This document shows, piece by piece, positions 1 through 64,000 of a stretch of 64,000 bases of DNA (the first letter of the stretch is position 1; the number at the start of each line of letters is the position of its first letter). The translations under genes and the position numbers were made by a program. Under the pieces are notes generated by a model. That model searched no databases. It worked only from the letters and a program-made list of their open reading frames with translations, and was not told the origin of the DNA. This DNA is from Cyclobacteriaceae bacterium (GTDB lineage Bacteria; Bacteroidota; Bacteroidia; Cytophagales; Cyclobacteriaceae), in the NCBI GenBank assembly GCA_958296015.1, contig CATQIH010000032.1, positions 85,795 to 149,794 on the forward strand, written 5' to 3'.

Positions 1-98
1 AATGCCTTAGCGATATCGAAAGTAAATTGAGTAACCCCTCCCGGGTTGGGGAAATAATCAGATGCTAGTAGAATATATTTTTGAGAGGAAGGCTTCAT
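1..98 (-). CDS. N-terminus of probable GT4-family glycosyltransferase (runs off window edge)
   Basis: ATG at 98 overlaps the upstream TGA (TGATG). It reads MKPSSQKYILLASDYFPNPGGVTQFTFDIAKA, resembling the GT4 N-terminal 'hhsd.fpP..GG' motif. Not in the ORF track. Confidence 0.6.
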   Translation of the reverse strand, partial: MKPSSQKYILLASDYFPNPGGVTQFTFDIAKA

Positions 99-883
99 CA
101 AAAGAGATTCTTCTTTAAATTGTACAAACGTTCTTTATAGGTAGATGAATCATACCAGCTTTGACATCTCCACTTTCTTGGATTCCAGCAACGGTGTTTC
201 TCTGACTCATTTAATCTGGAGGCTATTTGCTCTAAATTTAAGTGTCGACCATGCAAAATTTTTACCTTTCCATAACTTATCGTCAAAAACTGATTAAAGC
301 GAAAATTATAGATTGTCTGTAAAGAATAAACCTTTATCAAATGGTGCAATAAAGCTTCCATGAATGCAGGTTGATCACCTTGATAGATATCATAGTTGCT
401 TATAAATCGATCATACCAGTCTTGAATGAAACTCTCAGTTACGGTATTCTTTTTATACACCACCACGCCTGAATTATAAGGATTGCACCCAATCAATTCC
501 TTGTTATCTAAAAGTGGCCATCTGGTTTCATGATAATCATGGCAAATCAACAAGTCGAACCAATCCAATACTTCAAAAAGCTCCTGACAATTTTCGCACA
601 TATAGGTATCTGTGTCTAGAAAGAAGGTTTTCTCAAATGGAGTATGAAGCATACCTAATAGTTTAATGGAATGACTTGCTATTTTTTTATTCCCACTTTG
701 AGGTACTTCAATTTGTTTGATAATATCAAAGTTATGTAATTCAGGGATAGGGGTATCACTATCAATAAGTAGTGCCGCTATTGCATCAGGATGAACTTCT
801 TTTAAAGATCTTAAAGCTTTTTTAGCTTCATCCACATACTTTTGACCTGAGGCGGTGTACAAGTAACCTTCTTTATTAATCAT
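98..883 (-). CDS. nucleotide-diphospho-sugar transferase (GT-A fold)
   Basis: FFLDTDT (DxD) motif, NSGVV and GDQPAF motifs. Start moved to ATG 883, which forms an ATGA overlap with the upstream stop. Confidence 0.75.
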   Translation of the reverse strand: MINKEGYLYTASGQKYVDEAKKALRSLKEVHPDAIAALLIDSDTPIPELHNFDIIKQIEVPQSGNKKIASHSIKLLGMLHTPFEKTFFLDTDTYMCENCQELFEVLDWFDLLICHDYHETRWPLLDNKELIGCNPYNSGVVVYKKNTVTESFIQDWYDRFISNYDIYQGDQPAFMEALLHHLIKVYSLQTIYNFRFNQFLTISYGKVKILHGRHLNLEQIASRLNESEKHRCWNPRKWRCQSWYDSSTYKERLYNLKKNLF

Positions 884-1896
884 CTCTGATCTTGTGCTAT
901 TTTGTGATAAATATTTATTTTGCTTCTTATAGAGTATCCAATAAAACCCATTATACATTCACGAGTCACATAGAGAAATTCTTTAAGTTGCCCTATATTT
1001 TTTTTTCGATAAAGATAACCTAAGGAAGCTAAAAAAGCATTTTTATACATGTATATTGACAAGAGATATCCCAACCTATATCGAATGTGTTTTTCTTCAT
1101 TTTTATAAAAATTCTGGGTGATTTCGTTAATTTTCGCATTCAAAGTAGCTGTATCAGTTTCCATCATACAATCCTTACCTTCCGGATGGTTTAAGCGTTG
1201 TTTCACCATAAAATACTTAATCTCATGATCCACCTGTCGCCCTAATAAGTCATAATTTAAAGACTTGGTAACAGCTTCGGCGTTAAGCCTATATGCATAT
1301 AAAGGTTCTGTCAAGTTAGTGGTGTGATACTTTTCGGTGACTCGCATTGAAAAATCTACGTCTTCTCCCATCTTTTTCATCCTGTATAATCCACCAACTT
1401 TTTCAATAATGTCTCTCCTAAAAATCATAGTAGGCCCGTGGAAGCAGCTATGTTTTCGCGCCTTCATTCTGATTTCTTCGTAGTCCGAGGGAGGATATAC
1501 GTTATTCAGGTAATTCCCCTTTTGATCAAAAGTATAGTAGGCAGTACCGCACAGGCTATAGTTTTCTTTTTCAAGTAGGGTCATCTGTCGGTCAAATCTA
1601 TGCAGCAGGGAAAAATCATCGGCATCGTGAATAGTCAGGTACTTTCCCCGGCATAATGCTAAGACCCGGTTGACCGTATTCACCTTTCCCAGATTTTTTT
1701 CATTATTGGAGACTAAAATCCGCTTGTCTTTACAGCGGTAACTCTCGATAACCTGCCGACTCCCATCGGTTGAACCATCGTCGGCGATTATCAGCTCAAA
1801 ATCATTGATCGTCTGGTTCAAAATGGAATTGATCGCTTCCGGCAAATATTTTGCTCCATTGTATACCGGCAAAATTACGGATAAGGCAACGTTCAT
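880..1896 (-). CDS. GT2-family glycosyltransferase
   Basis: SVILPVYN...IIADDGSTD, HDADD, EDVDF motifs. Confidence 0.92.
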   Translation of the reverse strand: MNVALSVILPVYNGAKYLPEAINSILNQTINDFELIIADDGSTDGSRQVIESYRCKDKRILVSNNEKNLGKVNTVNRVLALCRGKYLTIHDADDFSLLHRFDRQMTLLEKENYSLCGTAYYTFDQKGNYLNNVYPPSDYEEIRMKARKHSCFHGPTMIFRRDIIEKVGGLYRMKKMGEDVDFSMRVTEKYHTTNLTEPLYAYRLNAEAVTKSLNYDLLGRQVDHEIKYFMVKQRLNHPEGKDCMMETDTATLNAKINEITQNFYKNEEKHIRYRLGYLLSIYMYKNAFLASLGYLYRKKNIGQLKEFLYVTRECIMGFIGYSIRSKINIYHKIAQDQR

Positions 1897-1993
1897 CTTT
1901 TCATCAGATTGCTAAAAATAATTACTATGTCTGTTCAGATTATTCACGCCGTAACTGCTAAAGGAACAGTTGGTAAAGGCGCTAAATTCAAAA

Positions 1994-2692
1994 TTATCTA
2001 ACCGATCCTACGCAAAGACCTTTTCCTCCCTCGAGTATGCCTTCAACATGAATACTCTGATTTTTTTTCCAGCTTTTTACAATAGCCAATTCGCTGTCCC
2101 GCAGCGCGTCATCTAAATACCAAGTAGCGTACTTCTTATGACAGAAGTCTACAACAAGAGGTAGAGTGTTTTCTCTGGCCATCCAATCGCCTTTAGGCCC
2201 ATCAATCAATACAAAATCTATCAACCCGTATTTTTCTACGATTTCTCTGACACGAGCTAGATCTAATTCATATCCCCGAGGTTGCGTGGCTACTGCCATA
2301 GGAAAATAGTTAACTCCCTCCATATCTAGCCCCTGGCGTGATGCTTCCAGATACTTTGCTTCCTGGTCAACAGAAATGAGAGTGCCATTCTTTACTTTTT
2401 TAAAGTACTGTATGAATAGTCTGGTACTCAAACCACTTCCAAATTCAAATATCACCTTCGGTTTGAGTTCGTTTAACCGTTCCCATAAATAATTTAAAAC
2501 CGGTGCTGATAGAGTAACCTGATAGTTAGGATCTAGTTGAATATTATCTTTTATTTCGTAGTTCAGCAAATTGTTATCGTAACTGCCACTCACATCGTCT
2601 GGCACTAGTATATTAGGCTTATTTCCCCGTAACAAAATACTTGATCGTTGTTTTACTTTCCAGTAAAGCCAGCTTTTTATGTTCATATGCAT
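1994..2692 (-). CDS. class I SAM-dependent methyltransferase
   Basis: VIFEFGSGLST motif I; DFVLIDGP; LDDALR. Confidence 0.8.
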   Translation of the reverse strand: MHMNIKSWLYWKVKQRSSILLRGNKPNILVPDDVSGSYDNNLLNYEIKDNIQLDPNYQVTLSAPVLNYLWERLNELKPKVIFEFGSGLSTRLFIQYFKKVKNGTLISVDQEAKYLEASRQGLDMEGVNYFPMAVATQPRGYELDLARVREIVEKYGLIDFVLIDGPKGDWMARENTLPLVVDFCHKKYATWYLDDALRDSELAIVKSWKKNQSIHVEGILEGGKGLCVGSVR

Positions 2693-2736
2693 AGAAAATG
2701 TTTTTAGTTGAAGCTTCTACTATATACTTTTCAGCG

Positions 2737-3798
2737 TTATATGCTGGCATCAGCACTGAAATTATTGGATTGTGCATATCTATTTATAGAAGATATGTTT
2801 CTGATTTTGTTATATATATGATCATGTTTATAATTTAATATTATTATCTCTTCAATAAAGCCTTTCAATCTTTGTATTTTGCAATAGTAAAGAACCTTAT
2901 TCTTGATAAAAAGATTGTAGTTAAACTTTACTTTTAAATAATCTACAAAAGCATACATTAACTCTCCTTTCCAAATGCTCTTCTTTCTTAAAACTTTTTT
3001 ATTTTTCTCAGCTAAATATTTATAGCAATTAAGTATTGCATTACACTTGCCGATCTGATAATTAAGATCGTACACGTATTCCTTTTCTAATCTAGAAGTA
3101 GGTATAAAGTGATAAAATTTTAATTCTGGGTTAAACCAGATTTTTTTTCCTCTTAATCTTAAAGCAAAGCACAACTCAGTGTCGCCCCCTGAGGATAAAC
3201 TTTCGCCTTCTCTATCACTTAGTAAAGTAGAAAAGCTACTTTTAATAAGAGAGGTGTATTGTGATTTTCTTATTGTCATTCCTGCTCCATAAACTCTGTT
3301 AACTTCACCAGCAAATTTAGCAGGCGCACCAACAGCATATACAGATTTTACACTTTCAAACCACGGATGTATTTGCGTTTCTAAAACAGCCTCTCCCTGC
3401 CCACCTAAAACTCCAATCATCGCATCACTTTCCATCGTTTCAAAAGCAATTCTTACATAGTCCTTATTTAACCAATTATCATCATCACAAAACAAACAGT
3501 ATTCATACTGTGCCGTTTCAAATCCCTTATCACGAGCATAGGATAAACCAGGCTTGGGTTGGTCAACGATGCTAAAGGGGATATCCAGATGATATTGCTG
3601 CCATTCCTTTTTTGCTACCGCTACCGTATCATCCGTAGAAGCATTGTTAACCACAATTACCTCCCAAGGTATATCGCTAGGCACTTGCTGTTGTGCCAGG
3701 TGCCTGAGCGTCTCGGGCAGCCGCTTTGCGCTGTTGTAGCAGCAGACGATGACGGATACGCCGGGGGTGTTGGGAACGGTGGTTGTTTGTTGGATCAT
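2737..3798 (-). CDS. GT2-family glycosyltransferase
   Basis: SVIVCCYNS, VVNNASTD, FCDDD, GGDTELC motifs. Start moved to ATG 3798 because the ORF-track N-terminus translates the palindromic repeat. Confidence 0.9.
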   Translation of the reverse strand: MIQQTTTVPNTPGVSVIVCCYNSAKRLPETLRHLAQQQVPSDIPWEVIVVNNASTDDTVAVAKKEWQQYHLDIPFSIVDQPKPGLSYARDKGFETAQYEYCLFCDDDNWLNKDYVRIAFETMESDAMIGVLGGQGEAVLETQIHPWFESVKSVYAVGAPAKFAGEVNRVYGAGMTIRKSQYTSLIKSSFSTLLSDREGESLSSGGDTELCFALRLRGKKIWFNPELKFYHFIPTSRLEKEYVYDLNYQIGKCNAILNCYKYLAEKNKKVLRKKSIWKGELMYAFVDYLKVKFNYNLFIKNKVLYYCKIQRLKGFIEEIIILNYKHDHIYNKIRNISSINRYAQSNNFSADASI

Positions 3799-3818
3799 GG
3801 GTGTTTTTTTGTCGCTAT

Positions 3819-3891
3819 TCCTCCCCCTGGCCCCCTCCAAAGGGGGATATAGCGCGTAACTATCCCCCTTGGAAGGGGGCTAGGGGGATGA
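3819..3891. repeat. 73 bp nested palindrome, left copy of the DUF559-flanking inverted repeat
   Basis: Arms CCCCCTGGCCCCCTCCAAAGGGGGATA and TATCCCCCTTGGAAGGGGGCTAGGGGG are near reverse complements; each arm also contains CCCCCT..AGGGGG. Confidence 0.9.
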
Positions 3892-3904
3892 GCGAATTTT
3901 TATC

Positions 3905-4309
3905 TTATTTGTTCATTTGTTTTTTATTGTACATCTCTATATATGCTTCTATGGTGCGTATGACGTTGTTTATGTCATTGAGCACTTCATCATCATGAAA
4001 CCTAATCACTTGAAAGCCTATCTGCTCTAAGGCTTCATCTCTTAGACAGTCTTTTTTATAGACTTCTTCATCCTGGTGCGTGATGCCATCCACTTCTATG
4101 ACCAGCATCAGGTCTTTGCACATAAAATCCACAATATAATTTAGCAATGCCCGCTGGCGGTGGAAGGTATAACCTTCCATGCTTCCATTACGCAATACGT
4201 ACTTCCACAGACAAGCTTCGGCTTTGGTCATGTCCTGGCGCAAACTGCTGGCCAGGGGTTTTAACTTTTTGTTGTAATGCCAGTTGTTGTGTGGACCTGC
4301 TTTTTCCAT
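3905..4309 (-). CDS. DUF559 domain endonuclease (Vsr-like)
   Basis: LRQDMTKAEACLW, YIVDFMC, LVIEVDGITH, RDEAL..GFQVIRF are characteristic of DUF559. Confidence 0.9.
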   Translation of the reverse strand: MEKAGPHNNWHYNKKLKPLASSLRQDMTKAEACLWKYVLRNGSMEGYTFHRQRALLNYIVDFMCKDLMLVIEVDGITHQDEEVYKKDCLRDEALEQIGFQVIRFHDDEVLNDINNVIRTIEAYIEMYNKKQMNK

Positions 4310-4390
4310 GTCTGGTTTTGGGCATTTGTGTTTTGTTGGAAGATTTTTTATCTGCTGTTGTCGCTTATCATCCCCCCCAACCCCCTTTGA

Positions 4391-5808
4391 CTAGTGTTTA
4401 TACATATCTTTGTCAGGAGCTAAAAGCCAACCTGCCAGCATACTTTCAAAACGTTTTAAGCCTCTGGTGAAGGTAATCACGCCAGGTGGTCTTTGGCTTT
4501 GATAGCCTTTCCACCCCCCTAACCTGGCAATAATCCAGGAGGCCCAGGCTAAGTCACTTTCCTGATAAGGATTCTTGTGTTTAGCTGTTTGACCTTCCAG
4601 ACCAACTAAGAGCACTTTTAGAAAGGCTTGTTGTACTACACTAAAGCCTACGGCTATGGGCTGTGTACTTGTGGCTGACCTGGCTTGTCTAAGTTGCATG
4701 ACCAGCAGCGCACTTTTCATAGCAATCACGCCTAACTTTCTCAGGCTGTAGCCTTGCTCTAACTCTGAGGCTTCCAAGTTGAAGCCCTCTGATTTGAGCA
4801 GACGGAAATAGTCCTCTATGATCCATCGCAGGCTATACCAATGCACCATCTGCAAAGCTTGCTCAAAACAACTAACCGGATGGGTAGTGAGCAGATTCCA
4901 CTCCACAGGCTTTTCTTTGCCTGCACTCTGAGGAGTTTCTTTACCCTGTACCAAATATAAGGTTACATTTTTAGGATAGACCTTGGCATGGGGGTTGTTG
5001 TCCGGGCGCAGCAGTTTTACTTGCACAAAGCGTACTTGCATCTCAACGTTGCGCTGCTTTCGCTTACCAGGTAAACCCGGCAACAGAAAACTATACCCTC
5101 CACAGGCTGGCTGCTGGTCAGCATAGTCATAGAGCTTATGCTTTTCTCCTTGCATGGTCTCTATCAGACGGTTCACCCGGCTGCGGATAAGCAAGTGAGT
5201 GCGCTCATCGGGCACCCTGACAAAACTGTCATATATATCCCCTTCCCGATCCTGCACGAAAGTAACCTCACGGGCCTGCTGTAAACAAGGTTGGCTCGCC
5301 TGGCAAGCTTTTATCCAGCGATAAGTCTCTTTTTTTTCTATGGGTAGCGGTGCTGTTGGCTTCTCTTGCCCTGCTGCCCGTATCCACAACTGCACATCGC
5401 TCAAGCCTAATACGCTGCCTTGCTGAGCATCTATGACCAGGCTGCAATGAGCAAAGTAGCCTATATCTTGGTTGTTGCCTACCAAACCCAAGCCACTCTC
5501 AGCTTGGATCAAGCCTTGATGAGAAGCATAGTTGATCTCTGTGCTATCTTGCAGCACCAGCACATCTTTGCCTGCCACCTGACCCCTGCATTGGCTCTGT
5601 GCCTGCTCTATCAAAGCACCTTCTCTCACTTTATCATTACCCAAATAACGATAAAAACTCATCAACTCTGACCAGTTATCACTGAGCCTGTTGATGACTA
5701 TGGTTTGTTTTTCGGCTATCTTATGCTCCAATTGAACCCCCTTTTTTCCAGCCGCTTGTCTCCATGAAGGCTGGTGGTTTTTCTTCCTGATGTCTTTGTC
5801 TCTATCAT
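4391..5808 (-). CDS. IS50-like DDE transposase, needs a -1 frameshift near 5736-5746
   Basis: QDSTE, DREGD, YSLRWIIEDYFRLLKS and IARLGGW...RPPG motifs in ORF 4391-5731. An upstream frame from ATG 5808 encodes GDKRLEKRG and joins at an A6G5 run. Confidence 0.85.
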
Positions 5809-5890
5809 CTTCTGCTTGTTTATGTCTTTCCTTTCTTTATCTTAACACCAACACTACTTTATTCCTCTCAGACTTATGTATAAACACTAG
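4391..5890 (-). mobile_element. IS4-family (IS50/Tn5-like) insertion sequence, 1500 bp
   Basis: Perfect 16 bp terminal IR CTAGTGTTTATACATA. The right end CTAGTGTTTATACATAAGT resembles the IS50 outside end CTGACTCTTATACACAAGT. The transposase stop lies inside the left IR. Confidence 0.93.
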
Positions 5891-6004
5891 CCTTCAAAGG
5901 GGGACAGACACGCGCTATATCCCCCTCTGGAGGGGGGTAGGGGGAGGACTATCTTCTCCCCGAAGCACTAATCTCTATTTTTAATCCAACTGTCAAATAT
6001 GTTA

Positions 6005-6742
6005 TCAAAACAGCTTACTTGCCTTTTTACCAATTGCTTTACCTAATGTTTTTAGAGAAAGATCAACGCCTACTGCACCGGTCTGCCAGTCATTGACCTG
6101 CTGCCTAAGCTTTTCAATACTTTGCCAAAATTTAGGATGAATTAAATTATCACCTTTGAATATTGGAAAGTCTGGCTTCACATTCTCATGGCAAACCAAA
6201 AACATGTTCTGTCTATACCAAATGTCTACTCTTTCATTATTCCATACCGCAGGACGGATTATATCGTAATATTCATAACCGTATCGCCTAAACTTCTCCT
6301 GCCAGTAAGCCGGCCATTGTTCATTCAGGTGATTTTGTCCGCCTTGTCCAGGTATGGCTGCTGAAAAAAGAATGGTCTTACTATGTTTGGTTAATGATGC
6401 CACAAAAACATCAGCAGCACTTTCCGGCAAATGCTCGGCTACTTCTAATGATACAGCCAGATCAAATATTCTGCCAAGGTTCAAGGGTTTTGTCAGGTCA
6501 TGGGCTACGAATCTTTCTTCTGCTATTTGTAGCATAGAGCGATCAACATAATTACCATCGACACCTGTAAAATCTGATATACCCATATCGTTAAATACTT
6601 TTAGCCAGGTACCTGTGCCGCAACCTACGTCTAAAATAGATTGGGGCTGAACATACTCAAACAGAATAGGCAATACTATTTCTGCTGCACGGGTGTTGTG
6701 CACATCTTCACTATGCACGTACAATGGATTCGCAGTTTTCAA
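6005..6742 (-). CDS. class I SAM-dependent methyltransferase
   Basis: ILDVGCGTG motif I; SLEVAEHL; AAIPGQGG.NHLNEQW. Confidence 0.9.
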   Translation of the reverse strand: MKTANPLYVHSEDVHNTRAAEIVLPILFEYVQPQSILDVGCGTGTWLKVFNDMGISDFTGVDGNYVDRSMLQIAEERFVAHDLTKPLNLGRIFDLAVSLEVAEHLPESAADVFVASLTKHSKTILFSAAIPGQGGQNHLNEQWPAYWQEKFRRYGYEYYDIIRPAVWNNERVDIWYRQNMFLVCHENVKPDFPIFKGDNLIHPKFWQSIEKLRQQVNDWQTGAVGVDLSLKTLGKAIGKKASKLF

Positions 6743-8006
6743 GCGTAAAAGAAATTTGAGGTTGATAAACTTTATTTAATGTAGGATTGACAAACACGCC
6801 ACTTTGAAAAACATCAGATGCTTTTAAATCCAGATAAAAAGCATCATTGATTGTGTCGAAGTTATCTTCGTTATCGCCAAAATACAGGTCTACTCCACAT
6901 TGTCCACTCCCATACATTGATACATTAGGAATGGAAACTGATATAACTCCTTCTTCCTGATCAGTGTATAACTTCTCAGAGGTATGACGGTTATTTATTC
7001 CAATAAAAGGCTCATCGTATGGTGATCTAATCACGATACCTAATATAGGATTGACAAGTGTATCTTCAAGTTTAAAGTAAAATTTTATACGCAAATCGTC
7101 TCCCGGAGCAAGTATGGTAGAAGGCTTGTCATTGACAAACACTTCAGCTTTTTGTAGACCAAAAGCTCTTCTATACTTTTTATTCTGGTGATTGCTTAAG
7201 TCAACCACATGAGAAAGATCTCCGTTTGCTTTACCAGCATTTAAATAACGGTTGATAGCTTCCGGGGCTTCTCCGTCAAAATATGTTTGTCCTGAGTGAA
7301 AAATAACTCCTCTGGTACACAATGACTCTACTGCCCCCATGTTATGACTCACAAACAACACCGTCCTACCTCCTCGCTGCGTCACATCTTCCATCTTGCC
7401 TAGGCACTTTTTCTGAAACTCGGCATCGCCTACGGCCAGTACTTCGTCGATGATCAATATCTCTGGTTCCAGGTGGGCGGCTACGGCAAAGGCCAGGCGT
7501 ACTTTCATGCCGCTGCTGTAGTGTTTCACTGGCGTATCTATGAACTTTTCTACGCCGGAGAAATCTATGATCTCATCAAACTTGGCTTTTACTTCGGTGC
7601 GGCGCATGCCCAGGATCGTGCCGTTGAGGTAGACGTTTTCTCTGCCAGTCAACTCTTCGTGGAAGCCAGTGCCTACTTCCAGCAGAGAGGATACACGGCC
7701 AAAGATCTCAAACCGGCCTTTGGTAGGCTCGGTGATGCGTGACAGAATTTTGAGCAGCGTACTTTTACCAGCCCCGTTGCGTCCGATAATGCCTACGGCT
7801 TCCCCTTGTTTGATCTCAAAGTTTACATCTTTCAGTGCCCAGAAGTCTTTTGGGTCTTGGGGATTGGGTTTTGGGGATTGGGTTTTGGGGCGAAAGAAAT
7901 GAGTTAGGCTTTCCCGGAAATCCCCGCTTTTCTGGCCGCCGTATCCCCGTTGGCCTAAGCTGTAGCGTTTACCCAAATTTTCTACTTTGATGGCAATGTC
8001 GGTCAT
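6711..8006 (-). CDS. wzt: polysaccharide ABC exporter ATP-binding subunit with Wzt C-terminal domain
   Basis: GRNGAGKST Walker A, YSSGMKVRLAF signature, IIDEVLAVGD Walker B, C-terminal extension. Confidence 0.93.
   Translation of the reverse strand: MTDIAIKVENLGKRYSLGQRGYGGQKSGDFRESLTHFFRPKTQSPKPNPQDPKDFWALKDVNFEIKQGEAVGIIGRNGAGKSTLLKILSRITEPTKGRFEIFGRVSSLLEVGTGFHEELTGRENVYLNGTILGMRRTEVKAKFDEIIDFSGVEKFIDTPVKHYSSGMKVRLAFAVAAHLEPEILIIDEVLAVGDAEFQKKCLGKMEDVTQRGGRTVLFVSHNMGAVESLCTRGVIFHSGQTYFDGEAPEAINRYLNAGKANGDLSHVVDLSNHQNKKYRRAFGLQKAEVFVNDKPSTILAPGDDLRIKFYFKLEDTLVNPILGIVIRSPYDEPFIGINNRHTSEKLYTDQEEGVISVSIPNVSMYGSGQCGVDLYFGDNEDNFDTINDAFYLDLKASDVFQSGVFVNPTLNKVYQPQISFTLENCESIVRA
7851..7890. repeat. 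G-rich 15 bp tandem repeat within the wzt N-terminal linker
   Basis: TGGGTCTTGGGGATTGGGTTTTGGGGATTGGGTTTTGGGG, encoding PKTQSPKPNPQDP. Confidence 0.8.
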
Positions 8007-8080
8007 GTTGTTTTACTTTTTTAAAATCCTGTTTATCCTAATCTATCCTGTACATCCCAATTTAGAAAGTAGCTTTTCCG

Positions 8081-8088
8081 TATATTTG
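8081..8088 (+). promoter_or_regulatory. Bacteroidota -7 promoter element of the TA operon
   Basis: TATATTTG matches TAnnTTTG, immediately before the antitoxin ATG. Confidence 0.5.
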
Positions 8089-8089
8089 C

Positions 8090-8317
8090 ATGATGAAACA
8101 TATTATTGTAGTTGATGACAGCAGCAAAGCAGGAAAAAGCCTGCTTGAACTTGCGGCAATACTAGCCGAGCGCGACAAAAATATCTTGCTAATGTCTGAA
8201 GAGGAAGAAGATAAAACATTGCTTAGAGAAATGCTGTCTTCCCACAAATCAGGCATCCTGGATGCTTCTGAAAAAGCAAAATTTCTTGACCAACTCAAGG
8301 AGCAGGCTGGTATATGA
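8090..8317 (+). CDS. putative antitoxin
   Basis: 75 aa with acidic patch, directly upstream of relE with an ATGA overlap. Confidence 0.7.
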   Translation: MMKHIIVVDDSSKAGKSLLELAAILAERDKNILLMSEEEEDKTLLREMLSSHKSGILDASEKAKFLDQLKEQAGI

Positions 8318-8595
8318 ATTTTGAAATTAGCAAAGACTTTCAAAAATCTTTCAACCGCCTTAAAGACAAAAAACTGGCTACTGCTATTCTTGCCGCCATT
8401 GATGAAGTAAACCAGGCTGAGCAACTTGCTGATATTAATCACCTTAAGAAGCTGAAAGGCCATGAAACTGCGTATCGTATCCGCACAGGAAATTATCGGA
8501 TTGGCGTTTTCGTTGAGCATGACGCTTCTGGTGAGCTTTCTATTATCTTTGCTGCTTTTTCGCATCGCAAAGATATTTACAAAAAATTTCCTTGA
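8314..8595 (+). CDS. relE: RelE/ParE family type II toxin
   Basis: KDFQKSFNRL...LKKLKGHETAYRIRTGNYRI. Confidence 0.88.
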   Translation: MNFEISKDFQKSFNRLKDKKLATAILAAIDEVNQAEQLADINHLKKLKGHETAYRIRTGNYRIGVFVEHDASGELSIIFAAFSHRKDIYKKFP

Positions 8596-8604
8596 AGCTT
8601 TTCT

Positions 8605-8811
8605 GCGAAAGAAATGAGCCAAGCTTTTACGCAGGTCACCGTGAATACGGTCGCCGTGAATACGGTCGCCGTGAATACGGTCGCCGTGAATACGGTCACC
8701 GCTTTTCTGGCCGCCGTATTCCACACCGGGCCGCCGGGCGGTAGATACTGCACGGTGGCCTAAGCTATAACGTTTGCCTAAATTTTCTACCTTGATGGCA
8801 ATGTCGGTCAT
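8605..8811 (-). pseudogene. duplicated 5' fragment of wzt
   Basis: MTDIAIKVENLGKRYSLG...YGGQKSGD...HFFR matches the N-terminus of 6711-8006; homology ends 9 bp from the relE stop. Confidence 0.85.
8634..8701. repeat. 15 bp tandem repeat x4 (GGTCRCCGTGAATAC), in frame GDRIH x4
   Basis: Direct reading; each unit contains the mini-hairpin CCGT-GAAT-ACGG. Confidence 0.9.
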
Positions 8812-8899
8812 GATATATAATATAATTTTTTATGAGCTATTTACTTTTGCCCAAACCGTTTACAAAAGATACTACAGCAAAACACCTTTTCTGTAGAAA

Positions 8900-9322
8900 T
8901 CATCCGTCTATTTGTGTCAGGGCAGTTTGGATAATCGCTTCCCGCTCTATTCTATGCTCAATCTCCTGATCGCTATACACACCTGCAAACGCTTCTTCAG
9001 CAGCGATAGCCAATGCATAGGGAAAAGCATCATGTAGAATGCTCTGTAATGTGTCTTTATCGGCGTACTTCCCTCCCGCCCTTCTGCGGTTATTCACTTT
9101 CTTGATATCACGAACCGCAAAATTAATAGCATTGTCCCAGGAACGTGTAGTACGGTTTTCCGCTGCCTGTTTGATAAGGTGAATGAGTAAAACAGTAGCA
9201 AAGCTATCAATCTTGTTTAGCTTATCGTCTCTGCTCATTTCTTCCAATTCGTTTACAATACCCAGAGCTTCCTCATAGTTTCGGGCTTCTATATGTTTTC
9301 GTAAGGCGATAAGTTCTTCCAT
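8900..9322 (-). CDS. DUF29 family protein
   Basis: LEEMSRDDKLNKIDSF...LLIHLIK...RSW pattern. Confidence 0.75.
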   Translation of the reverse strand: MEELIALRKHIEARNYEEALGIVNELEEMSRDDKLNKIDSFATVLLIHLIKQAAENRTTRSWDNAINFAVRDIKKVNNRRRAGGKYADKDTLQSILHDAFPYALAIAAEEAFAGVYSDQEIEHRIEREAIIQTALTQIDG

Positions 9323-9834
9323 ACAGCATCAAGTTTTGCTACAATTAACTTGTTTTCACAAACATAACCTACTTCTAACCTCTAAAATTCATCCTCAATG
9401 CTATGTGAGTCATGTAGTTTTAGTTTTTTTCTTATTTATTCACGCCAGTCAGTTGTAAGCCTGTTTATCACAAAGCTATGCAATATGTCTTCCAAAAAAA
9501 CAATAAGTAGGGTATTTGGCAAAGTTGCCATAACGTCACTAAGAACAGTAATATTTTTTATCTGAAATGATAAAAAATCACAAAATAATCTTTATTTAAT
9601 AATGAACATTTGGTGTTTTATAAAAGAGCGTGAATGAAAGAAAAATAGGGAAATGGTAGTTTTTTGCGTTAAAGCCTTCGAAGGTATCTGATCTGCCTGT
9701 TATTATATCAATACGCATATCTCCAATAAATACTTCATCTTTTGTAGAGTGACTAAAAAATCATTCAAGAAAAAATATTGTATATCACAGTCAGTTATTT
9801 GATATTTTTGCCGTTGAAATAGTGAAACAAACAA

Positions 9835-10854
9835 TTAAACCCTCTGTGTGCTGTTTCTCACTTTCAGTTCGGTTTTTAACGTGCGTTGCTGTGGCTCAAA
9901 ATGATCAGGATCTTCGAGTTGTTGCAGAAACAGCCGGGCCGTCTCCCGACCGATTTCATAAGTAGGTTGTGATACCGTGGTTAGCGTTGGCTCAATGAGC
10001 GAGGAGAAGGGTTCGTCGGTGAAGCCTATCACCGCTACTTCATCCGGTATGTTGATGCCCCTGGCTTTTAGCTCGGCTATCACACCATAAGCCGGGTAGT
10101 CGCTGACCACAAATACGGCATCAGGCATGTCTGGCAACAGCAGCAGTTCATGCATGGCTTTTCTGCCGCTCTCGATGCTGAAGTCACAGTATCTGATGTA
10201 TGCATCTTCTGTAGTTAGCTGGCAGCTATTCAAAGCGTCCAGATATCCCTGATAGCGATGTCGGCTCAGCTGTAGGTTTTGCGGACCGGCTATATGCGCT
10301 ATGCGCCTGTATCCTGTGCGTATGAGGTATTCTACGGCATGGTAGGCTCCCTGGTAATCATCTACCTCTACCCTGGAAGCATGTAGGCCATCCAGCGTTC
10401 TGTTGAAAGATACCAGCGGAACGCCTTTGTCTATCACAGCACTGAAATGCGCCAGGTCTTCTGTTTCTTTCGACTGCGAAACAATCAGTCCATCTACCCG
10501 GCTGTTGAGCAGCGTCTGCACATTGGCTACCTCGGTATCGTAGTTTTCATTCGATTGGCAGATCATGATGTTGTACCCTGCCTGAGATAATACATCCTGA
10601 ATGCCGCCGATAGCCGACGAATAAAAGTGAATCACAAAATTAGGAATGATCACGCCTACCGTATACGTTTTGCTTTTCACCAGGCTAAGTGCTACGGCAT
10701 TGGGGTGATAGTCCAGCTTCCGGGCCAGCGTTTCTACCGATCTGCGGGTGGCTGCATTTACATCCGGCAATCCACGGAGTGCCCTGGAAACGGTGGAAAC
10801 GGATATATTGAGTTCTCTGGCGATATCCTTGATTGTGATAGGTCTTTCTTTCAT
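9835..10854 (-). CDS. LacI-family transcriptional regulator
   Basis: TIKDIARELNISVSTVSRAL HTH plus periplasmic-binding-like domain. Confidence 0.95.
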   Translation of the reverse strand: MKERPITIKDIARELNISVSTVSRALRGLPDVNAATRRSVETLARKLDYHPNAVALSLVKSKTYTVGVIIPNFVIHFYSSAIGGIQDVLSQAGYNIMICQSNENYDTEVANVQTLLNSRVDGLIVSQSKETEDLAHFSAVIDKGVPLVSFNRTLDGLHASRVEVDDYQGAYHAVEYLIRTGYRRIAHIAGPQNLQLSRHRYQGYLDALNSCQLTTEDAYIRYCDFSIESGRKAMHELLLLPDMPDAVFVVSDYPAYGVIAELKARGINIPDEVAVIGFTDEPFSSLIEPTLTTVSQPTYEIGRETARLFLQQLEDPDHFEPQQRTLKTELKVRNSTQRV

Positions 10855-11283
10855 ATTAGTTCTTAATTTTCTGCTCGCCTAAAATTAGCAAAATCCTTTT
10901 TTGAAAGAACGGGAGTACAACAGTTTGCCCTCTTAAAATAATATTTAGTCTTTTATTTATATATTAACTATTTTTATTTACATTTGCAAAATGGTACATA
11001 TGTACTTTTTACACTTAAATTAACTTTTTATGCAATTAAATCTACATATCGCAGCAAAGGCAAGAGTCACATTGGTACTGTTATTCTGGGCAGTTCTTTG
11101 CCTGACTACGCTTTCCAACAGATCTTCCGTATTTGATAGAGAATTTAGCCCAAACATTTCGAACTCCAGTGTAGTGGCGTACTTTAGCAATAACTTATGT
11201 GGACAGTGCTCGTTTTATGGTAAAAACTCTTTGGAAAGTTTGAAGGATTGAAGAGCTTTATATTAGATCAATGAAACGCTACT

Positions 11284-12609
11284 ATGCCAAACAAAGAGCA
11301 GCCTTATTTGCAGCAATGCCTGTACCTGATTGAGCAAAAGACCGGCTGGGGCAATCATGTGCACTGGACGCATCAGGATTTTGTTTGTCTGAGTGAGTGG
11401 ATATTGCAAGCCACAGGTGTCAGCCTAAGTTCTACCACCCTAAAGCGGATTTGGGGCAAGGTGGCGTATCACAGCTTTCCGCACATTACTACGCTGAATA
11501 CGCTGGCAAACTATGCCGGATACCCCAACTGGCGGGCATTTGTGGCTGCACAGAATGCGCAGGCAAGTCAGCAGATACCACAGCAAGCAGCAAAGCCAAC
11601 CCCTGCCCTTGCAATCATGCCTCATGTCGTAGCCCATGACAGGCGCGACAGGATGCATATTGCCCGGGCTACAGGTATTATGCTGCTGTTCATTACAGGC
11701 ACACTTGTGCTGCTGAGTGCTATTTTCTCTACCTATCATACGTCTAAAGAACGCTCTGCTGCTACTGAAGCTTATACATTCTCAGCGCATCCTGTTACTA
11801 CGGGTGTACCTAATACTGTTATTTTTCAGTATGATAGTTCTACGGAGGATGCTGGCAGCTTATCTATTCAATCATCGGGTGATCAAACGCAGTTGGTAGC
11901 TGCTGACGGGCACCGGCATACTGCTCTGTATTATTACCCTGGCGTCTACCAGACCAGGCTATTGGCAGGCAGGCAGGTAGTGAAGACGCAGGAAGTGCTG
12001 ATTGATACCCACGGCTGGCTGGCACTGGTAGAGCGCGACCCGGTGCCGTTATATATCAAAGAAAATATCCGGCAGCAAGGTAGTTTGGGTATTCCTGTAG
12101 AAATGCTGGCTTCGTATTTTCCCAACATGCAAACGGCTACTCCCTGGGTAGATTACTACAATGTCGGCCACTTCGGTAAGCTGCAAAGCAACAATTTTAC
12201 CCTGGAAACTGAACTGAAAAGCGACTTTAACCAGGGAGATGCTGTTTGCCAGGATACCAGTATTGTCATCTTACGTCACCATGCACCGCCAATTACCATC
12301 CCGCTGGCCATCACCGGTTGCCTGGCCAGCGCAGATCAGGCGTTAAAATTCGGAGTTTTTCAGTACGATCGGCTCAATCTCCCGGCCTTCGGCTTCGATG
12401 CAGGTTGGGTGCAGGTGAAATGTGAGGCTAAAGACAGTCGGTTTAAGCTCTGGATCAACCAGCAACTAGCTTACGATGGCACTTTGCCAGCAGCTACCAG
12501 CCAGATTGCCGGTATCGTTTACCGCTTCCACGGCACTGGCCGTATCAACTACCTGCACCTGGGCACAGCCGATGGAGCAGTGGTGTATGCAGAAGATTTT
12601 GAGGGGTAA
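11284..12609 (+). CDS. hypothetical membrane-anchored protein (N-terminal HTH-like domain, one TM, PKD/lectin-like C-terminus)
   Basis: 441 aa ORF; LSSTTLKRIWG helix motif; TM IMLLFITGTLVLLSAIF; YYYPGVY PKD-like motif. Confidence 0.7.
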   Translation: MPNKEQPYLQQCLYLIEQKTGWGNHVHWTHQDFVCLSEWILQATGVSLSSTTLKRIWGKVAYHSFPHITTLNTLANYAGYPNWRAFVAAQNAQASQQIPQQAAKPTPALAIMPHVVAHDRRDRMHIARATGIMLLFITGTLVLLSAIFSTYHTSKERSAATEAYTFSAHPVTTGVPNTVIFQYDSSTEDAGSLSIQSSGDQTQLVAADGHRHTALYYYPGVYQTRLLAGRQVVKTQEVLIDTHGWLALVERDPVPLYIKENIRQQGSLGIPVEMLASYFPNMQTATPWVDYYNVGHFGKLQSNNFTLETELKSDFNQGDAVCQDTSIVILRHHAPPITIPLAITGCLASADQALKFGVFQYDRLNLPAFGFDAGWVQVKCEAKDSRFKLWINQQLAYDGTLPAATSQIAGIVYRFHGTGRINYLHLGTADGAVVYAEDFEG

Positions 12610-12631
12610 GAACCTTACTATTTGCTTTACT

Positions 12632-13027
12632 ATGGCACAATTGCATTAACCAATAATACGCTTATTTTCTCTTTTATCTATATGGTTGATTAGCTGCAAT
12701 TCTTCATTGGATAGGAAGGGAAAAATAGTTATAAGTAATCTTGCTGTATCAGATGAGAAGTCCAATATGATACATCAGAAAAAACCGCCACAGGATTTTA
12801 ATACTGTGTTTCAATTTTTAGTTAGCAATAGTATATTACCAGAAAACTATCCAAAAAGCGGTATCTTGTCACAACAGCAATTTAAAGAAAGGAAACATCA
12901 GTTGTGGGTAGTGAAGTTTGCTTATGACCAAACGCTAAAACAAGACACCATTGATCTTGTTCAAAATGTTCTTTATACGAAAAATGGTAATCAGTTGTCT
13001 TGCTACAAATTTATCCCATCAGTTTAA
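12632..13027 (+). pseudogene. hypothetical lipoprotein with an in-frame stop at codon 6
   Basis: ATG 12632 is in frame with ORF 12686: MAQLH*PIIRLFSLLSIWLISC gives a lipoprotein-like signal once the TAA is read through. Confidence 0.4.
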
Positions 13028-13053
13028 AGGGGCATTGAATTAATAACCTACCC

Positions 13054-13127
13054 AAGGTCTGTGCGGGGCACCTCGTGCCTCCGTGGCGCGGCCCTCACAA
13101 ACCGAAAATGTACCGTAGTGTAGTATA
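13054..13127. repeat. GC-rich palindromic repeat (family B), single unit
   Basis: AAGGTCTGTGCGGGGCACCTCGTGCCTCCGTGGCGCGGCCCTCACAAACCGAAAATGTACCGTAGTGTAGTATA shares modules with 30583-30792. Confidence 0.75.
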
Positions 13128-13512
13128 CCTTTCATCATACTTTCCTCTCCTCATAATCTTAGCAGCAATACTGAAAACAATAAATAGCCAATAATCTATC
13201 TGAATTATTCTGACGATAGTTCAGCCTATACCTTACATGGCTAAGGTATTGGAGAAAAGTCAATGGCAAATGGTGGCTTTTACTGATAGATTACGTGTTT
13301 ATTTTTATCAAACACTTATTGAAGATGAACACGAAAAATTATTATATCGCCCATGAAAAGTATGCCGGTCAGAAAGCCGGACAGGAAAAGATCACAGCAA
13401 AAACGCCTCATATGATCAGCTACCTTTGCCACATTCCAGGGAAAGTGAGTATTACCGTAACTGCTACGAATGTCCAGTCTCAGGATGCGGCTTGCTTTTA
13501 GGCCATCCGCAC

Positions 13513-13536
13513 AAAAAAAAGCCCAATAAGGGCTTT
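13513..13536 (-). terminator. rho-independent terminator of the PPP operon
   Basis: AAAGCCC/GGGCTTT stem followed by a T8 tract on the minus strand. Confidence 0.7.
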
Positions 13537-13588
13537 GATATATCTTTTTGTAGCCGCCATGTACGGCGGCTTTGTCTATGTATCCCCC

Positions 13589-15895
13589 CTAACTAGCTTC
13601 TGCGGCACTATAGTCTTTGAGGCTGGCAGCAGCTTCGTTGTCTACAAACCAGTGTACTTCTCCGTCTTCCAGCTTGATCGTCTGTGCAGGATATTCCGAC
13701 GGATGGTAATCATCTTCCAGTACATGCTGTAGGGCGGCTGCTTTTTTGTCACCATAAGCGATAAAGGCAATGGCATGTGACTGATTGATCAGCTGCGGTG
13801 TCAGCGTAATTCTGTGTGCATCCAGTTTGGGTACAAACACATCCTGTACCCAACTCATCCGTTTGTCTGAAATCTGAACGCCCGGAAACAGCGAAGCAGT
13901 ATGCGCGTCGTCCCCTAGCCCAAGCAAAATGAGATCGAAGCGGGGAGAACGGCCCCGGAAGAAGTCCTGCAACGTTTCTTCGTACTGCCGTGCTGCCAGG
14001 TCCGGACGGGTATCGCCTTGCATCGGATGGATTTGCTCTTTGGGTATCTGCACTTCATCAAGCATCGTCTTGAAGGCCATACCTGCATTACTTTCAGGAT
14101 CATCGATGGCTACGGCACGCTCATCACCCCAAAAAACATGTACTTTGCTCCAGGCTACTTCTGTGACGAAAGGGCGTTGCGTGAGCAGTTCATACAGCTT
14201 TTTGGAAGAATTGCCTCCGGAGAGAGCTACCACAAAGCGGCCATCACGCTCAATGGCTTCTTTGCTCTTGTGTACAAAAAGCTCAGCGGCGCAGTAGCTC
14301 AAATCATCTGTATTTTCATACACATGCAGGTTGACCACGCCTTTGCGCGACTCATCGTGCTTGTCTTTGATGATGGTTTCTTTGGCGTTGGAGGCAGGCG
14401 GATTAATCCAACTGTGCCCTTCTTTGGCCAGCAGCCGGTCGGCTTCCGGTGGCCCCCAGGTGCCAGAGGCATAGCTCGGATAGTTTTCTATTGGCTTGTT
14501 TCCCCACGATTCCAGGATAGGCATCACCACTTCCCAGGCAGCTTCCACCTGGTCTGCCCGCATAAATAAGGCGGCATTGCCGGAGATGGCATCCAGCAAC
14601 AAAGCTTCATACGCTTCCGGGGCCTGCGCATCGTACGATTTGTCGTAGTCAAATACCATATCCACCGGATTGACGATCTGGTTCATGCCCGGCCTCTTAG
14701 CTTGAAAACGGATAGTGATGCCCATTTCCGGCTGTATATTGATGATAATGCGGTTGGCTTCTTCCATTGCGTCTCCATCTACACTAAATGCTCTGTGTGG
14801 TGCAGGCCGCAACTGGATGGTGATGACCGAGGTTTTATCTGCCATATGCTTACCTGTACGCACATAGAAAGGCACATCCTGCCAACGCCAGGTGTCTACA
14901 AAGAACTTGGCAGCCGCATAGGTTTCGGTGTTGGAGTGAGGGTCTACGCCTTCTTCTTCGCGATAGCCCGGCACCTCTTTGCCTTTGATCCAACCTGGGC
15001 CGTACTGGCCGCGCACCGCGTATTCGTCTACTTCTTCCGGCTTGTAGCGACGCATCGCTTTGATCACATCTACTTTTTTGTTGCGTACTTCATCGGCATC
15101 AGTAGAGATGGGCGGTTCCATAGCAATCATAGAGACCAGTTGCAGCATGTGGTTCTGCACCATATCGCGCAGCGCACCCGACCCTTCGTAGTATTCGCCA
15201 CGGCCTTCTACGCCTACCGTCTCCGATACGGTGATTTGCACATGATCAATGTAGTTTCTGTTCCATAATGGCTCGAACACGGCATTGGTGAAGCGGGTGG
15301 TCAGGATGTTCTGCACCGTTTCTTTGCCCAGGTAATGGTCTATGCGGAATATCTGGCTTTCATGGAAAATGGTGCCCAGTAGTTTATTCAACGCTTTGGC
15401 ACTTTTCAGGTCGTGTCCGAAGGGCTTTTCTATCACAATACGGGCACGTTTGATGTCTTCGCATACCTGCGATTTGCCCAGGTTGACGGCAATGGTTTCA
15501 AACAAAGTGGGTGCTACGGAAAGGTAGAATAATCGATTGGACTTTTCGCCCCACTCTTTTTCCATTGCCTCTATCTGTGCGCTGATATTCTGGAAAGAAT
15601 CTGCATCTTTCACGTTGGCAGAGCGGTAAAAGATATGTTTGGCAAATTTATCCCAAGCACTGTTCTTCACTTTACCCCTACGGGAAAATTCGTCGACACC
15701 TTCCTGCATGATCTTCCGGAAATCTTCGTCGCTGTATTCTGTACGCCCACTACCAATAATGGCAAATTTTTCGGGAAGGTATTTGTCCAAGTAAAGATTG
15801 TATAAAGCAGGTGTCAGCTTCCTTTTATTCAAGTCGCCGCTACCGCCAAAAATGACAATGACAGTAGGCTCTTGTGGTTGTTTGGTACCAAACAT
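13589..15895 (-). CDS. zwf: glucose-6-phosphate dehydrogenase fused to 6-phosphogluconolactonase
   Basis: GGSGDL, RIDHYLGKE, RDMVQNH, EAYEALL in the first ~500 aa; then ALSGG, FWGDER, DLILLGLGDDAHTASLFP (PGL). One uninterrupted 768 aa ORF. Confidence 0.93.
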   Translation of the reverse strand: MFGTKQPQEPTVIVIFGGSGDLNKRKLTPALYNLYLDKYLPEKFAIIGSGRTEYSDEDFRKIMQEGVDEFSRRGKVKNSAWDKFAKHIFYRSANVKDADSFQNISAQIEAMEKEWGEKSNRLFYLSVAPTLFETIAVNLGKSQVCEDIKRARIVIEKPFGHDLKSAKALNKLLGTIFHESQIFRIDHYLGKETVQNILTTRFTNAVFEPLWNRNYIDHVQITVSETVGVEGRGEYYEGSGALRDMVQNHMLQLVSMIAMEPPISTDADEVRNKKVDVIKAMRRYKPEEVDEYAVRGQYGPGWIKGKEVPGYREEEGVDPHSNTETYAAAKFFVDTWRWQDVPFYVRTGKHMADKTSVITIQLRPAPHRAFSVDGDAMEEANRIIINIQPEMGITIRFQAKRPGMNQIVNPVDMVFDYDKSYDAQAPEAYEALLLDAISGNAALFMRADQVEAAWEVVMPILESWGNKPIENYPSYASGTWGPPEADRLLAKEGHSWINPPASNAKETIIKDKHDESRKGVVNLHVYENTDDLSYCAAELFVHKSKEAIERDGRFVVALSGGNSSKKLYELLTQRPFVTEVAWSKVHVFWGDERAVAIDDPESNAGMAFKTMLDEVQIPKEQIHPMQGDTRPDLAARQYEETLQDFFRGRSPRFDLILLGLGDDAHTASLFPGVQISDKRMSWVQDVFVPKLDAHRITLTPQLINQSHAIAFIAYGDKKAAALQHVLEDDYHPSEYPAQTIKLEDGEVHWFVDNEAAASLKDYSAAEAS

Positions 15896-15956
15896 ATGGA
15901 TCGTTGGTTAGGGATGGATAATAATTGATTGCCTTCTCAGGCCTGTTGTTCTAAAG

Positions 15957-17378
15957 TTATGATGACTGATTCCACTCCGTATGGAATATGCCTTCTTTGT
16001 CGGTACGCTCATAGGTATGCGCGCCAAAGTAATCGCGCTGGGCCTGCGTGAGGTTAGAAGGCAAACGCTTGCTCCGGTAAGCATCAAAATAACCAATAGC
16101 CGTAGCCATTGCCGGCACAGGAATGCTCATCTGCAATCCCAGCTTGTTAACTTCCACTGCATCCAAATACTGTTGCAGTAGTACTTTAGACAGGTGATCG
16201 TCCATCATCAGGTTGGGCAGGTCGTGGTTGTGCCTGAAGGCAGCCGTAATATCTTCCAGCAGTTTGGCCCGGATGATGCAGCCACCCCGCCATATTTTAG
16301 CCACTTCTGCCAGATCAAGGCCATAGTTGAACTCTTTGGTGGCTTCTTTGAGCAGTGCCAGCCCCTGTGCATAGGTGATGATCATGGCGAAATGCAGTGC
16401 GTTGCCGATCTCTGCTTCTACCAGTTTTTTATCTTCCTTATTTTCTTTTGTCTCACTCACCAACATTTCGGCTGCGGCTGTTCTTTCATCTTTCAGAGCA
16501 GAAATGAAACGCATGGAAACAGCCATATCTATAGTGGGAATAGGCACGCCCATATCCATTGCAGACTGGGAAGTCCATTTGCCGGTGCCTTTTTGCTTGG
16601 CTTTATCCAGTATCTTATCTACCAAAAACCCTTCGCCCAGTTCCATATCAGGCTGTTTGAAGATATCAGCAGTGATTTCTACTAGAAAAGATTGCAGCTC
16701 GCCAGCGTTCCACTTCTCGAATACTTTATGGATTTCCTGGTTGTCCAGGCCCAGTCCTCTTTTCAGCAGATCGTAAGCTTCGGCAATCAGTTGCATGATG
16801 CCATATTCTATGCCGTTGTGTACCATTTTAACGTAGTGACCGGCAGAGCCTGTGCCCAGATAGGCCACACAGGGTTCATCGTTGACTTTGGCGGCAGCCG
16901 CTTCCAGCATAGGACGCACAATTTCATAGGCTTCTTTTTTGCCGCCTGGCATCAGGCTTGGGCCAAAACGGGCACCTTTCTCGCCACCTGATACGCCAAT
17001 ACCCAAGAAATTGATCTTTTTGTCTGCCAGGTACTTCATGCGCCGGTCGGTATCTGCAAAATAAGAGTTGCCACCATCAATGATCAGGTCGTTGGTATCC
17101 AGCAGAGGTAATAATTCTTCTATCACAGCATCCACGATCTTACCGGCAGGCACCAGCAACATGATCTTGCGGGGCACCGCCAGGTTGGCTACAAAATCTT
17201 CCACCGTATTAAAACCCTTAGCGGGATGTTCCGAGCCTTCTTTGTCCAGTGCAGCCACCTTTTCAGGGTCATTGTCGTATCCGGAAACGGCAAATCCGTG
17301 GTCGGCGATGTTGAGCAAAAAATTTCGCCCCATCACTCCCAGTCCAATCATGCCAAAGTCATATGTTGTTTGTTCCAT
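15957..17378 (-). CDS. gnd: NADP-dependent 6-phosphogluconate dehydrogenase
   Basis: GLGVMG, IIDGGNS, VKMVHNGIEYG, QAQRDYFGAHTY. Confidence 0.97.
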   Translation of the reverse strand: MEQTTYDFGMIGLGVMGRNFLLNIADHGFAVSGYDNDPEKVAALDKEGSEHPAKGFNTVEDFVANLAVPRKIMLLVPAGKIVDAVIEELLPLLDTNDLIIDGGNSYFADTDRRMKYLADKKINFLGIGVSGGEKGARFGPSLMPGGKKEAYEIVRPMLEAAAAKVNDEPCVAYLGTGSAGHYVKMVHNGIEYGIMQLIAEAYDLLKRGLGLDNQEIHKVFEKWNAGELQSFLVEITADIFKQPDMELGEGFLVDKILDKAKQKGTGKWTSQSAMDMGVPIPTIDMAVSMRFISALKDERTAAAEMLVSETKENKEDKKLVEAEIGNALHFAMIITYAQGLALLKEATKEFNYGLDLAEVAKIWRGGCIIRAKLLEDITAAFRHNHDLPNLMMDDHLSKVLLQQYLDAVEVNKLGLQMSIPVPAMATAIGYFDAYRSKRLPSNLTQAQRDYFGAHTYERTDKEGIFHTEWNQSS

Positions 17379-17507
17379 AAATTCAGTCAGTTATATAGTA
17401 TCTTATCATAAAAAACTCAAATCACAAGCATCAAAAAGCAAACAATATCCAAATACAAAATCTCAATTGACAAGATGGTTTTGTATGTGGCTTTTAAATA
17501 TTGAGGT

Positions 17508-17978
17508 TTATTTGCTACTTGCTATTTGCTGATTCTCCAATGCTTTCACTTTATCAAGCCTTCTTTGGTGCCGTTCCTCCCCGGAGAATTCAGCGTGCAG
17601 AAATGCCATCACCAGTTCTTCTATGTATACTTCGCCCAGCACTCTGGCACCCAGGCATATCACATTCATGTTATCGTGTTCTACGCCCTGATGGGCAGAA
17701 TACGTCTCGCAGATAAGAGCAGCTCGTACGCCGGGCACTTTATTACATACAATAGAGGCTCCTACACCACTGCCGCAAATGGCAATGCCTTTATCTACCT
17801 CACCTTTGGCGACTGCCATGGCGAGTGGAGCCACACAATCAGGGTAATCATCCTGCGTGTTGTAGGTATCAGCACCATAATCTACTACACTGATGCCTTC
17901 CCTGCCATTGAGCAGGTTGATGAGCTTTTCTTTAGCGTAAAAGCCGCCATGATCGGCGGCTATTCCTACCTTTGTCAT
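17508..17978 (-). CDS. rpiB: ribose-5-phosphate isomerase B
   Basis: AADHGG, DDYPD, CGSGVG, HDNMNVICLGARV; start set to ATG 17978. Confidence 0.92.
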   Translation of the reverse strand: MTKVGIAADHGGFYAKEKLINLLNGREGISVVDYGADTYNTQDDYPDCVAPLAMAVAKGEVDKGIAICGSGVGASIVCNKVPGVRAALICETYSAHQGVEHDNMNVICLGARVLGEVYIEELVMAFLHAEFSGEERHQRRLDKVKALENQQIASSK

Positions 17979-17991
17979 ATCGGGCAACGGG

Positions 17992-19995
17992 TTATTTTAA
18001 AATTAGTTTGGCATGTTTTACCACGTTTTCCGGCGTAAAGCCGAACTCCTGCATCAGGTCTTCTGCCGGCGCAGACTCTCCATACCTGTCAAGTCCGATC
18101 ACAGCCCCTTCGTCGGTAATGTATTTATACCAGCCTAAGGTAGCACCTGCTTCTACGGCTACTCTCTTTTTAATTTCAGGCGGGAATACGGTACGTTTAT
18201 AGGATTCATCCTGCTTCTCAAACAACTCCCAGCTTGGCATACTCACTACACGTGTCTGTATACCGTCTGCTTTCAGCATATCTTGTGCTGCCAGAATTAC
18301 TTCTACTTCCGAGCCACTAGCCATCAAGATCACTTCAGGTTTGCCCTCCGAATCGCGCAGCACGTACGCACCTTTTTCCAGGTTCTCCGGACTTTGGTAT
18401 GCGTCACCATCCAGCACAAGCAGATTCTGACGGCTCAACACTAGCACCACAGGCCCATCTTTGTATTCCATAATGACTCTCCACGCCTGCACGGTTTCGT
18501 TGGCATCAGCCGGACGAATGGTTGTTACATTTGGCATGGCACGCAGCGACATTAGTTGTTCTACCGACTGGTGCGTGGTGCCATCCTCACCCAGGCCAAT
18601 GCTATCGTGCGTGTAGATGAAGATAGAGCGCAGCTTCATGATGGCAGCCAGACGAATGGTCGGGCGCATATAGTCTGAGAAGATCAGAAAAGTGGAGCCA
18701 TAGCCGATCATGCCTTCTGTGACGCAGATACCATTGACGATAGCACCCATTGAATGTTCGCGCACTCCGTAGTGCAGGTTGCGGCCATTGTAGTGCTCAG
18801 GTTCAAAGCTATCGGCACCTTTGATTTCAGTATTGGTAGATGGTGCCAGGTCAGCGGCACCTCCGATCATGGTAGGGAAGAAAGGAGCAATGGCATTGAT
18901 GGCCGCCCCTGAAGCCTTGCGGGTCGCCATGCTTTTGTCTTTGCTGGTGAAGACCGGCAAATCTTTTTTCCAGCCGTCCGGCATATTATTATGACGGAAA
19001 AGCTCATATTCGGCGGCTTCGCTGGCAAATTTTTCCTGGTATGATTTGTATAATTTGTCCCAGACTGACTGCTTCTCTTTACCTTCTGGAATCTGTTTTC
19101 CATAAAATTCCTTTACCTCGTCCGGTACGAAGAACTTTTTGTCGGGGTCGAAGCCCAAAAACTCTTTGGTAGCTCTTACCTCGTCCTCGCCCAGCGGAGA
19201 GCCATGTGCCCCGGCGGTATTTACTTTATGCGGGCTGCCATAGGCAATCTTGGTTCTGACCTTGATAATAGATGGCCGCTCTGTTTCTTCTTTGGCGTTT
19301 TTTATGGCTTTATCGATGGCTTCTACATCATTGCCATCTTCTACCGTCTGCACATGCCATCCCTGCGCTTCAAACCTGCCGTTGACCTCTTCTGTAAAAG
19401 TGATTTCCGTGCTGCCTTCAATAGAAATGTTGTTGTCGTCGTACAGGTAAATCATATTACCCAATTTGAGATGCCCTGCAATAGAGGCTGCTTCCGAAGA
19501 GATACCTTCCATCAGGTCGCCATCACTACAGATTACGTATACCTTATAATCGAATAGGTTGTGATCAGGACGGTTGTAGTGAGCGGCCAGGTATTTTTGA
19601 GCCATAGCAACACCTACTCCATTGGCAAAGCCCTGCCCCAGTGGTCCGGTAGTGATCTCAATACCGGGTGTCAGTCCGTATTCCGGGTGACCAGGCGTGA
19701 TGCTGTGAAGCTGTCGGAAATGTTTGATGTCATCCATCGTGACGGCATAGCCCGTCAGGTGCAACAGGCTGTACTGTAGCATACAGCCATGTCCGGCCGA
19801 TAGGATAAAACGGTCGCGATTGGCCCAGGTAGGGTCTTTGGGGTTGTAGTTCAGGTGCCTTGTCCAAAGCACATGCGCCATAGGGGCAGCTCCCATAGGC
19901 ATACCGGGGTGGCCGGAATTAGCTTTCTGTACGGCATCCGCAGCGAGCGTTCTTATCGTATTAATACATAGCAGGTCTATATCTTGATTAGCCAT
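17992..19995 (-). CDS. tkt: transketolase
   Basis: SGHPG, RDRFILSAGH, GDLMEG, THDSIGLGEDG.THQ; start set to ATG 19995. Confidence 0.97.
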   Translation of the reverse strand: MANQDIDLLCINTIRTLAADAVQKANSGHPGMPMGAAPMAHVLWTRHLNYNPKDPTWANRDRFILSAGHGCMLQYSLLHLTGYAVTMDDIKHFRQLHSITPGHPEYGLTPGIEITTGPLGQGFANGVGVAMAQKYLAAHYNRPDHNLFDYKVYVICSDGDLMEGISSEAASIAGHLKLGNMIYLYDDNNISIEGSTEITFTEEVNGRFEAQGWHVQTVEDGNDVEAIDKAIKNAKEETERPSIIKVRTKIAYGSPHKVNTAGAHGSPLGEDEVRATKEFLGFDPDKKFFVPDEVKEFYGKQIPEGKEKQSVWDKLYKSYQEKFASEAAEYELFRHNNMPDGWKKDLPVFTSKDKSMATRKASGAAINAIAPFFPTMIGGAADLAPSTNTEIKGADSFEPEHYNGRNLHYGVREHSMGAIVNGICVTEGMIGYGSTFLIFSDYMRPTIRLAAIMKLRSIFIYTHDSIGLGEDGTTHQSVEQLMSLRAMPNVTTIRPADANETVQAWRVIMEYKDGPVVLVLSRQNLLVLDGDAYQSPENLEKGAYVLRDSEGKPEVILMASGSEVEVILAAQDMLKADGIQTRVVSMPSWELFEKQDESYKRTVFPPEIKKRVAVEAGATLGWYKYITDEGAVIGLDRYGESAPAEDLMQEFGFTPENVVKHAKLILK

Positions 19996-20451
19996 TTGGT
20001 GTTTTTTTGTGGTGAACAATGAATTATCATGTTAAAACGATTGCGTAGCAGACATGTAATTGCCACGATATTGGGCAATATTAAATAAAACATCTGAAAA
20101 CTGGGAATGTTAATGCAAATGGTAATTATTTTTAATAGAAGGTTGCCTGCCGTGTTAAGCAATGAAAAAACCGTAAGTTATACGCAATGAGGGCAGTTTT
20201 CGGTGATGTTCAGCGCAGAAATAGCACGGGCCAGATACGCAACCTTGACAAATAGTGGCAAAATAAAGTCAACCTGTTTTGTATTTTTCTTATTTATCTT
20301 CTTAATTGATGTGCTAAGTAATAGGGAATAAAAAACAAGTTAATACAAAAAAGTACAAGGTCTAACTAAATAAAATCATATTACTTACCATTCAAATAAG
20401 TTTATTTTATTACTTTTACAAAAAATAAGCTAAAAACACTTTTTTATATAA

Positions 20452-21132
20452 TTGAAACTTTTTATGATACGGCATACCTATCTTAGGTACATTCTGGTAG
20501 TCACCTTGCTATTGACGGCTTTCAATTTTTTGTATGCTCAGCCTACGCCAAAAGTCGTATACACTGCCAAAGAACCGCAACAGGATAACAGGCAGCCTGA
20601 ACCAAACGATAACGCATATATCACTTTTACCGAAGAGCAGCGCCAGTACTTTACAGACAAGGCCATGCAGAAGTCGCATGATCTGGGAAGGTACCTCAGG
20701 CTCATATCCAGTAAGCATGAGATTGAAGAAGATAAACTGTATGCTATCCGGGAAGCCCTACAGCTTTTTGTCAGCGATTCTTCCAGAGTAGAAGTGTCTT
20801 CTGTCAATAACGACCTCAAACAGCAGTTTACCATACGCGAATATCTGGAAAGGCTGCGGCTGCTTTCTTACGATAAAGTAGAGCTTGTCTGGATCAAAGC
20901 GCAAATGGTGAGCCGCTTCCGCAAAGGAGAAGATGGCCGGTATTATGGCATCATCACGGCACAACAGTTGTTTCGTGGTTTTCTGGAAGACGAGGTGGCT
21001 TATCAGGATGTAACCGAGAAGAATATAGAAGTAGTGCTCGACCGTTATTTAGTATTCGATGAGGGCAAAAAGAAACATCGTTGGGATGTGTTTTTGTCTG
21101 ATATCAGTGTGCAGCAAACCCGCATCAAATAG
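20452..21132 (+). CDS. hypothetical secreted protein (possible NTF2/SnoaL-like fold)
   Basis: Signal-peptide-like N-terminus; first gene of a tightly packed operon. Confidence 0.75.
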   Translation: MKLFMIRHTYLRYILVVTLLLTAFNFLYAQPTPKVVYTAKEPQQDNRQPEPNDNAYITFTEEQRQYFTDKAMQKSHDLGRYLRLISSKHEIEEDKLYAIREALQLFVSDSSRVEVSSVNNDLKQQFTIREYLERLRLLSYDKVELVWIKAQMVSRFRKGEDGRYYGIITAQQLFRGFLEDEVAYQDVTEKNIEVVLDRYLVFDEGKKKHRWDVFLSDISVQQTRIK

Positions 21133-21135
21133 TGT

Positions 21136-21990
21136 ATGAAAGCTACCTTAACCATACTCTGCATCGCTGTCTCGGGCATGGTCTGCGTCAGGGCACAGGT
21201 AGTGACGCTGCCTTACGAAGAGCAATTTGAGTGGCAGGTTAAGCAGATCGATGAATTTATAGATCGGTTCAACAATGCGGAGCAAACACCGATCCGGCAG
21301 TTTCTGCAAAAGCAGTATGCCATAGAAGAAATCAATCGGAGTGATCTGCTGATGACTTTGTTTAACCTGCAAAAGAACTGGGATACTACCCAGGTAAGGC
21401 AGTTTCTGCACGATGTGATCAAAGTACCCGAAGCACCGCAACTACACTTCCTGGACAACGACTGGTATGCAGAGCTAACCTGTAGCGGCCTGTATGATAA
21501 CAGATACCAGGACTTTACGCTGATTCTTACCATCAAGGCCAATGCCGAAACCGGGGCTTCCCGCTGGGTAATCAACAGTGTTTCGGCAGATTTTATACCG
21601 AATACCGACACTACTGCTGCTTTTCCACTGAACAAAATCCCGGCTACACAAGGCACCCGCACGCTGAATCCGGCAAGTTTCGGCACTGATTTTATGGGGC
21701 TGGTCAGGGCTATGCAGGACAGGGCCAGCTTCGGAAATTATATTAACTTAGAGGTAGCAGACAAATCGGTACTTGGTTTCTTCAACCTGCTGTATAAAAA
21801 CCAGCTGGAGTTTCGCCAGGTCAGCCACATCACTTACCATTTTTTACAAATACCCGGCTGGGTGTTCCGGGTAGAAAATTTCTCCCGACAATCCAGCAAC
21901 TCGGGCTGGCTTATCAACGAACTGATACAAGTGCCTGAAGACAAAAAGCCCAGTTATAAAAAAGCCAACCTGTTTCTGACGCAACACTGA
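21136..21990 (+). CDS. hypothetical secreted protein
   Basis: Signal peptide MKATLTILCIAVSG; 3 nt gap from the previous gene. Confidence 0.75.
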   Translation: MKATLTILCIAVSGMVCVRAQVVTLPYEEQFEWQVKQIDEFIDRFNNAEQTPIRQFLQKQYAIEEINRSDLLMTLFNLQKNWDTTQVRQFLHDVIKVPEAPQLHFLDNDWYAELTCSGLYDNRYQDFTLILTIKANAETGASRWVINSVSADFIPNTDTTAAFPLNKIPATQGTRTLNPASFGTDFMGLVRAMQDRASFGNYINLEVADKSVLGFFNLLYKNQLEFRQVSHITYHFLQIPGWVFRVENFSRQSSNSGWLINELIQVPEDKKPSYKKANLFLTQH

Positions 21991-21993
21991 CCT

Positions 21994-23109
21994 ATGAAAT
22001 ACGCTTACTACCTTACAAAAGATTTTTGCATACGGATGCTAGGCACAAAGATGCTTGGCATGGCTGTGTGTTGCCTGCTGCTGTGTGCCAGCCAGGCCAG
22101 AGCGCAGCCGGACAGCCTGACGGATGAGGACGTTATCACGATCAAAAAAATAGCCGAACAACACCTTTCCGAATACCAGAATGTGATGAACCGTCTTATT
22201 CAGCCAGACCTGCTCAATATGGTACGGGTTGCCATTGTCAAAGATGGAATGGCCCTGTTTGCTGAAAATGCCCGCCTTGAAGTGGATTATGACACCGCTT
22301 ATTTTCTACCAAACCTCACCTATGAAGTACCGGTACAAAAATATCTGGGAGATTTTGCGGCCTACCACAAAAAGATGAACCGGGTGGTGTACACAGACCG
22401 CAAAATATCTGCGATTAAAAAGAAATATCCTGAAAACTTTTATTATCTAACCATCAGCTTCACCAGCGTATATGATTACTTACCACCCCAAACAAGGATA
22501 GCTACCCTGAGAGCCGTGCAAAAAGAAAACCAGTGGCAGGTATATATTACGTATGTAAAGTTCAGGGCATCTCCCGGCTCACCGCTTGCGTTTATCGATA
22601 CTGATGAGGAAGATGATCACGCGATCACGAAAGCACTGCCGGAAAGTGCTGTAAATATGATACAGCAAAAAAATGCCTCAAAAACCCAGTTGTTGCTCAA
22701 TAACCTGGCTTCGGGCGGCAAAAGAGGCAAAAGATACCTGATTGGGTGGCGCCTGCCCCAGGACGATGCAGTTTCTGTGCAATTGCTTAGCCGGGGTGAG
22801 ACTATCAAAACCATCACTACCGGGCAGGAAGCCAACCTGCTGCAATGGACTATTGATGAAAATACCAGGCCCGGCAGCTATCAGCTCAAGGTGATAGATG
22901 AAAAGAATATGGCCTCTGTTACCAGTCCTGCCTTCCGGATCAGTCGCCGTTTTCCGATGGCACTACGCATTGGGCTGGGCATGGCAGCTGGTTTTTATGT
23001 GATACAGTCTATCAGAAATGACTGGGATTTCGGCTGGCCTTTCAACGGCAGAGAGGCTCCGCCGGAAAAGCTACCCGAATTGCCCGGTCCGCCTGGTTTG
23101 CCAGAATAA
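21994..23109 (+). CDS. hypothetical protein: signal peptide, NTF2-like domain, Ig-like domain, C-terminal membrane segment
   Basis: LFAENARLEV...VQKYL resembles gene 20452; PGSYQLKVID Ig-like strand; hydrophobic LRIGLGMAAGFYVI. Confidence 0.7.
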   Translation: MKYAYYLTKDFCIRMLGTKMLGMAVCCLLLCASQARAQPDSLTDEDVITIKKIAEQHLSEYQNVMNRLIQPDLLNMVRVAIVKDGMALFAENARLEVDYDTAYFLPNLTYEVPVQKYLGDFAAYHKKMNRVVYTDRKISAIKKKYPENFYYLTISFTSVYDYLPPQTRIATLRAVQKENQWQVYITYVKFRASPGSPLAFIDTDEEDDHAITKALPESAVNMIQQKNASKTQLLLNNLASGGKRGKRYLIGWRLPQDDAVSVQLLSRGETIKTITTGQEANLLQWTIDENTRPGSYQLKVIDEKNMASVTSPAFRISRRFPMALRIGLGMAAGFYVIQSIRNDWDFGWPFNGREAPPEKLPELPGPPGLPE

Positions 23110-23151
23110 ACGATTGCGTGTTAAGGTGACTATTTTTATGAATCAAAACAT

Positions 23152-26100
23152 ATGTTCCGACTTTTTATCAATACTGTTCTGTCTGTGCTGCTATACGGTT
23201 TGTTTGCCGCAGGATGCTTTATGCCCTGTCCGGCCATTGCACAAAGCAGCGTAAATACCGTGCCTTTTGAAAAAGATACTTTAGTGCGGGGCGGCACCTA
23301 TTCAGATATTGCGGATATCGATCGGGATGGGAAGCTGGATGTAGCGGTTGCCAACGAATTTGGCGAAAATATTTTGTGGTATAGAAACGAAGGCAATGGT
23401 ACGTTCAGCGAACGCAAGCTGGAAGAGATGGTAGAGAATGCGCGTATCCTAAAAGTAGCCGACATGAATGGCGACGGTATACCGGATATTGTGGTTGGCC
23501 GGTACAAGCTGGTGTGTTATTATGGCGACAAAGATCTCAAATTTACAGAATACAGTGTCATCTCTGAGTTTGAAAACAATGTATATGATCTGCACCTTGA
23601 GGACATGGACCAGGATGGCGACCAGGATATTCTGGTAGGTACCGTTGTGCCCAACCAAATACGATGGTACAGAAACGATGGCAACAAAAAGTTTAGAATA
23701 CAAAAGATCAAAGTAAAGAGTAAAGAGGGGATTATCTCTCATGCCACACCGGATATCAATGGGGATGGTTTGCCCGATATTGTATGCGCCTACCGGCAAA
23801 GAAATGCGGCAGTTAGTGCTAATATGGCCAAGAGCAATACCCGATCTGTCATTTATCTTATCAACCGAGGCAAAGGAAAATTTGCTACTCCCCGGCTCCT
23901 CACCGATCAGCTTGAACACCCGGAATCGGTGGCAGCCGCCGACCTGGATGGCGACGATGCGCCTGATGTTTTAGCAGCTTCCACAGACGATAACCGCGTA
24001 TCTTGGTACAAAAACATAGCAAAAGAGAATAAAGACACTGCTTTTGGTAAGATAAATATCATATCCGACAAGCTGGAAGGCGTGAAAGATGCCATCGCTG
24101 CTGACATTGATGGCGATGGCGACCTGGATGTAGTTGCCGGTTCGTTCAGGGGTGAAGCCCGGATTGTCTGGTACGAAAACGATGGCAAAGGAAACTTTGT
24201 CAGCCAGGGTAACCTGATTGATAAAATGTTTTCGCGCTGGCTGAATGCAGCAGATATAGACAATGATGGAGATGTTGACCTGCTGTCTGTAGATGCTTAC
24301 CTGCCCAGAGATATCTCCTACTATAATAACAAAAGCCCTGTACGTCCCCCCGCCCCCGCCATCACTGGTTTTTCACCGCAAAATACCCGAATAGATAGTG
24401 TGGTGACGATTAATGGCCAGAATCTACACGATATCAATGGCCTGATAGATCGCATAACAGCCACTATAGGAGGCACTAAGGCAGCCATCGTATCCGTTGA
24501 TGAGGCAGGTACGCAGTTGAAACTAACTGTTCCTAACCTGTTTCCCGGAAGTTACTCGGTACAGGTAAAGGCAAATCAGCAAACAACCGAGGCTGCCCAA
24601 AAACTAACCATCAATCCTTATCTGTCAGTTTTGCTTCCCAAACAAGCGGAGGCTGGCAAAGAAATCTTACTGGCAGGCAGCAACTTCCGGTCAGAGACCA
24701 ACAATATTCAGGTGCAACTCAATGACCTCGTATTAGGGGAAGGTCTCTTGCTGAATGTGGCAGGCACAGAAATACGCATCATCGTTCCGCCCAGTATAGA
24801 AAAAGGTAATTATGAGGCCAGGGTGGTGGTAAACGGTCAGGTCTCTAACAGCCTGCCCCTAACCATTGTCCGTCCTTCGGATGCTGTGCAACCTGATAGC
24901 ACCCCCCCGGTCTTTGCTGGCAACAATTTGGAGCAGCTTGTTTTTGGGGATTCCATGTTTGCCCTTTCTGCCAGTATCACAGAAGATTCTTCCGGCATCA
25001 GTCAGGTCATCATCCGGTCGGGAGGAATTACGGGTAACCTTGGCAATATCCAGGTGCTCGATGCAGATACCACCCCCTTCAATTTCACAGTAGAGGTGCC
25101 TGCCACCATCAACGATCCGCTGGGCATCAAATACCAACTGGTGGCCATCAACAGCATCGGCCTGACAGACACTATCAGCTATTACGCCTATCGTAACTAT
25201 CTGATAAAAGATGATGCGCTCTATGTGGCTGATGCAGAGAAGCCCGCCCTAAACGACTACCGTATCGTAGCCATCCCTTTTGAAGGCAAAGCCGTGCGTG
25301 AAACCTGGCTGGGCGACACCGTCGATACGTACGATAAGAGGTTTTGGCGGCTGTTTCGGTACGGAGAAGCCACCTATCAGGAGTATGGGCAGGCTAGCTT
25401 TGCAGATTTTGAGCCTGGCCGTGGCTATATGCTTGTCAGAAAAGATTTCTCGTTCGATATGCAGGGACAGGCAGCCCACCTAACCAGCGAGCCGGAAGCC
25501 TATATAGACATTCCACTACAGGCGGGCTGGAACCTGATCGGCAACCCCTACCCTTTTGACATCAACTGGGCCACGGTGGTAGCTGCCAATCCTGATGCAA
25601 CCATCCCTCAGCCTCCAAAGACTTTCAAGAGCGGCAGTTACGCGAATGCTACCGCTCTGGAAAGTTTTGAAGGAGCCTTTTTGAGAAATGATGGCGCAGC
25701 AGGCATACTTCGCATACCGATGGCTGCCCGTACCAGTACGGCAAACAGCCGCCAGCAACATAAGCTTAAAGAGAAAACCCCTGAAGGATGGGAAGTGCCT
25801 ATGGCCTTGTATGGTGGCGGCACCAGTAATATGTTAGCAGGCTTTGGTATGCACCCCGAAGCTCAGGCAGGCAGCGACGCATACGATGACTATGCCGTTC
25901 CTCGCTTTTCCGGTTATTTGGAGGTAGCTTTTACTGACTCAAATAGTGATCATATACCTCATACCAAAGATATGGTTGCCCCGGCAGAAGCGCATGTATG
26001 GGCGTTTTCTGTCCATGCAGAAAAACAGGAAACCATACGTCTGGTATGGAATGATAAAGCACTACAAGATTCTCCGATGGACCTCTGGCTGCTTGACATG

Positions 26101-26514
26101 CAAAGCACCCAGCGCATCAACATGCGAGAACAGTCATCTTACACCTTCACCCCCAACCCGGGCGGCAGCCGTTCTTTTAAAGCCTATTATGCACATCCGG
26201 AAAAGATAGCAGCCCTGATGCTGCCAGATCATGCCACCATTGGATCACCCTATCCTAACCCGGCAGAAGACATGGTTCATTTCCCAATATCCATTCCCGA
26301 AGGAGCCGATGGACAGGTAGCTATCACTATCTATGATCAGTTGGGAAGCACCGTGTATACGCTTAACCAGCAGCAGTTGTCTCCCGGCTTTCACATACTA
26401 CAATGGAACCGTATGCAACAAAACAGGCATATCGTGCCCCCCGGTATGTATTTTTACAAAGCTAGTTTGCTAGGTAGTGCAAAGATTTATACGGGTAAGT
26501 TGCTATTGAGGTAG
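23152..26514 (+). CDS. T9SS-secreted protein with FG-GAP/VCBS repeats and IPT/TIG domains
   Basis: Seven or more DxDGDGxxD repeats, ITGFSPQ TIG start, C-terminal YPNP...GMYFYK...GKLLLR type A sorting domain. Confidence 0.9.
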   Translation: MFRLFINTVLSVLLYGLFAAGCFMPCPAIAQSSVNTVPFEKDTLVRGGTYSDIADIDRDGKLDVAVANEFGENILWYRNEGNGTFSERKLEEMVENARILKVADMNGDGIPDIVVGRYKLVCYYGDKDLKFTEYSVISEFENNVYDLHLEDMDQDGDQDILVGTVVPNQIRWYRNDGNKKFRIQKIKVKSKEGIISHATPDINGDGLPDIVCAYRQRNAAVSANMAKSNTRSVIYLINRGKGKFATPRLLTDQLEHPESVAAADLDGDDAPDVLAASTDDNRVSWYKNIAKENKDTAFGKINIISDKLEGVKDAIAADIDGDGDLDVVAGSFRGEARIVWYENDGKGNFVSQGNLIDKMFSRWLNAADIDNDGDVDLLSVDAYLPRDISYYNNKSPVRPPAPAITGFSPQNTRIDSVVTINGQNLHDINGLIDRITATIGGTKAAIVSVDEAGTQLKLTVPNLFPGSYSVQVKANQQTTEAAQKLTINPYLSVLLPKQAEAGKEILLAGSNFRSETNNIQVQLNDLVLGEGLLLNVAGTEIRIIVPPSIEKGNYEARVVVNGQVSNSLPLTIVRPSDAVQPDSTPPVFAGNNLEQLVFGDSMFALSASITEDSSGISQVIIRSGGITGNLGNIQVLDADTTPFNFTVEVPATINDPLGIKYQLVAINSIGLTDTISYYAYRNYLIKDDALYVADAEKPALNDYRIVAIPFEGKAVRETWLGDTVDTYDKRFWRLFRYGEATYQEYGQASFADFEPGRGYMLVRKDFSFDMQGQAAHLTSEPEAYIDIPLQAGWNLIGNPYPFDINWATVVAANPDATIPQPPKTFKSGSYANATALESFEGAFLRNDGAAGILRIPMAARTSTANSRQQHKLKEKTPEGWEVPMALYGGGTSNMLAGFGMHPEAQAGSDAYDDYAVPRFSGYLEVAFTDSNSDHIPHTKDMVAPAEAHVWAFSVHAEKQETIRLVWNDKALQDSPMDLWLLDMQSTQRINMREQSSYTFTPNPGGSRSFKAYYAHPEKIAALMLPDHATIGSPYPNPAEDMVHFPISIPEGADGQVAITIYDQLGSTVYTLNQQQLSPGFHILQWNRMQQNRHIVPPGMYFYKASLLGSAKIYTGKLLLR

Positions 26515-26929
26515 AGCCTTATCGATATAAGTTTTATCAAAATATGATAGGAACAAATTAAGGGTTCTTAAAATAACACACTTGTTAAAGAGCATGCTGA
26601 TTTTCTCACTTTGCTTGATAACTATCTGTGTGTAAAGCTTATCGTAAACTTCTCTATTATAGCAGGGTACTTAACCATCAGAAAATGTTAGAAAAATCAA
26701 GCTAGATGTAATAAATATGTAAAGAATGATTTTTATTTCTGCATAACTCTAGATGTATTCCATATCAAAAGTCTAAATGTATGCTTAATTGAATTGGCTT
26801 TATAATTATTTAAATATACAAAAAATCACTACACTGCTAGCGCACTAGCAATTGTAATTTATTCTGAGCCAGTACTTAATCAATGACAAGCTTGATGCGT
26901 TGAAGAACCAAACGATAAGCCCACTTTCA

Positions 26930-28138
26930 CTACCCTTGTTTTCTTCTTCTCTGTAGCTCTTTCTTTACCAGACTAAATTCGCGGCTGCTTTGCCCGGCTA
27001 CTGAGGTGTTCTCTTCTGCTCGTCTGAACAGATAAGGCATCACAGCTTCCAGCGGACCATACGGTACATATTTGGCGACATTATAACCTGTAGCTGCCAG
27101 GTTGAACGATATGTTGTCGCTCATGCCATAGAGCTGGGCAAAATATACCCGTGGATCATCTTTGGCTATGCTGTGTTTTTCCATCAACATGGTAAGATAA
27201 TAGTTGCTGTACTCGTTGTGCGAACCAGAAGCCAAAGCTATCCTCTGCTTATTATTGAGGCAAAAGAGCAACGCCTGGTTATAGTCATTGTCAGTTGCCT
27301 CTTTGCTGGCATGTATGGGATCAGGGTAGCCTTTTTCTTCGGCACGCTCACGCTCTTTTTCCATATAAGCACCGCGCACCAGCTTGGCACCCAGAAAGTA
27401 GCGGTGCATGGTGGCCAGCCGGTGTGCCTCTTTCAGGTTGGTCAGCATGTCGTGCCGGTACATTTGGTAGGTATTGTACACCACAGCCCGCTCTTTATTA
27501 AACCTGAGCATCATGTCGTTGGCCAGGTCGTCGATCACCTCCTGTATCCAGCTTTCTTCTCCATCTATAAAAATACCAATGCCTGCCTCGTGTGCCGCTG
27601 CGCAAAGTTTTTCTACCCTGACTTTAACACGCTCGAAGGCTGCTTTTTCGGCCTCCGTCAGGGGTGTGCCAGCCTGCACCTTTTCCAGCAGCTGTGCGCT
27701 GGCGATGCCTGTTACCTTGAATACGGCAAAGGGCACATAGTCTACGCCTTTGGCTTTGGCGATGGCCGCCAGTATTTCTGCTGTTGTATGTTCAAAGCCT
27801 TCCTCTGTCTTGGCACCTTCTACGGAATAATCCAGAATGGTGGCGATATGGTGCTTTGCCAGCATATGGATGGTAGGCTGGCAGCTTTCTATGGTTTCTC
27901 CGCCTACAAATTGTTGAAAAATGGTACGTTTGATCAGTGTACGGACTGGTAATTTCAAATTAAGTGCTAATTTTACCAAATGAGTCCCCACTTTGGTGAG
28001 CCAGGAATAATTGATAGCACCAAAAAGCAGATAGGTCTTTCTAAGTTCGTTATCAGACTTATGAGAAAAAGCGGTAGCGGTATTATCAAACGATAAGCTG
28101 CCCTCACTGACTATATAGGATTCCTGTGGTTGTTCCAT
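26930..28138 (-). CDS. proline dehydrogenase (monofunctional)
   Basis: IDGEE, KLVRGAY, SHN, FAQLYGM, KYVPYGP...YLFRRAEEN. Confidence 0.93.
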   Translation of the reverse strand: MEQPQESYIVSEGSLSFDNTATAFSHKSDNELRKTYLLFGAINYSWLTKVGTHLVKLALNLKLPVRTLIKRTIFQQFVGGETIESCQPTIHMLAKHHIATILDYSVEGAKTEEGFEHTTAEILAAIAKAKGVDYVPFAVFKVTGIASAQLLEKVQAGTPLTEAEKAAFERVKVRVEKLCAAAHEAGIGIFIDGEESWIQEVIDDLANDMMLRFNKERAVVYNTYQMYRHDMLTNLKEAHRLATMHRYFLGAKLVRGAYMEKERERAEEKGYPDPIHASKEATDNDYNQALLFCLNNKQRIALASGSHNEYSNYYLTMLMEKHSIAKDDPRVYFAQLYGMSDNISFNLAATGYNVAKYVPYGPLEAVMPYLFRRAEENTSVAGQSSREFSLVKKELQRRRKQG

Positions 28139-28227
28139 GAACGATTATAAGAGTTGAGGCTGTTATAAAAACCAGGCAATTTACTCAAAAGCCTGAAATG
28201 TTACTACGTAAACGGATATGATTTTGT

Positions 28228-29349
28228 ATGATGAAAATTGAAAGTATTAACCAATGGAATGTACACGCTTCTCGGCCGCTAATCATGGCAGGCCCTTGCA
28301 GCGCAGAAACGGAAGAGCAACTTTATGAAACCACCAAAGCAATCAAAGCGCAGGGTGTTTCGTTGATCCGGGCAGGTGTATGGAAGCCCCGCACACGTCC
28401 TGGCTCCTTTGAAGGCATAGGCCAGCAGGCACTGCAATGGATTCAGGATATCAAGAAAGAACTCAATGTGCAGTTTGCCGTGGAAGTGGCCAACGCCATG
28501 CATGTGGAAGAAGCTTTGCACTATGGCATAGATGTGCTGTGGGTTGGTGCCCGTAGCACCGTCAGTCCGTTTATTGTACAGGAAATTGCTGACGCGCTGA
28601 AAGGCTGCGACGTGCCCGTGCTGGTCAAGAACCCAATTAATCCTGATCTGGCGTTGTGGATTGGTGCTTTTGAGCGGCTTGCGCAGGCCGGACTTACCAA
28701 GCTGGGTGCCATTCACCGGGGTTTTTCTACCTATCAGAAAACCCGCTTCCGCAATGTGCCCATGTGGCAGTTGCCGATCGAGCTGAAGCGCCAGATGCCC
28801 GAATTGCCGATCATCTGCGACCCCAGTCACATTACCGGTAAGCGCGACATGGTAGCCGAAATATCGCAGGTGGCGATGGACCTTAACTTCGACGGTCTGA
28901 TCATTGAGACGCATCGCGATCCAGAGAATGCCTGGAGCGATGCCAGCCAGCAGATCACCCCGGCAGTATTGGGTGAATTGATCAAAAACCTACAGATCAG
29001 AAACCCTTCTTCGCTGGACATAGAATATATTACGCACCTGGAAGACCTGAGAACGCAGATAGACCACGCCGACCGCGAGATGATGGAGATCATCTCCAGC
29101 CGTATGGACATGGTGGCGCAGATCGGTGAGTGGAAAAAGAAAAACAATGTAGCTGCCTTCCAGCTCGACCGGTGGAACGAAGTATTTGACAGCCGTAAGT
29201 CGTGGGGCGAGTCGCTGAACCTGCGGAAGAAATTCGTGGTAGAGCTTTTCAACCTGCTGCATGTAGAGTCTATCCACAAACAAACCGAAGTGATGGATAA
29301 TGCTGAAAGTGAGAACGAAACAGAGTCAGGATTGAAGATCAATAAGTAG
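28228..29349 (+). CDS. bifunctional DAHP synthase (class I-beta) / chorismate mutase
   Basis: AGPCSAE, WKPRT, GARST, CDPSH, C-terminal LRTQID..D..M.EIISSRM chorismate mutase domain. Confidence 0.92.
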   Translation: MMKIESINQWNVHASRPLIMAGPCSAETEEQLYETTKAIKAQGVSLIRAGVWKPRTRPGSFEGIGQQALQWIQDIKKELNVQFAVEVANAMHVEEALHYGIDVLWVGARSTVSPFIVQEIADALKGCDVPVLVKNPINPDLALWIGAFERLAQAGLTKLGAIHRGFSTYQKTRFRNVPMWQLPIELKRQMPELPIICDPSHITGKRDMVAEISQVAMDLNFDGLIIETHRDPENAWSDASQQITPAVLGELIKNLQIRNPSSLDIEYITHLEDLRTQIDHADREMMEIISSRMDMVAQIGEWKKKNNVAAFQLDRWNEVFDSRKSWGESLNLRKKFVVELFNLLHVESIHKQTEVMDNAESENETESGLKINK

Positions 29350-29506
29350 CAGTACTCCTGTTACTTCCGAACACTGGCTTCAGTTATGATACTGAAGCCA
29401 GAATTGGATGCTGATGTATGATAGTTTTTAATAGATAAGCATTCATAACAACAAGATCTCCGCACTCTAACACATTAACATATCAGCACATTAACACTAT
29501 CCTACA

Positions 29507-30550
29507 ATGCCTGCCGAAAACGTCATCATCACAGAAACCCTGGACGAAAGTCTGCAACAGTTCTTTACACAGCATACTTTTAGCCAGATAGGTGTGCTGG
29601 CAGATGAAAACACCCTGCGCGATTGTTATCCGCTAGTGCAATCGCTGCTGCCAACGCATACACTGCATGAGATACGCAGCGGAGAGATTCATAAGAACTT
29701 ACAAACGTGCGAGGGCATCTGGGACTGGCTTACCCAGCAATGCCTCGACCGCAAAGCACTGCTGATCAACCTGGGGGGCGGCGTAATTGGCGATATGGGC
29801 GGCTTTTGCGCAGGCACATACAAGCGGGGCATACGCTTTGTAAACCTGCCTACCACGCTGCTCTCGCAGGTAGATGCCTCGGTAGGCGGCAAGCTGGGCA
29901 TTGATTTCCGTGGCTACAAAAACCATATCGGCATCTTCCAGGAACCTTTGGAAGTCATCATCTATCCCGGCTTTCTCAAAACCCTTCCACAGCGTGAATT
30001 ACGCTCAGGATTTGCCGAAGTGATCAAACACTGTCTGATCGCCGATGCTGATTACTGGCCGCGCGTATCGCAACATACCCTGGAAGAGCAGCCTTGGTTG
30101 GATCATATCCATCATTCTGTCAGAATAAAGTCTGCCATCGTAGACCAGGACTTCCGCGAGAGCGGGCTGCGGAAGATATTGAACTTCGGACATACCATTG
30201 GTCATGCGGTAGAAAGTTTTTATTTGGAAACGGCTACGCCCCTGCTGCATGGTGAAGCTATCGCCATTGGCATGATCTGCGAGAGCTATCTTTCTGAAAA
30301 ATACTGTGATATGCCTTCTGAGGAAGTTAAAGAGGTAGAGGCTTTCATCCTGCAAATCTTTGGGCATACGGATATTGATGCTGAAAAGATAGAGGCCATT
30401 GCTCCTATGGCTTTACAGGACAAAAAGAACGAAAACAACCTGATTCAGTGCTCCTTGCTAGATCAGATAGGCAAAGCCACCTACGATATACCAGTTCAAG
30501 TAGAAGACATCCGTGAGGCTTTGTTACAATACAAAAAAAGGTTGGTCTGA
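29507..30550 (+). CDS. aroB: 3-dehydroquinate synthase
   Basis: GGGVIGDMGGF, PTTLLSQVDASVGGK, LNFGHTIGHAVE. Confidence 0.96.
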   Translation: MPAENVIITETLDESLQQFFTQHTFSQIGVLADENTLRDCYPLVQSLLPTHTLHEIRSGEIHKNLQTCEGIWDWLTQQCLDRKALLINLGGGVIGDMGGFCAGTYKRGIRFVNLPTTLLSQVDASVGGKLGIDFRGYKNHIGIFQEPLEVIIYPGFLKTLPQRELRSGFAEVIKHCLIADADYWPRVSQHTLEEQPWLDHIHHSVRIKSAIVDQDFRESGLRKILNFGHTIGHAVESFYLETATPLLHGEAIAIGMICESYLSEKYCDMPSEEVKEVEAFILQIFGHTDIDAEKIEAIAPMALQDKKNENNLIQCSLLDQIGKATYDIPVQVEDIREALLQYKKRLV

Positions 30551-30582
30551 TCAGCCAACCTCTTGCTCAGGGTATGCCCCTA

Positions 30583-30804
30583 AAGGTCTGTGAGACATAG
30601 ACCTTGGATAATGTATAGGACACTTACGGTACATTTCCGGTTTGTGCCGCCGTGGCCCGGTCCCACAAACCGGAGTATGGAAGCCGTGGGCTGTGCGGGG
30701 CACCCCCGTGCCGGACGGTCCGCCGCGCGGTCGGCTCGTGCCGCCGTGGCCCGGTCCCACAGCCCACTTTCGGGCAAATGTACTGTAGTATAATAGGACA
30801 CTTA
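30583..30804. repeat. composite GC-rich palindromic element (family B), MITE-like, with 12 bp direct repeats
   Basis: ATAGGACACTTA at 30615-30626 and 30793-30804; inner IR TACGGTACATTT/AAATGTACTGTA; two copies of GTGCCGCCGTGGCCCGGTCCCACA. Confidence 0.8.
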
Positions 30805-31053
30805 TTTTTCAGGGCCTCTGGCAGCTTCTTTGCTGATCTTTTCCAGTTCTTCCAGGGCTTCGTCTACTACGTCTTTGAGCTTTTCGGCACTAGATTCCCA
30901 GGCATCTTCCAGATCATAGAGCACGTCGTTGGCGGTCTTGCTGAGTTTGGTTCTTACCTTATTGCCGCTTTCTGGGGCCAGCAACAAACCGGCCAGCGTT
31001 CCGGCAGCGGCCCCCATCAAAAATGCAGCGAATGTTTTACCTGTATTGTCCAT
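30802..31053 (-). CDS. YtxH domain protein
   Basis: FLMGAAAGTLAGLLLAPESG..VR motif. Confidence 0.88.
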   Translation of the reverse strand: MDNTGKTFAAFLMGAAAGTLAGLLLAPESGNKVRTKLSKTANDVLYDLEDAWESSAEKLKDVVDEALEELEKISKEAARGPEK

Positions 31054-31200
31054 GGTATTGGTTGTTAAAGTGAAAAAATAGGTTGAGATGGCTAATCTAA
31101 AAAAAATCGCGCAATTACTTATCCTACGTTGGCGATAAAAGTTTTTTATACAGATATTGGCAGTACTATATAGTCAGATTCAACCAATTATATCCGCATC

Positions 31201-32436
31201 GTGTCGAAGCAAGCTAAACTAACCCAACTTCTCACTCCTATTGCAGGAGAAATCCGCCCTTCTTCTTCCAAAAGTGAAAGCAATCGCGCCCTGATCATCC
31301 AGGCCCTCTCGGATAAACCAATCACCTTGCACAATCTTTCCCAGGCCCGCGACACACAAACCATGCAACGCCTGCTAACTTCTATCGAACCTGAACTCGA
31401 TGTACTGGATGCAGGTACTACCATGCGCTTTCTGGTGGCCTATTGTGCCGTAAAAAAGAGTGGTAAAGTAATCAAAGGCACCGAGCGGATGCACCAGCGC
31501 CCCATCAAAATACTGGTAGAAGCCCTGAAAGAGTTAGGTGCCAGCATAAAATATCTTCAAAACGAAGGCTTTCCCCCTGTACTGGTGCGTAGCTTTTCGT
31601 CAGCACAAAAGACAGATAGCATTCGGGTTCAGGGAGATGTCAGCAGCCAGTATATCTCAGCATTGCTGATGATTGCGCCTACTCTTGAACAGGGCCTGAC
31701 GCTGGAATTACTTGGCAGAATTGGTAGTCGCCCTTATATTAATATGACGCTTTCGCTCATGCAGCACTTTGGTGTGCAGCACCAGTGGCAAGGCAACCGC
31801 ATCCATATTGCCCCACAGGCTTATGGCTTAGGAGAATATACTATCGAGTCCGACTGGTCGGGTGCCAGTTATTGGTACAGTGTGGTGGCACTGGCAGAAC
31901 AGGCACAGATCAAGCTGCTGGGCTTGCGTCAGGATTCCTTTCAAGGAGATATTGCCATTGCAGACATCATGCGCCACCTGGGCGTAGCCTCTACCTTTGA
32001 GCCGGATGGGGTGGTGCTTAGCAAAAAAGCCACCGACGATGCATTTGCCTACGATTTTGCTGATTGCCCGGACCTTGCCCAAACAGTGGCTGCCGTATGC
32101 GCGGCCAAAGGGGTGACATGTACCATGATGGGTTTGGAAAGCCTGCGCATCAAAGAAACAGACCGTATTCGTGCATTGCAGGTGGAACTCGCCAAGGTTG
32201 GTGCTACCCTCGAAGAGCAGGGACAGCAGTGGATCCTCACACCGGGGCATATCTCTTCTCCCTCAAACCAGCCCATCGTGTTTGATACCTATGACGACCA
32301 CCGCATGGCGATGGCTCTGGCACCACTGGCTACCCGCATGGATGTGGTAATTCAGGAACCGGATGTGGTAAACAAATCCTACCCAAGCTACTGGCAAGAC
32401 CTGCAAAAGATTGGTTTTGACGTATCAATCAGCTAA
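31201..32436 (+). CDS. aroA: EPSP synthase
   Basis: SKSESNRAL, DAGTTMRFL, SSQYISALL, KETDRI, DDHRMAM. Confidence 0.96.
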   Translation: MSKQAKLTQLLTPIAGEIRPSSSKSESNRALIIQALSDKPITLHNLSQARDTQTMQRLLTSIEPELDVLDAGTTMRFLVAYCAVKKSGKVIKGTERMHQRPIKILVEALKELGASIKYLQNEGFPPVLVRSFSSAQKTDSIRVQGDVSSQYISALLMIAPTLEQGLTLELLGRIGSRPYINMTLSLMQHFGVQHQWQGNRIHIAPQAYGLGEYTIESDWSGASYWYSVVALAEQAQIKLLGLRQDSFQGDIAIADIMRHLGVASTFEPDGVVLSKKATDDAFAYDFADCPDLAQTVAAVCAAKGVTCTMMGLESLRIKETDRIRALQVELAKVGATLEEQGQQWILTPGHISSPSNQPIVFDTYDDHRMAMALAPLATRMDVVIQEPDVVNKSYPSYWQDLQKIGFDVSIS

Positions 32437-32577
32437 AGCCTGGCTGGCTACCAGGGGTTGACTACTGTCGGGGGTTGCGTGTTGGGTATAGGCAGGGCAG
32501 GTTTTATAGGAGCAGCCGAAGGCGGCTAACAGGCCAATGGAAAGGATTACGGCAACTGCGCTTTTCAAAGATTTCAT
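32425..32577 (-). CDS. small lipoprotein, 50 aa (below the ORF-track cutoff)
   Basis: MKSLKSAVAVILSIGLLAAFGCSYKTCPAYTQHATPDSSQPLVASQALAD*: basic n-region, hydrophobic h-region, lipobox Cys. Confidence 0.65.
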   Translation of the reverse strand: MKSLKSAVAVILSIGLLAAFGCSYKTCPAYTQHATPDSSQPLVASQALAD

Positions 32578-32751
32578 AAAACAAGTATTCTTTAGTTGAT
32601 CATCAGGTCAATGATAAAACGACACGGGGTTCGGGGTAGTACCTTTGCCGTGTGAAAAATGAAAAGTTTTTTAGAGAAAACAAACAGAAAGAACTTTCCA
32701 CCTATAGCTATCAGAGCGCGTAGAAAAATAATATACTATATCATGACCGCC

Positions 32752-32835
32752 ATGTGGGGTCTTGTGACCCGCCACATACTTTGATAGATGCAGAGCATAC
32801 TTCTAAACTCATCTGCGGGTCACAAGACTCGCAGA
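32752..32835. repeat. REPIN-like pair of inverted hairpins (family C)
   Basis: GTCTTGTGACCCGC at 32759 and its exact reverse complement GCGGGTCACAAGAC at 32816; each unit is itself a hairpin. Confidence 0.8.
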
Positions 32836-32921
32836 GGTAGTGTAGCGTTATATTTGTACATGTATATTAGACTTGTTAGCCTCTGTAAATCAAACAATTG
32901 CGAGATATGAGCTGTTTATAT

Positions 32922-34299
32922 CAGCAATTCTCACTTTGGCTATTCAAGCTGAATTCGGTTCAGTTCGGCAATATGAAAGAGCAGATTTTTCATTGAGAGG
33001 AAGGTTAAAATCTTGAAAGCAGCCCGGATGTTTTCCCACAGCTTGGCTTTGGTTTTCAGATTTTGCCAGAGCCTTCGGAAAAATGTACAGGCGTGCTGTT
33101 GAATTTGGTCTACGGTGAAGGCTAACATCATCAGCAAGGCGAATACTGAGCAAAGGTGTTGTTTGCCATGTCCATAATTGTGCTCAAAATTGTAGCCTTG
33201 GTTCTTGAGCGTATTGAAGGTTTCATTCTCTATCTTCCAGCGAGCGCGTCCCATGCGCATCACTTTCTCTACTTTAGTCAAACGGATGCTAGTTACCCAA
33301 GTAAAAGTCTGTTGCTTTCCCTTGGCAGAGACCTGTTCATAATAGAGCATATTGACTCGTAGATCACTGTTGCTACTATTGAGGGCCAAGCCGTTGGTAT
33401 AGCCAAAGCGATGGAGGCTACCGTCCTGTTCCCATTCACACCATTTAACTTGTCCGCGGCGGTCGCGCCCTTCAAACTGAGTGAAAAGTGTCTTGTTACC
33501 ATCAGGCTTAATCCCAATCACATATTGCCATTGCCCGGCGACCCGGTTCTCGTTCTGCATAATCTGCCGGATGATAGGGCCACAACTATACAGCGCATCC
33601 ATCACCCAAACCAGCCATTCTTTACCATGAGTAGCCTGCATGTTTTCCAGCAAGCGTTTAGCCGCATTGCGCTCGCAATCATTCTTGCTGGTTCCCTCTT
33701 GTGCTATGATAGGCTCGTTGTCCATCACAAAGACTTCTTTTTCCGCCGGATGCGCCAGCACCGCACTGAGCATAGCATCATGATAGCCGGTCTTGCCGTC
33801 TCTATGTTTTCTCTCTAAACAGCAAGGGCAATGAATACTCTCTGAACAGAAGTGTTCTACCCCATCCATACTTACGGTGAGGTGCCGCCCAAAATAGCGG
33901 TACTTATCTAAAATCTCCAGCTTGCGTATGCGTTTCCATAACTGCCAAAAGCCTGCTTGCAATGATTCGGGGGCTACGCTATCTAATCCTTTGCGTAGCC
34001 CGTTCTCTGAGGCGAAGGCCCCAATCTTATAGATGCTACTTAGATTGCTCTCTTCGGCTTTAGTGCGACCGACAAAGTTGAGCAACGAAGCACTTTTCAA
34101 AGAAAACATCGCAAAGCCCATTTTAAGTAGATCTGACAACGCATAGGAGGCATTCTCGCACCGGGCGTCTTTCACTTAGTTGAAGATTCCGCAGACTAAA
34201 GCGTACAAACTATCAAAGCTGCCTAGCTCTTCCAGTAATCTTGTTTTCATTCCCCAAAGCTAGCTGACTACTTCTGAATTTGCAAAGTGAGAATTGCTG
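32922..34299 (-). mobile_element. insertion sequence with DDE transposase (IS4-superfamily-like, family uncertain), 1378 bp
   Basis: Perfect 17 bp terminal IR CAGCAATTCTCACTTTG; GTTTAT on both flanks as a possible target duplication. Confidence 0.88.
32940..34250 (-). pseudogene. DDE transposase with a nonsense codon at position 25
   Basis: ATG 34250 MKTRLLEELGSFDSLYALVCGIFN* (TAA 34176-34178) is in frame with the 411 aa ORF carrying SMDG, MDALY and GRARWKIENETFNTLK motifs. Confidence 0.75.
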
Positions 34300-34471
34300 G
34301 GTTTATTAAATAAAATCTTCACCATAGGGGTTACCTTTCTATAGCAAGTCGTATATATAGGTACATAACACAAATAGTATTTATTCATACACCTGTTTTA
34401 GATCAGAAAACCTTCTTTGATAAAGAGGGTTTTTCTTTTTTACAGCTTCTCAACTGTAGTGAGGACCAAAC

Positions 34472-34505
34472 AAAAAAAGCCAACCGGAGACCCGGTTGAC
34501 TTTTT
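34472..34505 (-). terminator. rho-independent terminator after the acyl-CoA dehydrogenase gene
   Basis: CAACCGG/CCGGTTG stem with A7 and T5 tracts. Confidence 0.7.
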
Positions 34506-34527
34506 CTTTTATTTACCCTAATCTTCA

Positions 34528-36324
34528 TCAAAAGGCATAAACGTTTTTCTCAATAAGGTATTCAGCGATAGAGCGACGTAGTTCTTTTACATTGTATACA
34601 TCCGCCTTGGTAAACCGCTTTAATCCCATTAGCATTACTTTCTGCTCATCTCCCTTAGCAAAAGAGATGATTGCTTCTTTTCCTTTCTGTTGTACTTTTT
34701 CTACAGCCATGTAGAGATATAATTGTGCCATCGCTACCTGATGTTTTACAGGTTCCTCCCCTTTGATATCAACCAGTTTTTCTGTTCTTAGCAAGGTAGA
34801 CTCAGCAGCGTATACTTCTATCATCATATCGGCAATATTCATCAATATTTCCTGCTCATCATTCAATTTTGGTCCAAAATCCTGGGCAGCTTTACCGGCT
34901 ACCATCAATACGGCTTTTTTCAGGTTTTGCAGCACTTCTTTTTCTTTGGCAAAGAGTCCGCTCATATCTTTCTGGCTAAAATCAGGTACAGCCATCAACT
35001 CTTTGGCTACTGCCATGGCAGGACCCAGCAAGTTCAGTTCCCCTTTCATGGCCCGTTTGATAGCCATGCCTACCAATAGCATACGGTTGATCTCGTTGGT
35101 GCCTTCGTAAATTCTGGAAATACGGGCATCACGATACGCACGTTCCATAGGTGCTTCGGCAGAGAAGCCCATTCCACCATATATCTGCACACCTTCGTCC
35201 ACGCAATAGTCCAGTACTTCAGAACCGTGTACTTTCAGCATGGCACATTCTACGGCAAACTGCTCTACACCTTTGAGTTTGGCAGCCGCTTCCGGCATAC
35301 CGCTATCGATCAGGCTTTGAATACTATCTTCAATATTCTGACCGGCACGATAGCAGGCAGATTCTGTAGCATAGATTTTAGTCGCCATATCAGCCAGTTT
35401 CTGCTTAATAGCACCAAAACTAGAGATAGCCACACCAAACTGCTTTCTTTCGTTGGCATAGCGCACGGCGTTTGTCACGGTTTCTTTACATCCGCCAATG
35501 ACACCGGCACCTAACTTGATCCTGCCTATGTTCAGAATATTAACGGCGATTTTGAAGCCATTGCCCCGCTCGGAAAGCATGTTTTCTACCGGCACTTTGG
35601 TATCGTTGAAGAATACCTGCCGGGTAGAAGAACCTTTGATGCCCAGCTTTTTTTCTTCCTCGTTCATAGTGATGCCACCGAAAGATTTTTCGACGATGAA
35701 CGCTGAGAGGTTTTTATCGTCTCCGACTTTGGCAAAGACAATGAATAAATCGGCAAAGCCGCCATTGGAAATCCACATTTTCTGGCCGGTAATATCATAA
35801 AATTTACCGTCGGCAGACAGCACCGCTTTGGTCTTGCCAGAGTTGGCATCCGAACCAGCATCGGGTTCTGTGAGGCAATAGCAGGCTTTCCATTCCCCTG
35901 TAGCAAGTTTGGGCAGATACTTTTGTTTTTGCTCTTCAGTGCCATAGTATAGAATAGGCAGCGTACCGATTCCGGTATGTGCGCCAAAGGCAGTGGAGAA
36001 TGAACCGGCAGAACCGATCACATCAGCAATCAGCATAGAGGTGTTAAAACTCATGCCCATGCCCCCATATGCTTCCGGAATGGCAATGCCCAGTAGTCCA
36101 AGGTCACCGGCTTTATCAAGCAACGCAGGCATAAACCCCGGCTCCATACTATCCATACGCGCTATATTGGGTGTGATTTCCTTATCTATAAAATCCTGTG
36201 TAGCCTGCGCCATCATACGCTGTTCTTCGCTGAACTCTTCGGGAATAAACACGTCCTGGGCAGGTGTTTCTCTGATCAAAAATTCTCCTCCCTGGATAGC
36301 CTGCGATTTAGTTGCTGTTTCCAT
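34528..36324 (-). CDS. acyl-CoA dehydrogenase family protein (long form)
   Basis: CLTEPDAGSD, GQKMWISNG, QIYGGMG, RIYEGTNEINR. Confidence 0.95.
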   Translation of the reverse strand: METATKSQAIQGGEFLIRETPAQDVFIPEEFSEEQRMMAQATQDFIDKEITPNIARMDSMEPGFMPALLDKAGDLGLLGIAIPEAYGGMGMSFNTSMLIADVIGSAGSFSTAFGAHTGIGTLPILYYGTEEQKQKYLPKLATGEWKACYCLTEPDAGSDANSGKTKAVLSADGKFYDITGQKMWISNGGFADLFIVFAKVGDDKNLSAFIVEKSFGGITMNEEEKKLGIKGSSTRQVFFNDTKVPVENMLSERGNGFKIAVNILNIGRIKLGAGVIGGCKETVTNAVRYANERKQFGVAISSFGAIKQKLADMATKIYATESACYRAGQNIEDSIQSLIDSGMPEAAAKLKGVEQFAVECAMLKVHGSEVLDYCVDEGVQIYGGMGFSAEAPMERAYRDARISRIYEGTNEINRMLLVGMAIKRAMKGELNLLGPAMAVAKELMAVPDFSQKDMSGLFAKEKEVLQNLKKAVLMVAGKAAQDFGPKLNDEQEILMNIADMMIEVYAAESTLLRTEKLVDIKGEEPVKHQVAMAQLYLYMAVEKVQQKGKEAIISFAKGDEQKVMLMGLKRFTKADVYNVKELRRSIAEYLIEKNVYAF

Positions 36325-36420
36325 GATTGTATATGCTTGGTTAATTTTTCAAAATAGTGATTTAAAAGAAAGCAAATTTATTAAGCATGCCTAACAAATA
36401 TACACATTGATCGGTAAAAT

Positions 36421-36437
36421 AGTATGCATGCATAACT
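36421..36437. promoter_or_regulatory. palindromic operator-like site upstream of the acyl-CoA dehydrogenase gene
   Basis: AGTATGCATGCATAACT, with perfect 12 bp core TATGCATGCATA, in a divergent intergenic region. Confidence 0.4.
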
Positions 36438-36567
36438 TATTTTTTATGATCTGCGTCATCACCTGCCGAAAATAAGTCGTAACATATTGGCCGCAAGCTC
36501 GTTACCTGAAAAATCGTATTGGCATTGTATGATGCTTTACAGTGCAGCCCTTTACCAAACTACCTAT

Positions 36568-37497
36568 ATGCGTAATAAAGAAGAGATACCTAATGATAGT
36601 GATATCAGAACCAGAGAAGAAGAGGCTGATCGGAAAAAAAGCCAGGAAAATCAAAAGCCACATCAGGAAGAATCCAAACATGACCATGAAGATGCTGAAG
36701 AGTTGGTAAGGCCCCGCGAAGGCAACCAGATATTGAAAGAACAGATCAGAACAGCACTTACAGAATACAGAAGGCACGACAAGGCACTGTTTCTCTCCTC
36801 GTTTTCCGGGGGCTTGGAAATAGGCTTTAGCGTATTGCTGATGGGTACGCTATATACCTTGTTCAGCGACCAAATATCACCGGCGGGTATGACGCTAATG
36901 TTAGGCTTTGCTTATAGTATAGGCTTTATCTTTGTAATTCTGGGCCGTTCGGAGCTGTTTACGGAGCATACCACGCTGGCTGTACTCCCTGTGCTCAATG
37001 GGTCTGTTGGTATCATGCATCTGCTGGAGCTTTGGGGTATTATTTATGCCGGCAATCTACTAGGCGGTTATTTATTTGGCTTCATTCTCTCCAGAATGGG
37101 TCCTGCTATGGGTTTTGCCAGTGTGGAAGCATTTGAGTATATCGCCACACACATGGTAGATTATGACGGATGGATTATACTTGGCAGCGGTATTTTTGCC
37201 GGATGGCTGATGGGCCTGCTCTCCTGGCTTGTCACCTCCTCTAAAGATACCATCAGCCGGATTTTTATGATTATCCTAGTGACTACCGTCATTGGAATTG
37301 CGGGCTTGCACCACTCTATTGTTGGGTCTATTGAAGTATTTACGGGATTTTTGGTTTCAGGAAAGGTTAGTTTTACAGATTATCTGCACTTTCAGGGATG
37401 GACTACCCTGGGCAATATTCTTGGCGGAACTGTTTTTGTAGCAGTCATCAAATTTAGTCATTTGGGTAATGAAATATTTATCAGGTCTGATGACTAA
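36568..37497 (+). CDS. formate/nitrite transporter family protein
   Basis: GRSELFTEHT, HHSIVGSIE, GNILGG motifs; start set to ATG 36568. Confidence 0.88.
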   Translation: MRNKEEIPNDSDIRTREEEADRKKSQENQKPHQEESKHDHEDAEELVRPREGNQILKEQIRTALTEYRRHDKALFLSSFSGGLEIGFSVLLMGTLYTLFSDQISPAGMTLMLGFAYSIGFIFVILGRSELFTEHTTLAVLPVLNGSVGIMHLLELWGIIYAGNLLGGYLFGFILSRMGPAMGFASVEAFEYIATHMVDYDGWIILGSGIFAGWLMGLLSWLVTSSKDTISRIFMIILVTTVIGIAGLHHSIVGSIEVFTGFLVSGKVSFTDYLHFQGWTTLGNILGGTVFVAVIKFSHLGNEIFIRSDD

Positions 37498-37508
37498 TTC
37501 CTTTATTG

Positions 37509-39995
37509 CTATAATTTACTGACATTCCTCTTGCTTTCCGGATTCACCTCCAGTGTAGGATTACCCTGGTAGCGTACCTTGCCTGCACTTTGGGCCTCTA
37601 CGGTAAGTGTCTGACTAGCCGCTACTTGTGCCTGGGATGCTCCGCCTGTTTTGATAATCATGTTTTCTGTAGGTGCGTTCAGTGCATCCAGACGAGAAGC
37701 TCCGCTCATGTTGATGTCTGCCGACTTGACCTGACCGTTGAGCGTAAGCCTGGAAGCTCCGCTGAGATTTTCGCGTAGCGCATCCGTATTGACTGAAACA
37801 GTGGCTCTGGCCGAACCGTTGAGGATAATACTAAAGTCGGGAGAGGAAAAATCTGCTACTTCTGCCTGTGTGGTACCGCCAAATTCTACCGCCTTCAGAG
37901 AAGGCATCACGATAGACAAGCCAATCTGCTCGTTGTTGTCTCTGAATATGTTTTCATCATAGTCTAATGTGAGGGTTTCATCTTTCACATTGACGTTCAC
38001 TTTGCTTGCCAGTGCCTCGTTTCCATGCACATTTACCTGGTATTCCTCTCCTCGTACCACATTCACCTGAAAAGGCCCATGGACGCTGATAGCTTTGAAA
38101 TCTGACACCACATAATCTTTGCTATACTTACCGTCTACCTTCTTTGCAGGTGGGTTCTGTGCAGCTTGCCCGTTGTCAAGTTCCTCATCCATATTTTTTC
38201 GCTTATCGCAGGTGACGCATTCCAGGCCGTTTTGTGTCATCATAAAGATATTGTCCTGCAAATCTGAGTCATCATAACCACTTCTGCGGAGTATGTCATT
38301 GTCGAGTATCTCGGTAAGGTTACGGTCCATCATAAAGGCACGCTGGTAAGGCACATAAAGCACCATATGCAATCGTTGGGCACGAAACTGTGCATCTTCT
38401 TTGAACGTAAATTTTGCCGGAAAAACCAGTACGGAGTCTTTTTGCAACACGTCGTAGCTGATCATCTGTGCATTCTCTGCTGCTTTACTATGGTTACCTC
38501 CCTGAGCTTCAAACTCTTCTCTGAGTTCAAAATAGGCAGAATCATGACCGCGCAGGGTAAGTTCAGGCCGGGAGTAGTCGTTGTCGGCATAGCCGTCCAG
38601 TGTGATGATGGCAGTAGTGTTTCCCAAGTCATATTTTTTGGTGGTATTATACCGGCCATCTTCCTGGAAATCCAGGGCATAGGGCACCACGGTGACGCTT
38701 AGAGCGGCCAAGCATACAAACCATATGCCCAGGGCGGTCCATCCCAGGGTTGGGTTCATCAGGTTGCGTTTAGCCACCACGGCAATACCTGCCAGCAGCA
38801 GGGCCACAGAGGGAATCAGCAAGGCCATATAGCCAAAAGCCAAGCCCCATTCGGGAAAGCTATTGCGGATGACATCCAGCGGAAGATTGGTGGAAATGTT
38901 GGCTGTATCGGCTGAGTAAACACCCAGCAACATGCCGCCTGTGACCAGCAGCAAAAAAACAAAGGCAATGCCCACAACAAAAAGTAGCAAGCCAAAAAGT
39001 ACCCGGGCAGCTTCTCCGATAAATACCATCAAAGGCCCCAGTGCTTTTCCTATGGTATTGAGCACAACGGCAATGAGCCGAAAAGGGAAAAGCAGTACTT
39101 TTAGAAAAGTACTCTCTTCTCCACTCTCACTTACATTAAAGTTTTTTTTTATACTGGACTCAATGTTGGACAAAGTGACCGGCTCACCTTTCATCCGCAT
39201 CTTTTCTGTGAGGGTAAGGGCCTGCGGAGTGATGATCCAAAGCACAATGTAGAGCACCAGACCTGTGCCAAAAAACAGCACGCTCAACACAAACAGCAGA
39301 CGAACCAGGGTACCGTCGGCACCAAAGTAAGCAGCAATTCCACCACACACGCCAGCAATTACCTTGTCATCCGGATTGCGGTAGAACTTCTTGATCTTTT
39401 CATCATCATACAGGGTGGTAGAACCCGGCACCACAATCCACAACACAATGTAGGCAATGGCTATAATACCGCCCATAGAGATGAATATATCTGAGAAGAA
39501 CAACGCGATGAGCAGCAAACGAATCCACAATGGATCAACTTTGAGGTAGTGTGCTATGCCGGCAGCCACCCCACCCAGCACTTTTCGCTGTGTGTCGCGG
39601 TAGAGTTTCTTGTTCCCATCGGCATAGGTTTCTTCGCGGGTTTCCTCCTGCCGCTCATACGTTTTTTCGTAAGCCTTGTCAGAGGCTTTATATGATGTAG
39701 TGGGTTCATCTTCTTCTTCTAGCCCTACCCCTGCGGCAGCAAAATCTTCCACGCTGCCCATTGTTTTCATGACGCCCTCTACATCCTCGTGGGTGATGAC
39801 TTGTTTATAGCTGGTCAGTTTGGCTAGAAAGATTTCGGCAATACGGCCTTCTATATCACTGGTAATCTCTTTGCTGTCTTCGTAAGCAGCAAAGTACCTG
39901 CTGATAGACTCCAGATAGTTTTTTAATAACTCGTAGCCGTCTTCTTCTACGTGGAAAAGAATTCCACTGATGTTGATGCTTATGTTCTTTTTCAT
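37509..39995 (-). CDS. PspC-domain membrane protein with C-terminal DUF2807 (GIN) domain
   Basis: Two LYRD/FYRN...VLGGVAAGIA.Y PspC repeats; GASRL repeats at the C-terminus. Confidence 0.88.
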   Translation of the reverse strand: MKKNISINISGILFHVEEDGYELLKNYLESISRYFAAYEDSKEITSDIEGRIAEIFLAKLTSYKQVITHEDVEGVMKTMGSVEDFAAAGVGLEEEDEPTTSYKASDKAYEKTYERQEETREETYADGNKKLYRDTQRKVLGGVAAGIAHYLKVDPLWIRLLLIALFFSDIFISMGGIIAIAYIVLWIVVPGSTTLYDDEKIKKFYRNPDDKVIAGVCGGIAAYFGADGTLVRLLFVLSVLFFGTGLVLYIVLWIITPQALTLTEKMRMKGEPVTLSNIESSIKKNFNVSESGEESTFLKVLLFPFRLIAVVLNTIGKALGPLMVFIGEAARVLFGLLLFVVGIAFVFLLLVTGGMLLGVYSADTANISTNLPLDVIRNSFPEWGLAFGYMALLIPSVALLLAGIAVVAKRNLMNPTLGWTALGIWFVCLAALSVTVVPYALDFQEDGRYNTTKKYDLGNTTAIITLDGYADNDYSRPELTLRGHDSAYFELREEFEAQGGNHSKAAENAQMISYDVLQKDSVLVFPAKFTFKEDAQFRAQRLHMVLYVPYQRAFMMDRNLTEILDNDILRRSGYDDSDLQDNIFMMTQNGLECVTCDKRKNMDEELDNGQAAQNPPAKKVDGKYSKDYVVSDFKAISVHGPFQVNVVRGEEYQVNVHGNEALASKVNVNVKDETLTLDYDENIFRDNNEQIGLSIVMPSLKAVEFGGTTQAEVADFSSPDFSIILNGSARATVSVNTDALRENLSGASRLTLNGQVKSADINMSGASRLDALNAPTENMIIKTGGASQAQVAASQTLTVEAQSAGKVRYQGNPTLEVNPESKRNVSKL

Positions 39996-40002
39996 GACAG
40001 CG

Positions 40003-40353
40003 TTATTTTTCTTTATGCTCTTTGTAATTGTTCGTAATAATTCGGTTGGTGGAGCCTACCAGACTCTGCCAGGTTTCATCTAACTGTTCCAGGAATTGCT
40101 TTCCTATATCAGTCAGCGTATAGTATTTTCTGGGTGGCCCTGATAAAGACTCTACCCAATGGTAATCTACCAGTCCGGCCTTTCTCAATCGGGTAAGCAA
40201 AGGGTACAGGGTGCCTTCTACCACCATGATCTTTGCCGAGGTAAGCTCTTCTATCATATCCGATGCATATACCTCTCCCCGCGAGATGATATGCAGGATG
40301 CAGTATTCCAGAATTCCTTTCCGCATCTGCACCTGGGTGTTCTCTATCTTCAT
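40003..40353 (-). CDS. PadR-family transcriptional regulator
   Basis: QMRKGILEYCIL, EGTLYPLLTRL, GPPRKYY. Confidence 0.95.
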   Translation of the reverse strand: MKIENTQVQMRKGILEYCILHIISRGEVYASDMIEELTSAKIMVVEGTLYPLLTRLRKAGLVDYHWVESLSGPPRKYYTLTDIGKQFLEQLDETWQSLVGSTNRIITNNYKEHKEK

Positions 40354-40475
40354 GTATCCACATTTTAAAACTGATTGAATGTAAATGTATCACTTAGTAC
40401 TATGTTATACAAGGTATTAGGCTAAAAAGTTACACCGAATAGATAATTTTTTTCAATAAAGGCATAAAAACAGGA

Positions 40476-40509
40476 AAACCAGCCTTATTTTGCATATAAG
40501 CTGGCTTTT
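40476..40509 (-). terminator. hairpin terminator after the rhomboid gene
   Basis: AAAACCAGCCTTAT...ATAAGCTGGCTTTT imperfect stem. Confidence 0.5.
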
Positions 40510-40535
40510 GGGTACTTGGAAATTTTTGACCTGAG

Positions 40536-41162
40536 CTAAAATAACCTGAAGCTGGCTATTTCTTCTATAAAGTGTGGAACAACACCAGGATATACCAAAA
40601 TGGTAAACAAAACCCCAAACAGCGCCCCATACAAGTGTGCGTCGTGGTTGATGCGGTTGCCACTGCCTTTGCTACTCTGATATGAGTAGATCAGGAACAG
40701 TACTCCCAGAATAAAGCCGGGAACAGGCAAAATAGCAAACAGATATATATCATTGGTAGGGGCAAACAAGATGGCACTGAAGATAACAGCAGATACACCT
40801 CCCGAAGCACCCAGCGAGTTGTACCCTGGGTCATGCCGGTGTTTGATATAAGTCTTTACACCGGACAGCACAATGGCCAGCAGATACATCACCACATACA
40901 ACACCAGCCCTACCGTACCATACAGGTAGCCAAAAGTTTGCTCTATGATCGGGCCAAAGAAGTACAGCGTAAACATATTGAAAAACAGGTGCATATAATC
41001 CTGGTGGATAAATCCGGACGTCAGAAAGCGGAAGTATTCTTTGTCCGTATAAATTTTATAAGGATTAAACATCCACTTTTGCAGCACCTCCGGTTTGTTC
41101 CATGCATAAAGGCTGGCAGCCACGGTGACGATGATCAGCACAAGTGTAATAGATAAATTCAT
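40536..41162 (-). CDS. rhomboid intramembrane serine protease
   Basis: HLFFNM, GASG catalytic Ser, HDAHLYG. Confidence 0.93.
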   Translation of the reverse strand: MNLSITLVLIIVTVAASLYAWNKPEVLQKWMFNPYKIYTDKEYFRFLTSGFIHQDYMHLFFNMFTLYFFGPIIEQTFGYLYGTVGLVLYVVMYLLAIVLSGVKTYIKHRHDPGYNSLGASGGVSAVIFSAILFAPTNDIYLFAILPVPGFILGVLFLIYSYQSSKGSGNRINHDAHLYGALFGVLFTILVYPGVVPHFIEEIASFRLF

Positions 41163-41219
41163 AGGTTGAGTTTTGAAAAAGGGTTAAATAATGCACAACG
41201 TTTGCCCGCAGGTACAGAG

Positions 41220-42194
41220 CTATTTCTCCCTGTTAATCAGTTTTTCCATAAAATGTTTGATAGCATTGATCTGAGTTTCCTCAACAGGCAATTGCCTCAG
41301 GCAGGTAAAACCAGCTGTAAAGTACTCATCCATTTTGGCTTCGGTCTGGGCGCGGATATCAAGCTGATCATAAATTGCTTTAACAGCGTTCACTTTCTCT
41401 TGTTTATCAAAGTCCCGCACATTCAACCAGTGCATCAATGCTTCTTTTTGTGCGCCCCTGGCCACTTCCATCGCTTTGATGAGCAAAAAAGTCTTTTTGT
41501 TGGCAATGATATCTCCTCCTACCTGCTTGCCAAATTTGCTTTGTTCTGCATACACATCCAGCAGATCGTCCTTTAGCTGAAAGCCAATCCCTACATTTTC
41601 TCCTACTTCATACAGTTTCTGGCAGGTTTCTGGTGCAGCATCTGCCAGCATACCGCCCAGTTGCAAACTAAAACCCAGTACTACGGCAGTCTTCAGACGT
41701 ATCATCGCCAGGTATTCGCTTTCGGTTACCTGGGGGGTCGTCTCAAAAATCATATCAAATTGTTGCCCTTCACACACTTCTGCCGCGCACTTGTTGAAAG
41801 CCTCCAGCACGGGACGCAGTTTTTCGCTGGGCACATCCAGCAGCAGGTCATAGGCCCGCACCATCATCACATCGCCCGAAAGGATGGCTATGTTTTCATT
41901 CCATTTGTAATGCACACTCGGTTTGCCTCTCCGCAGCGGAGCCTTGTCCATGATATCATCGTGCATCAGGGTGAAGTTGTGAAAAACTTCCACTGCCAGC
42001 GCAGGGTTCAAAGCTTTGCTGACATCCTGCTCACCTTTAAATAGCGCATACGACATCAGTGTGAGCATGGGCCGCAGGCGTTTGCCACCCAAAGACAAGA
42101 TATAACGGATAGGTTCGTATAGCTCAGGGGGATGTTGTCCGAAATCGGTGCGTTGCAAAGCGTCATTAATCAACGCTGTATAATCTTGCTTCAT
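41220..42194 (-). CDS. polyprenyl diphosphate synthase
   Basis: GGKRLRP, HDDIMD, KTA, FQLKDDLLD; start set to ATG 42194. Confidence 0.93.
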   Translation of the reverse strand: MKQDYTALINDALQRTDFGQHPPELYEPIRYILSLGGKRLRPMLTLMSYALFKGEQDVSKALNPALAVEVFHNFTLMHDDIMDKAPLRRGKPSVHYKWNENIAILSGDVMMVRAYDLLLDVPSEKLRPVLEAFNKCAAEVCEGQQFDMIFETTPQVTESEYLAMIRLKTAVVLGFSLQLGGMLADAAPETCQKLYEVGENVGIGFQLKDDLLDVYAEQSKFGKQVGGDIIANKKTFLLIKAMEVARGAQKEALMHWLNVRDFDKQEKVNAVKAIYDQLDIRAQTEAKMDEYFTAGFTCLRQLPVEETQINAIKHFMEKLINREK

Positions 42195-42444
42195 GTATGT
42201 GTAGATACGAAGAGCCATAAAGGCTTGTTATGGTTCCTGCTAAATTAAGCCTCGATTTCACAGCATTAAAGCGTTTCCAGGTAAATAATCGCCGGTATAT
42301 CCAAAAGCTGTCCTAATGAACATGATCTGCCATCAAAGGAATTACACTAAGTGAAAATGGCTATAGCCGTTTTCTGGTTTTTGCCAATCAATGTATTGCA
42401 TTGGCATGGATGGTTGAAGTTACAGACTAAGTGACATGCATAGA

Positions 42445-42551
42445 GGCATTGAAAATTGCTCTACAAGATCAAGAACGTGCTCAATGCCCAGCATGGAATG
42501 CCCAGCATGGAATGCCCAGCATGGAATGCCGGGCATAGATATGCACTCAGA
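42445..42551. repeat. family D repeat copy 1, with a 14 bp tandem (AATGCCCAGCATGG x3)
   Basis: Direct repeat of 43213-43291 and 43415-43469. Confidence 0.85.
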
Positions 42552-42577
42552 CGAGGTACAGTATTAGCTGCATATAA

Positions 42578-42919
42578 TCATTGTTCCTTTATCTGTTCAA
42601 TCAATTCTGTAAGCTCCTTATCAGTGATCGTACTAATATCAGATTTGTCATATATGCTTAACAAGATGAGGTTAATCTGTTCAGAAAGATTTTCAATTAC
42701 ATAAGTTATCACTCTTCCGCCTCCGCTTTTACCTTTCCCTTTGCTCTTGATCGCAATCCTTATTTTGTAGCAACCCCTTCCCAAAGCGGTTCCGCACTTT
42801 GGGTTATCCTGTAATTCCTTGTATAGGCTGCGTAAATCAGTGGCGAGTGAAGGATACTTTTTCGCTAACTTTTTTAATTCTTTTTCAAATCGATGGGTAG
42901 CAGTAATTTTACAACTCAT
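42578..42919 (-). CDS. RelE/HigB-like type II toxin
   Basis: FEKELKKLAKKYPSL...GTALGRGCYKIRIAIKSKGKGKSGGGRVI...LLSIYDKSD. Confidence 0.88.
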   Translation of the reverse strand: MSCKITATHRFEKELKKLAKKYPSLATDLRSLYKELQDNPKCGTALGRGCYKIRIAIKSKGKGKSGGGRVITYVIENLSEQINLILLSIYDKSDISTITDKELTELIEQIKEQ

Positions 42920-43127
42920 CGATTATTTGATCCAATGTTTTCAGTTGTATCTTACCCTTTTTGCAATCCTCTACCTCTTGAAATGCTTCCTGCAAATCTG
43001 ATTTTACTTTCAGAAGCTGCCTTAATTTTTGATTTTCTTTTGTTAAGCGTTTCCAGTCCTCATAGGGTATTTGTACTGCTGTTCGCTTTCCTTTTTTGTC
43101 GGTCAAGTACCTTATATCACTTTCCAT
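42909..43127 (-). CDS. putative antitoxin
   Basis: 72 aa, YLTDKKGKRTAVQIPYEDW, overlaps the toxin start by 11 nt. Confidence 0.78.
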   Translation of the reverse strand: MESDIRYLTDKKGKRTAVQIPYEDWKRLTKENQKLRQLLKVKSDLQEAFQEVEDCKKGKIQLKTLDQIIDEL

Positions 43128-43212
43128 ATCTTTTTTACTTTGAAGATATTTATTTGTTCTAATCTTTCCTAATTCTCTACTTGATTGAAACCAGTATTTA
43201 ATGTAGCGGGAA

Positions 43213-43469
43213 CATTATAAATGCCCTCTAAGATAAAGAACGTGCTCAACGCCCAGCATGGAATGCCGGGCATGGATATGCTCTCAAGCAGATTCTATAT
43301 TAATTTGACTAGGCTAGGTCGCATATTCATGCGACCTTATCTTTTTAGGCATTTTTAATGCCCCGTATGGAATGCCTCCATGCCGGGCATCTCCCACAGT
43401 GGATACTGCATGCAGGGCATTATAAATGCCCTGTAAGATCAAGAACGCATAAATATGCGCTCAAGCAGG
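43213..43469. repeat. family D repeat copies 2 and 3 plus intervening hairpins
   Basis: CATTATAAATGCCCT.TAAGAT.AAGAACG twice; perfect 9 bp stem AGGTCGCAT/ATGCGACCT at 43316-43337. Confidence 0.8.
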
Positions 43470-43499
43470 TTTTGCTAAAATACTTGTTATGTGCAGTCT

Positions 43500-44393
43500 T
43501 TATTTTTTGTCATTGCCAATATATTGCCCTTCACTTACAGTCCTAATCATTTCTGATGAAAAGTCATTATATAGAAGTATTGGTTTAGCTATGTTTTCGG
43601 TAATGCTGACTACTTTGTTGATGTTAAAGTTAGCAATCCATAAAATTCGTTTTTTAACTTTAGCTCTTAATTTTTTGTCACGAATGTTGGATTTCAGTAC
43701 TTTCCATAATGATTGGTATTTTACCAAAAGATTGAACAAATATATGAATGGTAACAACGTTAAACTCAAAACCATTGGTAGAATAAAGGTTTTTAATGTT
43801 TGAATTGAAAGGAAGTTTTCGTGTTGTTTTATTGTCAGATACAAAGAGCAACAAAACACAAATAATGAGAAATATGCAATAAAATATTCCATAAGCTTTT
43901 TTACGGCCTGATGTTTAATATTTCTTTCCGCTAGAACTTGGATTCTTCCTGCCATTGTCATAATTGGAAGGATAATCAATTCAATCCAAAGATTGAATGA
44001 AATAAAGTTTATAATAAATTCTACGATGATAGTCCACTTTAATGTGTCCAAAACAAAGTTTTTAAAATAGTTTATGTCATTTGCTTTGTTAACATTTATT
44101 AATGTTATAAATCCAAGTCCCACAAACCAAAATATTGTATCTTTAAGCAAGGAAAAATCCCACAAGTTTAACTTGTAAAGTAGAAAAACAAAGAAAGCAG
44201 TATTCAGAGTAAGAGCTAAAATTGGAAAAAGTATTTCCTTAGCAAATATTTCCTTAGCAAATAATAGTGTAATTTCTTCCCAAAGTGATTGTCTGATTCC
44301 TTTATTAAATAAAATGACAATCAAAAGGAGAGTTAGCCAAATTAATAATGCCTTTTCTCGGTTTGATATACTTTTTAAAATTTCACTTATCAC
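43500..44393 (-). CDS. hypothetical multi-pass membrane protein, AT-rich
   Basis: 297 aa with about seven hydrophobic segments; visibly lower GC than core genes. Confidence 0.7.
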   Translation of the reverse strand: MISEILKSISNREKALLIWLTLLLIVILFNKGIRQSLWEEITLLFAKEIFAKEILFPILALTLNTAFFVFLLYKLNLWDFSLLKDTIFWFVGLGFITLINVNKANDINYFKNFVLDTLKWTIIVEFIINFISFNLWIELIILPIMTMAGRIQVLAERNIKHQAVKKLMEYFIAYFSLFVFCCSLYLTIKQHENFLSIQTLKTFILPMVLSLTLLPFIYLFNLLVKYQSLWKVLKSNIRDKKLRAKVKKRILWIANFNINKVVSITENIAKPILLYNDFSSEMIRTVSEGQYIGNDKK

Positions 44394-44677
44394 GTTGAGG
44401 GAAGTTTTGCTTTAATGAGAGTTTAGTTAAGGTTATACAAATATCCTTATAAAACCCATTTCATTCATACAATTCTCCAATATAAAGCATCCTCTCCAAT
44501 CCTTTATATATATTAGGCTATATTATTTTTACGTAAACATAAAATGCCGCTTTTTCCTGTAAGTCTTACTTTGGCTTATTTATTACATCTGTAAGGTCTT
44601 GATCGTATTCCAATTTGCTTTATAAACACCATCCTGCACTTTTGGGGAAAAGGATGTTTTACCAAATATCATCAGTC

Positions 44678-45169
44678 ATGAAAAATACCAATAATGTAGT
44701 CTCTATCCAGGCACCTGATAAAGACCTGAAAAGTGCACTCACTAAGTTGCAGGAGGCGCAGGCGATCCTGGCTCCTTACCTGATTGCCCTGACGGCAGAG
44801 GAGCGGAAGACGCTGCCCAAAATGAGCGATAAAACGATTCCTTTTGTAGAAAAAGCGATAGATTATATAGAAAGTAAGCCAGCGCTAAAGCCTGCTTATA
44901 TAGATGTGGAAGAGATGCGCATAGATTTTCAGGCTGCGCAAAAACTAACAAAGGTATTACGTATGGCACAACAGATTTGCAGCAGACTTGATGATACAAT
45001 CATGCTGTCGGGTAGTGAGGCGTATGTGGCTGCCTTGTCTTATTACCATGCTATCAAAGGAGCTTCCAGGGTAAATGTGCCTGATGCTAAACCAGTGTAC
45101 GAAGACCTCAAAAAACGATTCGTCACTACGAGCCGCCGCTCCGATAGCACGATAGATGAAAAGGAATAA
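44678..45169 (+). CDS. hypothetical all-alpha protein
   Basis: LTAEERKTLPKM, LDDTIMLSGSEAYVAALSYY; start set to ATG 44678. Confidence 0.75.
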   Translation: MKNTNNVVSIQAPDKDLKSALTKLQEAQAILAPYLIALTAEERKTLPKMSDKTIPFVEKAIDYIESKPALKPAYIDVEEMRIDFQAAQKLTKVLRMAQQICSRLDDTIMLSGSEAYVAALSYYHAIKGASRVNVPDAKPVYEDLKKRFVTTSRRSDSTIDEKE

Positions 45170-45246
45170 AATCAGGAAGCAACGATAGCATAACAACGCC
45201 CATACATCACCAGAGCTTCTGGTAAACGCATGTACAGACATGTTGT

Positions 45247-45290
45247 AGCTGGCAAGTATAGATATATATCTGTATTTGCCAGCTTTTTTT
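45247..45290 (+). terminator. long-stem rho-independent terminator
   Basis: AGCTGGCAA...TTGCCAGCT stem followed by a T run. Confidence 0.7.
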
Positions 45291-45321
45291 ATGGCTGCTT
45301 ATCTAATGAGGGTATTGCGAC

Positions 45322-45366
45322 AAATACAAACAGCGCAGGGCTTGAAGCCCTGCGCTGTTTGTATTT
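45322..45366. repeat. perfect palindrome, 22 bp arms with a 1 nt loop
   Basis: AAATACAAACAGCGCAGGGCTT-G-AAGCCCTGCGCTGTTTGTATTT. Confidence 0.92.
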
Positions 45367-45477
45367 TACTCCTTATGTACACGTTAACTGCCGACGCGCT
45401 GCGTCATAGTGCTTCGGTAACAAAAACATTTGAAGGCTACTTTAAAGACAAGGTAAGGACTTAAAAAGAAGCAAAGG

Positions 45478-45675
45478 CTCAAAAAAGACGCGAAATCCTG
45501 TATTTGAGGTACCCACCCCCACTTCAAAGACAAGATTTCCTCAAAAAAGACGCGAAATCCTATCATTGAAGTACCCACCCCCACTTCAAAGAGAGGACTT
45601 CCTCAAAAAAGATACAAAATCCTGCCTTTGAAGTACCCACCCCCACTCAAAAGAGGGGATTTCCTCGAAAAAGAC
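45478..45675. repeat. 62 bp tandem repeat x3 (plus partial), each unit an imperfect hairpin
   Basis: Units start at 45478, 45540, 45602 and 45664; invariant loop ACCCACCCCC between ~18 bp arms. Confidence 0.9.
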
Positions 45676-45827
45676 TCCCTAAGCCTGTATTTTATCCCTC
45701 CACTTGAGATAGGAGTGTATAAGCTGGCATATAGCAGTAACAGGGTTATTTAACCTGTTAAAAGGAAACCTGAGTATTGATGCCTGACCGAATCTCTGAA
45801 GAATAATCTTTTAAATATCTTTGCTGC

Positions 45828-46862
45828 ATGAATGATGTGCAACAAGCTTTTTTGCCGGCAGAATGGTTTCCACAGAGTGGCGTACAACTTACCTGGCCCC
45901 ACCAGCAAACAGACTGGTACCCTACCCTGGAAAAAGTGCTGCCCTGTTATGTAGCCATAGCCAAAGAAATAGCAGCACGGCAGCACCTGCTGATCGTCTG
46001 CCACAATGCAGAAGAAGCGCGGCAACAGCTCAAAGGCTGCCAGCTCAGACATGTTACCTTTTGCCAGCTGCCTGCCAACGATACCTGGGCCAGAGATCAT
46101 GGTGGCATCACTTTGATAGAAAACAACCGACCGGTGCTGCTGGATTTTAAGTTCAATGGCTGGGGGCTTAAGTTTCCGGCCAACCACGATAATCTGATCA
46201 CCCAAAGGCTCTACCGGCAGTCTGTTTTTCAAGATAATATCGTTTTCCGCAGTCATCAGCAGTTTGTGCTGGAAGGCGGCGGTATTGAGTCGGATGGGGA
46301 AGGTACGCTGCTCACTACCACCGAATGCCTGCTGTCGCCCAACAGGAACGGACACTTGTCGCAGGCGGAGATTGAGCAATACCTGATCAATACTTTTCAT
46401 CTGAAACGGGTACTCTGGATCAACCACGGCTATCTGGAAGGCGATGATACCGACAGCCATATTGATACACTGGCACGCTTTTGTGATCCGCACACCATTG
46501 CTTATGTGCAATGCACCGATACTGCCGACCCGCACTACGAAGCCCTGGCAGCCATGCAAGCAGAACTTCGGCAACTGACCACTTTGCAGGGAAAACCCTA
46601 CCGCCTGCTTCCACTGCCGATGGCCGATGAAACCCTGGATGAAGAAGGCAACCGGCTACCCGCTACTTATGCCAATTTTCTGATTATCAACGGAGCCGTA
46701 TTGCTTCCGTTCTATGGTTCGCCCAAAGATCAGCAGGCAAAAGAAGTGCTGCAAACGGCCTTTCCAGACCGTGAAATTATCGGTATTCCCTGTGAACCTT
46801 TAATTCAGCAGCACGGTTCTTTGCATTGCATTACCATGCAATATCCGCTGGGTGTATTATAA
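45828..46862 (+). CDS. agmatine deiminase / peptidylarginine deiminase family
   Basis: PAEW, DTWARD, LEGG, GDDTDSHID, GSLHC. Confidence 0.93.
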   Translation: MNDVQQAFLPAEWFPQSGVQLTWPHQQTDWYPTLEKVLPCYVAIAKEIAARQHLLIVCHNAEEARQQLKGCQLRHVTFCQLPANDTWARDHGGITLIENNRPVLLDFKFNGWGLKFPANHDNLITQRLYRQSVFQDNIVFRSHQQFVLEGGGIESDGEGTLLTTTECLLSPNRNGHLSQAEIEQYLINTFHLKRVLWINHGYLEGDDTDSHIDTLARFCDPHTIAYVQCTDTADPHYEALAAMQAELRQLTTLQGKPYRLLPLPMADETLDEEGNRLPATYANFLIINGAVLLPFYGSPKDQQAKEVLQTAFPDREIIGIPCEPLIQQHGSLHCITMQYPLGVL

Positions 46863-46932
46863 AATAGCAAACGATTTATACCCGGTTATTGATGAGAAGT
46901 ACTTTCACTCAACCAAAACAATATAGTATATA

Positions 46933-47826
46933 GTGAGCAGACAACATATCCTACAGGTAGGCTTGGTGCAGCAATCCAATGCGGCAGATGTTGACCAGAA
47001 CATAGACCTGCTAATTGATAACATCCGCGACTGTGCCGCGCAGGGTGCCAGGCTGGTGGTGCTACAGGAGCTTCATAACAGTCTGTATTTCTGCCAGACA
47101 GAAGATACTCATACCTTCGAGCTGGCCGAACCCATTCCCGGCCCTTCTACCCAGACATATGGCAAGGTTGCCAAAGAGCTGGGCATTGTCATTGTGACAT
47201 CACTCTTTGAAAAACGTGCGCCCGGTATTTACCATAACACTGCGGTAGTGCTTGAAAAAACCGGCGATATAGCAGGCATGTACCGCAAGATGCATATTCC
47301 GGATGATCCGGCCTACTACGAAAAGTTTTACTTCACCCCCGGCGACCTGGGCTTTCAGCCTATCCAAACTTCGGTAGGCAAGCTGGGTGTGCTGGTGTGC
47401 TGGGACCAGTGGTACCCGGAAGCTGCCCGCCTGATGGCGATGGCCGGTGCCGAAATGCTGATCTACCCAACCGCCATTGGATGGGAATCTACTGATCCGG
47501 AAAGCGAAAGGCAACGGCAGCTCGATGCGTGGATCATCTCGCAGCGCGGCCATGCCGTAGCCAATGGTTTGCCTGTTGTCTCTGTAAACCGTACCGGGCA
47601 TGAGCCTGACCCTTCCGGGCATACCAATGGCATACAGTTTTGGGGACATAGCTTTGTGGCAGGTCCGCAGGGTGAAATACTGGCACAGGCTTCGGCAGAC
47701 AAAGCACAAAACCTGCTGGTAGAAGTGGACCTAAGCCGCTCGGAAGATGTGCGACGAATATGGCCTTTCTTTAGAGACCGCAGGATTGATGCTTTTCAGG
47801 GTATTACCCAAAGATATTTGCTATAA
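46933..47826 (+). CDS. carbon-nitrogen hydrolase (N-carbamoylputrescine amidase-like)
   Basis: LQEL, YRKMHIPDDP.YYEKFYF, VCWDQW catalytic triad; adjacent to agmatine deiminase. Confidence 0.93.
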   Translation: MSRQHILQVGLVQQSNAADVDQNIDLLIDNIRDCAAQGARLVVLQELHNSLYFCQTEDTHTFELAEPIPGPSTQTYGKVAKELGIVIVTSLFEKRAPGIYHNTAVVLEKTGDIAGMYRKMHIPDDPAYYEKFYFTPGDLGFQPIQTSVGKLGVLVCWDQWYPEAARLMAMAGAEMLIYPTAIGWESTDPESERQRQLDAWIISQRGHAVANGLPVVSVNRTGHEPDPSGHTNGIQFWGHSFVAGPQGEILAQASADKAQNLLVEVDLSRSEDVRRIWPFFRDRRIDAFQGITQRYLL

Positions 47827-47827
47827 T

Positions 47828-47862
47828 AAAAAAAGGCTGCCTTATAGTAAGGACAGCCTTTT
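47828..47862. terminator. bidirectional terminator
   Basis: AAAAGGCTG/CAGCCTTTT stem between convergent genes. Confidence 0.75.
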
Positions 47863-47881
47863 CTGCTTTGGACACTATGAA

Positions 47882-48403
47882 TTATTTGCTGGTAGCTGTA
47901 TTTTTCATATCAGAGGGCAGCATTACGGCATCAATTACATGAATAACTCCGTTGGAGGCCATGATATCGGGTTTTGTGATAGTAGCCCCTTCTATAACAA
48001 AGCTGTCTCCTTCTTTCATCACTTTAGCATCATCACCTTCCACAGTGGAAGCAGCCATGCCATCCTGTAGGTCAGCAGCCATCACTTTCTTAGCCAACAC
48101 ATGATAAGTTAACACCTTTTTTAGCTGATCTTTGTTTTCAGGCTTCAGGAGTTCTTCCAACGTACCGTCAGGTAGTGCTTCGAAAGCTTCATTGGTAGGA
48201 GCAAATACGGTAAAAGGTCCGTCGCCTTGTAAGGTCTCTACCAGATCAGCGGCTTTGAGAGCTTCTACCAATGTAGAAAAATCAGGATTGCCGGAAGCAA
48301 CCGCCACGATATCTTCCTGTGTAGCACCTTGCTGATTGTTTTGGGCAAATGCAGCAGTCATCGTAAAGAGTAACGCGGCAAATAAGGTTGTGAGCATTTT
48401 CAT
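47882..48403 (-). CDS. fasciclin (FAS1) domain protein
   Basis: FSTLVEALKAA, FTVFAPTNEAF, LTYHV, NGVIHVIDAV. Confidence 0.95.
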   Translation of the reverse strand: MKMLTTLFAALLFTMTAAFAQNNQQGATQEDIVAVASGNPDFSTLVEALKAADLVETLQGDGPFTVFAPTNEAFEALPDGTLEELLKPENKDQLKKVLTYHVLAKKVMAADLQDGMAASTVEGDDAKVMKEGDSFVIEGATITKPDIMASNGVIHVIDAVMLPSDMKNTATSK

Positions 48404-48684
48404 AATTTTGTTTTTTTGTTTAAATAAGTACTTTAGAATATTAAACAGATAAACTGGATTAATGTTTATTTAACCAATGTTGTAGAACGAAATAAAATTT
48501 GTATTCCACAAAAAACTGCTTATTATCTTCGGAAATGTTTGTCTGATATCAATAGTATAAGTTTCTCAAAACGGCCATTTTGAGACGTTTGAGCGAAAAA
48601 ACACGCTTGTCAAGAAATATTCAGCAACAAAGCATCTTCAAGACAGTTCATACTAAAACTTTTTAACATAAATTATTGAACTGT

Positions 48685-49266
48685 ATGAGAGCAATTTATT
48701 TTTTCACAGCGATCTTGTTGCTGGCAGGTGCTTGTGTGGAGAGAGGAAGCAACAACAAAGATGCTGAAGAAGCCTACGATCAAACGCCAGGTGATGAGGA
48801 GCACCAGACCAACACTTCTGCTGATATTGTGGATAATAGCGAAATTGAAAAAAATTCATTCACCACCTCGCCTTACTTTGCCAAATGGGATACCAACGGA
48901 GACAAAAAGGTAGATGAGCAGGAGTTTGACAATCATTACTTTGAAATGCTCGACAAAAATGGTGACGGCAAACTCGATAAATCAGAATGGGAAACTGCTG
49001 TTAAGTCTTTTTTTGGCGGAAATGGAGAACTAAATTATGGTAAGCTTTCCAACTGGGATAAGGATGGAAACAACCAGGTGAGCAAAGATGAGTTTATTGC
49101 TTACCTCAAAGACAAAAAAATCTTTAACGACTGGGCAAGTGGTGATGCCATCACTGAACCTCAGTTTGCCAAAGGCGTGTTTCAGCATTGGGACACAGAT
49201 GGCAATGGTGTTGTAGAATCTGAAGAGTTTACAGAAGAATACAACAGAACCGGCGACGGGATTTGA
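48685..49266 (+). CDS. EF-hand lipoprotein
   Basis: Lipobox LAGAC; loops DTNGDKKVDEQE, DKNGDGKLDKSE, DKDGNNQVSKDE, DTDGNGVVESEE. Confidence 0.85.
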   Translation: MRAIYFFTAILLLAGACVERGSNNKDAEEAYDQTPGDEEHQTNTSADIVDNSEIEKNSFTTSPYFAKWDTNGDKKVDEQEFDNHYFEMLDKNGDGKLDKSEWETAVKSFFGGNGELNYGKLSNWDKDGNNQVSKDEFIAYLKDKKIFNDWASGDAITEPQFAKGVFQHWDTDGNGVVESEEFTEEYNRTGDGI

Positions 49267-49363
49267 TCTTCTGGTACGTATTGACATTGTGAGCGGCATG
49301 TGAGGACACAAGCCACGGGTATAGACAGAATTTGATTCCTTAAGAAACGAAATACCAATCATC

Positions 49364-49395
49364 AAAAAGCCCCGGCAAGTTACCGAGGCTTTTTT
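49364..49395. terminator. bidirectional terminator
   Basis: AAAAAGCC..GG/CC..GGCTTTTT stem between convergent genes. Confidence 0.7.
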
Positions 49396-49402
49396 ATTAG
49401 TC

Positions 49403-50038
49403 TTACTTGTTAGGCTGTGGCGTAGTTCGCAGATAGGGTTTAATCGTTTTGTGTCCCTTAGGAAATTTACCAGGCACATCTGCATCAGGTACCGAAGGCG
49501 AAATAATGACATCTTCGCCATCTTTCCAGTCGGCAGGTGTGGCCACGCTATAGTTGGCGGTAAGTTGCAGTGAGTCGATCACACGCAGTAACTCGTCAAA
49601 ATTGCGCCCAGTAGAAGCAGGATAAGTCAGCGTCAGCTTCACCTTCTTGTCTGGCCCGATGATGAACACTGACCTCACCGTAGCGGTAGCCGAAGCATTA
49701 GGGTGGATCATTCCGTACAGGTTGGCAATCTTACGATCCGGATCGGCAATAATTGGGAAGTCAACCGTGGTATGTTGCGTCTCGTTGATATCGTTGACCC
49801 AGCCTTTGTGTGAGTCTATATCATCCACACTGATAGCGAGTACTTTCACATCCTTTTCAGCAAATTTGTCTTTCAGCTGCGCTGTGCGTCCGAGTTCGGT
49901 GGTGCACACCGGCGTGTAGTCAGAAGGATGTGAGAAAAGCATGCCCCAGCTATCGCCAAGCCATTCATGAAATTTTATGTCTCCCTGGGTAGTCTGTGCA
50001 GTAAAGTCTGGTGCGGTATCACCTAGTTTAATATCCAT
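49403..50038 (-). CDS. 1-Cys peroxiredoxin (Prx6)
   Basis: FSHPSDYTPVCTTE, TYPASTGRNFDE. Confidence 0.95.
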   Translation of the reverse strand: MDIKLGDTAPDFTAQTTQGDIKFHEWLGDSWGMLFSHPSDYTPVCTTELGRTAQLKDKFAEKDVKVLAISVDDIDSHKGWVNDINETQHTTVDFPIIADPDRKIANLYGMIHPNASATATVRSVFIIGPDKKVKLTLTYPASTGRNFDELLRVIDSLQLTANYSVATPADWKDGEDVIISPSVPDADVPGKFPKGHKTIKPYLRTTPQPNK

Positions 50039-50165
50039 CGTGTTAAGTTTTTGGTGTAATCTATATATTAAAGTTGCTGACTATACATTACGAAATATCC
50101 TACACTATGTTTTTACCTGCTCACTTTCGTTAAATTTGCCATTGAGATCAACACTACTATTTGTT

Positions 50166-51041
50166 ATGTCGCATCAGAAAAATTCCAATGACTACGATCG
50201 TATCCTCAAAGAAAATTTTGTGCTGGATTTGCTAGACGTTTTCAAAGTAGTCCTTGGTATTCAACACTGTGAATTAGATACCGAGGCTGATATTTCAACC
50301 GGTAAAATACAGAGCACTATCGAGAGAGAACCCGACTTCGTAAGAATTATGAAGGAACCCGATGGAAAAAGGTTCATCCTGCATATTGAGTTTCAGACAG
50401 CAAATGAAAAGAACATGTTATTAAGAATGCAGGAGTATCACGGTTTGCTACAGCGTAAGGTCGATTTGCCTATCCGGCATTTTGTAATCTATTTAGGACG
50501 CAAAAGTCCCAATATGTCAACACAACTCACACCAGACAAAGTGTTTACAGGCTTTGAATTGAAAAATATAGGTGATTATAATCCTGATGCGCTACTTCAA
50601 TCTACTATTCCAGAAGAAATTATTTTAGCTATCCTGGGCAACTTTGATAAGATACAACCTGAAATTATCATACAAAGAATATTAATTCGTTTACAGGAGT
50701 TATCTACAAATGATACCAAGCTAAAGAAATACATCAGACAATTGACCGTTTTATCCAGATTACGTAACTTAGAAGAAGAAACAGTTAAACAGTCTCAAAA
50801 TATGGCACTAACAGTTAATATACAAGATTCTTACGTTTATAAGAAAGGGATAGAGAAGGGCATAGAGAAGGGCATAGAGAAGGGCATAGAAAAGGGGTTA
50901 GAGGAAGGTATTGAAAAAGAAAAGAAAAAGTCTAGAAAAGCAATGCTTCAGACAGCCAGAAAGCTGAAAGACTTGGGTGTGGATACAGCAATTATTGCAC
51001 AAAGCACACACTTGTCTATAGAAGAAATTAACAAACTTTAA
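50166..51041 (+). CDS. Rpn-family PD-(D/E)XK nuclease / putative transposase
   Basis: YDRILKEN, EREPDF, LHIEFQT, C-terminal GIEK repeats; start set to ATG 50166. Confidence 0.8.
   Translation: MSHQKNSNDYDRILKENFVLDLLDVFKVVLGIQHCELDTEADISTGKIQSTIEREPDFVRIMKEPDGKRFILHIEFQTANEKNMLLRMQEYHGLLQRKVDLPIRHFVIYLGRKSPNMSTQLTPDKVFTGFELKNIGDYNPDALLQSTIPEEIILAILGNFDKIQPEIIIQRILIRLQELSTNDTKLKKYIRQLTVLSRLRNLEEETVKQSQNMALTVNIQDSYVYKKGIEKGIEKGIEKGIEKGLEEGIEKEKKKSRKAMLQTARKLKDLGVDTAIIAQSTHLSIEEINKL
50845..50916 (+). repeat. 12 bp coding repeat (GIEK)n in Rpn
   Basis: AAGGGCATAGAG units. Confidence 0.85.
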
Positions 51042-51048
51042 TAACTAC

Positions 51049-53974
51049 TTACTGATAATCTCTGAAGGTTCTGCGGCGTTGTAGTTTCAGGTCTCTTAAC
51101 ATAGCAGATTTTACGTTGATCTGTACGTAGTAAGAGGTGTACACACCAAAAGGTACCCAGTCGAAACGCATCTCAAAGCAGCCCAGATCGCGGAATATGT
51201 TGATGCTGGTTTGTGTGAGTTCGTATCTTTCCAGGTCGTAGCCCGACTGAAAGCCTATTTTCCACTTGGGAGCCACGTTCAGGTCGCCATTGAACATAAT
51301 GGACTGGCGTATACGGCTGTTGCTATTGCTTCTATTATATCTGCTGTCTCTGCCATAGCCATACCTATAGTCAATGATTGTAGGCTCGCGTATGATGCGT
51401 CTTCTTGGGTCAAAACTGTAATTGAAGGAATACCGCAGGCTCAGGCTCCACGGTATTTCAAAATCTACAAACTCATCATAGTTGCGGCTCACATAATCCA
51501 CCTCATTGGCCGTTAGCCCTGCCTCTTCTGCATCTTCTATCTCTTCCTGCTTCTTCTCACGCTTTTTAGGGTTCAGGTTGGTATTAAAACTGATGTTGGC
51601 GTTGGTCAACGCGCCTAGTTTGGGCGTAAAACCGCCACCTGCTTTTTGCCATGCATAGCGATCCACTTTTACATATTGTTCAAAAACACTGCCGTCTCGC
51701 AAGGTATCATACTGAAATATGAGTCCTCTGGGATCCAGATCATAAGAATAAGGATCAACGTTCATGCTGGCACTGATGTTGATTTTGTTGTTGAACAGGC
51801 GCGTACGCGCAGAGATATTGATAGGTGCCAGCCTGAAAGAGTCTGCAATCAGGTTGTAGCTCGTGCTCAGCGAGAAACTTTCTAAAATAGGTATTTTTCG
51901 TGTAGGCTCAGCATCCTGTGCCGTATCTTTGTCGTTCCTCACCTTCATCTCCAGGTTGTTGTTCAGTGAGAAACTGATAGCACCGCTTCTACCCGATGAA
52001 GGACCGCCGCCGCCACTGGACAGCCCTTCGTATAGGTAAAGGTAAGGGGTGTTGAGATTGTACCCTGCGGATGTAACAGCCTCAGAGGTAGTATCATTAT
52101 CAATCTGCACCTCCTTATAATACCCGTAGCGCGGACTACTGAAGTCGGGTCGGTAGCTAAAGCCAATAGAGGGAATGAGCGTATGCCGTATGGCTTGCAG
52201 TTTCTTATCTCCCTTAAAGGTAAATAATCCATACACCCGTGTAGTAGTACTTGCGCCCAGGCTCCAGCTATAGACCCGGTTAAAACCTGGAATGGTATCT
52301 ATGCGCACCTTGTTTTCAGTAGGTAAAAAGGTATAATTCAATCGCTTGAAGTACCATAATTCTTCGTAGTTGATGGAAGGCGACACCGTAAGGAAGCGCA
52401 GCAGGTTGAACGAGGTAGACACGGGTATGCTGTGTCGAAAACTGGTCTGGGTTCTGTCCAAAATCCTTGACAGATTACTGCCATTGATGGCCAGCACGCT
52501 GTCGGATAAGGGGTCCAGATTGGCAATCTTTGCATCGGGAACTTTGCTGCTGACATACAGAGCATCGTTAGAAAGCTTGTTAGAAGCAGTCAGTTGGTAG
52601 CTCATGTTTACCTTGCTTAGCCAGCTGCTGTTCGTTTTGGCAAAGCTCTTGAGCGGATAAATCCGGTTCATGTTGAGGGAAAGCTCCGGCAGGGTTACAT
52701 TGATAACTTCTGTCACCAGGTTTTGGTTGTGCCTGAAACCCAGCGACATGTTGAAGGGAGAGTTTCGGAAAGTGGTGCTATAAGAAACTGTAGAGCTTAG
52801 CGTTGTTCGCAGGTTGTTGTTTACGTTGGTGGTTGGGTTATTTCTGTTAAAATTACTGGTAGCCACATTAACAGAAGCAGAAAAGCGGCTGTTTCCCCTG
52901 GCCACCGGCGCGTGCCTGTATGTTAGCCGGAAGTCGTTCGAAGCTTGGCTGTCTCCTGCTCTGTCTGAAAGCGCAATACCTTGCTTTTGCCGATTAAACT
53001 GAAAATTCAGCCCACCCGAATAAGCATACCGCACGTTATAATCGGAGATCACCTGGAAGCCGTAACTGCCTTTGGTGTAGATTTCTCCCAGCAAGGTGAG
53101 GTTCACAAAGTCGTTGATGTCAAAATAATAGCCGCCATTACGCAAAAAGAATCCACGCCGCCGTTCTTCTCCATAAGTAGGCACAAGGATGCCTGAATTT
53201 TGCCTGCGCGGCATAGGAAATATGCCAAAGGGCAGCCCAAGAGGTGTAGGAATATCGGCAATCACTACATTGAAAGGACCAGAAACCACCAGGTTGCCCG
53301 GCACCACCTTCATTTTTCTCGATCTGATATAAAAATCCGGTACATCGCCTGGCTCACAGTCGCAGGTAGTGTACCAGCCTTTGTTGATAAAAACCTCGTC
53401 AAACTCATTTTTCTTCACCTTTTCCCCATACACATAGCCCTCTGCTGCCTGCGGCTTGGTGAGTACACTGGTAATATAGGCTCTTCTGGTCTTAAAATTG
53501 TACTTAATATTTTCGGTCTGGTATTCTTCCGAACCTTCTTTGAAGACAGGCTTGCCGGCAAGTTGCCCGGTAGAGTCAGGCAATCCCTCGGCGGTCAGTG
53601 TATTGTTAACCCAATCGAGTTGTATGTAAGCTGCATCCAGCGATACGTCGCCATAATCTATATGAGCATTGCCATACATATGAATGATCTGGTGGGCTAC
53701 ATCAAAATAAATAGAATCGTCGGCGTTATATTCAATAGTGGTTTTCACATCACTTTGGTCGCTGATAGCCACAGAATCTGTTTGCTGCACAGTATCGGCA
53801 GGAATAGTATCAGTAACAACAGTAGATGGAGAAAGCGTATCGTCCAGAATTGCAGGAGAAATAATGCCTATTGAATCAGCAGAGGGCAACGTTTCTTCTA
53901 CCTCCTGCGCAAAAAGCGTGGGAAAACAAAAGAAAAGTGCCAAAAATAATACATGAGTATTTTAAATTGGCCAA
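51049..53974 (-). CDS. lptD: putative LPS assembly protein LptD (possible frameshift in the signal peptide)
   Basis: 964 aa ORF with beta-jellyroll-like N-terminus and beta-barrel features. TTG 53974 gives MANLKYSCIILALFFCFPTLFA if one A of the A5 run at 53942-53946 is removed. Confidence 0.75.
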
Positions 53975-54051
53975 CAGATTTTTCGATTTTAGGCAAAAAT
54001 TAGCAATTTTTGTGCAAAGTTATTGTTTGTTAACCTAACAACCGAAACTTG

Positions 54052-54835
54052 GTGAAAAATATTATATACATCATTGGTTTTTTCCATCCTATTACTGACA
54101 GCCTCATTCGACACGGCTGGCATTAAACAATATCGCATCAAAAAGGTAGTCATTGACGCTGGTCATGGTGGAAAAGACCCGGGTACGCACGGTATTGTGG
54201 CAAAAGAAAAGGACATTGTGCTGGATATTGCGCTTCAGTTGGGGCGCATTATTAAAGAAAATATCAAGGATGTGGAAGTGATTTATACCCGCAAAACGGA
54301 TCAGTTTATTCCGCTGGAAGAACGAGCGGAGATTGCCAACAGAAACAATGCGGATGTTTTTATTTCTATTCATGCCAACGCACTCAGCGTAAAATCCGTA
54401 CATGGTACAGAAACCTATGTAATGGGAACCAACAAACGGGAGGGCAATTTTGAGATTGCCAAACGCGAAAACTCCGTTATTTTGATGGAAGAAAACTATG
54501 AAGAACGTTATGAAGGTTTTGATCCCTTGTCTCCTGAGTCTCATATACTGTTTTCTCTCTATCAAAATGCCTATATACACAATAGCCTGATGCTGGCAGA
54601 TAAAATTGAAAATCAGTTTAAAAAACGAGTAGGCAGAAGAAGCAGAGGCGTTAAGCAAGACGGATTCTGGGTGCTTTGGCGCACTTCTATGCCCAGCGTG
54701 CTGGTAGAAGTAGGTTACCTGACAAATGCTACCGAAGAAAAGTACCTGTACAGTAAGATGGGCAGAGTTTATATTGCTTCCGGTATTTACAGAGCCTTTA
54801 GAGAATACAAGGCTGAGATAGAATCAATGAACTAA
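54052..54835 (+). CDS. N-acetylmuramoyl-L-alanine amidase (possible frameshift in the signal peptide)
   Basis: IDAGHGGKDPG, FISIHAN, SVLVEVGY. GTG 54052 joins the ORF if one T of the T6 run at 54078-54083 is removed. Confidence 0.88.
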
Positions 54836-54855
54836 ACATTTTTAATAACGTATAA

Positions 54856-55791
54856 GTGAAAATTTCCAAAGAAGCTAAAATTGCAATTCTGGCTATCATT
54901 TCAGTAACTATTCTTTACTTTGGGCTAAACTTTTTGAAAGGGTCAGAGCTATTCTCTTCGTACAATAGATTTTATGTGGTTTATGAAGACGTAGGCGGAC
55001 TCACTCCTTCCAATAAAGTATTGATTAATGGCTATCCTGTAGGGCAGGTAGATAATATCCGCCTGATGCAAGAGCGCAACAATGAACTGCTTATCCGCAT
55101 CAGGGTAGACAATACCGTTGTCATAGGAGAGTCTGCTTCCGCCATATTGGTGACCAGCGACTTGCTGGGAGGCAAAGCCATAGAGCTGGAAGTGGGCGAT
55201 ATTTCCAGGCCACTGTCTGATGGTGATACGCTGATAGCAAAAAAGGAACAAGGCATTGCAGAGTTGGTACAGGCCAAAACCCTGCCTATCGTCGACAAGC
55301 TGGATTCTACGCTCATTCGTATTAACTTTATCCTGGGCAATTTTGTCAAAGACACCAGCAAAGTGTCTAATGCTATGGCCAGCCTGGAACAGTCTACACT
55401 CACTGTAGAAGATATCATCCAGGAAAACCGCCAGGATCTGGGTGCCATGATCAGCAACCTGAAAGGGCTAACCGATGCCTTGGCAGATACCAAAACAGGA
55501 ATCAGCCCGTTGATGGCTAAAATCAATAACCTGGCTGATAGCCTCAATAATCTGGAACTTCAAAAAACCATGAGCCAGATAGATCAAACGATGCAAAACC
55601 TACAGATGCTCACCGCCAAAGTCAACAAGGGAGAGGGAAGTGTAGGCAAACTACTCAACGACGATTCTGTCTATACCAACCTGAACCAAACGGTTGCCCA
55701 CCTGGATAGCCTGCTGATTGATGTAAAAGCCAATCCATCCCGTTACATCAACTTTTCTATCATCGGAGGTGGAAGGAAGAAAAACGACTAA
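54856..55791 (+). CDS. mlaD: MlaD/MCE family protein
   Basis: N-terminal TM, GLTPSNKVLINGYPVGQV, DLLGGKAIEL, GEGSVGKLLND. Confidence 0.85.
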   Translation: MKISKEAKIAILAIISVTILYFGLNFLKGSELFSSYNRFYVVYEDVGGLTPSNKVLINGYPVGQVDNIRLMQERNNELLIRIRVDNTVVIGESASAILVTSDLLGGKAIELEVGDISRPLSDGDTLIAKKEQGIAELVQAKTLPIVDKLDSTLIRINFILGNFVKDTSKVSNAMASLEQSTLTVEDIIQENRQDLGAMISNLKGLTDALADTKTGISPLMAKINNLADSLNNLELQKTMSQIDQTMQNLQMLTAKVNKGEGSVGKLLNDDSVYTNLNQTVAHLDSLLIDVKANPSRYINFSIIGGGRKKND

Positions 55792-55793
55792 TC

Positions 55794-56699
55794 ATGAATA
55801 ACAAAGAGATACAGGCACTAATCGCTTTGCTGGATGATAGCGATCAGGAAGTGCTTGAGCACGTAGAGGGAAGGATTATGTCATATGGAGATACCATCAT
55901 TCCTTTTCTGGAACAGGAATGGGAAACAAATTTTAACCCCGGAAGTTCAAAAAGAATAGAAGACCTGATCCATAGCCTACAGTTTGAATCCCTGAAGTTC
56001 CGGCTCACAGAATGGCGCGACAGCACCACCCACGACCTGCTGGAAGGTATATGGCTGGTGGCTACTTACCAATACCCCGACCTTTCGTTGGATACACTGA
56101 AGAAACAACTCGAGCAGATATACTATGAAGTCTGGCTGGAGTTCAAGCCAGAGGCACATGCCTACGACCAGATTAAGCTGCTGAACAGCGTGATTTTTGG
56201 CAAGCTCAAGTTCAGGTCCAATACCAAGAATTTTCATGCACCGGGCAACTCTATGATCAATGCCGTGCTCGAGAGCCGCAAGGGCAACCCTATCTCGCTG
56301 TGTGTGGTGTATATGCTGGTGGCTCAAAAGCTCAACCTGCCGGTATACGGAGTCAACCTGCCAAGCCTGTTTATCCTTACCTATAAGGCGAAAGAACATC
56401 AATTTTACATCAACGCTTTCAACCGGGGCCTTATCTTTGCAAAACACGATATAGATAATTACATTCAGCAACTCAAAATGCAGCCTATAGATATGTTCTA
56501 CCAGCCTTGCAGCCATCAAGATATTATACGCCGGGTATTGAGAAACCTGAGTGCCTCTTTTGAGAAACTGAAAGATTTTGATAAAGCAAACGAAGTAGAT
56601 GTACTTGCTTCAAATACTGGCAGAAGGCGACATCGGCATCCAGTAACTTTAAATAAAAAGCCTTCAAAGTTTTATATACTCCGAAGGCTTTTTGTTTAA
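55794..56699 (+). CDS. transglutaminase-like (SirB1/Transglut_core2) protein; true stop probably 56646
   Basis: VLESRKGNPISLC..Y...GVNLP motif. The ORF tail reads through a terminator; removing one base near 56604 gives VLLQILAEGDIGIQ*. Confidence 0.8.
   Translation: MNNKEIQALIALLDDSDQEVLEHVEGRIMSYGDTIIPFLEQEWETNFNPGSSKRIEDLIHSLQFESLKFRLTEWRDSTTHDLLEGIWLVATYQYPDLSLDTLKKQLEQIYYEVWLEFKPEAHAYDQIKLLNSVIFGKLKFRSNTKNFHAPGNSMINAVLESRKGNPISLCVVYMLVAQKLNLPVYGVNLPSLFILTYKAKEHQFYINAFNRGLIFAKHDIDNYIQQLKMQPIDMFYQPCSHQDIIRRVLRNLSASFEKLKDFDKANEVDVLASNTGRRRHRHPVTLNKKPSKFYILRRLFV
56655..56693. terminator. bidirectional terminator
   Basis: AAAAAGCCTTC/GAAGGCTTTTT. Confidence 0.75.
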
Positions 56700-56760
56700 C
56701 GACCCGGACTATCCAGGCACATATTTTTTTTGGGCAACTTATTTTATTAGCAGTGCATAT

Positions 56761-58207
56761 TTAATTCCATCCGCCACCCAATGCCTGGTAAATGTTAACC
56801 AGGGCATTCATTTGCTGCCTTTTAGTTTCAACCAGTTCAAACCTTGATTCCAGCGCGTCACGCTGGGTCAGAAGCACTTCCATGTAGTCGGCTCTTGCTG
56901 AGGTGAAAAGGTCGTTGGATATCTTAATCGACTGGGTAAGTGCCTGCACTTCCTGGGATTTCAAATCATAACTTTTTTTCCGATATTGTTGATCATAGAT
57001 AGCTGATTGGTCACCTCAATATAAGCATTTAAGATGGTACGTTCGTAATTGTAAACAAGCCTGAATCTGCCTGGCATTGGCACTGGCATACGTTGCTTTG
57101 ATCGCATTCTTGTTGATCAACGGGGCAGCTAAATCTCCAAATAGCGAAAAAAGCATAGACTCAGGTGTCTTCAACAAATACGCCGGATTGAATGCCTGAA
57201 AGCCGATGCCTGCAGAAATGCCCAGGGTTGGATAAAAGTTGGCTCTGGGCCACCTTCACATCCAGCTTGGCTGCCGCCAGATCCAGTTCGGCCTGCCTGA
57301 TATCCGGGCGGTTCGACAACAGTTGTGATGGAATACCAGCATAAATAGTGTCAGGCATCAAATCACTGAAAGTCTGAGAATTTCTTGGAATCGTCTGCGG
57401 ATACCGGCCTACCAGAAAGTTGAGCCTGTTCTCAGTTTCTGTGATGTTTTGCTGAATATTATACTGAAGGCTTCTGGTGTTGAGCACCTGTGCTTCAAAC
57501 CTGCGTACTGCCAGCTCAGTTACCCGGGTAGCTTGTTTTTGTAGCTTCACAATTTTTAGGGCGTTGGTCTGGATGGCAATATTCTGCTGTACGATAGCCA
57601 GCTGATTGTCGAGTGCCAGCAACTCGTAATAAGAGTTGGCAATTTCAGCCACCAGATTGGTCACCATGAAATTTCTTCCTTCCACGCTGGATAGATACCT
57701 GCTTACTGCCGCTTTTTTAGCATTGCGCAGCTTATGCCATATATCTATTTCCCAGTTAGCAAAGACTCCCACAAGATAATCCTGCAAAGGGTCAGGAAAT
57801 TCTTTCTTTGGCTCGATATCCGTAGTTGCTTCAACAGCACCCGGACGGGTATACCGGCCTACTTTTTCTGCCCCGGCACCAGCTCTTATGCCCAAAAAAG
57901 GCAAATACTCCCCTTTTCTGATCCTTACTTCGTTTCTGGTGATCTGAATTTCCTGCAAAGTAATGTTCAGTTCCTGGTTATTGGTCAGGGCAGTATCAAC
58001 CAGGGCAGTCAGGTAAGGATCGGTAAAGTAATCCTTCCACTGTACCTTTGCCGTATTGATAGTATCCTGCGAGCCATTGTAGCTCGCAGGGACTTTTGTG
58101 TTTGCTGTTCTTTCAACCAGGCCAGAGGTTTTGCAGGCCGAAAAAACCAAAGCCATGCAGGCTATGCCTACGCATTGATATATAATTCTTTTAAACATTG
58201 TGTACAT
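56761..58207 (-). pseudogene. TolC-family outer membrane efflux lipoprotein, frameshifted (or sequencing errors)
   Basis: Lipobox FSAC, PSQLLSNRPDIRQAE, C-terminal DYMEVLLTQRD...YQALGGGW. Frame breaks near 57248, 57057 and 56973-56981. Confidence 0.8.
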
Positions 58208-61200
58208 ATTCTTCAGTTAAAGGATTTACTTCTTCATCTCTGATCAGCGGACGGCCATCTGAAAGTTTGCCGAAAACGTAATAAAGGCCAGGAATGATGA
58301 TCACTCCCAGCAGAGTACCAACGAGCATACCTCCAAGGGCTGAGGAGCCAATGGTTCGGTTACCAATAGCCCCTGCGCCGGTGGCAAAAACCAGGGGAAT
58401 CAAGCCTGCAACAAAAGCAAATGAAGTCATTAATATGGGGCGGAAACGCGTTCTGGCACCTTCAATGGCTGCTTCAAAGATGGTTGCTCCTTGCTGGTGT
58501 TTCTGAACGGCAAACTCTACAATCAGTACGGCATTTTTACCCAATAGCCCTACCAACATGATGAGTCCTATCTGTGCATAAATATCATTGTCTAGCCCCA
58601 TGATCTTGAGCAGCAAAAACGAGCCAAATACCCCGACCGGAATAGAAAGAATTACAGCAAAAGGCAACAAAAAGCTCTCGTACTGTGCTGCCAGCACAAA
58701 GTAGACGAAGGCCAGCACAACGACAAAGATCCAGATAGCCTCGTTCCCGCTTGCCGCTTCGTCGTAAGAAAGACCTTCCCAGGCAATGTCATAGCCCTTG
58801 GGCAACGTCTGCTGAGACACTTCCCGTATGGCCTGAATAGCATCTGCGGTGGTGTATCCCTTTGCCGGAAGCCCGCGAATGGCCGCTGAGTTATACATAT
58901 TGTACCGGGTTACCTCGTTGGGTCCCTGCTTTTTCTCAATCTTCATAAATGCTGAGTAGGGCACCATTTCTCCATGATCATTTTTGACAAACAGCTTTAA
59001 AACATCCGATGGAAGCCTTCTGAATTTTGGATCGGATTGAACGTACACTTTGAAAAAACGATCAAACTTGATAAATCCCTGTTCGTAGGTACTTCCTATC
59101 AGAATATTGAGGTTTTCCATCGCATCTCCAATAGATACGCCCTTTTGCATGGCAAGCTCATTGTCTATCACCAATTCGTACTGAGGATAATTGGCTGCAA
59201 AAAAAGTAAACAAGCCGGTGAGTTCTTTGCGCTTGCCCAGGTTGTCCATGAATTCCTTATTGATTTTGTCAAACTCCTGGTAATCGGTATTGGTGGTTTT
59301 ATCCAGCAGACGCAAAGAAAAACCCGCAGAAGATCCAAAGCCCGGAACAGCCGGTGGCTCAAAAAACTCCACAATAGCACCCAGTCCCTTAGATTCCTCC
59401 TCTAGCTCTTCCATAATTTCCCGGACACCATGTTTGCGTTCCGACCAGGGTTTGAGGTTGATCAGGCAAGTCCCTGCATTAGAACCCCTTCCTTCGGTCA
59501 TGATCTCGTAACCAGCCAGTGAGGACACTGATTCTACCCCTTCAATTTCTTCGCAAATTTTCTGAAGCTTTTGAGAAACCTGGTTGGTTCTTTCCAAGGT
59601 AGCACCCGGAGGCGTTTGAATGATGGCATAGATAGTACCTTGGTCTTCACCAGGGATAAATCCTGACGGTAGCACCTGGTTTTCCACCAATATACCTACG
59701 CAGAATACCAACAAGATACCAAAAGTGACCATTCTTCGGCTCACGATTCGCCTTAACAGATTTGCATAACTTCCCGTAAGTCTTTCAAATCCACGGTTAA
59801 AGCTGTCGAGAAACCTGTTGAGCCATGTTCTTTTCCTGGTTTTTCCATGAGTATTCTTCAACAGCATCGCGCACAGCACTGGAGTAAGGGTAAGTGCCAC
59901 TACACCTGAAAGAACAATTGCAGAGGCCATCGTAATAGAAAACTGCCGGTAGAATATACCCACTGGCCCTGTCATAAATGCCAGAGGAACAAATACTGCG
60001 GTCATCACAGCGGTGATAGCAATGATAGCACCACTGATTTCATGAAGTACTTCCTGGGTGGCTCTGTAAGGGGAGAGATTCTTTTCTTCCATCTTGGCAT
60101 GCACAGCCTCTACCACCACAATAGCGTTATCTACCACAATACCAATCGCCAGTACCAGCGCAAACAACGTGATCAGGTTAATAGAAATTCCAAAAAACTG
60201 CATGATAAAAAACGCTCCGATCAGTGATACCGGAACGGCCAGCGTTGGAATCAACGTAGAACGCCAGTCGCCCAGGAACAAGAACACTACTACAGCCACG
60301 AGTATAAAAGCTTCGCCAAGTGTATGGAGTACCTTTTCAATAGAGGCATCCAGAAACTGAGATACATCATAGCTGATCTGATAATCCATGCCAGGAGGGA
60401 AAGTGGCTTTCATGTCCTCGAGCTTGGCTTTTACTTCTGCAATGACATCACTGGCATTACTACCATAGTTTTGCTTCAATACAATGGCAGCCGAGGGGTG
60501 ACCATCCAGGTTGGAATAGATATCAAAGAATTCACTGCCCAACTCAACGGTTGCTATATCTTTCAGATGGATACTTTCACCATCTGGATTGGCCCGGATA
60601 ATAATGTTGTTATACTCATCTGGTTCGCTGTATCTGCCCTTGTAAGTTAATACATACTCAAGAGACTGAGCAGATATACCGGAGCTTTGCCCCAACCTGC
60701 CCGGACGACCTACAATACTCTGAGTGGCTAGGGCTTCCATTACGTCGTCTACCGAAATGTTGTATGCCCGCATACGATCGGGGTTAAGCCAGACGCGCAT
60801 GGCATACCTTCGGCTACCTAATATCTGTGCACTGGCTACCCCTTTGGTTCTGTTGATTTCAGGGATCATCTGGACGCTGGCGTAGTTGTACAGAAATTTT
60901 TCATCCATACTTTTATCCTTTGCATACAGGTTGACATACATCAACATACTAGGCTGAATAGGCGTAATCACTACGCCTTCGCGCTGCACCAGCTCCGGCA
61001 GCAATGGCATCACCTGGTCTACCCGTGTTTTCACCCGGATCACCGCCTGGTTAGGATCGGTACCCGGTTCAAAAATCAGCCTGATGGTGGCTTCTCCGGC
61101 ACTGGTAGCATCTGTGGCCATATACCGCATATCCTGAACACCGTTGAGGGAGTTTTCCAGGGTGATCATGGTAGACTTTACCAATACATCGGCACTGGCT

Positions 61201-61352
61201 CCAGGGTAAGCAATAGAAACGTTTACTGTGGTTGGCGCGATCTGAGGGAATTGAGATATGGGCAACTGCATAATTGCCAATGCCCCTACGAAAATGATAA
61301 CGACCGAAATGACGATGGCAAAGACCGGTCTGTGTATGATTTTACTAAACAT
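58191..61352 (-). CDS. RND efflux permease (HAE1/AcrB-like)
   Basis: RPVFA, AIGIVVDNAIVVVE, KNAVLIVEFA, RFRPILMTS. Confidence 0.96.
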   Translation of the reverse strand: MFSKIIHRPVFAIVISVVIIFVGALAIMQLPISQFPQIAPTTVNVSIAYPGASADVLVKSTMITLENSLNGVQDMRYMATDATSAGEATIRLIFEPGTDPNQAVIRVKTRVDQVMPLLPELVQREGVVITPIQPSMLMYVNLYAKDKSMDEKFLYNYASVQMIPEINRTKGVASAQILGSRRYAMRVWLNPDRMRAYNISVDDVMEALATQSIVGRPGRLGQSSGISAQSLEYVLTYKGRYSEPDEYNNIIIRANPDGESIHLKDIATVELGSEFFDIYSNLDGHPSAAIVLKQNYGSNASDVIAEVKAKLEDMKATFPPGMDYQISYDVSQFLDASIEKVLHTLGEAFILVAVVVFLFLGDWRSTLIPTLAVPVSLIGAFFIMQFFGISINLITLFALVLAIGIVVDNAIVVVEAVHAKMEEKNLSPYRATQEVLHEISGAIIAITAVMTAVFVPLAFMTGPVGIFYRQFSITMASAIVLSGVVALTLTPVLCAMLLKNTHGKTRKRTWLNRFLDSFNRGFERLTGSYANLLRRIVSRRMVTFGILLVFCVGILVENQVLPSGFIPGEDQGTIYAIIQTPPGATLERTNQVSQKLQKICEEIEGVESVSSLAGYEIMTEGRGSNAGTCLINLKPWSERKHGVREIMEELEEESKGLGAIVEFFEPPAVPGFGSSAGFSLRLLDKTTNTDYQEFDKINKEFMDNLGKRKELTGLFTFFAANYPQYELVIDNELAMQKGVSIGDAMENLNILIGSTYEQGFIKFDRFFKVYVQSDPKFRRLPSDVLKLFVKNDHGEMVPYSAFMKIEKKQGPNEVTRYNMYNSAAIRGLPAKGYTTADAIQAIREVSQQTLPKGYDIAWEGLSYDEAASGNEAIWIFVVVLAFVYFVLAAQYESFLLPFAVILSIPVGVFGSFLLLKIMGLDNDIYAQIGLIMLVGLLGKNAVLIVEFAVQKHQQGATIFEAAIEGARTRFRPILMTSFAFVAGLIPLVFATGAGAIGNRTIGSSALGGMLVGTLLGVIIIPGLYYVFGKLSDGRPLIRDEEVNPLTEEYVHNV

Positions 61353-61377
61353 GTTTTCTTTTTTTCAGGATAAGTAA

Positions 61378-62469
61378 TTATTCTGCGTATAAATCTAAGT
61401 GCGAAATGGCCGAATCACCATTCACGACATTATAGGCTATTTCTTGGTTTTCTCTCACAAGGCGTAAGCCTTCCAGCAGAAACTTATCATTTTCATGCAA
61501 GCCTTTTGTCACCGCAAAGAGATGTGGCATTTCCGCACCAACAGTGATTTCTCTTGACTGTACAACGCTGTCTTCGTTGACCACAAAAACATACTTTTTG
61601 TCCAATACTTCAAAAGTGGCCTTCTGAGGAATCAGGAGCGCGTTCTGTAGCGGTACCCGCAATAACACACTGCCGGTTTCTCCATGCCGCAGCAGGTTAT
61701 CCGGATTGGGAAATGTTGCCCTGAAAGCAATGTTTCCGGTTTCGTTGTTAAAGTCTGCCTCAATGGTTTCCACCACTCCCGGAAACTTAAATATCTTGTT
61801 GTTTGGCATCAGCAGGCTCACTTCGCTTCTGTCCTCTGCTTCCACATCGGATTTATAATCCAGATATTCAGCCTCCGGCACATTAAAATAGGCCCACACT
61901 TTTCTGTTATCAGATAAGCTGGTAAGCAATTCTCCTTCGTCTACCAGGCTTCCCTCTCTGACATGGAAGCGATCCATGATGCCATCAAAAGGTGCTCTGA
62001 TCTCTGTAAAACCTAGGTGAACTTTAGCCAAAGCAAGTTCAGCTTTTGCTTTTTCAAGTTTGGCCTTAGACATGGCCAGTTCATTTTTGGACACGATATT
62101 GCTATCCGCCAGCGACCTTGTATTCTGGTATTCAATTTCGGCAACATCCGCTTCAGCCTTTGATTTCTGCACTTCGGCATTGTACACTTTGGGCATGATT
62201 TGAAACATGAGCTGGCCCTTTTTTACAGATTGGCCCTCATCTACGAAAATGCCTTGTATGTAGCCTTTTTCCAGTGCCCTTAATTCAATATGCTGGGTAG
62301 AACGAATCTGGCATACGTAATCTTTGGTAATTGAAGTATCCATTTTCACCGGAGTGGTCACCAAAAATTCGGCTTCGCTTTCCTTGTGTTCTTCTCCATT
62401 TGAGGACGTACAGCTTGTGTGGTACAACAAGGCACACAAACTCATGAGCATGAGAATTCTGTTCAACAT
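61378..62469 (-). CDS. RND periplasmic adaptor (membrane fusion protein)
   Basis: Lipoprotein-like N-terminus, V.EGQSVKKGQLMF, IRAPFDG. Confidence 0.94.
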   Translation of the reverse strand: MLNRILMLMSLCALLYHTSCTSSNGEEHKESEAEFLVTTPVKMDTSITKDYVCQIRSTQHIELRALEKGYIQGIFVDEGQSVKKGQLMFQIMPKVYNAEVQKSKAEADVAEIEYQNTRSLADSNIVSKNELAMSKAKLEKAKAELALAKVHLGFTEIRAPFDGIMDRFHVREGSLVDEGELLTSLSDNRKVWAYFNVPEAEYLDYKSDVEAEDRSEVSLLMPNNKIFKFPGVVETIEADFNNETGNIAFRATFPNPDNLLRHGETGSVLLRVPLQNALLIPQKATFEVLDKKYVFVVNEDSVVQSREITVGAEMPHLFAVTKGLHENDKFLLEGLRLVRENQEIAYNVVNGDSAISHLDLYAE

Positions 62470-62640
62470 AATTTTGATTTTTAAAACGATACAGTTTTTT
62501 GATAGTTTTTAAAAGGTATGCGGACTACACAGTACACATATGTATCTTTGTAGCTTAATGCTATAGATACTGGTCAGTGAAATAAAACAGCATGGAATTT
62601 AAAGGTCAGGCAATTGTAATTTGCCTGAGCAGGGTTTTAA

Positions 62641-63066
62641 TCATAGCCTGATCACCCGGAATATAAGATACCACTTGTAGGATGAAAAGTAGATTGAATG
62701 CTTACAGGAGGGTAAGCACGTTTTGATGAAACGGCAGCAATACCCAAAGGTTAGGGCATAAAAAAGAGCAGTAAAGAAATGACTGCTCTCCAAATATTTT
62801 TTGAAAGAAATTGATATATAGTCTTCTTCTACAATCTCTGCGGCATTTATTTTAGCATTTTCTCTTTCTGTGACGGCTGGGGAAGAACTGATGATCAGGG
62901 GTTGATCATGCTGTATGAATTCTAACCTGGCTTGTTCTGATTCTTTAGAAGTTTTTATGAAAGAAGTGCTGTTACACTCCTGAGAAGGATAAGCGTACAA
63001 CTGGCTGTATTCGCTCAACAGCAGAACACACAGAGATAAAAGAAATCTAACTAAAAAGTGGATCAT
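62641..63066 (-). CDS. hypothetical protein upstream of the RND operon
   Basis: 141 aa; signal-like N-terminus, C-terminal hydrophobic segment ending YLIFRVIRL. Confidence 0.6.
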   Translation of the reverse strand: MIHFLVRFLLSLCVLLLSEYSQLYAYPSQECNSTSFIKTSKESEQARLEFIQHDQPLIISSSPAVTERENAKINAAEIVEEDYISISFKKYLESSHFFTALFYALTFGYCCRFIKTCLPSCKHSIYFSSYKWYLIFRVIRL

Positions 63067-63308
63067 TTAGCTTCAAAAGTATAGAATGCTAATTATACAG
63101 ACAAGGGCGAATTATTAAATATTATTACATACAACTGACATACGTTGTAATTATTATATTGTTTTGAGTTCTTTATAATCAAATGCATATTTTTTATATG
63201 TCAGAAAAACATACTGCATTATACTAAAATATTAGATTATAATAAAAATATTAACCTATTTTTTAAAATTATCTATTGAACAAAATAAGATTTACAAAAT
63301 TTTAGCTA

Positions 63309-64000
63309 TCAAATTTTAGGGCTAACTTCTGTTTGCCTACGAGGTAGATCAACCAACTTCATACCAAACAATTGCCGAAGGTGATTTTTGAGCTTTTCTT
63401 CTACTTCCTGCAAAGGCACCTCATGTCCTATTTCTTCTTTCAGTGATGTCACAGCTTTGTCGTTGATGCCACAAGGAATGATGTTATTGAAATACTGCAA
63501 GTCGGTATTCACATTTAGCGCAAACCCGTGCATAGTTACCCAGCGGCTGGACTTTACACCCATCGCACAGATTTTTCGAGGACGATTCTGGTCTTCATAG
63601 CCTATCCAGACACCGGTTAGCCCTGCTATTCTACCGGCGGCCACATCGTATTCTGCCAATGTCAGGATCACGGCCTCTTCCAGGTAGCGTAGGTACTTAT
63701 GAATATCCGTAAAAAAATTATCCAGGTCGAGAATAGGATAGCCTACCACCTGTCCCGGACCATGATAGGTAATATCTCCTCCCCTGTTGATCTTGTAGAA
63801 TTGTATTTGCCTGTCGGCCAGTTCTTGTTCTGTCAGAAGCAAATGCTCCAAGTGCCCACTTTTGCCCAGCGTATACACAGCTGGATGCTGGCAAAACAGT
63901 AAATAGTTGTGGGTAGGTTGCTGTGGTGCAAGCCCTTGCCGTTTGCGGTTGGCAATTTTGGCTTGCACCGTGTCGGCAAAAAGTTGTTCCTGGTAGTCCC
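63309..64000 (-). CDS. lipB: lipoyl(octanoyl) transferase (5' end beyond the window)
   Basis: HPAVYTLGKSG, RGGDITYHGPGQ, KICAMG, HGFALNV, IIPCGI; the frame stays open to the window edge. Confidence 0.96.
   Translation of the reverse strand, partial: DYQEQLFADTVQAKIANRKRQGLAPQQPTHNYLLFCQHPAVYTLGKSGHLEHLLLTEQELADRQIQFYKINRGGDITYHGPGQVVGYPILDLDNFFTDIHKYLRYLEEAVILTLAEYDVAAGRIAGLTGVWIGYEDQNRPRKICAMGVKSSRWVTMHGFALNVNTDLQYFNNIIPCGINDKAVTSLKEEIGHEVPLQEVEEKLKNHLRQLFGMKLVDLPRRQTEVSPKI

Follow-up and report, generated by a model that had tools for sequence, protein, structure and literature searches.

Within the window, a 64,000-nt stretch of a Cyclobacteriaceae genome, a small gene predicted to encode a DNA-cutting enzyme lies between two folded, mirror-image repeats in a cluster of polysaccharide genes. 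The gene, at 3905-4309 on the minus strand, is intact, encodes 134 aa, and is the only ORF of substance between the repeats. It matched Pfam DUF559 (PF04480, 3e-33; 114.4 bits against a cut-off of 20.6) and PDB 3HRL (6.9e-19), consistent with a Vsr-like PD-(D/E)XK fold, while the NCBIfam hit was to a DUF559 model but fell below its cut-off. The protein carries every residue that is invariant among 20 relatives (R24, W35, F49, R51, Q52, F62, L69, E72, D74, H78, D87, and G98), including E72-x-D74...H78, and therefore looks functional from sequence alone. A tBLASTN search found no paralog in this genome, and an exact-protein look-up in public assemblies returned no record. The gene is co-oriented with the surrounding polysaccharide genes, a GT2 glycosyltransferase gene at 2737-3798(-) and a SAM-dependent methyltransferase gene at 6005-6742(-), which are host genes rather than part of the unit.

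The first repeat, E1 (3819-3891), is a 73-bp palindromic element located 13 nt downstream of the DUF559 stop in gene orientation and ending 20 nt before the GT2 start codon at 3798. Each repeat pairs two mirror-image half-motifs, which we term L (C5-loop-G5-N2-3-G5) and R (C5-N2-3-C5-loop-G5). On the plus strand, E1 reads as an R half (3823-3846, CCCCC-TGG-CCCCC-TCCAAA-GGGGG), a 17-nt spacer, and an L half (3864-3887, CCCCC-TTGGAA-GGGGG-CTA-GGGGG). It pairs 3819-3849 with 3861-3891 (31 nt, 87%), and as single-stranded DNA it is predicted to fold into one long hairpin of -30.6 kcal/mol (z = -6.8), with 0 of 200 shuffles as good. The second repeat, E2, is split in two. Its left piece (4368-4390, CAT-C7-AA-C5-TTTGA) is, in gene orientation, the inner, gene-proximal part of the upstream element, 58 nt from the start codon, and its right piece (5891-5948) consists of CCTTCAAA-GGGGG, the spacer ACAGACACGCGCTATAT, and an L-type motif at 5921-5944 (CCCCC-TCTGGA-GGGGGG-TA-GGGGG), making it the inverted counterpart of E1. 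The arms 3816-3876 and 5891-5951 are 61 nt long and 87% complementary, the remaining piece 4373-4387 pairs with 3873-3887 (15 nt, 87%), and the spacers ATATAGCGCGT in E1 and ACGCGCTATAT in E2 are present in inverted orientation. A 4-bp CTAT flanks the whole structure, which could be chance.

E2 is interrupted in its hairpin loop by a 1,500-bp insertion sequence (4391-5890, minus strand) with 28-nt inverted ends and a transposase ORF at 4391-5731(-), which belongs to the IS4 family (NF033590, 2.3e-94). It is one of 8 near-identical copies in the genome, 6 of which sit in C4/C5-loop-G4/G5 hairpin elements. E2 cannot be rebuilt exactly because the IS flanks here are inverted rather than a simple 10-bp direct duplication, an arrangement that we could not explain. 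Nevertheless, all parts of what the sequence-only reading had described, two inverted, self-palindromic repeats of about 75 bp with a conserved spacer enclosing only the DUF559 gene between two polysaccharide genes, were confirmed.

To determine whether the arrangement could be due to chance, we searched for the repeats elsewhere. A BLASTN-short search of the whole 5.9-Mb genome with both repeats found only the two local copies, and a degenerate motif search was needed to see the family. The strict motif C5-N1-5-C5-N4-9-G5 occurs 3 times in the genome, all at this gene, whereas the same pattern read backwards gives almost no hits in 61 genomes. In five other genomes of this set (G003, G006, G010, G024, and G043) the only hits also flank DUF559 genes, and across the 61 genomes at least 21 hits lie within 250 bp of DUF559 genes, against about 0.04 expected by our arithmetic. 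In 30 loci from relatives, motif density was 2.17 per kb near the gene and 0.10 per kb further out. We used a profile of six close sequences to search for further loci; in 80 independent homologous loci from other species, the motif was 55 times denser within 250 bp of the gene than further out (2.83 against 0.051 per kb). Of these 80 loci, 53 have L upstream and/or R downstream, just after the stop, and 29 have both. In the nearest subfamily, 26 of 36 downstream ends read C5-TA(A)-C5-GCCAGC-G5, and these come from Bacteroidales, Chitinophagales, Sphingobacteriales, Chlorobiota, and Nitrospirota MAGs, indicating that the ends travel with the gene. The inverted orientation of the two repeats in the window is not typical, as in other repeat-gene-repeat loci the two repeats are direct.

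Comparison of paralogous copies indicated that gene and repeats form a discrete unit. G005, the only genome of its genus in the set, has two copies sharing 586 bp at 89.6%, with the shared stretch ending at L on one side and about 25 nt beyond R on the other, and G017 has two copies sharing 593 bp at 95%, running about 50 nt beyond the motifs on each side. No target duplication was found at the ends of either pair. The gene is absent from both same-genus genomes and patchy across the family, occurring in 26 of 61 genomes, and it occupies at least 7 different loci in 8 Pedobacter species. One Pedobacter site is filled in 2 species, while in at least 17 others the same two flanking genes are adjacent with no DUF559 match between them; in all 8 of these sites that were read, the intergenic DNA holds no such motif. 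No empty allele of the window's own site was found: G001 has a 49%-identical GT2 gene but three different genes between it and the ABC ATPase gene, and the same-genus genome G002 has only the ATPase gene, at a contig end, so there is no orthologous junction. Relatives also carry the cassette in frame inside bifunctional MurF/alanine racemase (murF-alr) and two type IIG restriction-modification genes, with L and R translated as Pro/Gly linkers. No transposase, integrase, or other ORF lies within the unit.

Repeats without the gene were also observed. This genome has no intact solo copy, only five IS-disrupted hairpin elements of related form, but G002 has about 10 nearly identical solo palindromes and no detected DUF559 domain, and G019 (one complete contig) and G054 also carry motifs without the gene. 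Thus, spread of the repeats does not require the gene, or the gene was lost or left unassembled. The G002 elements are MITE-like, and their outer inverted repeat (GGTAAACAAGTAATGCT) is absent from this genome. Other motif copies flank ordinary genes, namely barstar, ytoQ, moaC, and trp genes. In G039, the abundant repeat type (motif count 119) differs from the one flanking its DUF559 gene. In contrast, the single stand-alone DUF559 gene of G055 (a second, weak Pfam match lies inside a 1,570-aa open frame) has two palindromes of the same sequence type as that genome's roughly 20 other motif hits. Of the 9 genomes with a motif count of 4 or more, overlapping hits included, 6 have DUF559 against a base rate of 26 of 61, a weak enrichment.

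Together, these data lead us to favor, with moderate confidence, the view that the locus holds a compact selfish cassette in which one predicted Vsr-fold nuclease gene is bounded by hairpin-bearing inverted repeats of the intrastrand triplex motif type, a kind of mobile DNA for which we could not find a description. Our data show that gene and ends travel together and behave as a unit of about 0.6 kb that inserts into unrelated sites, both intergenic and in frame within genes. The mechanism, by contrast, is inferred, as are nuclease activity itself, any cut site or intermediate, and triplex formation by these sequences. In this view, the nuclease would recognize the folded ends, or a target, and make the break that starts copying of the cassette, by homing-like repair or structure-directed template switching rather than DDE or HUH transposition, and gene-less R-spacer-L palindromes would be non-autonomous derivatives or footprints. 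That each end in the window is a full R-spacer-L palindrome fits either a cassette lying inside or next to such a palindrome or a remnant of tandem units; the upstream end was later hit by an IS4-family element that prefers these hairpins, and the cassette sits co-oriented inside the polysaccharide cluster without breaking a gene. Counting against this view are the lack of a consistent target duplication, the numerous, near-identical solo palindromes in G002 without a detected gene, the motif copies at ordinary genes, the lack of an empty allele found for the window's own site, and the cellular, repair-like phenotype of a DUF559 protein of Caulobacter (PMC12907096), so that the gene may be cargo.

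The sequence-only reading had proposed that DUF559, by analogy to RAYT, spreads or maintains the repeat family, and this interpretation was only partly supported: the specific association and the non-DDE insertable unit held, but a nuclease serving a genome-wide repeat family was not supported as stated. A resident, largely domesticated nuclease acting in trans on dispersed palindromes would fit the layout of a gene between inverted repeats, the matching palindromes of G055, and the co-occurrence in E. coli K-12 of 23 TMECO repeats (PMC4666352) with one DUF559 gene, ycjD, next to a TM-like element. However, the lack of intact solos here, the solos without a detected gene in G002, and the mismatched types in G039 count against it, and a patchy, multi-copy gene that is inserted in frame in other genes and at different loci in congeners behaves like a selfish cassette rather than a vertically kept RAYT, such that we consider this model quite unlikely. 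A passenger model is also unlikely, though somewhat less so. Here, the palindromes would be self-standing repeats, spread by some other enzyme or by replication template switching at folded DNA, that tend to bracket or capture small genes, and DUF559 would be cargo with a cellular job, for example very-short-patch-like T:G mismatch repair linked to cytosine methylation. The solo palindromes, the motifs at unrelated genes, and the reported rearrangement-prone nature of TM loci (PMC4666352) are consistent with this, as is Caulobacter VsrA, which carries a DUF559 domain and causes an SOS response when the unlinked methylase ScmA is missing (PMC12907096); this genome likewise has two unlinked C5-cytosine methyltransferase genes. 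Duplications also sit next to ends, including a 38-bp host duplication in G023, a duplicated 3' gene end beside E. coli ycjD, and a tandem L in P. jejuensis. Yet a generic repeat would not be enriched 55-fold, in a fixed orientation and at fixed distances, around one gene family, would not keep the same GCCAGC end with that gene across phyla, and would not be the only copy in six genomes, and the motif-free Pedobacter sites indicate that the repeats arrived with the gene. Finally, the inverted repeats could serve recombination that flips the gene or a promoter for phase variation, but we regard this as very unlikely because no invertase gene lies nearby, the repeats are only 87% alike, and the flanking palindromes at other loci are direct. 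Because each element is itself a palindrome, we infer that spacer orientation can flip without functional meaning, and the published enrichment bearing on such switches is what inverted hairpin ends would produce anyway.

The architecture of the repeats is that of the BoxC/PIT/TM (TMECO) intrastrand-triplex motif repeats (Bachellier et al.; Hoyne et al., 2000; Holder et al., 2015, PMC4666352), which have three consecutive homopurine/homopyrimidine blocks, C-G-G (class II) or C-C-G when read on the other strand (class III), with loops of 1-6 nt. Like those repeats, which are intergenic, multi-copy, present in many phyla, linked to locus rearrangement, and often arranged as two inverted units (five inverted pairs in E. 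coli K-12), the solo palindromes of G002 and G055 are intergenic, multi-copy, and paired in inverted configuration. The runs here are 5 nt (6-7 with neighboring bases), at the lower edge of the published range of 6 or more and shorter than the 37-nt TMECO. The published survey found no mobility gene near such repeats ("we never found ... remnants of transposases or integrases"), whereas here the motifs are the ends of a predicted nuclease gene cassette. REP/RAYT (REPIN) systems share a single nuclease-type gene bracketed by inverted palindromic repeats, with gene-less copies elsewhere in some genomes, but their enzyme is a Y1 (HUH) IS200/IS605-like transposase, and Pfam gave no Y1_Tnp match here. 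Free-standing and intein- or intron-borne homing endonuclease genes, especially the Vsr-like EDxHD family that reportedly includes I-Bth0305I (PMC3239194), are likewise small selfish nuclease genes of Vsr-like fold with insertion into conserved genes and presence/absence polymorphism at otherwise syntenic sites, which for the cassette was seen in Pedobacter but not at the window's own site. The cassette, however, has no intron or intein, its in-frame copies are simply translated, it carries its own structured inverted ends, and it occupies many unrelated sites rather than one cognate site. Vsr/VSP repair endonucleases, including Caulobacter VsrA, share the fold and, as in Caulobacter, the gene is unlinked to the cytosine methylase genes, but we found no evidence for mismatch repair, and a repair role does not explain the hairpin ends, the in-frame insertions, or the scattered loci.

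BoxC/PIT/TM repeats have been catalogued since the 1990s in E. coli, cyanobacteria, and hundreds of other genomes with no reported origin or associated enzyme, and DUF559 is a very large family with almost no assigned biology. A reproducible, orientation-specific physical link between the two provides a testable hypothesis for both and a candidate partner gene for the repeats, and points to a nuclease-only mobile cassette that can sit silently in operons or be translated inside essential genes. It also flags annotation artefacts, namely "fusion" proteins with DUF559 domains, predicted "programmed inversions," and orphan "RNA motifs." If the nuclease recognizes folded DNA ends, it would be a new structure-specific enzyme and a new route of gene movement. 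More tentatively, and less likely than not, DUF559 nucleases may be the missing partner of the BoxC/PIT/TM and Whalefall-1-like repeats, together forming a phylum-spanning class of mobile element whose only protein is a minimal Vsr-fold PD-(D/E)XK nuclease, whose ends are hairpin/triplex-forming inverted repeats, and which moves by a chemistry that is neither DDE, HUH, nor recombinase based; gene-less palindromes, including the E. coli TMECO next to ycjD, would then be its non-autonomous offspring or footprints.

Other identities for the repeats were considered and rejected. The unit does not behave as a DDE insertion sequence or MITE, as it contains no DDE gene, its ends are unrelated to those of the resident IS4-family element, and no consistent target duplication was found. 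An integron attC identity was rejected because no GTTRRRY core sites appear in E1 or E2 and nearby ORFs include no integrase, and a pattern scan predicted no intrinsic terminator at either element. A search for known RNA families gave only spurious miRNA hits and sub-threshold matches to Whalefall-1 (RF01762), an RNA motif of unknown function described from metagenomes. The Whalefall-1 consensus, a hairpin CUCUCC-UUGG-GGAGAG followed by AGGGUGAGGAC, aligned to the L motif at 5917-5949 and 3818-3850 with 27.5 and 25.1 bits, below the gathering score of 37, and here the element is most simply a DNA repeat.

On the + strand, the region opens with a GT2 glycosyltransferase gene (2737-3798, minus strand), followed by a 73-bp palindromic element, E1 (3819-3891), the DUF559 gene encoding 134 aa (3905-4309, minus strand), and a second element, E2, whose first 23 bp (4368-4390) are separated from its remaining 58 bp (5891-5948) by a 1,500-bp insertion sequence (4391-5890). 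A methyltransferase gene (6005-6742, minus strand) lies beyond E2. A repeat search identified a 61-nt inverted repeat at 87% between 3816-3876 and 5891-5951, paired the remaining piece 4373-4387 with 3873-3887, and showed the self-palindrome of E1, in which 3819-3849 pairs with 3861-3891. Folded in silico as single-stranded DNA, E1 forms one long hairpin of -30.6 kcal/mol (z = -6.8). The IS has 28-nt inverted ends and an IS4-family transposase (NF033590, 2.3e-94). The sequence-only reading, in which a DUF559 gene is bracketed by two inverted, self-palindromic repeats, one of them split by an IS, was therefore correct in all its parts.

Each element joins two mirror-image halves, R (CCCCC-N2-3-CCCCC-loop-GGGGG) and L (CCCCC-loop-GGGGG-N2-3-GGGGG), in the order R-spacer-L. 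In gene orientation, L lies 58 nt upstream of the DUF559 start and R lies 13 nt after its stop, while the outer halves complete a palindrome on each side. A C-run/G-run/G-run block with short loops is the definition of the class II/III "intrastrand triplex motif" (BoxC, PIT, TMECO), and by architecture the repeat fits this TM/BoxC/PIT class. Holder et al. (2015) catalogued such motifs in thousands of genomes, noting that they often occur as inverted pairs, that TM-containing loci are more rearranged among E. coli strains than control sites, and that "we never found ... remnants of transposases or integrases" near them (PMC4666352). The orphan Rfam motif Whalefall-1 (RF01762), a metagenomic "RNA motif", also aligned to L, although the matches at 5917-5949(+) and 3818-3850(-) scored 27.5 and 25.1 bits, below the gathering score of 37. 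Its consensus, a hairpin plus AGGGUGAGGAC, looks like the same hairpin-plus-G-run DNA repeat.

To determine whether the link with DUF559 was more than chance, we searched for the motif in this genome and in 60 relatives (numbered with the prefix G). In the 5.9 Mb of this genome the strict motif occurs three times, all at this gene, which is single-copy. Across the genome and the 60 relatives the motif count ranged from 0 to 119 per genome, while the pattern read backwards was almost absent. In G003, G006, G010, G024 and G043 the only hits lie beside DUF559 genes, and G005, G016, G017, G025 and G055 add more. By our calculation, at least 21 hits lie within 250 bp of DUF559 genes, where about 0.04 are expected from overall density. 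We also fetched loci around homologues: in 30 relatives' loci, a relaxed motif had 2.17 hits per kb within 250 bp of the gene against 0.10 per kb further out, and in 80 further loci from named species and MAGs of Bacteroidota, Chlorobiota, Nitrospirota and others, the figures were 2.83 against 0.051 per kb. In those 80 loci, L typically lies 8-60 nt upstream and R 10-30 nt downstream; 53 of 80 have at least one in the expected place and 29 have both. In that subfamily, 26 of 36 downstream ends read CCCCC-TA(A)-CCCCC-GCCAGC-GGGGG whatever the host taxon, so the ends are inherited with the gene. The suggestion that similar hairpins occur near DUF559 genes in other bacteria was thus verified.

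We next asked whether gene and repeats form a unit that moves. Paralogous copies define its boundaries: in G005, two copies 525 kb apart share 586 bp at 89.6%, with the shared stretch ending at L on one side and about 25 nt beyond R on the other, and in G017, two copies share 593 bp at 95%, running about 50 nt beyond the motifs on each side, with an internally deleted copy lying in tandem. The gene is absent from both same-genus genomes and present in 26 of 61 relatives, and the best identity is only 60-66%. Eight Pedobacter species carry the cassette at seven or more different loci. P. jejuensis and P. mendelii share a site between a conserved gene and a GyrA/ParC-like gene (our reading of its N-terminus rather than a Pfam assignment), whereas in at least 17 other species the same two genes are adjacent with no DUF559 match between them. 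In the eight of these sites that we read, the intergenic DNA is unrelated and holds no such motif, so that there the repeats arrived with the gene. In relatives the cassette also lies in frame inside a bifunctional MurF/alanine racemase gene, between the Mur ligase M and C domains, and inside two Eco57I/MmeI-type restriction-modification genes (loci L061, G041:C1 ~806400-809400; L060, G015:C47; L062, G006:C34). These cassettes have the same hairpin ends, and L and R are translated as Pro/Gly-rich linkers. At another locus (L014, G023:C9, around 523632-523964), an L-gene-R cassette is flanked by a 38-bp direct duplication of the first codons of the host gene (ATGAAACGCATCCTCACCACC...AAAAATGGCC), a possible insertion signature that keeps the start of the host gene intact. 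For the copy studied here, no empty allele of its own site was found.

The encoded protein matches DUF559 at 3e-33 and the structural-genomics entry 3HRL at 6.9e-19. It keeps all residues invariant among 20 relatives, including E72-x-D74 and H78 of the PD-(D/E)XK-type site, and no other ORF of substance lies in the unit.

Several lines of evidence speak against movement of the cassette by its own predicted nuclease. G002, a genome of the same genus, has about ten nearly identical solo palindromes about 81% identical to E1 but no detectable DUF559 domain, although that assembly is 95% complete in 690 contigs. These R-spacer-L palindromes of ~70 bp (loci L045-L050) are embedded at the centre of a larger MITE-like element of about 150-190 bp with outer inverted repeats GGTAGTGGTAAACAAGTAATGCT / AGCATTACTTGTTTACTACTACC, an outer repeat that is absent from the genome studied here. 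The complete genome G019 and G054 also have motifs without the gene, in G039 the abundant repeat type is not the one flanking its DUF559 gene, and other copies flank barstar, ytoQ, moaC and trp genes. No consistent target duplication exists, and only a 4-bp CTAT brackets the whole structure here. Moreover, a DUF559 protein of Caulobacter (VsrA) has a repair-like cellular phenotype (PMC12907096), and this genome has two unlinked C5-methylase genes. We therefore hold two claims apart: that gene plus ends is one insertable, horizontally moving unit we consider likely, whereas that its own nuclease moves it remains doubtful. In its behavior the cassette works like a free-standing homing-endonuclease gene or a REP/RAYT pair, but it is a member of neither, as the enzyme is not a Y1 transposase, there is no intron or intein, and there is no cognate single site. 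Full-text literature searches found no paper linking DUF559 to these repeats or to mobility. The only annotated DUF559 gene of E. coli K-12, ycjD (L057, NC_000913.3 1351100-1351830), overlaps a C/G-run hairpin at its stop and is followed by a duplicated copy of its own last ~45 nt and then a TM/BoxC-like element (CCCCTCGCCCCTCTGGGGAGAGGGTTAGGGTGAGGGG), which ties the two literatures together but proves nothing about function.

The interpretation offered from sequence alone is partly supported: the mobile, non-DDE cassette is, whereas a RAYT-like role for the nuclease in spreading the repeats is not shown. The most likely account is a selfish Vsr-fold nuclease cassette with triplex-motif hairpin ends, later hit by a hairpin-seeking IS. 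What the data show is that gene and ends insert together; the mechanistic steps beyond this, including any action of the nuclease, are inferred.

Both ends of this copy are full palindromes (R-spacer-L, gene, R-spacer-L). That form recurs at loci L080, L126, L109 and L074 and, in frame, in G006, but there the two flanking palindromes are direct repeats, whereas here the spacers are inverted. Because each element is a palindrome, we infer that its central spacer can in principle flip, and we give the orientation little weight. This also weakens a reading of the locus as an invertible switch, although DUF559 genes are enriched among predicted inversion targets (PMC9881135), which is what hairpin ends would produce anyway.

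The IS is present in eight copies that are 99.9-100% identical. Six of these sit in C4/C5-loop-G4/G5 hairpin elements (4391-5890 in the window and, on other contig coordinates of this genome, C46:36231-37730, C9:157342-158841, C32:76202-77701, C12:6138-7637 and C43:4845-6344), so the genome does contain further elements of this class, all IS-disrupted. The preference for hairpins is clear, and IS4-family elements such as IS10 prefer symmetric targets. At five of the hairpin sites, rather than being direct copies, the two flanks are inverted copies of each other (CCCCCTTTGAAGG, IS, CCTTCAAAGGGGG), with the inverted flanks running up to about 85-100 nt, and as a result E2 cannot be rebuilt exactly. 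The other three copies have the normal, direct 10-bp duplication.

A different arrangement was observed at 8006-8811, where the first ~55 codons of the Wzt-type ABC ATPase gene (6711-8006) are duplicated upstream at 8811-8605 (minus strand) and the copy carries a fourfold 15-bp tandem repeat (GGCGACCGTATTCAC). A weak ParE-like toxin gene (PF05016, E 0.007, below the Pfam cut-off) and a small partner ORF with no Pfam match (8090-8595, + strand) lie between the copies. This looks like a toxin-antitoxin-like pair inserted at the 5' end of a gene, with duplication of the target.

What the first reader, a model, noticed from the sequence alone, without database searches (positions are those of the whole stretch)
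7890..8811. Toxin-antitoxin module between two diverged copies of the wzt 5' end
Seen: 8605-8811 and 7890-8006 both encode MTDIAIKVENLGKRYSLG...YGGQKSGD...HFFR but differ mostly at synonymous positions (AAG/AAA, TTA GGC/TTG GGT, CGT TAT/CGC TAC). The opposite-strand antitoxin-relE pair sits between them. Known: integrative elements often restore a target gene by carrying a replacement 5' end. Inference: a ~700 bp TA cassette with its own wzt start recombined in from another allele. It could stabilise the polysaccharide locus or allow excision via the duplicated ends. No integrase is present.
Basis: partly seen in the sequence, partly recalled or inferred. Interest (0 to 1): 0.65.

Follow-up and report, generated by a model that had tools for sequence, protein, structure and literature searches.

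The report
Displaced wzt start beside toxin-antitoxin
A small toxin-antitoxin gene pair sits between a dead first piece of one version of the sugar-export gene wzt and a complete second version. The same layout recurs in related bacteria, so it is a recombination scar at a hotspot, not a new kind of mobile element. One odd feature is that the opposite strand of the toxin-antitoxin pair is kept free of stop codons.

Summary
An intact wzt lies at 6711-8006 (-). A 72-codon wzt 5' stub lies at 8596-8811 (-). Between them, on the + strand, are a small antitoxin (8090-8317) and a RelE3-like toxin (8314-8595).

The two wzt heads are different alleles, not a local duplication. There are 14 synonymous against 8 non-synonymous differences, pS is 0.53 and pN/pS is about 0.15 (Jukes-Cantor dN/dS 0.09). 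Homology begins exactly at the ATG.

No integrase, terminal repeats or target duplication bound the cassette, and the longest perfect match between the copies is 21 nt.

Ten of the eleven other lineages I could examine with this toxin clade (at least 64% identity) have it in the same DUF29-wzt interval. There it often lies within stacks of wzt stubs and other toxin-antitoxin-like cassettes. Stub/head pairs in five other genomes also show pN/pS of 0.14-0.28.

My best reading is recurrent allele displacement by recombination at the wzt head, with the toxin-antitoxin pair favouring retention.

One unexplained feature is that the strand antisense to the toxin-antitoxin pair has far fewer stop codons than expected across 13 lineages (14 observed, 53 expected). 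In this window that open frame is fused in frame to the stub.

The parts
6711..8006 (-). Intact wzt, 431 aa: the ATP-binding subunit of an ABC polysaccharide exporter with a Wzt_C-type C-terminal domain. Its 3' end overlaps a methyltransferase gene (6005-6742).
   Evidence: ABC_tran scores 8.5e-24. Wzt_C scores 28.2 bits, just under the 30.4 cut-off. The NCBIfam Wzt/TagH models hit. Homologues carry PF14524. G+C is 50% in the nucleotide-binding domain and 36% in the C-terminal domain.
7878..8006 (-). Head of the intact wzt (codons 1-43), the part that is homologous to the stub.
   Evidence: Alignment. Homology starts at the ATG, and the upstream sequences are unrelated.
7850..7890 (-). 14-bp x 2.9 tandem repeat (TTGGGTTTTGGGGA) inside the variable linker of the intact wzt. 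It is in frame at present.
   Evidence: Tandem Repeats Finder, 96% matches.
8007..8089 (.). Divergent intergenic region between the wzt ATG and the antitoxin ATG. A Bacteroidota-type -7 box, TATATTTG, lies at 8081-8088 and abuts the antitoxin start.
   Evidence: Only the last 25 nt or so are conserved among the ten aligned toxin-antitoxin loci, and these include the TATATTT motif. Reading it as a promoter rests on the known TAnnTTTG consensus and is an inference.
8090..8317 (+). Putative antitoxin, 75 aa. The likely start is the second ATG, at 8093.
   Evidence: It overlaps the toxin by 4 nt (ATGA). It is conserved with the toxin in all relatives at 57-69% identity. It has no hit in Pfam, NCBIfam, PADLOC or PDB. 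The model is three helices with pLDDT 77, and no fold match was found.
8314..8595 (+). RelE3-like toxin of the RelE/ParE superfamily, 93 aa.
   Evidence: A profile of the clade matches M. jannaschii RelE3 (3bpq_B) end to end at E = 2.5e-15. The single sequence gives 5.4e-9. Many homologues carry PF05016. The window protein's own Pfam hit is weak, at E = 0.007.
8596..8811 (-). wzt 5' stub, 72 codons: the head of another wzt allele, cut after the equivalent of codon 43. It abuts the toxin stop codon with no spacer.
   Evidence: pS is 0.53, pN is 0.08, and neutrality is rejected at P = 2e-5.
8634..8701 (-). 15-nt x 4.5 tandem array (GGTCGCCGTGAATAC) in frame within the stub. It belongs to a genome-wide class of 15-nt arrays.
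8062..8811 (-). 249-codon open frame made of the stub fused in frame to the strand antisense to the whole toxin-antitoxin pair. It ends 55 nt before the wzt ATG.
   Evidence: The depletion of antisense stops is statistically supported across 13 lineages. There is no Pfam hit.
8900..9322 (-). DUF29 gene, the conserved upstream neighbour of the wzt locus in this group.
   Evidence: PF01724 scores 9.7e-6. Homologues lie upstream of wzt in G002, L025, L026, L028, L033, L034 and L070.

Best explanation
This is a recombination scar at a hotspot.

**What is there.** A RelE3-like type II toxin-antitoxin pair has its own promoter. It lies head to head with the working wzt and tail to tail with the dead 72-codon head of a second wzt allele.

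**How it arose (inferred).** One wzt allele displaced another. DNA carrying the toxin-antitoxin pair plus a wzt head recombined into a resident locus. One end used the conserved wzt sequence as homology. The other end was joined non-homologously at the toxin stop codon. The older head was left stranded upstream as a stub.

**Why I think it is recurrent.** The same process has run repeatedly in this Cytophagales group. It has produced stacks of wzt stubs interleaved with toxin-antitoxin-like cassettes between the DUF29 gene and wzt. No integrase or transposase is needed.

**Role of the pair (inferred).** As an addiction module, the toxin-antitoxin pair makes the recombinant arrangement hard to lose.

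**Shown and inferred.** Shown: two alleles, a recurrent architecture, no mobility signatures, and an old association between the toxin-antitoxin pair and wzt. Inferred: the direction of the event, the one-sided illegitimate join, and the stabilising role.
For: 1. **Two alleles.** There are 14 synonymous against 8 non-synonymous differences over 42 codons, with pS 0.53, pN 0.08 and pN/pS about 0.15 (Jukes-Cantor dN/dS 0.09). Neutrality is rejected at P = 2e-5. A model in which only one copy evolved neutrally is rejected at P = 0.003.
2. **Different upstream contexts.** Homology begins exactly at the ATG and the upstream regions are unrelated. That fits two genes from different contexts, not a duplicated DNA segment.
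3. **Recurrence.** Close toxin homologues (64-84% identity) in ten other lineages lie in the same DUF29-wzt interval. Most have wzt stubs abutting the toxin stop, and several have further stubs interleaved with PIN, DUF433, HEPN/MNT and DUF2442/DUF4160 cassettes.
4. **Stubs elsewhere were also working alleles.** Stub/head pairs in five other genomes give pN/pS 0.14-0.28 at pS 0.19-0.64.
5. **No mobility signatures.** The toxin-antitoxin pair is single-copy in this genome, and no inverted repeats bound the cassette.
6. **An empty-like state exists.** Same-genus G002 has DUF29, then 390 bp, then a single wzt with no toxin-antitoxin pair.
7. **The start of wzt is a hotspot more widely.** The cognate wzm is unlinked, on contig C20. 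G001 has 588 bp of non-coding sequence between wzm and wzt. L144 has an unrelated toxin-antitoxin pair there.
8. **A published analogue exists.** Addiction-type restriction-modification units occur between long direct repeats without mobility genes (PMC2853133).
Against: - No parental or empty-site sequence from the same species exists. The best full-length wzt relative is 69% identical. So the direction of the event, and which head is the resident one, cannot be decided.
- In every lineage the stub meets the toxin stop with essentially no spacer, but at a different wzt codon: about 43, 65, 82, 101 and 105. Random illegitimate joins or later deletions do not readily explain an end fixed on the toxin side.
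- The two window heads share derived residues that are absent from all relatives (DIAIKV, RYSLG, YGGQKSGD, HFFR). The donor must therefore have been a close relative, or the stub has been refreshed by homologous exchange.
- One member of the toxin clade (L143, 81% identity) is not at wzt. It lies between REP-type hairpins next to a Y1 transposase gene, so another route of movement exists.
Confidence: 0.55

Rival explanations
1. The unit is a self-propagating cassette with portable homology, which is the core of the first reader's idea. The unit of stub, toxin-antitoxin pair and wzt head would spread by the host's own homologous recombination. Its two wzt-head repeats pair with the single wzt of a naive genome, either as a double crossover or by Campbell-type entry of a circle. 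It could leave again by recombination between the repeats.
For: - The toxin-antitoxin pair is flanked by direct repeats of the wzt head in most lineages.
- The upstream region on the antitoxin side plus the wzt start is conserved as a unit in L025, L026, L027 and L034.
- The distribution is patchy within the genus: present here, absent in G001 and G002.
- A published analogue exists in restriction-modification units.
Against: - The repeats here are only 82.5% identical, are split by 30- and 60-nt insertions, and have at most 21 nt of perfect match. That is poor substrate for RecA.
- Synonymous divergence of the toxin-antitoxin genes between lineages is saturated and no lower than that of wzt, so there is no sign of recent spread.
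- The stub junction differs in each lineage. A circle propagated by homology would keep its junction.
Confidence: 0.2
2. The wzt 5' region was duplicated in place. The upstream copy then decayed, perhaps with occasional gene conversion from the intact copy.
For: The two heads are each other's closest relatives among all heads seen, at 89% over the first 57 nt against 74% or less to any other.
Against: - A pseudogene copy should gather non-synonymous changes. The observed 8 non-synonymous against 14 synonymous differences rejects a model with one neutral lineage at P = 0.003.
- The duplication boundary coincides with the start codon.
- The same excess of synonymous change is seen in five other genomes.
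Confidence: 0.08
3. The second wzt start is an assembly artefact.
For: None, beyond the genome being a 66-contig draft.
Against: - The copies are 17% diverged and carry different insertions.
- They lie 85 kb inside a 322-kb contig.
- The same layout occurs in independent assemblies from other samples.
Confidence: 0.01

Closest known systems
Insertion with long target duplication of restriction-modification gene complexes (Nobusato et al. 2000; Furuta et al. 2010, PMC2853133)
   Same: - A small addiction-type gene unit sits between long direct repeats of host sequence.
- There is no integrase, transposase or terminal inverted repeats.
- It is found by comparison with relatives that lack the insert.
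   Different: - In the published cases the two repeats are nearly identical to each other and to the empty site, for example 417/423 and 388/397. Here they are 82.5% identical with half the synonymous sites changed, so they are two alleles rather than a duplicated target.
- The cargo is a toxin-antitoxin pair, not a restriction-modification system.
- The site is reused repeatedly, giving stacks.
Displacement (orphan) arrays of rhs, cdi and T6SS effector-immunity loci. This comparison rests on my own knowledge and on an earlier scan note, not on a paper read here.
   Same: - A full-length gene lies next to a series of truncated copies of its conserved part.
- Each truncated copy is attached to a small toxin/immunity-type cassette.
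- The arrays are interpreted as successive allele displacement by recombination in the conserved region.
   Different: - In those loci the 3' tips are displaced downstream. Here the 5' heads are displaced upstream.
- wzt is a transporter ATPase, and the cassettes are independent toxin-antitoxin modules, not parts of the gene product.
Homology-facilitated illegitimate recombination during natural transformation (de Vries and Wackernagel 2002; Prudhomme et al. 2002). From my own knowledge.
   Same: One homologous anchor plus one non-homologous join would give exactly this product: a resident 5' stub, foreign DNA, and a restored gene.
   Different: - Competence, microhomology at the join and the parental sequences are all unknown here.
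- It does not predict that the foreign end should always be the toxin stop codon.
RelBE3 of Methanocaldococcus jannaschii (PDB 3bpq) and other type II RelE/ParE toxin-antitoxin modules
   Same: - The toxin aligns end to end with RelE3, including the YRIRVGNYRIG and HRKxIYxxFP motifs.
- A small upstream partner gene overlaps the toxin by 4 nt.
   Different: - The partner protein has no detectable similarity to any antitoxin family or solved fold.
- The antisense strand is kept open. I found no description of this for any toxin-antitoxin family.

Membership tests
Type II toxin-antitoxin, RelE/ParE superfamily | The toxin has RelE/ParE sequence homology. | tested here: met
   The clade profile matches 3bpq_B RelE3 at E = 2.5e-15 over the full length. 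Homologues carry PF05016. The window protein alone is below the Pfam cut-off, at 17.3 against 23 bits.
Type II toxin-antitoxin, RelE/ParE superfamily | A small partner gene lies immediately upstream in the same operon. | tested here: met
   A 75-aa ORF overlaps the toxin by ATGA. The pair is conserved in all relatives.
Type II toxin-antitoxin, RelE/ParE superfamily | The partner belongs to a recognisable antitoxin or DNA-binding fold. | tested here: inconclusive
   No family or PDB hit. The three-helix model has pLDDT 77 and no Foldseek match with E below 6.
Type II toxin-antitoxin, RelE/ParE superfamily | The toxin arrests growth and the partner neutralises it. | not testable with these tools
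   This needs expression in a laboratory strain.
Wzt (ATPase of ABC-transporter-dependent polysaccharide export) | An ABC nucleotide-binding domain plus a Wzt_C carbohydrate-binding domain. | tested here: met
   ABC_tran scores 8.5e-24. Wzt_C scores 28.2 bits, just under the 30.4 cut-off. Homologues are annotated with PF14524.
Wzt (ATPase of ABC-transporter-dependent polysaccharide export) | A partner wzm permease gene lies adjacent. | tested here: not met
   The upstream gene is DUF29. The orthologous wzm (85% identical to that of G001) is on contig C20 next to an IS200/RAYT-like gene. The closest wzt homologue, in L145, has wzm adjacent.
Insertion with long target duplication | The flanking direct repeats are copies of one target sequence and are nearly identical to each other. 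| tested here: not met
   104 of 126 nt are identical, pS is 0.53, and the insertions differ.
Insertion with long target duplication | A selfish gene unit is inserted without mobility genes or short target duplications. | tested here: met
   There is no transposase or integrase in 8007-8899, no terminal inverted repeats, and the pair is single-copy.
Insertion with long target duplication | A related genome has an empty site with one copy of the repeat. | tested here: inconclusive
   G002 has DUF29 and a single wzt, but it is another species at about 80% nt identity. No strain-level relative exists in the collections.
Integrative element or integron cassette | An integrase or recombinase and attachment sites. 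| tested here: not met
   No such gene lies in the interval. There is no conserved sequence beyond the toxin stop, no Rfam hit, and no flanking inverted repeats.
Displacement arrays (rhs/cdi-like logic) | Several truncated copies of the conserved gene part are stacked with cassettes next to one full gene. | tested here: met
   The window has one stub. Relatives have two to four or more: L026, L033, L034 and L070.

The most novel reading that the evidence does not exclude
This RelE3-like toxin-antitoxin subfamily may be built to be readable on its opposite strand.

**Evidence.**
- The antisense frame in register with the toxin codons is kept free of stop codons across both genes, even though the two genes are in different frames. 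Over 13 lineages there are 14 stops where 53 are expected. No simulation out of 2000 gave fewer than 30.
- Only TTA, CTA and TCA are avoided, and only in the toxin gene.
- Synonymous sites are otherwise saturated, so what is selected is openness, not a protein sequence.

**In this window.** The wzt stub supplies a start codon and is fused in frame to this open frame. The resulting 249-codon frame ends 55 nt before the wzt ATG.

**Proposed role.** Ribosomes starting on the stub could stay on a read-through transcript from upstream. That would spare the downstream wzt from Rho-dependent polarity, or couple expression of the toxin-antitoxin pair to the host operon.

**Implication.** The stub would then be a working part rather than debris. 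That would also explain why it always meets the toxin stop codon without a spacer.
Probability: 0.3. Interest if true: 0.8.

Novelty: new variant of a known kind. Interest (0 to 1): 0.55.

Why it matters
Surface-polysaccharide loci are among the most rapidly exchanged parts of bacterial genomes. How the exchange happens outside a few pathogens is poorly known.

This locus and its relatives give a readable record of it. Each displaced wzt head is a fossil of an earlier allele, and toxin-antitoxin cassettes mark the joins. It supports the view that addiction modules can settle next to conserved genes, and persist there, using only the host's recombination.

If the stop-free antisense strand of the toxin-antitoxin pair proves functional, it would show a selfish cassette shaped to sit backwards inside a host operon without silencing it. 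As far as I could find, that has not been described, and it can be tested directly with reporter constructs.

Tried and rejected
- **Sequencing runs.** I tried to look for an excised junction, read-through transcripts and support for the assembly.
- **Strain-level relatives for a true empty site.** None exists among 5.8 billion proteins. The best full-length wzt is 69% identical.
- **A 3' wzt remnant downstream,** expected if a large island had inserted into wzt. None was found within about 30 kb.
- **Terminal inverted repeats or hairpins bounding the cassette.** None was found.
- **Rfam families in 7600-9900.** None.
- **Antitoxin identity.** Pfam, NCBIfam, PADLOC, PDB sequence search and Foldseek on a pLDDT-77 model gave nothing.
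- **A family for the antisense ORF.** None in Pfam.
- **Literature on wzt with toxin-antitoxin systems or gene remnants.** Nothing relevant.
- **Recent horizontal transfer of the toxin-antitoxin pair.** Rejected, because its synonymous divergence between lineages is saturated, like that of wzt.
- **General codon bias as the cause of the open antisense frame.** Rejected. Other A-ending codons in the toxin, and TTA/CTA/TCA in the antitoxin's own frame, are at background frequency.
- **Open antisense frames as a general property of opposite-strand toxin-antitoxin pairs at wzt.** Rejected. The unrelated pair in L144 has 12-20 stops in each antisense frame.
- **In-frame fusion of stub and antisense frame as a general rule.** It holds in 3 of 5 lineages, which is not significant.
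- **The metagenome scan** added only one new close relative (L115, not examined further) and otherwise served as controls.
Full report
**1. Observation**

The minus strand of 6711-8006 encodes a 431-aa Wzt-type ABC ATPase. ABC_tran scores 8.5e-24 and Wzt_C scores 28.2 bits. NCBIfam Wzt/TagH models also hit.

A second copy of its first 43 codons lies at 8596-8811 on the same strand. It carries two in-frame insertions:
- 30 nt at about 8722-8751;
- a 15-nt x 4.5 tandem array at 8634-8701, which encodes (GDRIH)4.

Over 126 alignable nt the copies are 82.5% identical, and the longest perfect match is 21 nt. The stub is found nowhere else in the 5.9-Mb genome.

Between the copies, on the plus strand, a 75-aa ORF (8090-8317) overlaps a 93-aa ORF (8314-8595) by 4 nt. 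A profile of the 93-aa protein and its close relatives matches M. jannaschii RelE3 (PDB 3bpq_B) end to end at E = 2.5e-15. Many homologues carry PF05016.

The 75-aa partner has no family, PDB or fold match. I call it an antitoxin from its position and its co-conservation with the toxin only.

**2. The two heads are two alleles**

Over 42 aligned codons there are 14 synonymous and 8 non-synonymous differences. pS is 0.53, pN is 0.08 and pN/pS is about 0.15 (Jukes-Cantor dN/dS 0.09).
- Neutral divergence is rejected at P = 2e-5.
- A model in which one copy drifted as a pseudogene while the other stayed constrained is rejected at P = 0.003.

Homology begins exactly at the ATG, and the upstream regions are unrelated.

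Both heads therefore spent most of their separation as working gene starts in different contexts and were later brought together. It argues against a local duplication and against an assembly artefact.

Both heads share residues seen in no relative (DIAIKV, RYSLG, YGGQKSGD, HFFR). The two alleles therefore came from closely related populations.

**3. Context in this genome**

- Upstream of the stub is a DUF29 gene (8900-9322), then a LacI-type regulator.
- The orthologous wzm permease gene is not here. It sits on contig C20, followed by an IS200/RAYT-like gene.
- wzt is followed by an overlapping methyltransferase gene, an IS4 element, a DUF559 gene and glycosyltransferase genes.
- G+C drops from 50% in the wzt nucleotide-binding domain to 36% in its C-terminal domain and 37-41% in the downstream glycan genes. 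The toxin-antitoxin genes are at 39-41%.
- The toxin-antitoxin pair is single-copy.
- No inverted repeats bound it, and no Rfam family is present.

**4. Relatives**

Same-genus and same-family genomes:
- G002 (same genus) has DUF29, then 390 bp, then a single wzt with no toxin-antitoxin pair.
- G001 (same genus) has wzm, then 588 non-coding bp, then wzt.
- G019, the record named Porifericola rhodea (5,487,627-bp contig), and L145 have wzm directly joined to wzt.

Contexts of the toxin clade (64-84% identity) were recovered for eleven other lineages, from metagenome contigs and GTDB species genomes: L025, L026, L027, L028-31, L032, L033, L034, L070 and L143.
- In ten of them the toxin-antitoxin pair lies in the DUF29-wzt interval, divergent from a wzt copy.
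- In all ten except the two with a truncated toxin (L034, L070), a wzt 5' fragment runs straight into the toxin stop codon.
- The junction differs by lineage, at about wzt codon 43 here, 65 in L032, 82 in L028-31, 101 in L025-27 and 105 in L033.
- Several loci are stacks. L026, L033, L034 and L070 carry two to four or more wzt heads. These are interleaved with PIN/antitoxin, DUF433, HEPN/MNT and DUF2442/DUF4160 cassettes and, in L034 and L070, a gene whose product I recognise by eye as Rpn-type PD-(D/E)XK, without a test.
- Stub/head pairs in five of these genomes again show pN/pS 0.14-0.28 at pS 0.19-0.64. The stubs are displaced working alleles, and this has happened repeatedly.
- Only the stretch from about 25 nt before the antitoxin ATG, which includes a TATATTT(G/A) box, to the toxin stop is conserved between lineages.
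- Synonymous sites of the toxin-antitoxin genes are saturated between lineages, with pS 0.70-0.93. This is at least as high as for the wzt nucleotide-binding domain, at 0.64-0.72. The association of the toxin-antitoxin pair with wzt is therefore old, not a recent transfer.
- The exception is L143 (81% identity). There the pair lies between REP-type hairpins next to a Y1 transposase gene.

**5. Most likely mechanism**

The start of wzt is a recombination hotspot, and alleles are displaced there. Incoming DNA that carries an upstream cassette and its own wzt head recombines through the conserved wzt sequence at one end. It is joined without homology at the other end. This strands the previous head upstream. 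Toxin-antitoxin cassettes accumulate at the joins because, as addiction modules, they resist loss.

- Shown: two alleles, recurrence, absence of mobility signatures, and an old association.
- Inferred: which head is the resident one, the one-sided illegitimate join, and stabilisation by the toxin-antitoxin pair.

The nearest published pattern is insertion with long target duplication of restriction-modification units (PMC2853133). There, however, the repeats are nearly identical copies of one target, and that defining feature is not met here. In logic the locus resembles the displacement arrays of rhs and cdi loci, but at the 5' end of the gene.

**6. What this does not explain**

The stub meets the toxin stop codon with no spacer in every lineage, but at different wzt codons. 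Random joins or later deletions do not predict that.

A second oddity may be connected. The frame antisense to the toxin-antitoxin pair, in register with the toxin codons, has no stop across the whole pair here and in L028-31, L032 and L033. Synonymous randomisation gives P = 0.046, 0.046, 0.006 and 0.011 respectively. The same holds in more distant members of the subfamily that are not at wzt: L037, L073, L078 and L079.

An unselected test over 13 lineages gave these counts:

| Part | Antisense stops observed | Expected | P |
|---|---|---|---|
| Toxin | 7 | 34.1 | 2e-8 |
| Antitoxin (a different register) | 7 | 19.1 | 0.0014 |
| Total | 14 | 53 | none of 2000 simulations gave fewer than 30 |

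Further points:
- In the nine lineages whose antisense frame is open (zero TTA, CTA and TCA in the toxin by selection), other A-ending codons in the toxin are at background frequency. The antitoxin uses TTA, CTA and TCA freely in its own frame.
- More distant toxins have an open antisense frame in only 2 of 18 cases.
- An unrelated opposite-strand toxin-antitoxin pair at wzt, in L144, has 12-20 antisense stops in each frame.
- Because synonymous sites are saturated, what is selected is openness, not an antisense protein. The product has no Pfam family.

In this window the stub is fused in frame to that open frame. The result is a 249-codon ORF (8811 to 8062) that ends 55 nt before the wzt ATG. 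L033 has the same arrangement: 295 codons ending 58 nt before wzt. In L073 the antisense frame ends 2 nt before the next host gene.

One reading is that the cassette tolerates, or exploits, translation coming from the host operon. That would avoid polarity on wzt. I give this 0.3.

Evidence against it:
- L025-27 and L143 have antisense stops.
- In-frame fusion is seen in only 3 of 5 wzt-linked lineages, which is not significant.

**7. Side observation**

The (GDRIH)4 array is one of about 50 GC-rich 15-nt tandem arrays in this genome, and 42 of them lie inside open frames of at least 150 codons.

The same 15-nt unit, CCCCGTGGATACGGG, occurs as single in-frame insertions in wzt heads and stubs of several genomes. 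It reads PRGYG, AVSTG or RIHGD, depending on orientation and frame. One copy is at codons 19-23 (QRGYG) of the intact window gene.

**8. Verdict**

This is a real and fairly old recombination scar at a recurrent hotspot. It is a new variant of known patterns (addiction genes between duplicated host sequence, and displacement arrays), not a new mobile element. Its interest is raised by the fixed junction at the toxin stop and by the stop-free antisense strand, both of which remain unexplained.

Noticed in passing
window 8634-8701; genome-wide, e.g. G000 C49:36412-36670, C26:27662-27793, C32:299141-299219, C43:3886-3938: The genome holds about 50 GC-rich 15-nt tandem arrays of 2.5-17 copies. Many units look by eye like 4-6-bp-stem mini-hairpins. 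42 of the 50 lie inside open frames of at least 150 codons, often near the N-terminus, so they are in frame in coding genes. One example sits in front of the GxGxxG motif of an oxidoreductase-like ORF. TRF also shows excesses at periods 14, 15, 21 and 42.
   Followed up: partly
window 7941-7955 (codons 19-23, QRGYG) and 8722-8751; L025:3527, L026:3524, L033:6663, L034:7257, L070:5749: One 15-nt unit (CCCCGTGGATACGGG) recurs as single in-frame insertions in wzt heads and stubs of different genomes. It occurs in both orientations and several frames, reading PRGYG, AVSTG or RIHGD. It behaves like a tiny insertion element that is tolerated inside coding sequence.
   Followed up: partly
window 7850-7890: The intact wzt carries a 14-bp x 2.9 tandem repeat in its variable linker. 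Gain or loss of one unit would shift the reading frame, so it could act as a slipped-strand on/off switch for the exporter.
   Followed up: no
G000 C20:361214-362919: The orthologous wzm permease gene is separated from wzt and followed by an IS200/RAYT-like gene. The genome also has a second complete wzm-wzt pair (C21:47207-48798) and a pseudogenised pair with several stops (C33:87316-88951).
   Followed up: partly
window 6711-7877: There is a sharp G+C break inside wzt: 50% in the nucleotide-binding domain and 36% in the C-terminal domain and downstream glycan genes. This suggests a second recombination boundary at the domain junction.
   Followed up: no
L143:1-1728: A toxin-antitoxin pair of the same clade (toxin 81% identical) lies between REP-type hairpins next to a Y1 (IS200/RAYT-type) transposase gene instead of at wzt. 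Its antisense frame has stops.
   Followed up: partly
L034:4077-4979 and L070:4275-5156: A gene lies between a long wzt stub and the full wzt. I recognised its product by eye as a 300-aa Rpn/YhgA-type PD-(D/E)XK protein. If that is right, it could be a local source of RecA-independent recombination.
   Followed up: no
L025:4283-4560: A 14-nt unit (GGGCGTCCCCGACT) is expanded to about 17 copies directly after the toxin stop, inside the wzt stub. Sister contigs L026 and L027 have 2-3 copies, and L027 has one further copy inserted in the Walker A region of its stub.
   Followed up: no
L073:1497-4169: A more distant member of the toxin-antitoxin subfamily sits backwards between an ABC permease gene and a LolA-like gene. 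Its open antisense frame (2776 to 2243) ends 2 nt before the next host gene's ATG.
   Followed up: partly
L144:2884-3562: In the closest wzt homologue's locus, an unrelated DUF3368/UPF0175 toxin-antitoxin pair lies on the opposite strand between wzm and wzt. This shows that the wzm/wzt junction attracts different toxin-antitoxin families.
   Followed up: partly

What the first reader, a model, noticed from the sequence alone, without database searches (positions are those of the whole stretch)
42445..43469. TA cassette flanked by direct repeats that exist in 'filled' and 'empty' forms (family D)
Seen: three direct copies of GGCATT..AAAT(T)GC.CT..AAGAT.AAGAACG[insert]CAT..ATATGC.CTCA. Copy 2 holds one TGCTCAA.GCCCAGCATGGAATGCCGGG hairpin, copy 1 holds it with the 14-mer expanded to three units, and copy 3 has no insert. 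The antitoxin-toxin pair lies between copies 1 and 2, and an AT-rich membrane gene follows copy 3. The ATGCCC/GGGCAT stem recurs throughout. Inference: a small cassette array in which structured repeats act as recombination or insertion sites, integron-like in layout but with no integrase or attC consensus.
Basis: partly seen in the sequence, partly recalled or inferred. Interest (0 to 1): 0.68.

Follow-up and report, generated by a model that had tools for sequence, protein, structure and literature searches.

The report
REP-type hairpin repeats flanking toxin-antitoxin genes
The three repeats around this toxin-antitoxin gene pair belong to a genome-wide family of about 50 small hairpin repeats of a known kind (REP elements, with a matching transposase gene in a relative); what is unusual is that they cluster around toxin-antitoxin genes and other imported genes.

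Summary
Three direct copies lie at 42445-42552, 43207-43290 and 43413-43469. A RelE/RelB-type toxin-antitoxin (TA) pair sits between copies 1 and 2.

The repeats are not local. A covariance model finds 50 units in this 5.9-Mb genome, 51 units at 36 sites with copy 1. Each ~57-nt unit has hairpin H2, a T-rich linker and hairpin H1 (GGGCATT-N3-AATGCCC). "Filled" and "empty" forms differ in copy number of a 14-nt tandem unit that lengthens H2.

Units usually lie just after stop codons in gene-sense orientation, show compensatory stem changes, and carry G·U pairs mostly on one strand. The family is patchy among relatives. In one same-family genome a REP-associated tyrosine transposase (RAYT) gene is flanked by these units. 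This genome has no cognate RAYT, no integron integrase and no attC features.

The cassette-like layout is real. Sites cluster, border low-GC DNA, and 6 of 12 RelE/ParE toxin genes lie within 400 nt of a unit.

Verdict: a new member of a known kind, with an unexplained TA association.

The parts
41220..42218 (-). Polyprenyl synthetase gene, the core gene bordering the array on the left
   Evidence: Pfam PF00348 at 251.6 bits. Conserved in 28 of 31 relatives. The same-genus genome G001 has neither the TA pair nor the units beside it.
42445..42552 (-). Copy 1: a REP-type unit in long ('filled') form. Hairpin H1 is degenerate and hairpin H2 is expanded by a 14-nt tandem array. It starts 26 nt after the toxin stop codon, in gene-sense orientation.
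   Evidence: Partial covariance-model hit at 42442-42496(-), 22.5 bits. The minus strand folds at -45.3 kcal/mol (z -3.2) against -38.9 (z -2.4) for the plus strand.
42483..42530 (.). 14-nt tandem array (AATGCCCAGCATGG, 3.4 perfect copies) inside copy 1
   Evidence: TRF. The same 14-mer forms arrays of 2-6 copies at other units in the genome, for example C37:31122-31208, C46:94067-94153 and C20:434071-434115.
42578..42919 (-). RelE/ParE-superfamily toxin gene (113 aa)
   Evidence: Pfam RelE PF06296 at 28.3 bits, cut-off 27. It has 5207 homologues at E<=1e-10, many named RelE/ParE toxin by their sources.
42909..43127 (-). Putative antitoxin gene (72 aa). It lies upstream of the toxin and overlaps it by 11 nt.
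   Evidence: RelB-like PF18506 at 23.6 bits and Phd/YefM at 19.7 bits, both below cut-off. TIGR01552 at 17.7 bits. The assignment rests mainly on the operon layout.
43207..43293 (-). Copy 2: a REP-type unit in intermediate form, with two extra 14-nt units
   Evidence: Covariance-model hit of 34.4-34.6 bits. The minus strand folds at -30.4 (z -2.4) against -22.0 (z -0.4) for the plus strand. A terminator-like site lies at 43254-43238(-).
43309..43365 (+). With copy 3 it forms a head-to-head doublet.
   Evidence: Covariance-model hit of 66.7 bits. A terminator-like hairpin plus T-run lies at 43316-43337(+). A copy identical over 57 nt occurs at C11:66069 and C32:44189.
43413..43470 (-). Copy 3: a canonical short ('empty') unit, 29 nt after the stop codon of the 297-aa ORF, in gene-sense orientation
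   Evidence: Covariance-model hit of 78.2 bits, E 9e-19. It folds at -27.1 kcal/mol, z -4.4. A terminator-like site lies at 43462-43443(-).
43500..44393 (-). AT-rich 297-aa hydrophobic ORF of unknown family: the next low-GC module of the array
   Evidence: ORF. GC is 0.27-0.32. No hit in Pfam, NCBIfam or PADLOC.

Best explanation
The three repeats are members of a dispersed REP/BIME-type family of small extragenic hairpin repeats. They are not a locus-specific cassette site.

Anatomy. On the strand of the gene upstream, a unit reads as follows:
- a conserved GCT(T/A)G;
- an 8-bp hairpin H2 (GAGCGCAT-N4-ATGCGTTC);
- a T-rich linker (TTCATCTTACA, or TTATCTTTTT in the sister subfamily);
- a 7-bp hairpin H1 (GGGCATT-N3-AATGCCC).
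Units occur alone or as doublets and triplets of alternating orientation, as in BIMEs.

Shown:
- The genome holds about 51 units at 36 sites.
- The stems covary, and G·U pairs fall mostly on one strand.
- Units usually lie 6-70 nt after a stop codon in gene-sense orientation.
- In a same-family genome, a REP-associated tyrosine transposase (RAYT, an HUH/Y1 enzyme) gene is flanked by these units.
- In this genome no RAYT gene lies near any unit. The RAYT homologues I inspected carry other REP families, so the units look orphaned.

Inferred:
- The family spread by RAYT-type single-strand hairpin cleavage and joining.
- The 'filled', intermediate and 'empty' forms arose by slippage or unequal exchange of a 14-nt unit that is itself a GCAT..ATGC mini-palindrome. 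This lengthens hairpin H2 without touching the T-rich tail.
- On the transcript the units act as terminator-like or 3'-end hairpins, one after each transcription unit: the membrane ORF, then the TA operon.

The TA pair is one of many low-GC imported modules punctuated by units. Why units concentrate there is not explained. Portable homology for module exchange, as proposed for Neisseria NIME arrays, is the leading idea, and it overlaps with rival 1.
For: Family size and build: BLAST, nhmmer and covariance-model searches.

Stem evidence:
- 93.4% of cells are paired.
- 33 double-change cells against 13.2±3.6 in shuffles, reached by 0 of 500 shuffles.
- G·U on the gene-sense strand 54 against A·C 14.
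- The sense strand folds better in 26 of 36 units.

Position and orientation: where a stop codon lies within 30 nt, the unit is gene-sense in 10 cases against 1.

Terminator-like features: hairpin plus T-run sites fall on three of the four units in the window, 5 found against 1.2±1.0 in shuffles. The long forms fold as one extended hairpin in place of H2 on the same strand.

RAYT link:
- L198 ORF 2413-3006 matches NCBIfam NF047646 at 113.4 bits, cut-off 80.
- It matches Pfam Y1_Tnp at 29.8 bits.
- Units lie at 2128-2187(+) and 2391-2451(+) on one side, and at 3025-3080(+), 3060-3118(-) and 3189-3247(-) on the other.

Other fits to REP biology:
- Patchy distribution: none in the two same-genus genomes, 12 in G008, 8 in G604, 16 in G605.
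- No target-site duplications.
- An IS110-family transposase sits between two units in G605, and REPs are known IS110-family targets (PMC1525189).
- The sense strand is the G-rich strand in 28 units against 11, which fits action on the lagging-strand template.
Against: - No RAYT gene lies within 1 kb of any unit in this genome, which is 95% complete.
- Units are longer (57 nt, two hairpins) and fewer (about 50) than classical REPs.
- The strong link with TA and low-GC modules is not a described REP property and is not explained by a terminator role. Six of 12 RelE/ParE toxin genes lie within 400 nt of a unit against 0.08 expected. Eighteen of 36 sites have a neighbour site within 5 kb against 2 expected.
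- Termination is inferred from sequence only. The strand bias is confounded with gene and replication direction.
- Copies are related by descent, so counts overstate independent events.
- Gene calls were crude ORF calls.
- The G008 units score only 24-40 bits with a model built from this genome.
Confidence: 0.65

Rival explanations
1. Cassette-exchange site. The units are the sequences through which TA and other small modules are inserted, swapped or lost. This could happen by homologous recombination between units on incoming and resident DNA (as proposed for Neisseria NIME/dRS3 arrays and minimal mobile elements). It could also happen by a trans-acting recombinase or HUH enzyme that treats two direct units as the ends of a mobilisable segment. 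This does not exclude the REP identity.
For: - Arrays of co-oriented, unrelated low-GC modules are each followed by a unit at six or more loci.
- Sites cluster, and 23 of 36 border lowest-decile-GC DNA.
- Six of 12 RelE/ParE toxin genes lie within 400 nt of a unit, P about 1e-10.
- A ParE module with a unit 129 nt after its stop codon also occurs in G008.
- The low-GC side is usually upstream of the unit, as with an integron ORF and its attC.
- Two genes are truncated exactly at a unit: an MNT paralogue and an integrase fragment.
- There is precedent for TA operons flanked by duplicated palindromes with a single-copy empty site in a relative (PMC13617665), and for the NIME hypothesis (PMC1797815).
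Against: - No event was observed. The only other assembly of this organism has identical arrays.
- There is no integrase or recombinase consistently beside the arrays.
- A 70%-identical TA homologue in another organism carries no unit.
- About a third of the sites lie in ordinary core contexts.
- Half of the RelE/ParE toxins, and another TA pair noted in this window, have no unit.
- No recently duplicated cassette bounded by units was found at a second locus.
Confidence: 0.22
2. Purely selfish repeat with no role. The units are decaying copies of a REPIN or MITE-like parasite. They survive where insertions do least harm, namely downstream of genes and in dispensable imported DNA. The TA link is a by-product of that tolerance or of an AT-rich target preference.
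For: - Patchy distribution and an orphaned state in this genome.
- Many degenerate or partial copies.
- The genome holds several other REP families with their own RAYTs, so it tolerates such elements.
Against: - Compensatory stem changes and one-strand G·U bias point to maintained structure, although RAYT recognition alone could maintain it.
- The precise spacing after stop codons and the gene-sense orientation.
- Tolerance alone predicts a far weaker enrichment at TA genes than the roughly 70-fold seen.
Confidence: 0.1
3. Atypical integron cassette array (a CALIN): the units are divergent attC sites used by an integron integrase.
For: The layout resembles sedentary chromosomal integrons. It has a homogeneous, lineage-specific structured repeat after heterogeneous ORFs, TA cassettes and a strand-specific fold.
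Against: - No integron integrase. The TIGR02249 best hit is below cut-off, and no hit covers model positions about 191-229.
- The units have two separate small hairpins, not one long imperfect palindrome.
- There are no RYYYAAC/GTTRRRY cores (read).
- Units are scattered over 36 sites.
- A RAYT, not an IntI, is flanked by the family in G008.
Confidence: 0.02

Closest known systems
REP/BIME elements and REPINs with their RAYT transposases (E. coli, Pseudomonas, Stenotrophomonas; PMC2817692, PMC5581495)
   Same: - Extragenic palindromic units, mostly after gene 3' ends.
- Mosaic doublets and triplets of alternating orientation.
- Lineage-specific and patchy distribution.
- No target-site duplications.
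- Targets of IS110-family insertion sequences.
- A RAYT gene flanked by the units, seen in G008.
   Different: - The unit is longer (57 nt) and has two different hairpins joined by a conserved T-rich linker.
- Only about 50 copies.
- An internal 14-nt tandem array.
- No cognate RAYT in this genome.
- Strong clustering at toxin-antitoxin and low-GC modules.
Neisserial intergenic mosaic elements (dRS3 + RS arrays) and minimal mobile elements (PMC1797815)
   Same: - Short palindromic repeats (dRS3 is ATTCCC-N8-GGGAAT; here GGGCATT-N3-AATGCCC) arranged in arrays next to variable genes.
- Small strain-specific gene clusters between conserved genes.
- A proposed role as recombination substrates.
- An IS110/Piv-type enzyme integrates into dRS3. 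Here an IS110-family gene sits between two units in G605.
   Different: - No sequence relationship.
- No evidence here of natural transformation or of alternative gene contents at the same site.
- These units have a RAYT partner in a relative.
Integron attC sites, including the Vibrio VCR repeats first described as REP-like, and CALINs
   Same: - A structured repeat follows each module in a co-oriented array.
- TA cassettes.
- The repeat is homogeneous while the ORFs are heterogeneous.
- The fold is strand-specific.
   Different: - No IntI.
- No R''/L''/L'/R' architecture or conserved core sites.
- Many scattered short arrays and single units.
- The partner enzyme in a relative is an HUH transposase.
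Pneumococcal BOX elements (boxA-boxB(n)-boxC), from my own knowledge
   Same: A modular intergenic repeat whose middle module varies in copy number and changes the length of the predicted hairpin.
   Different: The variable module is 14 nt rather than 45 nt. There is no sequence relationship, and the phylum is different.
ParE/RelE operon flanked by duplicated res-like palindromes in Photorhabdus (PMC13617665)
   Same: A TA operon lies between two near-identical palindromic sequences. In that case a relative has a single copy and no TA.
   Different: There the palindrome resembles a Tn3-family res site and the empty site was observed. Here the repeat is a genome-wide REP-type family and no empty site is available.

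Membership tests
REP/BIME (REPIN-RAYT) elements | Short palindromic units, extragenic and repeated across the genome | tested here: met
   50 covariance-model hits, 51 units at 36 sites with copy 1. In the arrays examined, units lie between or downstream of ORFs. The two hairpins fold with z of -4.4.
REP/BIME (REPIN-RAYT) elements | Mosaic clusters with units in alternating orientation | tested here: met
   Ten doublets or triplets, both head-to-head and tail-to-tail, for example C9:58253-58408 (+ - +) and window 43309-43470.
REP/BIME (REPIN-RAYT) elements | A RAYT (REP-associated tyrosine transposase) gene flanked by the family's own units | tested here: inconclusive
   Met in the same-family genome G008: NF047646 at 113.4 bits, with units on both sides. 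Not met in this genome: no RAYT homologue lies within 1 kb of a unit, and those inspected carry other REP families. The assembly is 95% complete.
REP/BIME (REPIN-RAYT) elements | Conserved short motif beside the hairpin that serves as the cleavage site (GTAG in E. coli) | tested here: inconclusive
   An invariant GC within GCT(T/A)G lies 5' of hairpin H2 in all 29 aligned units. Cleavage was not tested.
Integron cassette array / attC | Integron integrase (IntI with its extra domain) in the genome | tested here: not met
   The best TIGR02249 hits are 134.2 and 92.6 bits on one ORF, against a cut-off of 265. No hit covers model positions about 191-229.
Integron cassette array / attC | One imperfect palindrome with R''/L''-L'/R' and RYYYAAC...GTTRRRY cores | tested here: not met
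   Units have two separate hairpins and ends of GCTTGAG... and ...AATGCCC, with no such cores (read).
Integron cassette array / attC | Site at the 3' end of each ORF, in co-oriented arrays | tested here: met
   Arrays at C2, C18, C34 and in the window. This feature is shared with REPs, so it does not discriminate.
MITE (DDE-transposase type) | Terminal inverted repeats plus target-site duplication | tested here: not met
   Doublets have inverted units, but none of the ten examined has flanking direct duplications.
Intrinsic (Rho-independent) terminator | G+C-rich stem followed by a T/U run, placed after a stop codon on the coding strand | tested here: met
   The consensus scan hits three of the four units in the window. 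Placement is 6-70 nt after stop codons, and gene-sense 10 against 1 at distances up to 30 nt. Function is not testable with these tools.
Neisseria-type NIME / minimal mobile element | Alternative gene contents at the same repeat-flanked site in different strains | not testable with these tools
   No second strain was found. An exact-protein look-up finds only the same strain. The nearest metagenome relatives are 62% identical and carry no units.
Type II toxin-antitoxin (RelE/ParE with RelB/Phd-like antitoxin) | Small toxin of the RelE/ParE fold preceded by a small overlapping antitoxin gene | tested here: met
   The toxin hits PF06296 at 28.3 bits, above the cut-off of 27. The genes overlap by 11 nt. 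The antitoxin hits are below cut-off, so its family is unsure.

The most novel reading that the evidence does not exclude
Pairs of directly oriented units act like the left and right hairpin ends of an IS200/IS605-type element. A RAYT-type HUH enzyme supplied in trans (or unit-to-unit recombination) then excises and re-inserts whatever lies between them. Under this reading, TA pairs and other small defence-type modules are moved as repeat-bounded cassettes in these Bacteroidota. This would be an integron-like gene-shuffling system built on REPs instead of attC and IntI.
Probability: 0.13. Interest if true: 0.78.

Novelty: new member of a known kind. Interest (0 to 1): 0.4.

Why it matters
As a repeat family it is ordinary: REP/BIME-type elements with RAYT partners are well known. 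Two points still have value.

First, it adds a two-hairpin REP family from a poorly sampled Bacteroidota lineage. The family has an internal 14-nt tandem array, a cognate RAYT in one relative, and orphaned copies in this genome. That makes it a usable case for studying how REP populations persist after RAYT loss.

Second, the statistical tie between these units and toxin-antitoxin or other imported low-GC modules is strong, and I could not find it described for REPs. Half of the RelE/ParE toxin genes lie within 400 nt of a unit. If the units turn out to mediate module exchange, that would link REP biology to the assembly of TA and defence islands. It would also offer a testable parallel to integron cassettes and to Neisseria NIME arrays.

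Tried and rejected
- **Chance or a local duplication.** Rejected by shuffles and by genome-wide copies.
- **Known RNA family.** Rfam at E<=1 over 40000-46000 gives nothing on the repeats.
- **Integron.** No IntI and no attC cores.
- **RAYT in this genome.**
  - Fifteen Y1 hits were examined.
  - Five are identical 545-bp IS200-like units with other end hairpins.
  - Three of the four other Y1/RAYT loci inspected are flanked by other REP families.
- **PD-(D/E)XK 'transposase' as partner.** Only one of about six copies is next to a unit.
- **IS110 as partner in this genome.** None of nine hits lies near a strong unit.
- **Target-site duplications.** None.
- **Strain comparison.**
  - Same-genus genomes are only about 70% identical, and G001 shows no synteny beyond the core gene.
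  - An exact look-up of the core protein found nothing.
  - The toxin and a MazF from another array are found only on contigs of one metagenome. The first of these is the same strain, with 1 SNP in 1.4 kb, and both show the same gene order.
  - Look-ups for P0002, P0003 and a ParE returned nothing.
- **Collection scans.**
  - The genome contigs pattern scan gave mostly chance hits; the Ferruginibacter hits lie inside a conserved coding sequence. It did yield two real carriers, L033 and L043.
  - The metagenome pattern scan found nothing.
  - Eighty metagenome loci of the orthologous gene hold no unit.
- **A recombination footprint in copies 1 and 2.** Each has one degenerate H1 arm, on opposite sides. 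I considered this as a hybrid attL/attR pattern and set it aside as equally explained by decay.
Full report
**1. The observation**

The sequence shows three direct copies at 42445-42552, 43207-43290 and 43413-43469. They share a left part, (G)GGCATT-N3-AATGCCC followed by TGTAAGATCAAGAACG, and a right part, CATrrATATGCGCTCAAGC. Copy 3 joins the two parts directly. Copy 2 has 28 extra bases between them. Copy 1 has the same insert with a perfect 14-nt tandem array (period 14, 3.4 copies, 100% matches).

Short cores of the repeat occur far more often in the window than in dinucleotide shuffles: 4 against 0.44 and 5 against 0.26, with no shuffle reaching the observed count.

Between copies 1 and 2 lie a 113-aa toxin and a 72-aa upstream ORF that overlaps it by 11 nt. 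The toxin passes the Pfam RelE threshold (28.3 bits against 27). The upstream ORF has weak RelB/Phd-like hits. After copy 3 comes a 297-aa hydrophobic ORF with 27-32% GC and no known family.

A unit of a sister subfamily lies inverted at 43309-43365, and with copy 3 it forms a head-to-head doublet.

**2. The repeats are a genome-wide family**

The window is C32:85795-149794 of a 5.9-Mb, 45% GC, 66-contig assembly. BLAST, nhmmer and a covariance model built from 29 units find 50 units, or 51 at 36 sites with copy 1.

On the strand of the gene upstream, a unit reads:
- GCT(T/A)G;
- hairpin H2 (GAGCGCAT-N4-ATGCGTTC);
- a T-rich linker;
- hairpin H1 (GGGCATT-N3-AATGCCC).

A second subfamily has GGTCGCAT..ATGCGACC and the linker TTATCTTTTT. 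The H2 differences between the subfamilies are compensatory.

Units stand alone, or as doublets and triplets of alternating orientation, both head-to-head and tail-to-tail, without target-site duplications.

**3. What 'filled' and 'empty' mean**

The 14-mer (CATGGAATGCCCAG and its variants) is not confined to the inside of H2. In other copies, arrays of 2-6 units sit just outside H1, for example at C37:31122-31208, C46:94067-94153 and C20:434071-434115. Some copies carry a single extra 14-nt unit inside H2, at C32:43088 and C11:66136.

The normal H2 half, CATGGATATGCGCT, is itself a diverged copy of the 14-mer. The 14-nt register therefore runs 1, 3 and 5 units in copies 3, 2 and 1.

On the gene-sense strand the long forms fold as one extended hairpin in place of H2, still followed by the same T-rich tail. 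Energies are -30.4 and -45.3 kcal/mol, against -22.0 and -38.9 on the other strand. I therefore read the three forms as tandem-repeat length variants, not as an occupied and an empty insertion site. The mechanism, slippage or unequal exchange, is inferred.

**4. Structure, strand and position**

I aligned 49 distinct units from four genomes to the model.
- 93.4% of pair cells are standard pairs.
- Four of the eight H2 pairs show changes on both sides.
- There are 33 double-change cells against 13.2±3.6 in shuffles, reached by 0 of 500 shuffles.
- G·U pairs on the gene-sense strand outnumber the A·C cells that would be G·U on the other strand, 54 against 14.
- The sense strand folds better in 26 of 36 units.

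With crude ORF calls, a stop codon within 30 nt of a unit faces it in gene-sense orientation 10 times and antisense once. Within 150 nt the ratio is 18 to 9, and several of the antisense cases rest on doubtful ORFs.

A consensus scan finds hairpin-plus-T-run sites on three of the four units in the window: 5 sites against 1.2±1.0 in shuffles.

The sense strand is also the G-rich strand, 28 units against 11. The strand bias therefore fits a single-stranded-DNA substrate on the lagging-strand template as well as it fits an RNA terminator. These readings are confounded and I cannot separate them. Copies are related by descent, so all these counts overstate independent events.

**5. What kind of element it is**

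No Rfam family matches.

There is no integron integrase. The best TIGR02249 hit is below cut-off, and no hit covers the middle of the model (positions about 191-229). The units have none of the attC architecture.

The family is patchy among relatives.
- A strict pattern finds it in 1 of 200 other same-family genomes.
- The covariance model finds none in the two same-genus genomes, whose core gene is about 70% identical.
- It finds 12 diverged copies in the same-family genome G008.
- It finds 8 copies in G604, a MAG whose record is titled Cytophagales, and 16 in G605, a MAG titled Cyclobacteriaceae.
- Their orthologous core proteins are 66% and 57% identical to this genome's.

The decisive result is in G008. 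An ORF at L198:2413-3006 matches NCBIfam NF047646, REP-associated tyrosine transposase, at 113.4 bits against a cut-off of 80. It also matches Pfam Y1_Tnp. Units of this family flank it: two upstream in one orientation, and a doublet plus one more downstream. That is the signature of a REP family and its RAYT.

This genome has RAYT homologues that are 45-48% identical to the G008 protein, but none lies near a unit of this family, and those inspected carry other REP families. The units here therefore look orphaned, or their RAYT lies in the unassembled 5%.

In G605 an IS110-family transposase gene sits between two direct units. This fits the known targeting of REPs by that IS family (PMC1525189, PMC11208160).

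**6. The cassette-like layout is real and unexplained**

Units cluster.
- Eighteen of 36 sites have another site within 5 kb. The random mean is 2.0 and the maximum is 10 in 2000 trials.
- Twenty-three of 36 sites have a flank in the lowest GC decile.
- The flanks are lower in GC than the genome (Mann-Whitney P = 2e-9).

At six other loci the units separate or bracket low-GC modules next to core genes of about 50% GC:
- C2: 117.7-120.7 kb
- C9: 58.2-62.7 kb
- C18: 73.4-74.9 kb
- C32: 42.8-44.3 kb
- C34: 139.1-142.5 kb
- C37: 27.0-31.2 kb

The modules are PIN, DUF433, three ParE pairs, MNT/HEPN/HepT pairs, MazF, a HigA-like antidote, GIY-YIG, a PD-(D/E)XK protein and others, mostly co-oriented with a unit after each.

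Counting from the gene side, 6 of 12 RelE/ParE-superfamily toxin genes lie within 400 nt of a unit. Without the index case the figure is 5 of 11. The expectation is 0.08, and P is about 1e-10. A ParE pair with a unit 129 nt after its stop codon is also seen in G008.

Two genes end exactly at a unit:
- an MNT paralogue whose 3' end is replaced;
- a tyrosine-integrase fragment that has lost its N-terminal part.

Against an active cassette system:
- No event was observed.
- No recombinase is consistently nearby.
- A 70%-identical TA homologue elsewhere has no unit.
- A third of the sites lie in ordinary contexts.
- Half of the toxins have no unit, and neither does another TA pair noted earlier in this window.

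**7. What could not be done**

The test that matters is whether different strains carry different modules between the same units, or whether reads show deletion or circle joints. It could not be run.
- The only other assembly of this organism, contigs of ERZ26692472, is the same strain. The window locus differs by 1 SNP in 1.4 kb, and both loci compared show the same gene order.
- The nearest metagenome relatives are 62% identical and hold no unit.
- The pattern scan of metagenomes found nothing.

**8. Verdict**

The finding is a real and correctly described repeat structure. Its identity is a REP/BIME-type family with a RAYT partner in a relative, so it is a new member of a known kind.

The integron-like reading fails the membership tests for integrons. 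Its core intuition, that the repeats bound exchangeable modules, remains open at roughly one in five. The closest precedents for that idea are the Neisseria NIME/dRS3 arrays with minimal mobile elements (PMC1797815) and the Photorhabdus ParE/RelE operon flanked by duplicated palindromes (PMC13617665).

The most novel reading not excluded is that pairs of direct units serve as surrogate IS200/IS605-type ends, so that a RAYT moves the genes between them.

Noticed in passing
G000 C2:104562-104636, C11:64735-64800 and C11:65560-65640 (outside the window): A different palindromic repeat family (CTGGAGCGCGTTTGTAACGCGTTACAAACGCGCTCCAG, 54 BLAST hits) surrounds a 545-bp IS200-like unit. That unit is present in five copies (four identical, one 99.6%). 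The repeats also abut a decayed RAYT gene at C11:64314-64723.
   Followed up: partly
G000 C7:232950-233501 and C20:362344-362907: Two intact RAYT-like genes, 48% and 45% identical to the G008 RAYT. Each is flanked by its own REP family (CTAGCGCGCGTTTGCAACGCGTGCT and GGATTCAGTCACAGACTGAATCC). The genome therefore holds several separate REP-RAYT systems.
   Followed up: partly
G000 C9:129800-130200: The catalytic C-terminal third of a tyrosine recombinase (…HTLRHSFATHLL…YTHV) begins exactly at the linker of a truncated unit. Judged by eye, it closely resembles the C-terminus of a 564-aa integrase at C42:35825-36631. The junction shares GTGCTCAA with the long-form units. On the other side a DUF433 gene tail abuts an inverted unit.
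   Followed up: partly
G000 C34:139401-139694 versus C34:141022-141315: Two 94%-identical copies of a nucleotidyltransferase (MNT antitoxin-type) gene lie in one array. Homology of the second copy stops at the edge of a unit (140980-141025), which replaces the gene's last codons.
   Followed up: partly
L111 (G605:C34) 2590-4158: An IS110-family transposase gene (342 aa) lies between two direct units. The units share about 40 further similar bases on one side, as if two insertions had hit the same position of two units.
   Followed up: partly
L043 (G605:C75) 2500-7530: In the MAG titled Cyclobacteriaceae, units accompany a run of co-oriented small unrelated genes: flavodoxin-like reductase, lumazine-binding, cupin, GNAT, methyltransferase and SH3. 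This gene mix resembles integron cassette content. A second 60-nt repeat lies upstream of two of the genes.
   Followed up: partly
window 42353-42374: A perfect 9-bp-stem palindrome, GAAAATGGCTATAGCCGTTTTC, followed by TGGTTTTTGC. It is terminator-like on the + strand. It lies between the start of the polyprenyl synthetase gene and copy 1 and is unrelated to the repeat family.
   Followed up: no
window 43500-44393 and 44615-45169: A 297-aa AT-rich hydrophobic ORF and a 184-aa ORF. Neither hits anything in Pfam, NCBIfam or PADLOC.
   Followed up: partly
L079 and L097 (ena:ERZ26692472 contigs): A metagenome assembly holds this same strain. The window locus differs by 1 SNP in 1.4 kb, and several long genes are split, as expected from low-coverage long reads. 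Its runs would be the place to look for excision joints.
   Followed up: no
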